Source: a plasmid
Reading direction: 5' to 3' (one strand)
Sequence record: NZ_CP102863.1
DNA: 8,713 bases
The notes below the pieces were generated by a model that made no database searches, had not been told where the DNA came from, and saw only the letters and a program-made list of their open reading frames with translations. The translations under genes and the position numbers were made by a program. Positions 1 to 8,713 of the stretch are shown here, one piece after another (within the stretch, counting starts at the first letter, position 1; every line of letters starts with the position of its first letter).

Positions 1-48
1 ACTGATTTCTGTAAGTCAACTGTCCCTAAGGAATATGGCCTGTCGTCA

Positions 49-122
49 AATGTTGAATTTCCTTCTAAAATTCAACATTGCCTATTTTGCTAATGTTGGA
101 TTTCGCGTCAATATTCAACATT
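49..122. promoter_or_regulatory. Cluster of four 12-bp sites forming two palindromic operator-like pairs: AATGTTGAATTT at 49-60, its inverse AAATTCAACATT at 68-79, variant AATGTTGGATTT at 92-103, and inverse variant ATATTCAACATT at 111-122
   Basis: Read directly: the 49-60/68-79 arms are perfect reverse complements separated by CCTTCT. The second pair is a degenerate copy about 43 bp downstream. No ORF is supported here. Confidence 0.55.
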
Positions 123-151
123 TTGACCCCAGCGTGCTATCACGACAAACC

Positions 152-194
152 AAACCGCACTGCGGTTTACCCCAATTTTGGGGTCAGTTTTGCC
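152..194. terminator. Two adjacent GC hairpins (aaaccg-CACTG-cggttt at 152-168; acccca-ATTT-tggggt at 169-184) followed by cagTTTTg. Terminator-like, possibly for a gene off the left edge
   Basis: Palindromes read by eye. The T-run is only 4 nt, so terminator function is uncertain. They could equally be protein-binding palindromes. Confidence 0.35.
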
Positions 195-446
195 TTATGC
201 TCTTGCTTGATTTTAGGAGCGTTCCAAACGTCCTCAAAAAGTGGTCGATCCAGCCGAACCGATTTTTGAGATGGATCGGATCGCAACTCAATTTATTTTG
301 ATCTTTTACCTAGAGAAAAACGTGCACGTTTTGACCAGGGTAGTCGCAACTGTTTACCAAAAATCGTCCGGCAACGTGACGCAATTTTAACATCGTGTTG
401 GTTTGCCAGACGACCGTTCATCATCATTATTTAGGAGGTTTTTGAA

Positions 447-626
447 ATGACAAAGCAAGACGAAACTCACCGGGTCATGTTCACCTTGACCGATCAGGCG
501 ATTGCAAAATTGAATCAGCTGGTAGCGAAAAAGCAGCAGGAAGTGAATCAAAACCCGGACCTGGCTAAGTATCATGTTAAAGTGACCAAATCAAATATTG
601 TTGAGGATTGGTTATCGAAGCAGTAG
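447..626 (+). CDS. Small 59-aa protein (MTKQDETHRVMFTLTDQAIAKLNQLVAKKQQEVNQNPDLAKYHVKVTKSNIVEDWLSKQ). Ribbon-helix-helix (CopG/antitoxin-like) DNA-binding protein candidate
   Basis: AGGAGG at 434-439 sits 7 nt upstream of ATG 447. The ORF is just under the 60-aa cutoff, so it is missing from the ORF track. A strong terminator follows directly. The N-terminal pattern of beta-strand residues (RVMFTL) followed by a helix resembles RHH folds; this is inference. Confidence 0.55.
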   Translation: MTKQDETHRVMFTLTDQAIAKLNQLVAKKQQEVNQNPDLAKYHVKVTKSNIVEDWLSKQ

Positions 627-699
627 CTTTTAAAAAGCGCTAAAGGGGCCATTTTAACGGCTCTGGGTCTGACGGGTATAATTAATGCTCTCTACAACT

Positions 700-745
700 A
701 AAACGGCTTAGAACGCAAATATAAGCGTTCTAAGCCGTTTTTATT
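700..745. terminator. Rho-independent terminator with a 16-bp perfect stem (aaacggcttagaacgc / gcgttctaagccgttt), an 8-nt loop and TTTTTATT tail. Bidirectional
   Basis: Perfect inverted repeat read directly. The A-run upstream and T-run downstream allow termination in either direction. Confidence 0.8.
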
Positions 746-846
746 AGCCTATGTTCATGGCACAAATGAAAAGCGTTAGTGATTGATCAAATTTAGGCAA
801 CGTGCTTTTGTTGGTGAATGGCGATAGCCCCACCGAAGCTTCAGCT

Positions 847-950
847 GAGGTTCTTCTGAGCCACGCAAGCGAAGCGCGCTAGGGCAAGCCGAAGGCGCGC
901 AGGCGAAGCCGGAGTTAATGTGGCGAAGCCACACCTTTTTAGGGAGCGAA
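847..950 (+). repeat. GC-rich (~65% GC) structured element, copy A. Near-identical to 7881-7974 in the same orientation. Contains GCGAAGC four times and hairpin GTGGC-GAA-GCCAC
   Basis: Direct comparison by eye of 856-948 with 7890-7972: about 85 bp with 3-4 differences. The GC content contrasts sharply with the AT-rich surroundings. The ORF-track ORFs over this region (776-994, 841-1170, 920-1153) are judged spurious. Confidence 0.75.
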
Positions 951-975
951 GCGACCAAGGGTTGATATGGGGTTT

Positions 976-992
976 GGGGAGAGGTTCTCCCC
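976..992. other. GC hairpin ggggaga-GGT-tctcccc, preceded by the GGGGTTTGGGG motif that also occurs at 7268-7280
   Basis: Read directly. Confidence 0.4.
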
Positions 993-1044
993 AAGGTCTT
1001 TTGTGGTTATTAACACGCAAAACACAAACACAAGCCTCGCGCGC

Positions 1045-1090
1045 ATTATATATACTTTTAAATACTTTTAAATACTTTAAGTACTTAGGG
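1045..1090. promoter_or_regulatory. AT-rich region with direct repeats ATACTTTTAA x2 plus TACTTTAAGTACTT, immediately upstream of the iterons. Putative DNA unwinding element of the origin
   Basis: Sequence composition and its position relative to the iterons and repA. The role follows from established knowledge of the architecture of theta-type replicons. Confidence 0.45.
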
Positions 1091-1128
1091 CGACAAGAAT
1101 GGCTCAACCACAAGTTTAAAATGGCCAA

Positions 1129-1230
1129 TAGGTCACCAAAAAGCACACGATAGGTCACCAAAAAGCACACGATAGGTCACCAAAAAGCACACGATAGGTC
1201 ACCAAAAAGCACACGATAGGTCACCAAAAA
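1129..1230 (+). repeat. Iterons: 4 complete plus 1 partial tandem copies of the 22-bp unit TAGGTCACCAAAAAGCACACGA (origin of replication)
   Basis: Exact tandem repeats at 1129-1150, 1151-1172, 1173-1194 and 1195-1216, with a partial copy at 1217-1230. They lie 60 bp upstream of a Rep_3-type rep gene. The 22-bp periodicity equals two helical turns. Confidence 0.9.
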
Positions 1231-1289
1231 TTCCGATTGTGTTGATCATTGTAACCTTTAAATGTAAAGTGTCTCTGAGGTGAAAATTT

Positions 1290-2069
1290 ATGGTTAGTGC
1301 TGGGAGAATTCTTTGGACAAGCGATCGGGATTTCAATAAAGATGAAATCAGGGATCAACGCTATTTTCTTGTTGCAGAACACAACGATTTAATCACTAAA
1401 GCAAGACACGATCTTAATGCCCGTGAATTAAAAATTATGGATTACGTCGTATCTAAAATAAAACCTAATGATGAGCATTTTAATTTGATTGATACCTCAA
1501 TGTATGAGTTAACGCATGTACTCGATCTTAAACGCAGTGGGCGAACATATTCACAACTTGCTCAAAATCTTGAGGATATGCGGGCAAAAAGCGTTAAAAT
1601 CTATAATCCCTCTGAGCGACGGCTAACCCTAACCGGTTGGTTTGAAGTAGTTGACATTTGGGAGAATGGACAAGTAAAGCTACGAATCAATAAACAATTT
1701 GCCCCTTTTCTTTTAAAACTTAAAGATAGTGGTCACTATACACAGTATTTTCTTGAAGATACTGTACGTCTAAAAAGCAAGTATGCAATTCTTCTGTATA
1801 AGCTTATGCGTGAAGTTGACAAGGATCACGGTCAATCAATTGGAATCCTTCAAGGAACGCCGGAAGAATATATGGCTTGGTTAGGTTCTCCTTCAAAATA
1901 TCAGTACAAATATCTTAAAAATAAGGTGCTTAATCCGGCCATTGAAGAAATCAACTGCAAAATCAATGATATGGAACTAGAACTGCTGCAGGCACGACGC
2001 GGCCGTAAGGTAGTACAGATTGAAATTCACAACAATTTCGCACGTAGAAAATCACTGCGATATCAGTAA
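1290..2069 (+). CDS. repA: Replication initiator protein, Rep_3 family (theta-type plasmid RepA/RepB), 259 aa
   Basis: GAGGTG RBS sits 8 nt upstream. The N-terminal segment NDLITKARHDLNARELKIMDYVVSKIKP fits the Rep_3 N-terminal consensus from memory. Iterons lie immediately upstream and a terminator immediately downstream. Confidence 0.88.
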   Translation: MVSAGRILWTSDRDFNKDEIRDQRYFLVAEHNDLITKARHDLNARELKIMDYVVSKIKPNDEHFNLIDTSMYELTHVLDLKRSGRTYSQLAQNLEDMRAKSVKIYNPSERRLTLTGWFEVVDIWENGQVKLRINKQFAPFLLKLKDSGHYTQYFLEDTVRLKSKYAILLYKLMREVDKDHGQSIGILQGTPEEYMAWLGSPSKYQYKYLKNKVLNPAIEEINCKINDMELELLQARRGRKVVQIEIHNNFARRKSLRYQ

Positions 2070-2104
2070 ATGCAACTAATCAAAATTTATGCTAGAATAC
2101 AGTT

Positions 2105-2129
2105 AATCGAAATTACTCATGAGTATCAC
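2105..2129. repeat. 25-bp element AATCGAAATTACTCATGAGTATCAC containing the perfect 12-bp palindrome TACTCATGAGTA. Copy 1 of a direct repeat (copy 2 at 2312-2336)
   Basis: Read directly; compared to the copy at 2312-2336 (23 of 25 identical). Confidence 0.55.
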
Positions 2130-2131
2130 TA

Positions 2132-2166
2132 ACCCGCACAGTCTGCTAGCTGTGCGGGTTTTTTTA
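2132..2166 (+). terminator. Rho-independent terminator of repA (cccgcacag ... ctgtgcggg followed by TTTTTTT)
   Basis: 9-bp GC-rich stem and 7-T run directly after the repA stop. Confidence 0.75.
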
Positions 2167-2311
2167 ATTAAAAAACCACCACCTCTGCTAGAAGATGGTG
2201 GCCGGTGCCAACGACTGAACTTAGTCGCTACTTACACTACTTGTGATTGTTCAGCTTGTCTTCTACTAGGAGCAGAATGACACCAACAAGTAGTGGCGCG
2301 ATGATCGCAAT

Positions 2312-2336
2312 ATCGAAATTACTCACGAGTAATCAC
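2312..2336. repeat. Copy 2 of the 25-bp element (ATCGAAATTACTCACGAGTAATCAC), with the near-palindrome ATTACTC-AC-GAGTAAT
   Basis: Read directly. Centres of the two copies are about 207 bp apart. Confidence 0.55.
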
Positions 2337-2477
2337 CACCTTTTGGCGCGGTATCACGCGAAAAGGCGTAGCGACTGAATCAGTATACCAAAAAGCAGGT
2401 TATAACTTCTTAACTGCCTTCTAAAATTAGGCAACTTTCATTATCGCCGCTATTGGTCGACACAATGACTGCTAACT

Positions 2478-2505
2478 ACAATGCTTGCCTAAAGGCAAAC
2501 ATTGT
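2478..2505. promoter_or_regulatory. 28-bp near-perfect palindrome ACAATGCTTGCC-TAAA-GGCAAACATTGT (12-bp arms, 1 mismatch). Operator-like site
   Basis: Read directly. It lies in non-coding DNA about 85 bp downstream of the stop of the minus-strand HTH gene. Confidence 0.4.
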
Positions 2506-2589
2506 ATCTTATGAAAAGTCAAAGGAACTGCCTATAGCAACGCTTTTCTAACGCACTAACTCATGAAATGACCTCTGCAGGTGTAAAGG

Positions 2590-3129
2590 TCATTTATTAT
2601 TTCGCTCACCAAACAAGCGTTGCCAAAAAGTTGCAGGCTTATCAGCACTATTTTCAACCGCTGTTGGCACTCCTGAGGCCCGTGCATGGATTTGCTCGTC
2701 TTTTTCTTTGGAATCACTCTCACGCTCATTTTTCGGTTTTTCAAGCTGCTTGAGCTTTTGTGCGGTCATCAACTGAAGCTGTTGTGACTGATCGAGCAAC
2801 TTTTGCAATTTTTCTATTTGCTGGTCTTTGGCGGCAAACTGTTTGTCACGATCTGCTCTCAAATAAGCGATTTCGTCTTTCATAGTAGCAATAATGTCAA
2901 TATTATTTTTGCCGCTATTTGTCGACGTTTGTCGATCTTTTTGGTGGTTATTTGGTGGCAAAGTCTTTGCTACTTTATTACGTATAATCCTTTCTAAATC
3001 GGAGCTGATCAGATTTCGTCCCTGGCTATCTTTTTGTCGCTTATTTGCTGGTAGTCTTTGGTAGTGATACTGGATTGTCTGTTTGCTAACACCCAGCTCA
3101 TCCGCAAGCTCTTTGACTGTTTTGCTCAT
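2590..3129 (-). CDS. HTH DNA-binding protein with a long Q/K/E-rich coiled-coil, 179 aa. DUF536 / plasmid 'RepB'-like replication-associated protein of lactic-acid-bacterium plasmids
   Basis: AGGAAA RBS sits before ATG 3129 on the minus strand. The N-terminus MSKTVKELADELGVSKQTIQYHYQRL is a typical HTH. The centre is heptad-like (KLQKLLDQSQQLQLMTAQKLKQLEK). Gene order (convergent with and downstream of repA) matches lactococcal and lactobacillal theta replicons from memory. Confidence 0.75.
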   Translation of the reverse strand: MSKTVKELADELGVSKQTIQYHYQRLPANKRQKDSQGRNLISSDLERIIRNKVAKTLPPNNHQKDRQTSTNSGKNNIDIIATMKDEIAYLRADRDKQFAAKDQQIEKLQKLLDQSQQLQLMTAQKLKQLEKPKNERESDSKEKDEQIHARASGVPTAVENSADKPATFWQRLFGERNNK

Positions 3130-3200
3130 ATGGCTTTCCTCATCTCGTGCAATCTAATGTCAATTATAGCAATGGCTACACACGACTACCCATAAAAATA

Positions 3201-3229
3201 CCCGGAACGATCTTAGAAATCGTTTCGGG
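3201..3229. promoter_or_regulatory. Imperfect inverted repeat cccggaacgat-CTTAGAA-atcgtttcggg in the 5' leader/promoter region of the minus-strand HTH gene
   Basis: 11-bp arms with 1 mismatch, about 75 bp upstream of the start codon at 3129 (minus strand). Confidence 0.35.
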
Positions 3230-3492
3230 TCACTTATTTGAATCGGATTTTAGGCCTTATTTGAAGATGTTTCTGGGCGATCCGTTAGGGTACACTTCAC
3301 TGAACTCTTTCTAAAATAAAACGTATTTATAAACCCTCTTTTTGGATTTATAAATATATATATAAATAAAGCCGTTTTTGAATAAACACTTGATTCTGTG
3401 ACTTTATAATTATACACTTGTTAAGTGCTGCATTTAAGACAATGCTAGATCATCAGAAAGTATGTCACAAAAAATAAAAAGGCGGTGTTTTA

Positions 3493-3960
3493 ATGATTTT
3501 TATCACCCTGTCAGCTCAACGAGCGACACTTCTAAATTACCCTAATGAACCTTCAGTAAAATGGGTTGGTTATTCGTTCAATGCAACTGATTCGGAACTC
3601 TGGGATCATAATAAAGGAATTTGGCGTTTAGGCGCGAGAGTCAATTCTGAGGAATATGTTGCGCTTTGTTTTGAAGGAGAGGTAAAACTAGTCGCGCACT
3701 TTTCTGGCGTGGCTCTTTATCCTAATTCATCAAGATACTTCTTTGTAGGCGGTCGCCCCTTAACTAAAGGCGAAGCTCCATACGACAAATGGATTGGACA
3801 GCGTGTTAAAGGTACTAGAAATCCGATTCGTTATGAATATGATCCAGACATTGACGGGTGGAAATGGAAAACAGATAAGGGTGTGGCAAAAGTTTTGGAT
3901 GACTTACAAGCCAAATACCCAAGAAGAGATGAGTTCCTTAATCATTTACAGAATATTTAG
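3493..3960 (+). CDS. Hypothetical protein, 155 aa. No family recognised
   Basis: Clean ORF with an AAAGG-type RBS-like sequence upstream and a strong terminator 37 bp downstream. A (TA)n AT-rich promoter-like region lies at 3300-3480. The sequence is not low-complexity (W/Y/G-rich, globular). Confidence 0.65.
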   Translation: MIFITLSAQRATLLNYPNEPSVKWVGYSFNATDSELWDHNKGIWRLGARVNSEEYVALCFEGEVKLVAHFSGVALYPNSSRYFFVGGRPLTKGEAPYDKWIGQRVKGTRNPIRYEYDPDIDGWKWKTDKGVAKVLDDLQAKYPRRDEFLNHLQNI

Positions 3961-3996
3961 CATGCTTTGCAGGTCAAAGTTAAACGATCATTTTGA

Positions 3997-4027
3997 GGCA
4001 GTTACCGAATGGGTAACTGCCTTTTTT
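3997..4027 (+). terminator. Rho-independent terminator (ggcagttacc-GAATG-ggtaactgcc followed by TTTTTT)
   Basis: Perfect 10-bp stem, 5-nt loop and 6-T run, read directly. Confidence 0.85.
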
Positions 4028-4269
4028 GGGGGGGAGTTTAAGAAAGGTTCTATACTTCCCTCCTAGAGCTTGATTTTGGGAATTTACTCTTGATTATCCT
4101 GATTTTTGCTAGATACCAAACAGACTCTAAGAAGTTGTTTGATGTCTTCAATGCAGTACTTTACGATTGGCTAATATGCTGATCAATGATTTCATTCATT
4201 AAGTCAGAGATATCTGTTTCTAAAGCAATAGATAATTTATACAGAGTTTCTAGGCTAGGCAGATTATTA

Positions 4270-4322
4270 GGTAGATTGTAAAATTAATCCGAACGCTGTT
4301 CGGATTAATTTTACAATCTACC
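4270..4322. promoter_or_regulatory. Perfect 53-bp palindrome: 25-bp arms GGTAGATTGTAAAATTAATCCGAAC / GTTCGGATTAATTTTACAATCTACC around a 3-nt centre GCT. It lies 64 bp upstream of the defence-like operon
   Basis: The reverse complement of 4270-4294 equals 4298-4322 exactly (checked base by base). There is no T-run after it, so it is not a canonical terminator. Confidence 0.7.
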
Positions 4323-4385
4323 ATATATAGAACAATTTGATCCATAGTATACTATTAAAGATATAAATTAACGAGGTGCTTAATT

Positions 4386-5402
4386 ATGAAACCATTGCAT
4401 AATGCGTCAGCAACTCAAGCCGGGTTCCATTTTCAGGACGTGGCTGCTATCTACTTTTTTATTTCAGCTATCCAGGACTTAGACAAAGTAACACCTGAAG
4501 GTGAGGAGGATTTTGTTCTTTCGTTTAAAGATGGGAGCAAATCATTTTATCAGGCCAAAGAAGTTCAGAATGCATATAGCCCTATATCATCAAAGAGGTT
4601 CAAAGAAACATTAAGAACTTTACTGGATGACTTGAACAACAACGAAAAGGTGAAAGAAATAGGCCTAGTTACAAATTCATACTATCCTGTTTGCAATACG
4701 GATCTGACATCAACCTTCACTCCTACCTACATGAAAAAGTTATACGCTTCGTTATCACCCAAACTTCAAGAAACAATTCAAGAAAAGTTAGAGGACGTAG
4801 ATCCCAATACAGACATAACCAAATTAACAAATTTCTCTATTACTAAGCTTGCTTATGAAGGTGATGATCCGGATTCCAAACTTTATCAGCTAAACAAAAA
4901 AGCGGCTGAAGTTCTTGGAAGAGCCAAAATAAACGATTCTCATCATCGTCAAATAATTGATGAATGGAACTCAATTTTCAAAGAGGCTGATGAAGATCCT
5001 AAAAAAGCAATCAGCACAAGAGAATTCACGGCTCATACCGAGGCTATCGTTCTTGATTATTTTAATTTTAATGAATTTTTCAATTTATTTAGAATTAACC
5101 CATCAAATCAAACGTACATACAGGAGCAGTATTCCCAATATTTAAGAAGCCTTGCTCTTGATATACCCATTCACGGTCACATCACCATGGATTTTAACGA
5201 ATACCAGCAGAACCACTTGAAGGATCAATACACCAATTTACTGATAAACTTTGTTAATAAAGAGGCTATCAAAGAACGCGACGAGCTCGGATTAAAGAAG
5301 CGCTCTGAAGATCTGGACATCGCAAAGCTAATCATTTGGATAGTTGTTATAAACAACACTATTCTCAAACATATTGAGGAGGCGTTTGGCCTTGAAGATT
5401 AA
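4386..5402 (+). CDS. 338-aa protein of unknown function. Candidate effector (LmuA-like; possible degenerate PD-(D/E)xK-like N-terminal region: EGEEDFVLSFKDGSKSFYQAKE)
   Basis: GAGGTG RBS sits 9 nt upstream of ATG 4386. It overlaps the downstream ATPase gene (translational coupling). The product assignment is inference from gene context and acidic/lysine motifs, not a recognised match. Confidence 0.8.
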   Translation: MKPLHNASATQAGFHFQDVAAIYFFISAIQDLDKVTPEGEEDFVLSFKDGSKSFYQAKEVQNAYSPISSKRFKETLRTLLDDLNNNEKVKEIGLVTNSYYPVCNTDLTSTFTPTYMKKLYASLSPKLQETIQEKLEDVDPNTDITKLTNFSITKLAYEGDDPDSKLYQLNKKAAEVLGRAKINDSHHRQIIDEWNSIFKEADEDPKKAISTREFTAHTEAIVLDYFNFNEFFNLFRINPSNQTYIQEQYSQYLRSLALDIPIHGHITMDFNEYQQNHLKDQYTNLLINFVNKEAIKERDELGLKKRSEDLDIAKLIIWIVVINNTILKHIEEAFGLED

Positions 5403-6825
5403 TTCAATTTCTATAAACGGGAAGAAATTTCAATTTTCGAAACAATCAACGCTAATCTACAGTACAGTGAACGGAACCGGAAAAACCACTCTATTGCGAC
5501 TTTTGCTTTATGGACTGGGGTATCCAATTCCAGCGACAAAGGGGATCGATTTTTCTTCACTAAGTATTAAAGTTTCACTTACCAAAGATAACGGAGAGCA
5601 ATTAACTTTGGACCGGTCAGATAAAATAATTACAATATCTCAAAATAGCACATCAAGCACAGAATTCCATGTCATAGAAAATGCTCTCGAAATCCAATCA
5701 ATCATCTTTGATATTACAGATCCAAAAATCCTTGAAAATCTTCTTGGCCTATATTATTTTGATCAGGAAAAGGGATGGACTTTGCTTAATCGTGGAATTG
5801 TTATTGGCAGTATTAGATTCAAGATTGAATCTTTTGTTGAGGGCTTGAGTTCAAGGGAATTATTCAATCTTGATACTTCTATAGAAGATCTGACTGATCA
5901 AAAAAGAGAATATAGGCAATTACGCAGGATCTTATCAATTAAGGATAAATCCGCTTCAAATTCACAAAGTATAAATTGGTCTCCTATCGATCAGATCAAT
6001 AATAAGCTTAGATCACTTGAAACAGAAATCAGAAGATATAAATCAGTGGAAGCTCAATACAGATCGATTAACTTGAATAACGAAAACCTATTTAAGTTTA
6101 TTGAAGGCTTAAACCTAAAACTAAGAACATCAGACGGTGTCATTCCCATTAAAAGAAAAAACATTGTTGAACGTAACGTCAATCGCAATCTCTTAAATGC
6201 ACAGATCACCCGACAGAAACGTAAAATTTTACAATTAAGTGAAGAGAGAGAACGTCTCCAAAAAGAACTCAGCCAAAGCTTATTAGGCATCAGTGTAGAT
6301 TCACAATTGAAAAGGTTCAATATAGCGATATCTAGTTTAGACATTACAACAGAAGATCTAGACAAAATTGATAAACAATACGTTGATAAAATTAAAAAGC
6401 TCAAGCAAAAGCGAATTAAAATATTAAACAATAGCCAAATAGCGGAAAATCTTTATGAAAGAATCTTAAAGTTTTGTAATCACCTTAATGTGGGTAAGTC
6501 CATTGATCCAGAGAGTTCATTTCTTTGGACTTCTAACTTAAGACGCTTTAGTGGCGCACAACTTCACTTGATAGTATTCGCTTATCGAATGGCATTACTT
6601 CAGGAAGTACAAGAACATTTTAGCGTTACAATACCAATCATTCTGGATTCACCTATGACAGGTGAGTTAGATAAAGAGAATGCTTCTCTAATGTTCTCAT
6701 TGATTCACAAATACTTTCCTAAAAACCAGATCATTGTAGCATCCATCTTTAGGTTGCCATTAAATGACGATGATTTAATGCCTTTAAATACAATTACGCT
6801 AACGAAGGGGAGTATAGTTTCCTAG
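5392..6825 (+). CDS. SMC/Rad50-like ABC ATPase with a coiled-coil insert (LmuB-like), about 477 aa from TTG 5392. The ORF track starts at TTG 5374 and gives 483 aa
   Basis: Walker A VNGTGKTT (nt ~5467-5490). A charged heptad-rich middle region follows (residues ~170-370). The ABC-signature-like FSGAQ lies at nt 6547-6561. Walker B IILDSP lies at nt ~6640-6657, followed by a D-loop-like M. The N-terminus (M)KINSISINGKKF...LLLYGLG resembles LmuB/DUF3732-type heads from memory. GAGGAGG at 5376-5382 sits 9 nt before the in-frame TTG 5392. Confidence 0.88.
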   Translation: MKINSISINGKKFQFSKQSTLIYSTVNGTGKTTLLRLLLYGLGYPIPATKGIDFSSLSIKVSLTKDNGEQLTLDRSDKIITISQNSTSSTEFHVIENALEIQSIIFDITDPKILENLLGLYYFDQEKGWTLLNRGIVIGSIRFKIESFVEGLSSRELFNLDTSIEDLTDQKREYRQLRRILSIKDKSASNSQSINWSPIDQINNKLRSLETEIRRYKSVEAQYRSINLNNENLFKFIEGLNLKLRTSDGVIPIKRKNIVERNVNRNLLNAQITRQKRKILQLSEERERLQKELSQSLLGISVDSQLKRFNIAISSLDITTEDLDKIDKQYVDKIKKLKQKRIKILNNSQIAENLYERILKFCNHLNVGKSIDPESSFLWTSNLRRFSGAQLHLIVFAYRMALLQEVQEHFSVTIPIILDSPMTGELDKENASLMFSLIHKYFPKNQIIVASIFRLPLNDDDLMPLNTITLTKGSIVS

Positions 6826-6874
6826 TTTCCTATGAAAAAACGTCTATAGCAGTGTTAAGGAGAGAGCTGATTTT

Positions 6875-7264
6875 TTGATAAAACGTGAGCCAAATCGTAA
6901 AAGACCGATTCGCAAAACCGCACGATTCACCGCGACAGAACTGGCGGAAATCAAGCGTCAACAGTTTGAAGCTGGTTATAACCAATTTAGCGCTTTTGCT
7001 CGCTACCGTTTGTTTAATAGCCCGATTTTCGATGTCAGTTTGATTGATGGCAACGCCATGCTTCCGCGTATTCGTAGGGTTGGCGACCAGCTAAATCAGA
7101 TTACACACGCCGTCAATTTGACTGGCACGGTCAGTAAGGAGCAAGTTGTGACCGTCAAGGAACTAGTTGGGCAGTTGTCAAAAGTACTCAAGGAGCATCT
7201 TTTACAGGACGCTGAATTTGAAGCATCACTCGCACGATCGCTCAACCCGTCTAACAAAAAATAA
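6875..7264 (+). CDS. mobC: Plasmid mobilisation relaxosome accessory protein MobC family, 129 aa, TTG start
   Basis: AGGAGA RBS upstream. The core RFTATELAEIKRQQFEAGYNQFSAFARYRLFN...IRRVGDQLNQITHAVNLTG matches the MobC-family pattern (R.T.EE...AGLS.S.Y.R...LNQIA+..N) from memory. No relaxase gene follows. Confidence 0.75.
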   Translation: MIKREPNRKRPIRKTARFTATELAEIKRQQFEAGYNQFSAFARYRLFNSPIFDVSLIDGNAMLPRIRRVGDQLNQITHAVNLTGTVSKEQVVTVKELVGQLSKVLKEHLLQDAEFEASLARSLNPSNKK

Positions 7265-7273
7265 CCTAGGGGT

Positions 7274-7337
7274 TTGGGGGCAGCGCCCCCAAGATACAAA
7301 AGGGGAGTAGGCTGATCAGCCTACTCCCCTTTTTTTG
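7274..7337. terminator. Two hairpins after mobC: TTGGGGGCAGCGCCCCCAA (7274-7292) and a 15-bp perfect stem aggggagtaggctga/tcagcctactcccct (7301-7330) with TTTTTTT. Strong bidirectional intrinsic terminator
   Basis: Perfect palindromes read directly, with an A-run before and a T-run after. Confidence 0.85.
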
Positions 7338-7338
7338 A

Positions 7339-7379
7339 GCAAGTGTGCACCCACTTGCAAATCTCGCGACAGTAGAAAA
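7339..7379. repeat. Left 41-bp inverted repeat GCAAGTGTGCACCCACTTGCAAATCTCGCGACAGTAGAAAA (partner at 8192-8232)
   Basis: The reverse complement of 8192-8232 matches with 2-3 mismatches. Each copy contains an internal hairpin (caagtg...cacttg). Confidence 0.7.
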
Positions 7380-7513
7380 AGGCCTCGGCTTCCTCATCTG
7401 GGTTAGTCAGGTCCTTGTTATGGTTGCTTTCAGCGTTCATAAAACTTTTATAGCAGCCTTTAACGCCGATTAAGCACCAAATTCAGGCCCGATTTTCATA
7501 AAAACCTTCGGTC

Positions 7514-7765
7514 TTGGCCATCGTGGTACTATATTTGATAAGCGTTCATAAAAGCGAGGTCATAGGATTATTGAAAACCAAGTTTAAAAATCTGTTTGTC
7601 CGGCAAATAGCTATTAAAAGCCCCGGAAGGCCGAAGTTATCTCAAAATATAACGGCTGAAATCAAAAGCCTGGCTCAGGCTCACCCTAAGTGGTCCCTGC
7701 AGACCCTGGCCCGTGCTGTTGGTGTTAGTAAAACCAGCGTCTATAACGTTTTAAATAAAAGGTGA
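7514..7765 (+). pseudogene. 83-aa fragment resembling the N-terminal HTH of an IS transposase (GRPKLSQNITAEIKSLAQAHPKWSLQTLARAVGVSKTSVYNVLNKR; IS630/IS481/IS30-like HTH pattern). No catalytic domain follows
   Basis: Motif GRPK...S...LA...GVS..TVY.VL. The ORF stops at 7765 and no downstream frame continues. The start at ATG 7514 is doubtful. Confidence 0.45.
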
Positions 7766-7880
7766 TGAATTAATTTTATACCTGTTTGCTCTAAAAGACG
7801 CTTAAAGCGCAAATATGGACGCCTGAGAAGCTCTGACGGTCCTGAGTGAGCTTTTGCGAACGCTCTCCAAGGCCGTGGTC

Positions 7881-7974
7881 GAGGTTTTCCTGAGCCACGC
7901 AAGCGAAGCGCGCTAGGGCAAGCCTAAGGCGCGCAGGCGGAGCCGGAGTTAAATGTGGCGAAGCCACACCTTTT
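7881..7974 (+). repeat. GC-rich structured element copy B, a direct repeat of 847-950
   Basis: About 85 bp near-identical core (7890-7972 vs 856-948), same orientation. Confidence 0.75.
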
Positions 7975-8191
7975 ATGATCGTGACCGAATAGGTGATCGG
8001 CCGTGAACCTGTTGGGAATTAGAGGGGGGGAGCAAGGCGTGCTCAAACAACTCAGAAACAATTGGCTCCTAAGCAAATAAGTTGCTCGCACCATGTTTCA
8101 TAAAATTGTTATGTTTTAGCGCACGACTTTGCAGTCGCAACCTAAACAAAAAGCAAGATCAGCAATTCTCCGATTTTGCTTTTTTTGACGA

Positions 8192-8232
8192 TTTTCTACT
8201 GTCGCGAGATTTGCAAGTGGACGTCCACTTGC
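8192..8232. repeat. Right 41-bp inverted repeat TTTTCTACTGTCGCGAGATTTGCAAGTGGACGTCCACTTGC. Contains the perfect 18-bp palindrome CAAGTGGACGTCCACTTG
   Basis: Reverse complement of 7339-7379 with 2-3 mismatches. Confidence 0.7.
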
Positions 8233-8275
8233 GATGAATTGACAGAATCTCAGCTGCGCTGATCGTCAATTTTGT

Positions 8276-8328
8276 TTGGGGCACGCCCCCCAATCCCCCT
8301 GTTATTTTTAAGAGGGGCGAGTCGCCCC
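8276..8328. other. Hairpin module TTGGGGGCACGCCCCCCAA (8276-8294) plus aggggcgAGTcgcccct (8312-8328). Similar to the hairpin pair at 7274-7330 on the other side of the IR-bounded element
   Basis: Read directly. TTGGGGGCA(S)CGCCCCCAA occurs on both flanks. Confidence 0.4.
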
Positions 8329-8685
8329 TTCAAAGCCAAAATTCAAACAGTACCTGACGACATCTTTTCAATGACCTTTGCATGATGTTACACATGGTGT
8401 TGACATATTGTTGCATTTGGAGTTTCGTTCAAGTTGAACATCATGTAATATATGAGTTGCATTCGAGGAACATCTAAGTTGCTACTTGTGCAACTTTAAA
8501 GCTACAGTTAATTCAATTTTTTTTGCGTTATAAGCACCTCAATAGTTTCTGTTAAAGCAACACGTACGCTTCAATTGGAGTAACTTGCTATACGCATCTC
8601 ATGTTGCAAACAAGCCACTATAGAGTTGTGTACGCTGCAACGCCAAAAACGTGCTCATTCGATCGGACAAGTGCCATTTTGACTA

Positions 8686-8698
8686 AATGTTGAATATT
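8686..8698. promoter_or_regulatory. Fifth copy of the 12-bp operator-like motif (AATGTTGAATATT, reverse complement of AATATTCAACATT at 111-123), at the extreme right end
   Basis: Exact reverse-complement match to the site at 111-123. It would lie about 75 bp from the 49-122 cluster if the window were circular. Confidence 0.4.
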
Positions 8699-8713
8699 GC
8701 AAAAAAATCCAAC

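Follow-up and report, generated by a model that had tools for sequence, protein, structure and literature searches.

A conserved module of short GNA-loop hairpins beside the origin of Lacticaseibacillus Rep_3 theta plasmids: a candidate single-strand initiation signal

Introduction

Single-strand initiation (ssi) signals of the G4 type, known from the G-site of plasmids R1 and R100, from ssiA of F and from the origins of phages G4, St-1 and alpha3, share a hairpin cluster with GCGNAGC or GCGNNAGC. They are active only as single-stranded DNA and are accessory rather than essential. Their distance from an origin that depends on Rep is a few hundred nucleotides, and they are on the template strand for synthesis leading away from that origin. 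In rolling-circle plasmids such as pLAB1000, pSD11, pPS1 and pF8801, the single-strand origin (sso)-like region is non-coding, hairpin-rich, fixed in orientation, dispensable and host-restricted. The oriV of RSF1010 combines iterons and an AT-rich region with adjacent single-strand initiation hairpins, ssiA and ssiB, and these signals are essential and are read by the plasmid primase RepB'. In oriV of RK2, a GC-rich tract beside the AT-rich 13-mers is poorly understood. Single-strand origins also occur outside rolling-circle replicons, where they are linked to oriT, as are sso1 of ICEBs1 and ssoU and ssoA of pMV158 (PMC4595007).

Some of these signals have a DNA mini-hairpin in common, which forms with GNA loops only and melts at 70-76°C, as reviewed by Kimoto and Hirao (PMC13037366). 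The motif occurs in the primase sites of phages G4, St-1 and alpha3, in RSF1010 ssiA, which contains it as CCGAAGG, and in the single-strand promoters of N4, and it is bound poorly by SSB (PMC13037366). The RNA form is much weaker, with a Tm of 39°C for r(GCGAAAGC) (PMC13037366).

Here we analyse the plasmid sequence NZ_CP102863.1 (8,713 nt, hereafter the window), in which an initial annotation made from the letters alone had pointed out two GC-rich direct repeats with clustered GCGAAGC motifs. Our leading, though tentative, reading of the sequence comparisons is that the repeat is a host-recognised single-strand initiation signal (ssi/sso-like) and an accessory part of the Lacticaseibacillus Rep_3 theta origin. 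It most likely belongs to a known type of element but has a form that has not been reported: the element is without annotation in every record examined, and no description of it was found in the literature on pRC18, pMN1 and pRCEID7.6 or in a review of LAB plasmids.

Results

The initial annotation described two same-orientation copies with about 95% identity, and the alignment agrees: copy A (847-939) and copy B (7881-7974) are direct repeats on the same strand, with 94.7% identity and a single 1-nt indel across the 94 positions aligned. Searched with a covariance model of the relatives' sequences, copy A scores 138 bits and copy B 141.5 bits (E ~1e-35), and the remainder of the window scores at most 11 bits. 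The GC content, given earlier as 65%, was measured as 61% for the shared copies and 59% for the full copy A module (812-997), against a background of 38.6%. Copy A does contain GCGAAGC four times (869, 903, 923 and 946), but copy B has two exact sites (7903 and 7958) rather than three, together with the variant GCGGAGC at 7937; the fourth site of copy A lies outside the shared part. In the window, GCGNAGC occurs 10 times against 2.6 expected, a number reached by none of 200 shuffles, and seven of the ten sites, all on the + strand, fall within the two copies, giving the element the motif of the G4-type signals. The GTGGC-GAA-GCCAC hairpin and the GCGCGC palindromes that had been pointed out are likewise present. 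The copies are non-coding, as had been thought, with the frame broken among close relatives by 1-nt indels (alignment columns 32 and 96) and by a 21-nt deletion in pMA3.

The element proved to be longer than first drawn. A covarying hairpin lies further 5' in both copies (H0; Table 1), and at the 3' side copy A extends to 997 in relatives. In 31 distinct relatives, the full module of ~185 nt is kept from ~812 to CCCCAAGGTCT (997), beyond which the sequences diverge by replicon type. A degenerate continuation of similarity 3' of both copies had been suggested, but the similarity between 940-1000 and 7975-8045 (A3 and B3) is at shuffle level, 443 of 1000 shuffles scoring as high. The upstream flanks (A5 and B5) also align no better than shuffles and are unrelated. 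B-type copies with identical flank types are found in L002, L003, L004, L019, L022 and L039.

The ends of the window are contiguous in relatives (97% over 296 nt), indicating that the plasmid, a theta replicon of the Rep_3 (iteron) type, is circular and that the window covers all of it. Around the circle, the copies are therefore separated by 7.03 kb in one direction, which matches the separation of ~7 kb first reported, and by 1.68 kb in the other. Likewise, the idea that they bracket the replication, defence and mobC modules holds for the linearised window only; the conserved order is copy B, 1.68-kb backbone, copy A and origin. Six other plasmids or contigs show this spacing of copy B, 1.68 kb and copy A, and the backbone segment is kept ~1.2 kb upstream of copy A in ~100 plasmid records. 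A CGCGCGC motif followed by AT-rich DNA lies directly 3' of the module in several replicon types, and an iteron identical to that of the window has been reported for pRCEID7.6 (PMC4766160). The two oriT-like 41-nt repeats form an inverted pair and are 90% complementary. There is no relaxase gene in the window, and the plasmid encodes no primase.

Table 1. Coordinates of the two copies, their hairpins and the neighbouring plasmid features in the window
Feature	Position	Strand	Evidence or remark
Copy A, full origin-proximal module of short GC-rich hairpins	812-997	+	31 distinct relatives
H0, CC-GA-AGCT-tc-AGCT-GA-GG, with tandem G.A mismatches between C-G pairs	833-850	+	Covariation
H1', alternative hairpin GGTTC-ttct-GAGCC	849-862	+	One pair U-A / C-G / U-G; 95.6% of cells paired
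H1, invariant GCGAAGC mini-hairpin	869-875	+	GAA loop in 32/32 distinct sequences; stem without variation
H2, GCC-NAA-GGC inside the GCGCGC...GCGCGC palindrome (874-900)	888-896	+	Compensatory change
H3, GGC-GNA-GCC mini-hairpin	902-910	+	GNA loops in 23/32
Block 4: GAGTTAATG, H4 (TGTGGC-GAA-GCCACA, 919-933), CC, T-run	912-941	+	Most widely conserved part; GNA loops of H4 in 29/32
H5, GCGAAGC mini-hairpin, A-type 3' part only	946-952	+	GNA loops in 22/29 scorable sequences
H6, 10-pair hairpin TTTGGGGAGA-ggt-TCTCCCCAAG, then GTCTTTTG	973-995	+	Terminator-like; kept in all A-type copies
CTCGCGCGC then AT-rich repeats, presumed origin unwinding element	1036-1100		CGCGCGC followed by AT-rich DNA
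22-bp iterons: four full, partial fifth at 3' end, degenerate 5' copy (1106-1127)	1106-1237	+	
repA, Rep_3 initiator, 259 aa	1290-2069	+	Pfam Rep3_N (E 4.7e-35), Rep3_C
oriT-like hairpin and tail	7339-7379	+	75 nt after NikA/MobC-like ORF, ~500 nt upstream of copy B
Copy B with its own 5' hairpin (GAGC...GCTC), then H0-H4	7846-7974	+	Model match 7858-7974, 141.5 bits
Copy B hairpins H0, H1, H2, H3, H4	7867-7884, 7903-7909, 7922-7930, 7936-7944, 7954-7968	+	
B-specific 3' tail, in place of H5 and H6 of copy A	7975-8030	+	Attached to B-type cores only
Backbone segment between the copies, first part (across the circular junction)	8031-8713		
Second oriT-like copy, inverted, in the backbone	8192-8232	-	220 nt downstream of copy B
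Backbone segment, second part: small ORFs, strong terminator (697-744)	1-811		

A conserved structure, which the initial annotation had supposed, is evident from the relatives. Across 32 distinct sequences, 98.7% of the cells of 19 proposed pairs are paired, and in six of these pairs both sides have changed; none of 500 shuffles matches these values, and slid controls pair at 15-42%. The changes concentrate in H0 and the sequences are close (mean column identity 88%), so these represent few independent covariation events. In H0, all four inner pairs have changed on both sides with 97.9% of cells paired, and five stem types are found (AGCT/AGCT, GGCC/GGCC, GCCC/GGGC, GCTC/GAGC and GGCT/AGCC); the two copies in the window differ in the sequence of this hairpin but have an identical fold. 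There is one compensatory change in H2, from G-C to A-T in L005, and one in H3, from C-G to A-T in L010 (GGA-GGA-TCC), and the first loop base of H2 is free to vary. The less certain helix H1' overlaps the 3' end of H0, and the two compete for G849 and G850. Wobble counts in the well-supported helices favour neither strand (G.T against A.C, 2 against 4 in H0 and 2 against 3 in H3), and an asymmetry (26 against 5) is seen in H1' alone.

As the stem sequence varies while the palindrome stays, the data suggest a hairpin rather than a sequence-specific duplex site. The element could nevertheless act as a duplex, either as a GC-rich clamp limiting the melting of the AT-rich DNA or as a platform for a host or plasmid protein: in every replicon type, GC-rich DNA lies directly against the AT-rich unwinding region, and the long invariant stretch at ~860-887 (CCACGCAAGCGAAGCGCGCTAGGGCAA) would suit sequence-specific binding. 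Such a binding site does not predict two-sided changes that keep complementarity, and copy B has no adjacent origin. Nor do DnaA boxes (TTATCCACA) offer a partner, with 34 matches in the window against 29.4 expected and none with fewer than two mismatches near the origin; the only match near the unwinding region, with two mismatches, lies inside H4. The element is also dispensable for replication (see below), and a duplex function seems improbable to us.

GNA triloops prevail in H1, H3, H4 and H5 (Table 1), and the loop of H2 is mostly AAA, not GNA. The overall folding energy as DNA is unremarkable, with z scores of -1.35 for the + strand and -2.04 for the - strand, and -0.70 for copy B. Between the hairpins are CTA (880-881 region, GCGCTAGGG) and TTA (GAGTTAATG and CTTTTTAGG), trinucleotides that are common anyway. 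Firmicutes primase prefers CTA/TTA.

The same hairpins might instead work at the level of transcription, as a structured ncRNA or as a pair of terminators (H4 and H6 with their T-runs) insulating the origin from backbone transcription. The compensatory changes fit RNA equally, and the RNA fold of 812-1000 has a z score of -2.5, a stability that none of 200 shuffles attains. H4 and H6 of copy A, immediately 5' of the origin on the + strand, and H4 of copy B were flagged by terminator criteria, with the T-run beginning at least 2 nt after the stem, and the pCIS4-type module described below likewise has two hairpin-plus-T-run sites at its 3' end. However, transcription from upstream already ends at the 697-744 terminator, T-runs are absent from H0-H3, and in copy B there is no H6 and H4 is followed by just TTTT. 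GNA triloops are a DNA-specific stable motif, the RNA version of which melts near 39°C. Furthermore, no promoter-like site was found between the terminator at 697-744 and the element or upstream of copy B, in either of the unrelated 5' flanks, and a search of 812-1000 and 7840-8050 against Rfam 15 with an E cut-off of 1 was negative. We therefore regard the small structured RNA put forward earlier, and a transcriptional role in general, as unlikely.

The initial annotation had proposed a search for copies elsewhere, and the module was found directly upstream of an AT-rich region, iterons and a Rep_3 gene in ~74 plasmid records, 67 of the 74 being from Lacticaseibacillus. At every A-type locus with enough sequence, a Rep_3 gene of the same orientation begins 176-535 nt downstream. 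The orientation is constant across four Rep clusters (<50% identity) with differing iterons, so the module does not track Rep or iteron specificity. The 3.25-kb plasmid pRCEID3.2, in which rep and a gene for a small toxin are the sole convincing coding genes, retains the element, suggesting that plasmid proteins are not needed. A binding site for RepB (DUF536) or a centromere was rejected because pRCEID3.2 carries the element and has no repB. A scan of one genome per species gave a single locus, on a Carnobacterium MAG contig, and viral contigs gave no matches, indicating that the element is neither a dispersed chromosomal repeat nor phage-borne.

Most copies are >90% identical, and part of this conservation reflects recent common descent, as would be expected if the element were a non-functional passenger, a foreign GC-rich relic hitch-hiking with a successful backbone. 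Dispensability for replication and the IS insertion tolerated in pRCEID7.6 would agree with this. However, a relic would hardly keep the same place and orientation beside four Rep clusters with unrelated iterons, persist in a plasmid of only 3.25 kb or show compensatory changes, and in other hosts the site is not empty but holds a different structured module. We consider a passenger very improbable.

This other module is exemplified by pCIS4, whose RepA is 69% identical to that of pRCEID3.2 and which has CCTCTTTTA repeats in common with it. At the equivalent place, only block 4 is common to the two module types (43 nt, local score 54 against 16.8 +/- 2.3 for shuffles), and pCIS4 has GCGTAGC at the position collinear with H5. 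Local alignment of the 5' part of the window module with pCIS4 and pSD11 was not above shuffles, and the core covariance model detects pCIS4 weakly (15 bits, E 0.013, mostly from block 4). The pCIS4-type module was found in 330 records from other Lactobacillaceae. The modules are thus interchangeable at this site, and their partition by host is as expected of a host-recognised signal. The 5' half of the pCIS4-type module is ~70% homologous (E 1e-16) to the region just upstream of the CTTGATA nick site in the rolling-circle plasmids pSD11, pPS1, pLAB1000 and pF8801, a region that contains GCGAAAGC, GCGTTAGC and GCGTCAGC. The core covariance model scores at most 7.3 bits (E above 1) in these rolling-circle regions, so the link of the window element to sso is positional and architectural rather than one of whole-element homology. 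In the searchable literature, we found no confirmation that the pLAB1000-type regions are mapped sso.

Around the constant core, the flanks are mosaic: A5-core-A3, B5-core-B3, B5-core-A3 (L010 and L027) and further 5' types. B5-type flanks are always tied to mobC and an oriT-like repeat ~500 nt upstream, and this order (mobC, oriT-like repeat, ~500 nt, B5-type element) recurs in L002, L003, L010, L019, L022 and L027. The pattern raises the alternative that the core is an exchange point for mobC/oriT, backbone and replication cassettes, through homologous or site-specific recombination or multimer resolution, with the two direct copies as a footprint that could delete or exchange the intervening DNA. 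Recombination between the copies, as first conjectured, is compatible with the mosaic flanks, and the recurrent spacing of the copies in six other plasmids or contigs points the same way. In rolling-circle plasmids, the recombination site RSB lies within the ssoA region, and sso and recombination roles can therefore coexist. On the other hand, there is no recombinase gene in the window or in most carriers, and the element contains no dif-like half-site. The persistence of direct copies at the same spacing in several independent plasmids argues against an efficient resolution site. In addition, any conserved 95-nt stretch can serve as a crossover point, and mosaicism leaves the hairpin conservation unexplained, so a dedicated recombination junction has in our view only a small chance of being the main role. 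An oriT, which had been one suggestion, is not supported either: the element is also found in plasmids without mob genes, and the oriT-like 41-mers of this plasmid lie elsewhere and are unrelated to it.

A published vector allows the requirement for the element to be assessed. With nt 135-1076 of pRCEID7.6 only, it replicates in plasmid-free L. casei at ~12 copies, and 75% of cells still carry it at 100 generations and 16% at 200 (PMC4766160). This fragment equals 1128-2069 of the window, and as a vector without the element still replicates, the element is accessory; in pRCEID7.6 itself, the module is split by an IS5-family element. Since the minimal vector also lacks much other sequence, its lower stability is not attributable to the missing element. 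Dispensability for replication is in line with what is seen for sso and ssi elements.

Discussion

Among the functions listed in the initial annotation, a single-strand origin or priming site appears to fit best, and the compensatory changes, the GNA triloops and the fixed origin-side position and orientation point to action in the single-stranded state, as it had supposed. We envisage that RepA would open the AT-rich region at 1045-1100 and that a host helicase would unwind leftwards, so that the + strand of the module, 50-230 nt off, would turn single-stranded. This strand would fold into consecutive GNA-loop mini-hairpins, highly stable and resistant to SSB coating. The hairpins would leave short linkers exposed, at which a host enzyme (primase, a PriA-type primosome or RNA polymerase) may lay down a primer to be extended away from the iterons. 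Copy B, which is joined to the mobC/oriT-like module, could serve the same purpose once single-stranded DNA has been transferred; alternatively, it may merely mark the join of the mobilisation and replication cassettes.

This arrangement can be compared with the known systems. Like the G4-type ssi, the element is accessory, probably acts as single-stranded DNA, and has an origin that depends on Rep within a few hundred nucleotides; it is on the strand expected to be the template for synthesis leading away from that origin. Its geometry resembles both the position of the R1 G-site relative to the R1 origin and that of an sso just upstream of a rolling-circle nick site. It differs from the G4-type signals in the number and length of its hairpins (five to seven very short ones against three longer ones), shows no detectable sequence homology to them and resides in a Gram-positive host, where priming is our proposal. 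With the sso-like regions of pLAB1000, pSD11, pPS1 and pF8801, it has in common the order of structured element, origin and rep, with the strand running towards rep, and the rolling-circle region fills the equivalent site in pCIS4-type theta plasmids, which have block 4 in common with the window. However, the window core has no detectable homology to these regions, its replicon is of the theta type, and it lacks a TAGCGT/A (CS-6-like) motif.

The combination of iterons, an AT-rich region and adjacent single-strand initiation hairpins recalls oriV of RSF1010, but here the signal is dispensable and no plasmid primase is present to read it. As in RK2, an iteron origin has GC-rich DNA next to its AT-rich unwinding region, although the element here is much longer than the RK2 tract, has covarying hairpins and is dispensable. 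The likeness to ICEBs1 and pMV158 lies in copy B, ~500 nt from the oriT-like repeat by mobC, and in the two copies flanking an oriT-containing segment. Unlike those systems, the window has no relaxase gene, and the polarity of the oriT-like repeats is presumed; in most carriers, where copy A is the sole copy, transfer from the backbone oriT-like site would involve the strand complementary to that with the GNA loops.

A broader reading would make the element a portable, host-specific priming cassette, serving as an entry site for primase or primosome at theta origins and on transferred strands and as the standard junction for module swaps, with rolling-circle and theta plasmids sharing one pool of sso and the variant carried helping to set host range. 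We think this extended role rather doubtful. If the single-strand initiation signal that we tentatively favour is real, lactic acid bacteria would have iteron theta plasmids in which the origin is accompanied by a dedicated, host-specific priming module, of a kind so far documented mainly in enterobacterial plasmids (R1, F and RSF1010) and in rolling-circle plasmids. It would also explain the lower stability of minimal L. casei shuttle vectors built from iterons plus rep, and would suggest that such vectors be improved by adding the ~185-nt module. Finally, the element would be a natural multi-copy case of the GNA mini-hairpin motif under selection.

Two copies of a non-coding element

The sequence in the window represents a small plasmid of Lacticaseibacillus type. 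Related plasmids join its two ends without a break (97% over 296 nt in the related locus L004), which makes it an entire circular molecule of 8713 bp. The two direct copies reported in the initial annotation are real, at 847-939 (copy A) and 7881-7974 (copy B), 94.7% identical with one 1-nt indel. They are indeed GC-enriched, at 61% instead of the 65% given, against 38.6% elsewhere in the window, and the spacing of ~7 kb holds one way round, the distance the other way round the circle being just 1.68 kb. The window contains ten GCGNAGC compared with 2.6 expected, and seven of these lie within the two copies, all seven on the + strand; only two GCGAAGC, not three, are exact in both copies, and the degenerate similarity said to continue downstream of both is not above chance. 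Indels break the reading frames, confirming that the copies are non-coding.

Features of the plasmid and hairpins of the copy A module
Feature	Position	Strand	Consensus or description
H0	833-850		CC-GA-NNNN-nn-NNNN-GA-GG
H1	869-875		GCGAAGC
H2	888-896		GCC-NAA-GGC
H3	902-910		GGC-GNA-GCC
H4	919-933		TGTGGC-GNA-GCCACA
H5	946-952		GCGAAGC
H6	973-995		10 pairs
Terminator-like hairpin	697-744		bidirectional stem, 3′ of small ORF 447-626
AT-rich region	1045-1100
Degenerate iteron copy	1106-1127
22-bp iterons	1128-1237		four full + partial fifth
repA	1290-2069		Rep_3 initiator gene
repB	2590-3129	-	DUF536
Long hairpin	4265-4327		30-bp stem, directly upstream of defence genes
Two-gene defence candidate	4386-6825	+	4386-5402 and 5374-6825
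NikA/MobC-like gene	6875-7264
oriT-like unit, after NikA/MobC-like gene	7339-7379	+
oriT-like unit, backbone	8192-8232	-
25-nt inverted pair	7257-7281, 8285-8309		outside both oriT-like units
Small HTH ORF	7514-7765
Palindromic boxes	8685-8713, 49-79, 92-122		~30 nt, AATGTTGAAT...ATTCAACATT

Proteins A and B of the defence unit hit the PADLOC candidate system PDC-M46 at E 4.8e-66 and 4.5e-126, respectively; A contains a Cap4-type nuclease domain, and B is a relative of Lamassu LmuB of SMC/AAA type. The three palindromic boxes, spaced ~43 nt across the circular junction and overlapping the start of an 88-aa ORF (35-301), look like an operator array. The long hairpins at 697-744 and 4265-4327 are both near-perfect.

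Probable selection on a folded single strand

Alignment of the copies places copy A in a ~185-nt module (812-997) made of a series of short hairpins, H0 to H6. Across 32 distinct sequences, which are close relatives with few independent events, the proposed pairs are 98.7% paired and six pairs have changed on both sides; the observed values were reached in not one of 500 column shuffles, and sliding the partners by 1-3 columns lowers pairing to 15-42%. H0 is the main source of covariation, with five different 4-bp stems in one fold, while H2 and H3 show one compensatory event each and an alternative hairpin, H1′ (849-862), one covarying pair. Thermodynamic folding predictions for the element are unremarkable. 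As the sequence varies while complementarity is kept, the pattern looks like selection on a folded single strand and not on a sequence-specific duplex site; a duplex role, as GC clamp or as protein site, is improbable, and a passenger relic is more improbable still.

The loops are predominantly GNA in H1 (32/32 sequences), H3 (23/32), H4 (29/32) and H5 (22/29), and mostly AAA in H2. According to a review by the motif's discoverers, a GNA triloop is required for the extraordinary stability of the DNA mini-hairpin, a motif that is known at the priming sites of phages G4, St-1 and alpha3, in RSF1010 ssiA and in the N4 single-strand promoters, is bound poorly by SSB, and has an RNA counterpart of much lower stability (PMC13037366). 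Together, the loop preference and these properties favour DNA over RNA as the active form, and the + rather than the - strand, on which the loops would read TNC. Wobble-pair counts, also used as a strand test, singled out neither strand.

The small-RNA reading offered initially fares poorly, as an Rfam search gave no match and no promoter-like site was found 5′ of either copy, the two 5′ flanks being mutually unrelated. H4 and H6 resemble weak terminators, and the 3′ part of the module may have an insulating role; with a strong terminator (697-744) already ending the transcription unit upstream of copy A, we regard a transcription-level insulator or RNA as unlikely overall. Matches to DnaA boxes and to a dif-like site were at chance level.

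Distribution and flanks

A BLAST search for relatives, as initially proposed, found the element in ~74 plasmid records, 67 of them from Lacticaseibacillus, and in none is it annotated. Two scans for the block-4 pattern (912-941, H4 and its T-run), one of genomes and one of metagenomes, added 35 loci, and viral contigs yielded none. The sole match among species-representative genomes, L011 (CAJPNA010000028.1), carries the full window-type module and, after it, a different set of iterons and a Rep_3 gene; a binning error may account for the assignment of this MAG contig to Carnobacterium. Another locus, L005 (NZ_CP032639.1, 13,282 bp), consists of two exact tandem copies of a 6,641-bp plasmid, with all genes repeated at offset 6,641, and is probably either an artefact of assembly or a genuine dimer.

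Conservation of the module ends at CCCCAAGGTCT, beyond which the CGCGCGC motif, AT-rich region and iterons are particular to each replicon type. Wherever sequence suffices, the start of a Rep_3 gene follows on the same strand, 176-535 nt downstream; these Reps form four clusters with <50% identity between them, all with Rep3_N and Rep3_C. Copy B shares with copy A only the stretch from GAGG of H0 to the T-run after H4, and has different flanks and no downstream rep gene; wherever its type of 5′ flank occurs, it is accompanied by mobC and an oriT-like repeat ~500 nt upstream. Six related loci (L002, L003, L004, L019, L022 and L039) repeat the order copy B, 1.68 kb, copy A, and L010 and L027 have a single hybrid copy, with B-type 5′ flank and A-type 3′ part, immediately flanked by the mobC/oriT-like module on one side and an origin on the other. 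That the element is a recombination junction seems doubtful to us.

A different module at the equivalent site

In pCIS4 and ~330 other plasmids of Lactiplantibacillus, Pediococcus, Latilactobacillus and related genera, a different structured region occupies the same position upstream of AT-rich repeats and iterons. The two module types have in common only a 43-nt block comprising GAGTTAATG, hairpin H4 and the T-run (alignment score 54, against 16.8 +/- 2.3 for shuffles), and the same downstream order, GCGNAGC and then a hairpin with T-run. RepA of pCIS4 is 69% identical to that of pRCEID3.2 from L. casei, and the two plasmids share CCTCTTTTA repeats; as pRCEID3.2 has the window-type module, one replicon type takes either module, sorted by host genus.

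The 5′ half of the pCIS4-type module is homologous (~70%, E 1e-16) to a sequence immediately 5′ of the CTTGATA nick site in small rolling-circle plasmids, including pSD11, pPS1, pLAB1000, pF8801 and many others of 1.7-3.6 kb. From plasmid organisation, this region would be the seat of their single-strand origin; no confirmation of such a mapping was found in the searchable literature. The rolling-circle regions contain GCGAAAGC, GCGTTAGC and GCGTCAGC, which are mini-hairpins of phages G4 and St-1; the first two are included in the region of homology between theta and rolling-circle plasmids (pCIS4, L009, 6540-6790; the four named rolling-circle plasmids, L046-L049). This shared theta/rolling-circle module lies unannotated upstream of the iterons in hundreds of Lactobacillaceae theta plasmids, and searchable papers do not mention it. 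Searching with a covariance model built on the core of the window type did not pick up the rolling-circle regions; the argument is one from equivalent position and architecture, not from whole-element homology.

A candidate single-strand initiation signal

Compared with G4-type ssi, the R1 G-site, RSF1010 ssiA/B, rolling-circle sso and ICEBs1 sso1, the element appears to work most like a single-strand initiation signal; by sequence, it fits no characterised sso or ssi family. Beyond selection on the hairpins, we infer that RepA would open the AT-rich region and that leftward unwinding would bare the + strand of the module, whose mini-hairpins would fold, keep SSB off and offer linkers to a host priming enzyme, with primer extension proceeding away from the iterons. 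The R1 G-site has the same geometry, as do rolling-circle plasmids, with structured element, origin and rep following one another along the strand that reads towards rep.

Copy B may have its role on transferred DNA. The oriT-like sequences of the plasmid lie elsewhere, which speaks against the suggestion that the element is itself an oriT: a 41-nt unit, hairpin GCAAGTG-N6-CACTTGC followed by AAATCTCGCGACAGTAGAAAA, is present as two inverted copies (90% complementary). Characterised oriTs have an inverted repeat 5′ of nic, and on this pattern the copy after the NikA/MobC-like gene would send the + strand to the recipient, placing copy B ~500 nt into the leading region. As no relaxase is encoded in the window, mobilisation would depend on one provided in trans. 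The backbone oriT-like copy has the opposite polarity and would transfer the - strand in many plasmids that have copy A only, so a purely conjugative role fails to explain copy A.

Finally, the element is accessory, as a minimal vector replicates without it and the module is interrupted in a natural plasmid. A shuttle vector with only nt 135-1076 of pRCEID7.6 replicates in plasmid-free L. casei at ~12 copies, with modest stability (75% retention after 100 generations, 16% after 200; PMC4766160). By alignment this insert corresponds to window 1128-2069 (iterons, promoter and rep), and the iteron is identical in both plasmids. Natural pRCEID7.6 tolerates a split module, since an IS5-family element (L050, 6692-7546), inserted in TTAG just 3′ of H4, parts H0-H4 from H5-H6 and the origin. 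Single-strand origins and G-sites are likewise accessory.

Follow-up and report, generated by a model that had tools for sequence, protein, structure and literature searches.

A perfect 53-bp palindrome beside a Lamassu-like defence operon on a lactic acid bacterial plasmid is probably a junction scar made of two ISLpl1 left ends

The stretch of DNA analyzed here, called the window, comprises 8,713 nucleotides of the plasmid sequence record NZ_CP102863.1. At positions 4270-4322, immediately upstream of a two-gene defence operon, it carries a perfect palindrome that matches the left terminal inverted repeat (IRL) of the insertion sequence ISLpl1 in both arms. This palindrome is probably an IS-derived junction scar, in which two ISLpl1 IRLs are joined at their inner edges with their tips pointing outward and no IS body, which would most likely have arisen by a strand switch and which would have no dedicated regulatory function. 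In a somewhat wider wording, the best reading is that of a junction scar or non-autonomous end doublet at a cassette boundary. Among the roles listed in the original prediction, which was made from the sequence alone, was a recombination or insertion hotspot marking the boundary of the cassette, and an insertion-scar structure was its fallback. This was the candidate supported by the analysis, through the identification of the two ISLpl1 left ends, a breakpoint in the identity to a helix-turn-helix (HTH) gene next to the palindrome, and the recurrence of the palindrome at module boundaries.

The palindrome is an inverted repeat of 53 bp in which the arms are matched at 25/25 positions. The left arm (4270-4294, plus strand) reads GGTAGATTGTAAAATTAATCCGAAC and is a copy of the ISLpl1 IRL that has its outer tip at 4270 and reads inward. 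It is followed by the loop GCT (4295-4297) and by the right arm (4298-4322, minus strand), which is the exact reverse complement of the left arm and represents a second, inverted IRL copy with its outer tip, at 4322, directed toward the defence operon. Arms and loop were found as they had been described, and the view that such a structure is very unlikely to have arisen by chance was also upheld. The analytic expectation for arms of at least 25 nt was 2.4e-10, and the maximum arm length in 60 first-order Markov simulations ranged from 7 to 14, compared with the 25 observed. The palindrome is the longest perfect hairpin in the window, and the inverted repeat continues imperfectly to arms of 30 nt (93%). 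Its predicted fold as single-stranded DNA has an energy of -25.8 kcal/mol (z = -13 against shuffled sequences). The stem is AT-rich, the outward tips read GGTAG and CTACC, and a direct reading of the sequence agreed with the earlier observation that neither strand shows a T-run. Two details of the earlier description had to be corrected. The palindrome had been placed 64 bp before the RBS; the actual distances are 50 nt to the GAGG (4373-4376) and 63 nt to the ATG at 4386. The nearby motifs AGATTATTAG and GTAGATTGTA, which had been said to repeat partially, have only AGATT in common, and this was taken as chance.

ISLpl1 is an insertion sequence of the IS30 family, and its intact copies, found in P. 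damnosus and on L. plantarum plasmids, are 1043 bp long. The name used here rests on the RefSeq annotation of these intact copies ('IS30-like element ISLpl1 family transposase'). The size and ends of the element are those of the IS30 family (about 1.0-1.2 kb, with imperfect terminal inverted repeats of about 20-30 bp). The transposase scored 187.5 bits against the IS30-family model NF033563, which has a cutoff of 80, in the C-terminal ORF of the copy on L044, and HTH_38 and rve domains were found in the transposase of NZ_CP035560.1 (L034). The transposase-proximal end of the full-length copies on L034, L044 and L052 reads GGTAGATTGTAAAATTAATCCGAAC-GCT-GTTCGG, followed by ACAAAAAAG. Since the native IRL comprises one arm of the palindrome and the loop and extends 6 nt into the second arm, the palindrome is the IRL mirrored about the center of a micro-hairpin. 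This natural micro-hairpin, CCGAAC-GCT-GTTCGG, occupies 4289-4303 and lies inside a 35-nt stretch (4270-4304, plus strand) that is identical to the left end of the element on the same three records. The GCT of the palindrome is the native loop of the micro-hairpin (...CCGAAC GCT GTTCGG ACAAAA), and the first 6-7 nt of the right arm (4298-4304) are still native IRL, the mirror copy coming after them. From either side, an arm, the loop and a further 6-7 nt reproduce the native left end without a mismatch. The right terminal inverted repeat (IRR) can be distinguished from the left one: the IRL begins with GGTAGATTGTAAAATTAATCCGAA... and the IRR with GGTAGATTG[A/C]AAATTTAATCCGAA..., and the IRR departs from the IRL at positions 10 and 14-15. 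Therefore, both arms of the palindrome are of the IRL type. In contrast to its parent element, an abundant constituent of the same plasmids with its own IS30-family transposase, the palindrome has no transposase gene and no IRR, and its two IRLs lie 3 nt apart whereas the ends of the element are separated by about 1 kb. Neither an ISLpl1 transposase gene nor any ISLpl1 sequence besides the palindrome was found in the window.

Several features of the ISLpl1 copies themselves were recorded. Those nearest to palindromes (L034, 1501-2530; L044, 901-1931) measure 1029-1031 bp rather than the 1043 bp of intact copies, and in both the transposase gene is split into two ORFs, which indicates a defective lineage. 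In P. damnosus, a convergent pair of ISLpl1 copies with the IRLs outward surrounds clpL (L052, 46651-47693, and L053, 1102-2144). A direct pair surrounds genes for a multicopper oxidase and an MFS transporter on the L. plantarum plasmid pMK05 (L055, 6529-12652), and the same cargo is found in several genera in differing arrangements. Both the clpL and the pMK05 structures resemble composite transposons bounded by ISLpl1.

The window represents a small theta-type plasmid, with 22-bp iterons at 1106-1237 and a Rep3-family initiator gene at 1290-2069. Its backbone (1-3295) shares 94-99.5% identity with plasmids of Lacticaseibacillus paracasei and Lacticaseibacillus rhamnosus. The region just before the palindrome contains a feature that had been missed in the first reading, namely the 3' part, with the stop codon, of an XRE-type HTH gene (4161-4267, minus strand), the 5' part of which is lost at the palindrome. 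The remnant is 100% identical to sequences in 13 L. paracasei plasmids where the gene is intact and annotated as 'helix-turn-helix transcriptional regulator', and it no longer includes the portion for the DNA-binding N-terminus. The identity to the intact gene ends at 4267; a comparison of the window with L003 leaves the two junction nucleotides TA (4268-4269) between the HTH remnant and the IRL tip. Because the identity stops 2 nt short of the arm, the palindrome sits on the breakpoint. Farther upstream, the claim that the preceding gene is terminated could be substantiated by direct reading of the sequence: the plus-strand ORF at 3493-3960 is followed by a hairpin and a T6 run at 3997-4027. 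This hairpin has a 10-bp stem (GGCAGTTACC / GGTAACTGCC) with the loop GAATG, and it was not called by the terminator scan.

On the other side of the palindrome lie the right flank and the leader of the defence operon (4323-4385, plus strand), with the RBS mentioned above, followed by the two genes of the Lamassu-like operon (4386-6825, plus strand), which were identified by Pfam and PADLOC matches. The first gene (4386-5402) encodes a Cap4-nuclease/PDC-M46A protein and the second (5374-6825) an SMC-like ATPase of the PDC-M46B/LmuB-like type. The pair matched the PADLOC candidate system PDC-M46 (4.8e-66 for A and 4.5e-126 for B), and LmuA and LmuB were matched weakly. Its nearest homologues on plasmids share 32-35% identity. 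The right flank and the operon DNA had no match in PLSDB by megablast, and only one other contig encodes exactly the same defence protein; the start of that contig lies within the palindrome. While the L. paracasei backbone is common, the Lamassu-like variant that it carries is rare. Past the palindrome, the right flank weakly resembles L036; this was judged to be a chance effect of AT-rich sequence.

The remainder of the window holds other repeats. A perfect 36-bp palindrome (AAAAGGGGAGTAGGCTGATCAGCCTACTCCCCTTTT) with A and T runs on either side is found at 7298-7333, just past a NikA/MobC-like gene (6875-7264), and its sequence resembles that of a bidirectional terminator. It also contains the end of the Logan contig L037. 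Two 41-nt inverted repeats (7339-7379 and 8192-8232), 90% complementary and 812 nt apart, enclose about 890 bp of DNA, which may be invertible or represent a further miniature element. This segment holds, at 7881-7974, a second copy of the GC-rich stretch 847-939, with 94-100% identity. A dyad motif of about 30 nt (AATGTTGAAT...ATTCAACATT) is present in three copies, at 49-79, 92-122 and 8685-8713, and their location at both ends of the window suggests that a circular plasmid was opened within a repeated, presumptive protein-binding region.

The original prediction had proposed looking for the 25-mer at cassette borders in other plasmids. A BLAST search with the palindrome region matched more than 1000 plasmids of lactic acid bacteria, with several sites per record, and an identical 53-mer was then met, with unrelated flanks, in plasmids of L. 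pentosus and L. plantarum. When the 53-mer was used to query PLSDB, 894 plasmids were retrieved: 141 have the full palindrome, which recurs at module boundaries, and about 750 match exactly nt 1-35 and represent ordinary left ends of full-length ISLpl1. When one genome per species was scanned for the pattern, the 53-mer turned up in 30 genome contigs from about 28 species of Lactobacillaceae. The loop is elsewhere GCT or AGC, which is the same element in either orientation. Most copies are identical, and the variants are mainly changes in a single arm.

Usable flanks were available for 38 copies, among which 27 flank-pair contexts could be told apart; of their 46 distinct single flanks, six were seen with more than one partner. 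In these copies the symmetry always halts at the IS tip, and the outward flanks on both sides show a preference for ATATA. Genes are cut at the border of the palindrome not only in the window (the HTH gene) but also in L001 (an ISLpl1 transposase fragment) and L047 (RepA). A variant that is still a perfect palindrome, with a mirrored TA>GG/CC change, occurs in L047 (1501-1553), L050 (55-107) and L051 (11754-11806). No full-length ISLpl1 with this variant end was found, and the change suggests either an arm-to-arm templated correction or an IS variant that has escaped sampling. Its use as a lineage marker for movement of the 53-bp unit was rejected since all three copies share a single context. 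ISLpl1 left ends, solo or palindromic, also recur ahead of serine recombinase genes, about 145-210 bp from the start codon and just outside the conserved promoter/res module of the resolvase (L035, 2505-2720; L036, 2357-2555; L054, 22403-22601), a recurrence that may reflect a preference of ISLpl1 for AT-rich target regions.

The flanks of the palindrome could be traced to those of full-length ISLpl1 copies. In NZ_CP035560.1, three flanks (X, Y and Z), the cargo M and one IS are arranged in the order X-palindrome-Y-M-IS-Z, while pMK05 has the order IS-Y-M-IS, with two direct ISLpl1 copies, and also a palindrome next to flank Z. Five contigs (L016, L021, L012, L028 and L020) have the order M'-Y'-palindrome-Z. 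Compared with NZ_CP035560.1, contigs of the L016 type show an inversion between the palindrome arm and the IRL of the full IS, the one such event documented here. The neighbor of flank Z is the full IS in NZ_CP035560.1, and in L016, L021, L012, L028 and pMK05 it is the palindrome. Flank Y, which borders the palindrome in NZ_CP035560.1, meets a full ISLpl1 in 25 plasmids, and does so at exactly the same nucleotide. The sharing of flanks Y and Z, together with the inversion, indicates that the flanks of the palindrome are ISLpl1 left-end flanks and that its arms swap partners with full copies.

How two left ends came to be joined at their inner edges can be proposed from the structure of the IRL. 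The likeliest setting would be two inverted ISLpl1 copies with their left ends outward, and pairs in this orientation do exist, as around clpL. The micro-hairpin would then provide 6-bp direct microhomologies (CCGAAC / GTTCGG) between the inverted IS copies, and the join is located exactly there. A strand switch during replication or repair, amounting to a microhomology deletion across the 6-bp hairpin arms at the base of the snap-back, would leave exactly the 53-mer. The same sequence would result from hairpin-primed fold-back of just one broken IRL. Once formed, the doublet could have reached the flanks of other ISLpl1 copies, either through recombination in the 25-35 bp of IRL that it shares with them or through the transposase acting on its tips. 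In the plasmid studied here, the palindrome would mark the event that joined the Lamassu-like cassette to the Lacticaseibacillus backbone. The reciprocal product, two IS bodies joined at the hairpin, was sought among 928 matching records, none of which covered at least 80% of the query, and a collapsed remnant of the convergent ISLpl1-clpL-ISLpl1 composite was not found either. For these reasons, the strand-switch step is put forward as a hypothesis. No description of an inner-joined IRL doublet was found in the searchable literature, and searches for the arm sequences and for IS30-family MITEs returned nothing relevant.

Nearly precise excision of Tn10 removes the element and leaves a short terminal remnant. 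Events of this kind in Tn10 and Tn5, as well as the microhomology-mediated loss of the IS30-family element ISApl1 from Tn6330, resemble the process proposed here in that a strand switch, transposase-independent or due to abortive replication, takes place between short repeats near IS ends (references cited in bioRxiv 10.1101/2023.06.07.543989). Loss of IS30-family copies through illegitimate or microhomology events is likewise described in PMC9333248 and in the same preprint. The palindrome differs from the Tn10 and ISApl1 remnants in being a perfect IRL-IRL structure present in many contexts rather than a one-off scar where an element had once been inserted.

The palindrome can also be compared with IS30 itself. 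The junction of the (IS30)2 dimer or minicircle is similar to the palindrome in having two ends adjacent to each other in a near-palindrome, and joints of this type are recombinogenic and carry promoter halves (PMC9333248). However, an active IS30 junction always pairs an IRL with an IRR, the outer tips of which meet across a 2-3 bp spacer, and has IS bodies on both sides (PMC9333248). The palindrome has its inner edges joined, its tips outward, two IRLs and no body, and does not belong to that class. Because the IS30 transposase joins outer tips and yields only IRL-IRR junctions (PMC9333248), an inner IRL-IRL joint is not a standard product of the enzyme. It is conceivable, although we regard it as unlikely, that the IRL-IRL doublet is an active and portable recombination joint. 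Given a source of ISLpl1 transposase in trans, both tips could be cut and paired with other ISLpl1 ends. The doublet would then shuffle cargo modules, defence cassettes among them, between plasmids of lactic acid bacteria, and the -10 box that it donates would make promoters of suitable flanks.

A less probable alternative, to which we give only a small chance, is that the 53 bp form a MITE-like mini-IS, bounded by an IRL at each end, which ISLpl1 transposase acting in trans moved as a unit and which inserted upstream of the operon. Like bacterial MITEs, which are non-autonomous, are bounded by IS terminal repeats and occur as many near-identical copies in varied contexts, the palindrome has IS-derived terminal repeats and copies at multiple loci. 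The two perfect transposase-type ends with outward tips, the precise boundaries in 27 contexts, the ATATA-like preference on both outward flanks and the many copies that are 100% identical across genera would all be expected of such a unit, and 3-bp matching flanks were present in two contexts (ATA in L001 and TAA in L004). Nonetheless, TSDs were not above the permutation expectation (2-bp, 3/27 compared with 5.2 expected; 3-bp, 2/27 compared with 1.4), a weakly controlled comparison since matching 2-3 bp flanks (ACA) were found in only one of six full-length ISLpl1 copies, so that the TSD test cannot tell a scar from transposition of the unit. It seems that these full-length copies underwent rearrangement once they had inserted. 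The best TSD candidate, L004 (TAA/TAA), is without a clean empty site; its left flank is 100% identical in Pediococcus plasmids and its right flank is non-homologous. The two flanks of the palindrome in the window are not contiguous in any relative, and the HTH gene continues differently in L003. The coincidence of palindrome flanks with those of full-length IS copies and the confinement of the marked variant to one context also argue against movement of the unit, and 53 bp would be too short for the circular intermediate of the IS30 family, judging from the mechanism given in PMC9333248. The palindrome differs from MITEs in its length of 53 bp, its 3-nt core and the derivation of both ends from the same IS end; its TSDs were at chance level, and no clean empty site was seen at the one locus compared.

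The remaining explanations assign the palindrome a role of its own next to the defence genes. A function as RNA, be it a structured 5'-UTR, a terminator or an insulator against read-through, is very improbable. A transcript containing the whole palindrome would form a very stable 25-bp hairpin, as the DNA fold indicates. However, the scan called no intrinsic terminator at the palindrome, the stem of which is AT-rich with no T-run on either strand, and a good terminator already exists upstream at 3997-4027. Rfam returned no family match, only a generic hairpin (best hit a plant miRNA precursor model, 32.2 bits compared with a gathering threshold of 70). Furthermore, the palindrome is not associated with this operon family, and transcription from the only promoter-like site would start within it. 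Any polar effect would be a by-product of the IS remnant.

That promoter-like site (4256-4284, plus strand) is weak. It combines a -35 hexamer, TAGGCA, in the flank with a -10 hexamer, TAAAAT, in the left arm, separated by a 17-nt spacer. It is directed toward the defence operon and is the only one on the plus strand, with 9/12 consensus matches; three sites were found compared with 1.9 expected, which is at chance level. When the IRL and IRR of IS30 are joined, a junction promoter (Pjunc) is known to arise across them (PMC9333248), and a direct reading of the ISLpl1 ends indicates that an IRR-IRL junction would give TTGCAA-17/18-TAAAAT. A hybrid promoter with a -35 from the flank and a -10 from the IRL is a lead only. 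At most, the palindrome would contribute the -10 element of this weak hybrid promoter and a candidate binding site for ISLpl1 transposase, if the protein were present.

The proposal that the palindrome is the operator of a dimeric repressor, or another dedicated cis element, that silences a toxic defence operon is even less probable and is largely refuted. It draws on the perfect dyad directly upstream of the operon and on the HTH gene remnant that adjoins it. However, this only adjoining regulator gene is truncated by the palindrome and has lost its DNA-binding N-terminus. Six homologous operons on plasmids, belonging to two clades with 32-35% protein identity, were inspected for arm-like sequences upstream, with up to 6 mismatches allowed, and for upstream palindromes longer than 10 bp, and neither was present in any of them. 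The identical sequence is found next to unrelated genes in 141 plasmids, and it is fully explained as ISLpl1 IRL. The absence from the six homologous operons and the presence of the same 53-mer beside unrelated genes speak equally against the dedicated structured 5'-UTR and the insulator that had been suggested. The original prediction had itself named absence from homologous operons, along with a deletion that leaves expression unchanged, as the result that would count against it, and 6/6 homologous operons were without the palindrome. On these sequence comparisons, a regulatory role of the palindrome is unsupported.

Least probable of all is that the palindrome is a serine recombinase site, a res-like crossover at which site-specific recombination shuffles the flanks: this would agree with flanks shuffled without TSDs and with the copies of the palindrome or arm ahead of 'recombinase family protein' starts in L035, L036 and L054 noted above. 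However, the related resolvase genes share a conserved upstream module that has a dyad of its own, TGTCATTACTTAATGACA. The palindrome is found beyond this module, at distances that vary and in DNA that is not homologous, and in L052 the module occurs without any palindrome. The seven window ORFs scanned, all of them longer ones, gave no Resolvase-domain match, the ORF list contains no apparent gene of serine recombinase size, and the arms equal an IS30-family terminal repeat.

Reading the palindrome as an IS-derived junction scar removes a tempting regulatory interpretation of the window. On this reading, the palindrome tells how the defence cassette came to lie beside this backbone, through an ISLpl1-associated rearrangement, and tells nothing about the control of the cassette. 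It is an unusual variant of a familiar type of object and of modest interest as such. It likely causes assembly breaks; several contigs, among them the sole other one that carries the defence gene, have an end within it. If the tips were still competent for the transposase, the palindrome would be a possible hotspot for further plasmid rearrangement, and if the doublet were indeed an active joint, the 53-mer would be the smallest functional two-ended substrate of an IS30-family transposase. The inner-joined IRL-IRL palindrome recurs in about 28 species and on no fewer than 141 plasmids, and in food and probiotic lactic acid bacteria it can conveniently serve to flag ISLpl1-mediated module boundaries.

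Follow-up and report, generated by a model that had tools for sequence, protein, structure and literature searches.

The window analysed here, the whole 8,713-nt stretch of sequence record NZ_CP102863.1, is a complete 8713-bp Rep3 plasmid of Lacticaseibacillus paracasei that carries a two-gene operon. Its backbone genes and features (a Rep3 initiator, 22-bp iterons and a MobC/NikA-like gene) agree with the lactobacillus-type plasmid location proposed in a preliminary description of this DNA. Both open reading frames of the operon are confirmed and lie on the plus strand, as do all gene features and motifs given below. Gene 1 (4386-5402) starts with ATG, ends with TAA at 5400-5402 and encodes 338 aa. 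A Shine-Dalgarno-like GAGGTG (4373-4378), read from the sequence, lies 7 nt before the ATG, and no convincing sigma-70 promoter above chance was found upstream of gene 1. The longest reading frame of gene 2 spans 5374-6825. A GAGGAGG ribosome-binding site (5376-5382), likewise read from the sequence, lies within the 3' end of gene 1 and is followed, after a 9-nt spacer, by a TTG at 5392, while the PADLOC profile starts at residue 8 of the long frame. Given this spacing and the profile start, the probable product of gene 2 is the 477-aa protein translated from the TTG (5392-6825). With this start the two genes overlap by 11 nt, as they also do in the closest relatives (loci L001, L004 and L084). 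The overlapping arrangement described earlier, with the stop codon of gene 1 at these positions and the translation signals of gene 2 inside its 3' end, is confirmed, and the two genes are translationally coupled.

The cassette measures about 2.5 kb, and its two proteins sum to 815 aa. The left junction is formed by a near-perfect 63-bp palindrome (4265-4327, unstranded; arms of 30 nt, loop of 3 nt) that lies 59 nt upstream of gene 1. The core of this palindrome is found in ~900-1000 plasmids of lactic acid bacteria (LAB), and homology with large L. paracasei plasmids stops at 4267. The palindrome is a boundary marker and, as a functional part, putative. The right junction is a short unstranded spacer 3' of gene 2 (6826-6873), in which no terminator was detected; homology with sister plasmids starts again at 6859-6873, at the ribosome-binding site and start of the MobC-like gene. 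In one sister plasmid this cargo slot holds another SMC-like candidate (DUF2326/PDC-M68B). A 155-aa reading frame upstream in the window turns up independently elsewhere.

Gene 1 encodes a Cap4-type nuclease

Our results demonstrate that gene 1, the LmuA-like effector of the pair, encodes a DNA nuclease of the Cap4/DUF4297 PD-(D/E)xK type, with an active site that is intact and invariant throughout the family, and behind it an all-helical C-terminal domain. The Pfam model PF14130 (Cap4_nuclease) matches residues 8-143 (4407-4814) with 26.9 bits against a gathering score of 26.2, and also matches 25 of 74 gene 1 family members. The preliminary description had seen no recognisable family in this protein, which does not hold: apart from the Pfam match, the NCBI name is already "dsDNA nuclease domain-containing protein". 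The nuclease-like fold is borne out by matches to Cap4 and LmuA structures. The catalytic core (4497-4559) comprises E38 (4497-4499), D42 (4509-4511) and Q56-A-K58 (4551-4559). E38, D42, Q56 and K58 are invariant across the 74 family members, and of the 74 upstream partners 73 have the extended pattern Q17/E38/D42/Q56/K58. By its place in the sequence, K58 roughly corresponds to K59 of BcLmuA and K57 of VcLmuA, two lysines with a validated catalytic role (10.1101/2025.06.23.660979); this is a comparison of position and not a residue-level alignment. The helical C-terminal domain (approximately residues 160-338; 4863-5399) is presumed to serve in LmuB docking and oligomerisation and is not matched by the Pfam C-terminal domain (CTD) families of ABC-3C/LmuA; the CTD of BcLmuA is of the ABC-3C CTD12 type.

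Among known structures, the gene 1 profile matches LmuA (9ux7_C) at 5.8e-4 and HamA (8zue_A) at 3.2e-5; the PADLOC LmuA model PDLC00241 gives a weak match (E 0.002). In the Foldseek comparison with 9ux7_C, 340 columns are aligned with TM scores of 0.53/0.57, and the nuclease domain has strong fold matches to Cap4 (6vm5, 6vm6) and HamA (8zue), with which it has the DUF4297/Cap4 PD-(D/E)xK nuclease fold and motif in common. These matches, together with the profile match to 8zue_A, could suggest that gene 1 is the effector of a CBASS (Cap4) or Hachiman (HamA) system. However, they span the nuclease domain only (~180-230 residues), whereas BcLmuA aligns further. Moreover, no SAVED/CARF sensor domain or CD-NTase was matched by Pfam or PADLOC in the operon, the window contains neither a CD-NTase nor a HamB helicase, and the conserved partner and regulator of gene 1, unlike in CBASS and Hachiman, is always an SMC-like ATPase. 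The genes encoded in the window and at 79 related loci thus refute this explanation, to which we give next to no weight.

Gene 2 encodes a short LmuB-like ATPase

Gene 2 (5392-6825) is an SMC/Rad50-like ABC ATPase whose homology to type I LmuB extends along the entire protein. Its AlphaFold2 model (pLDDT 82) consists of head, coiled coil and head. Motifs are numbered here on the 477-aa product, with conservation scored in 42 homologues. The Walker A motif or P-loop N27-G-T-G-K31-T-T (5470-5490) has invariant N27, G30 and K31. The Q-loop has a family-specific extension, D124-Q-E-K-G-W-T-L-L-N-R-G135 (5761-5796), which is 100% conserved save for E126 (88%). This extension (DQEKGWTLLNRG, including KGWTLLNRG) aligns with "YIDQDDSW" of BcLmuB and may contact DNA ends. 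The ABC signature F-S-G-A-Q (residues 386-390; 6547-6561) is conserved at S387 (90%), G388 (100%) and A389 (97%). In the deviant Walker B motif P-I-I-L-D419-S420-P421 (6634-6654), with D419 and S420 invariant, serine replaces the catalytic glutamate; BcLmuB also has D-S in this motif ("CMDSF"), and I-I-L-D419-S420 fits the short-Lamassu consensus hhhhD[Q/S/T/E] (PMC12663957). The H-loop region Q446-I-I-V-A-S-I452 (6727-6747; Q446 100%, A450, S451 and I452 at least 90%) aligns with "NQSFFSI" of BcLmuB, and the histidine is missing in both. The Walker A, FSGAQ and Walker B motifs reported in the preliminary description are therefore present and conserved.

In the AlphaFold2 model, the two head halves are separated by an antiparallel coiled coil of ~210 aa (residues 156-364; 5857-6483), close to the split of about 200 aa estimated before, and ~50 aa shorter than that of BcLmuB in the hhalign register. 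At its apex the model shows a small beta-hairpin (residues 243-252; 6118-6147) at the position of the BcLmuB zinc hook. BcLmuB has "ECQYCH", a CxxC zinc hook, at the aligned apex position, whereas CxxC occurs in none of the 42 aligned homologues of gene 2 and within residues 180-330 of none of 83 locus ATPases. Lacking this hook, the ATPase would presumably dimerise through the apex hairpin, through coiled-coil contacts, or through both.

Searched against the PDB, the gene 2 family profile has LmuB (9ux7_A) as its sole significant non-coiled-coil match (E 1.4e-13), colinear over 1-470 versus 1-546. The hhalign comparison with BcLmuB gives a probability of 98.1% and E 9.5e-14 over 422 columns. 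In Foldseek, type I LmuB 9ux7_A is the top match, type II LmuB chains take four of the five places below it, and LmuB chains outrank Rad50, condensin and AriA. PADLOC LmuB models match gene 2 at 6.8e-22 to 1e-6; reciprocally, the reference BcLmuB matches the PADLOC model PDC-M46B at 1.4e-17, inside the range of its matches to other accepted LmuB sub-models. The resemblance of the head to LmuB had previously been put in terms of DUF3732, the Pfam domain used in the original 2018 LmuB annotation. This wording is not sustained, as PF12532 (DUF3732) has no match to gene 2 at E<=1 in Pfam. BcLmuB, used as a control with its sequence reconstructed from the alignment, likewise has no PF12532 match, and thus DUF3732 is not diagnostic in this Pfam release.

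A rival reading takes gene 2 as a housekeeping repair ATPase of the RecF/RecN/SbcC/Rad50 kind and gene 1 as an unrelated neighbour. Gene 2 does match Pfam SMC_N weakly (24 bits, gathering score 40), and Rad50, SMC and RecF heads are among its lower fold matches. With SbcCD/Mre11-Rad50, from which Lamassu has been proposed to have evolved (PMC12663957), it has the ABC head split by a coiled coil and, presumably, DNA-end biology in common (Foldseek 1e-7 to 1e-5). However, NCBIfam repair equivalogs stay far under their cut-offs (SMC models 27 bits, cut-offs >560), and LmuB is ahead of all repair ATPases by both profile and fold. Unlike SbcCD/Mre11-Rad50, gene 2 has a far shorter coiled coil without a zinc hook and an obligately coupled Cap4 PD-(D/E)xK nuclease as partner, and its family is mobile and sporadically distributed. 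No Mre11/SbcD phosphoesterase or SbcD-like reading frame is present in the window. A housekeeping role is thus effectively refuted.

The PDC-M46 family and its relation to Lamassu

The operon is a member of PDC-M46, a phage-defense candidate catalogued in PADLOC-DB v2.0.0. Gene 1 matches PDC-M46A at 4.8e-66 (residues 6-333 on profile 5-327 of 330), and gene 2 matches PDC-M46B at 4.5e-126 (residues 8-471 on profile 2-471 of 483). The one paper found to mention PDC-M46 treats it as an unpublished candidate that sometimes doubles Lamassu calls (PMC11811056), and we found no description, mechanism or phenotype for it in the literature. No PADLOC Abi model was matched, and the unclassified Abi-type system offered earlier as an alternative is not needed.

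Among 83 related loci, drawn from many phyla, 79 have a gene 1 homologue directly upstream of the ATPase. The two genes overlap in 75 of these 79, by exactly 4 nt (ATGA or GTGA) in 62. The window and the 83 loci have no conserved third gene and no conserved downstream gene, and thus there is no LmuC. Across phyla, and on mobile elements too, the two genes form an essentially obligate pair. Pairs were found in LAB plasmids, in an Oenococcus oeni prophage and in an integrase-flanked integrative element; one lies in a defense island with HamA plus a helicase and AAA_15. The ATPase is also present in one Ruminococcus phage record. Most of the 212 species hits are chromosomal contigs, and the pair is widespread among bacteria of the gut, the rumen and food fermentations. 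The chromosomal context of the pair in L. pantheris is not an obvious defense island.

This distribution bears on a possible main role in plasmid biology, either the exclusion or elimination of rival plasmids as by DdmABC or an addiction module that kills plasmid-free cells. The small plasmid and the SMC-like candidate in the cargo slot of a sister plasmid would fit such a role, and type II DdmABC targets both plasmids and phages (10.1101/2025.06.23.660979; PMC11707656). However, a plasmid-specific role fits poorly because the pair or its ATPase is also chromosomal, prophage-borne and phage-borne, and no antitoxin-like labile component is evident. We consider it improbable as the main role; it would be compatible with an anti-phage function.

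The closest reference is the type I LmuA-LmuB system of Bacillus cellulasensis NIO-1130 (PDB 9ux7/9ux8), a short Lamassu of "clade S" from which LmuC has been lost. This solved complex provides the best sequence-profile and fold matches for both proteins. Both systems are two-gene operons with a nuclease followed by an SMC-like ATPase and no LmuC. Like BcLmuA, gene 1 has an N-terminal Cap4 nuclease, a catalytic lysine at a similar position (K58 vs K59) and a helical CTD. Like BcLmuB, gene 2 is colinear in head, coiled coil and head, has D-S in Walker B and lacks the H-loop histidine. The differences are an identity of only ~15-17% for both proteins, the invariant family-specific Q-loop extension and the hookless apex of gene 2, and the length of the ATPase, which is 85 aa shorter than BcLmuB (477 vs 562), mainly in the coiled coil (~50 aa) and head loops. 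Gene 2 is thus ~85-120 aa below described LmuB lengths, "short" LmuB averaging ~600 aa (PMC12663957), and at 477 aa the PDC-M46 ATPase is the shortest among Lamassu described so far. The earlier remark that both proteins are short is accordingly right for the ATPase but not for gene 1, which at 338 aa is near BcLmuA (315 aa). Since hooks vary from 0 to 2 in short Lamassu (PMC12663957), the hookless apex marks a variant rather than an exclusion.

Type II Lamassu (DdmABC/ABC-3C; V. cholerae LmuACB 9uxh and 9nyg, S. enterica 9hqu and 9hqx, and the Lamassu of a lactococcal plasmid, PMC11381338) has in common with the operon an SMC-like LmuB with deviant Walker B and a Cap4-type LmuA effector, with significant fold matches, and V. 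cholerae LmuB is also hookless (PMC12663957). In contrast, type II requires the middle component LmuC, which is neither present nor conserved in the PDC-M46 window and loci, and its LmuB is larger (570-880 aa vs 477 aa). Its LmuA has another type of CTD, and the alignment of gene 1 there is essentially limited to the nuclease domain.

Together, our results suggest that the operon is probably a compact, hookless and LmuC-less Lamassu-family SMC-based defense system of type I architecture, with a presumed defense function assigned by this relationship. The minimal or divergent type I Lamassu put forward in the preliminary description (LmuA-like gene first, short LmuB second, coupled and plasmid-borne) is supported by profile, fold, PADLOC and the reciprocal match. 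A different possibility is that PDC-M46 is a defense system of its own kind with only remote Lamassu ancestry and another trigger or activation, for example an ATPase that senses a phage protein or acts like an antitoxin. PADLOC lists it separately, and its own models match far better than those of Lamassu (4.8e-66 vs 0.002; 4.5e-126 vs 6.8e-22); the missing hook, the shortened coiled coil, the Q-loop extension and a gene 1 CTD that no Pfam CTD model recognises point the same way. However, the best structural counterpart of each partner over its full length comes from one and the same solved complex, type I LmuAB, PDC-M46B and LmuB have the deviant Walker B and the H-loop in common, the reciprocal profile distance is within that among accepted LmuB sub-models, and a hookless LmuB is already known from V. 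cholerae (PMC12663957). We therefore regard a separate kind of system as unlikely and assign PDC-M46, a family already catalogued in PADLOC, to Lamassu as a presumptive compact type I variant.

Tentatively, PDC-M46 may even be more reduced than any other known SMC-based immune complex, a system in which a 477-aa ATPase without zinc hook, hinge or kleisin-like LmuC dimerises by a new beta-hairpin apex and/or its coiled coil and controls a Cap4 nuclease. If so, it would form a distinct clade outside the current 19-clade Lamassu classification and provide a minimal parts list for SMC-like DNA-end sensing and nuclease licensing. For the Lamassu of the lactococcal plasmid, activity has been demonstrated (PMC11381338). 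If the present operon is active, it would rank as the smallest system of the Lamassu type (815 aa in two proteins, no hook and no LmuC), a minimal model for an SMC-like ATPase that sequesters and releases a nuclease and for LmuB dimerisation without a zinc hook, and a natural food-grade 2.5-kb phage-resistance plasmid cassette for Lacticaseibacillus and other lactic-acid starter or probiotic strains. PDC-M46 would then join the Lamassu family in annotation, and between several hundred and a few thousand proteins now labelled "hypothetical" would gain a name.

We then propose a model patterned on the solved structures of BcLmuAB and VcLmuACB (10.1101/2025.06.23.660979; PMC12663957). One nuclease monomer would be kept inactive on the coiled coils of the ATPase dimer through its C-terminal domain. 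Upon replication of a phage or foreign plasmid, free or abnormal DNA ends or hairpins may be bound by the ATPase head, and DNA binding with slow ATP turnover would release the nuclease. The freed nuclease may then oligomerise by its C-terminal domain, pair its Cap4 domains and degrade DNA non-specifically, so that the infection would be aborted and the cell sacrificed. Palindromic DNA is a trigger for V. cholerae DdmABC (PMC11707656); the 63-bp palindrome adjoining the operon would be awkward if palindromic DNA were a trigger here.

The plasmid and the layout of the two genes

At 8713 bp, the window is an entire Lacticaseibacillus paracasei plasmid. Pfam searches place on it a Rep3 initiator gene (1290-2069), a minus-strand DUF536/HTH gene (2590-3129) and a MobC/NikA-like gene (6875-7264). 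A repeat scan found tandem 22-bp iterons, ATAGGTCACCAAAAAGCACACG, in about 4.5 copies (1106-1237) directly upstream of the Rep3 gene, an arrangement typical of a theta-type origin. A direct duplication of ~95 bp (847-939 and 7881-7974), G+C-rich, 94-100% identical and without an Rfam match, flanks the replication region. Just past the MobC-like gene lies a perfect 36-bp palindrome (7298-7333), followed by a pair of 41-nt inverted repeats (7339-7379 / 8192-8232, 90% complementary) that enclose ~0.8 kb with an 83-aa HTH ORF (7514-7765). This palindrome could be an oriT or mobile-element ends.

Gene 1 (4386-5402) encodes 338 aa from an ATG preceded by GAGGTG, and a protein identical to its product is on record as ‘dsDNA nuclease domain-containing protein (plasmid)’. 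The longest ORF of gene 2 opens at TTG 5374, a codon that overlaps the GAGGAGG site at 5376-5382. TTG 5392 lies 9 nt past this site, and the PADLOC profile match to gene 2 begins there. On account of this spacing and profile start, gene 2 most likely spans 5392-6825 (477 aa), sharing 11 nt with gene 1, and the same 11-nt overlap is found in the closest relatives. The promoter scan gave nothing above shuffled expectation, the terminator scan detected none after gene 2, and the Rfam search of the window returned no RNA family.

An LmuB-type ATPase and a Cap4-type nuclease

The ATPase motifs that the preliminary description had listed for gene 2 are all present and are conserved among homologues. 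Pfam gave a below-threshold match to SMC_N only, and NCBIfam returned nothing above cut-off for gene 1 or gene 2. In PADLOC, gene 2 matched the candidate profile PDC-M46B over nearly its full length (E 4.5e-126), together with a series of LmuB models (best 6.8e-22). A word-indexed protein search retrieved at least 1399 members of its family, which have a narrow length range of ~470-495 aa and are almost all unannotated.

Since phmmer with either single protein against PDB sequences yielded coiled-coil noise only, family profiles were used for the PDB searches. [quoted passage not shown] The alignment is colinear from N- to C-terminus, and hhalign of the gene 2 family against LmuB gave 98.1% probability over 422 columns. 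The AlphaFold2 model (pLDDT 82, pTM 0.75) predicts two head halves separated by a coiled coil (156-364), whose apex is a small beta-hairpin (243-252). Foldseek ranked 9ux7_A first for this model (1.6e-11) and a model of Bacillus subtilis YydD second; four chains of type II LmuB came next, followed by condensin, Rad50, AriA and RecF. The second match, the YydD-YydB integrative model (PDB 9a6c_A), thus ranks below type I LmuB and above the type II chains, which suggests that YydD is another LmuB-like protein with a different partner.

Gene 2 and BcLmuB have in common a Walker B motif with D-S instead of D-E, and in both the H-loop histidine is replaced by Q...(A/F)-S-I; the Walker B consensus of short Lamassu is hhhhD[Q/S/T/E] (PMC12663957). 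From its sequence, the gene 2 active site is predicted to be of the slow-hydrolysis type. The resemblance to the DUF3732 (LmuB) head proposed in the preliminary description did not hold, as gene 2 has no Pfam DUF3732 match. This absence carries no weight because BcLmuB itself, run as a control, also lacks the match, and DUF3732 was dropped as a Lamassu criterion. The control query, 546 of the 562 BcLmuB residues rebuilt from the profile alignment to 9ux7_A, matched its own PADLOC model at 8.5e-190 and PDC-M46B at 1.4e-17, with hits to other LmuB sub-models ranging from 1e-51 to 1e-5. By this reciprocal measure, several accepted LmuB subfamilies are at least as distant from BcLmuB as PDC-M46B is. 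We assign gene 2 to the SMC-like ATPases of the LmuB type. A housekeeping RecF/RecN/SbcC assignment was rejected, with NCBIfam scores below cut-off and LmuB the best match by both profile and fold.

Gene 1 scored 26.9 bits against PF14130 Cap4_nuclease (gathering score 26.2), and in PADLOC it matched PDC-M46A at 4.8e-66 and the LmuA model at only 0.002. The word-indexed protein search retrieved a single non-identical relative, while exhaustive HMMER searching retrieved 287 cluster representatives of ~330-350 aa; the family is fast-evolving. E38, D42, Q56, K58 and N97 show no variation among 74 aligned members and G13 and Q17 almost none, and the Q17/E38/D42/Q56/K58 pattern occurs in 73 of the 74 partners of the ATPase taken from genomic loci. 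The experimentally validated catalytic lysine is K59 in BcLmuA and K57 in VcLmuA of the Vibrio cholerae type II complex (10.1101/2025.06.23.660979), to which K58 corresponds approximately, by sequence position rather than by residue-level alignment. Against the PDB, the family profile matched LmuA (9ux7_C, 5.8e-4) and HamA (8zue_A, 3.2e-5), both via the N-terminal core.

The AlphaFold2 model of gene 1 is very confident (pLDDT 92.2, pTM 0.89) and predicts a C-terminal domain made up entirely of helices, preceded by an alpha/beta nuclease domain. Foldseek aligned Cap4 over the nuclease domain only (~229 columns) and BcLmuA over 340 columns (TM 0.53/0.57). From these profile and fold matches, the best full-length structural counterparts of both gene products therefore belong to one solved type I LmuAB complex. 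By sequence and predicted fold, gene 1 is an LmuA-type Cap4 nuclease whose predicted active site is intact. A CBASS reading was set aside, the window having neither a SAVED domain nor a CD-NTase, as was a Hachiman reading, for which HamB is missing from the window. We consider these two readings and housekeeping repair effectively excluded. Known lactococcal Abi families were also considered, but no Abi model in PADLOC matched, and the unclassified lactic-acid-bacteria Abi system offered earlier as an alternative is not needed.

Gene pairing and relation to Lamassu

We scanned one genome per species, which gave 212 species with an ATPase relative. From these, 80 loci were fetched and, with three plasmid loci added, formed a set of 83. 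A same-strand ORF lies directly upstream of the ATPase in 79 of the 83, and all 79 ORFs are homologous to gene 1, 73 of them full-length (310-369 aa, median 336). This ORF overlaps the ATPase ORF in 75/79 loci, by exactly 4 nt (ATGA or GTGA) in 62. Loci that depart from this arrangement are contig ends or seemingly disrupted copies, and downstream neighbours vary between loci. Co-occurrence of nuclease and ATPase is essentially obligate, and the two genes are translationally coupled. In some loci, among them L003 (NZ_CP042394.1, 2243-3438) and L085 (9005-10004), two ORFs (281 + 112 aa; 172 + 140 aa) take the place of a single gene 1 homologue beside an intact ATPase, and a minority of the nuclease copies may be frameshifted or in decay.

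A 155-aa ORF upstream of the pair (3493-3960, plus strand) was considered as an LmuC candidate and rejected. Pfam, NCBIfam and PADLOC assign it to no family, 13 L. paracasei plasmids without the module carry it at 97% identity, and no equivalent was found in the related loci; the ORF is independent of the pair. Its carriers are large L. paracasei plasmids (38-74 kb), with distant relatives (~37%) on Leuconostoc and actinobacterial plasmids.

The pair resembles type I Lamassu in the LmuB fold and homology and deviant Walker B of gene 2, in the Cap4-type LmuA with a predicted catalytic lysine in gene 1, and in the order A then B without LmuC; it has most of the testable defining features of that type. 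In contrast, gene 2 is shorter, with 477 aa where BcLmuB has 562 aa and an average short LmuB ~600 aa, and its coiled coil is ~50 aa shorter than that of BcLmuB by hhalign. A CxxC hook is absent from 42/42 aligned gene 2 homologues and from residues 180-330 of all 83 locus ATPases, and the LmuA sequence and C-terminal domain of gene 1 go unrecognised by the LmuA and CTD models now available. The pair's family is already catalogued in PADLOC as the unpublished candidate PDC-M46, and the only paper we found that mentions it reports one case in which PDC-M46 duplicates a Lamassu call (PMC11811056). The pair is therefore not a categorically new system. It is unlikely that PDC-M46 is a mechanistically separate one. 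The interest of the pair is moderate and lies in its being a probable minimal Lamassu and a candidate cassette for food-grade phage resistance.

We then propose a working model by analogy with the BcLmuAB and VcLmuACB structures (10.1101/2025.06.23.660979; PMC12663957). The dimeric ATPase would hold one nuclease monomer on its coiled coils via the C-terminal domain of the nuclease. The ATPase head would bind ends of dsDNA or abnormal structures arising as the invader replicates; with ATP present, the nuclease would be freed, oligomerise and degrade DNA, and the infection would be aborted. The invariant Q-loop extension D124-G135 may act as a contact for DNA ends or as a blocking loop.

Distribution and borders of the cassette

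Hosts of the ATPase include Lactobacillales, Clostridia, Negativicutes, Bacteroidota, Fibrobacterota, Alphaproteobacteria and Spirochaetota, mostly from gut, rumen and fermented food. The pair is found on seven lactic-acid-bacteria plasmids at 28-39% identity (e.g. pLC22R), on an integrative element with integrases alongside, in an island that also holds HamA plus helicase and an AAA_15 protein, in an L. pantheris chromosome without obvious defence neighbours, and within an Oenococcus oeni prophage, in the RusA-terminase interval (L088/L089, 8892-11434). The ATPase alone matches one Ruminococcus phage record (PV036414.1, 2060-3448), where two hypothetical proteins are annotated under the match. 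The last two are phage-borne copies of genes of a putative anti-phage system. Because chromosomal, prophage and phage copies exist, a main role in plasmid competition or addiction is not favoured, and we regard it as improbable.

The cassette has sharp mosaic borders in the window. On the left, homology to large L. paracasei plasmids ends at 4267, with a 65-aa HTH regulator gene truncated, at the left edge of a near-perfect 63-bp palindrome (4265-4327; 30-nt arms, 3-nt loop) 59 nt upstream of gene 1. In PLSDB the genes of the module are absent at the DNA level and only the 61-bp palindrome core was found. This core occurs on ~900-1000 lactic-acid-bacteria plasmids with identity reaching 100%; a plasmid often holds several copies, which lie mostly in unannotated intergenic DNA. 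The palindrome has the look of a junction formed by recombination or insertion, either MITE-like or a paired IS end. Its position beside gene 1 is curious because V. cholerae Lamassu is reportedly triggered by palindromic DNA (PMC11707656).

On the right, the sister plasmids become homologous again at 6859-6873, where the RBS of the MobC-like gene lies. In the same slot, the sister L. paracasei plasmid L090 (NZ_CP081854.1) encodes a 575-aa DUF2326 protein (3790-5517), which matches PADLOC PDC-M68B at 6e-30 and LmuB weakly at 5.8e-9. The slot directly upstream of the MobC-like gene (6826-6873 in the window) is a swappable cargo site, occupied in L090, which has the same backbone, by a different SMC-like candidate defence gene.
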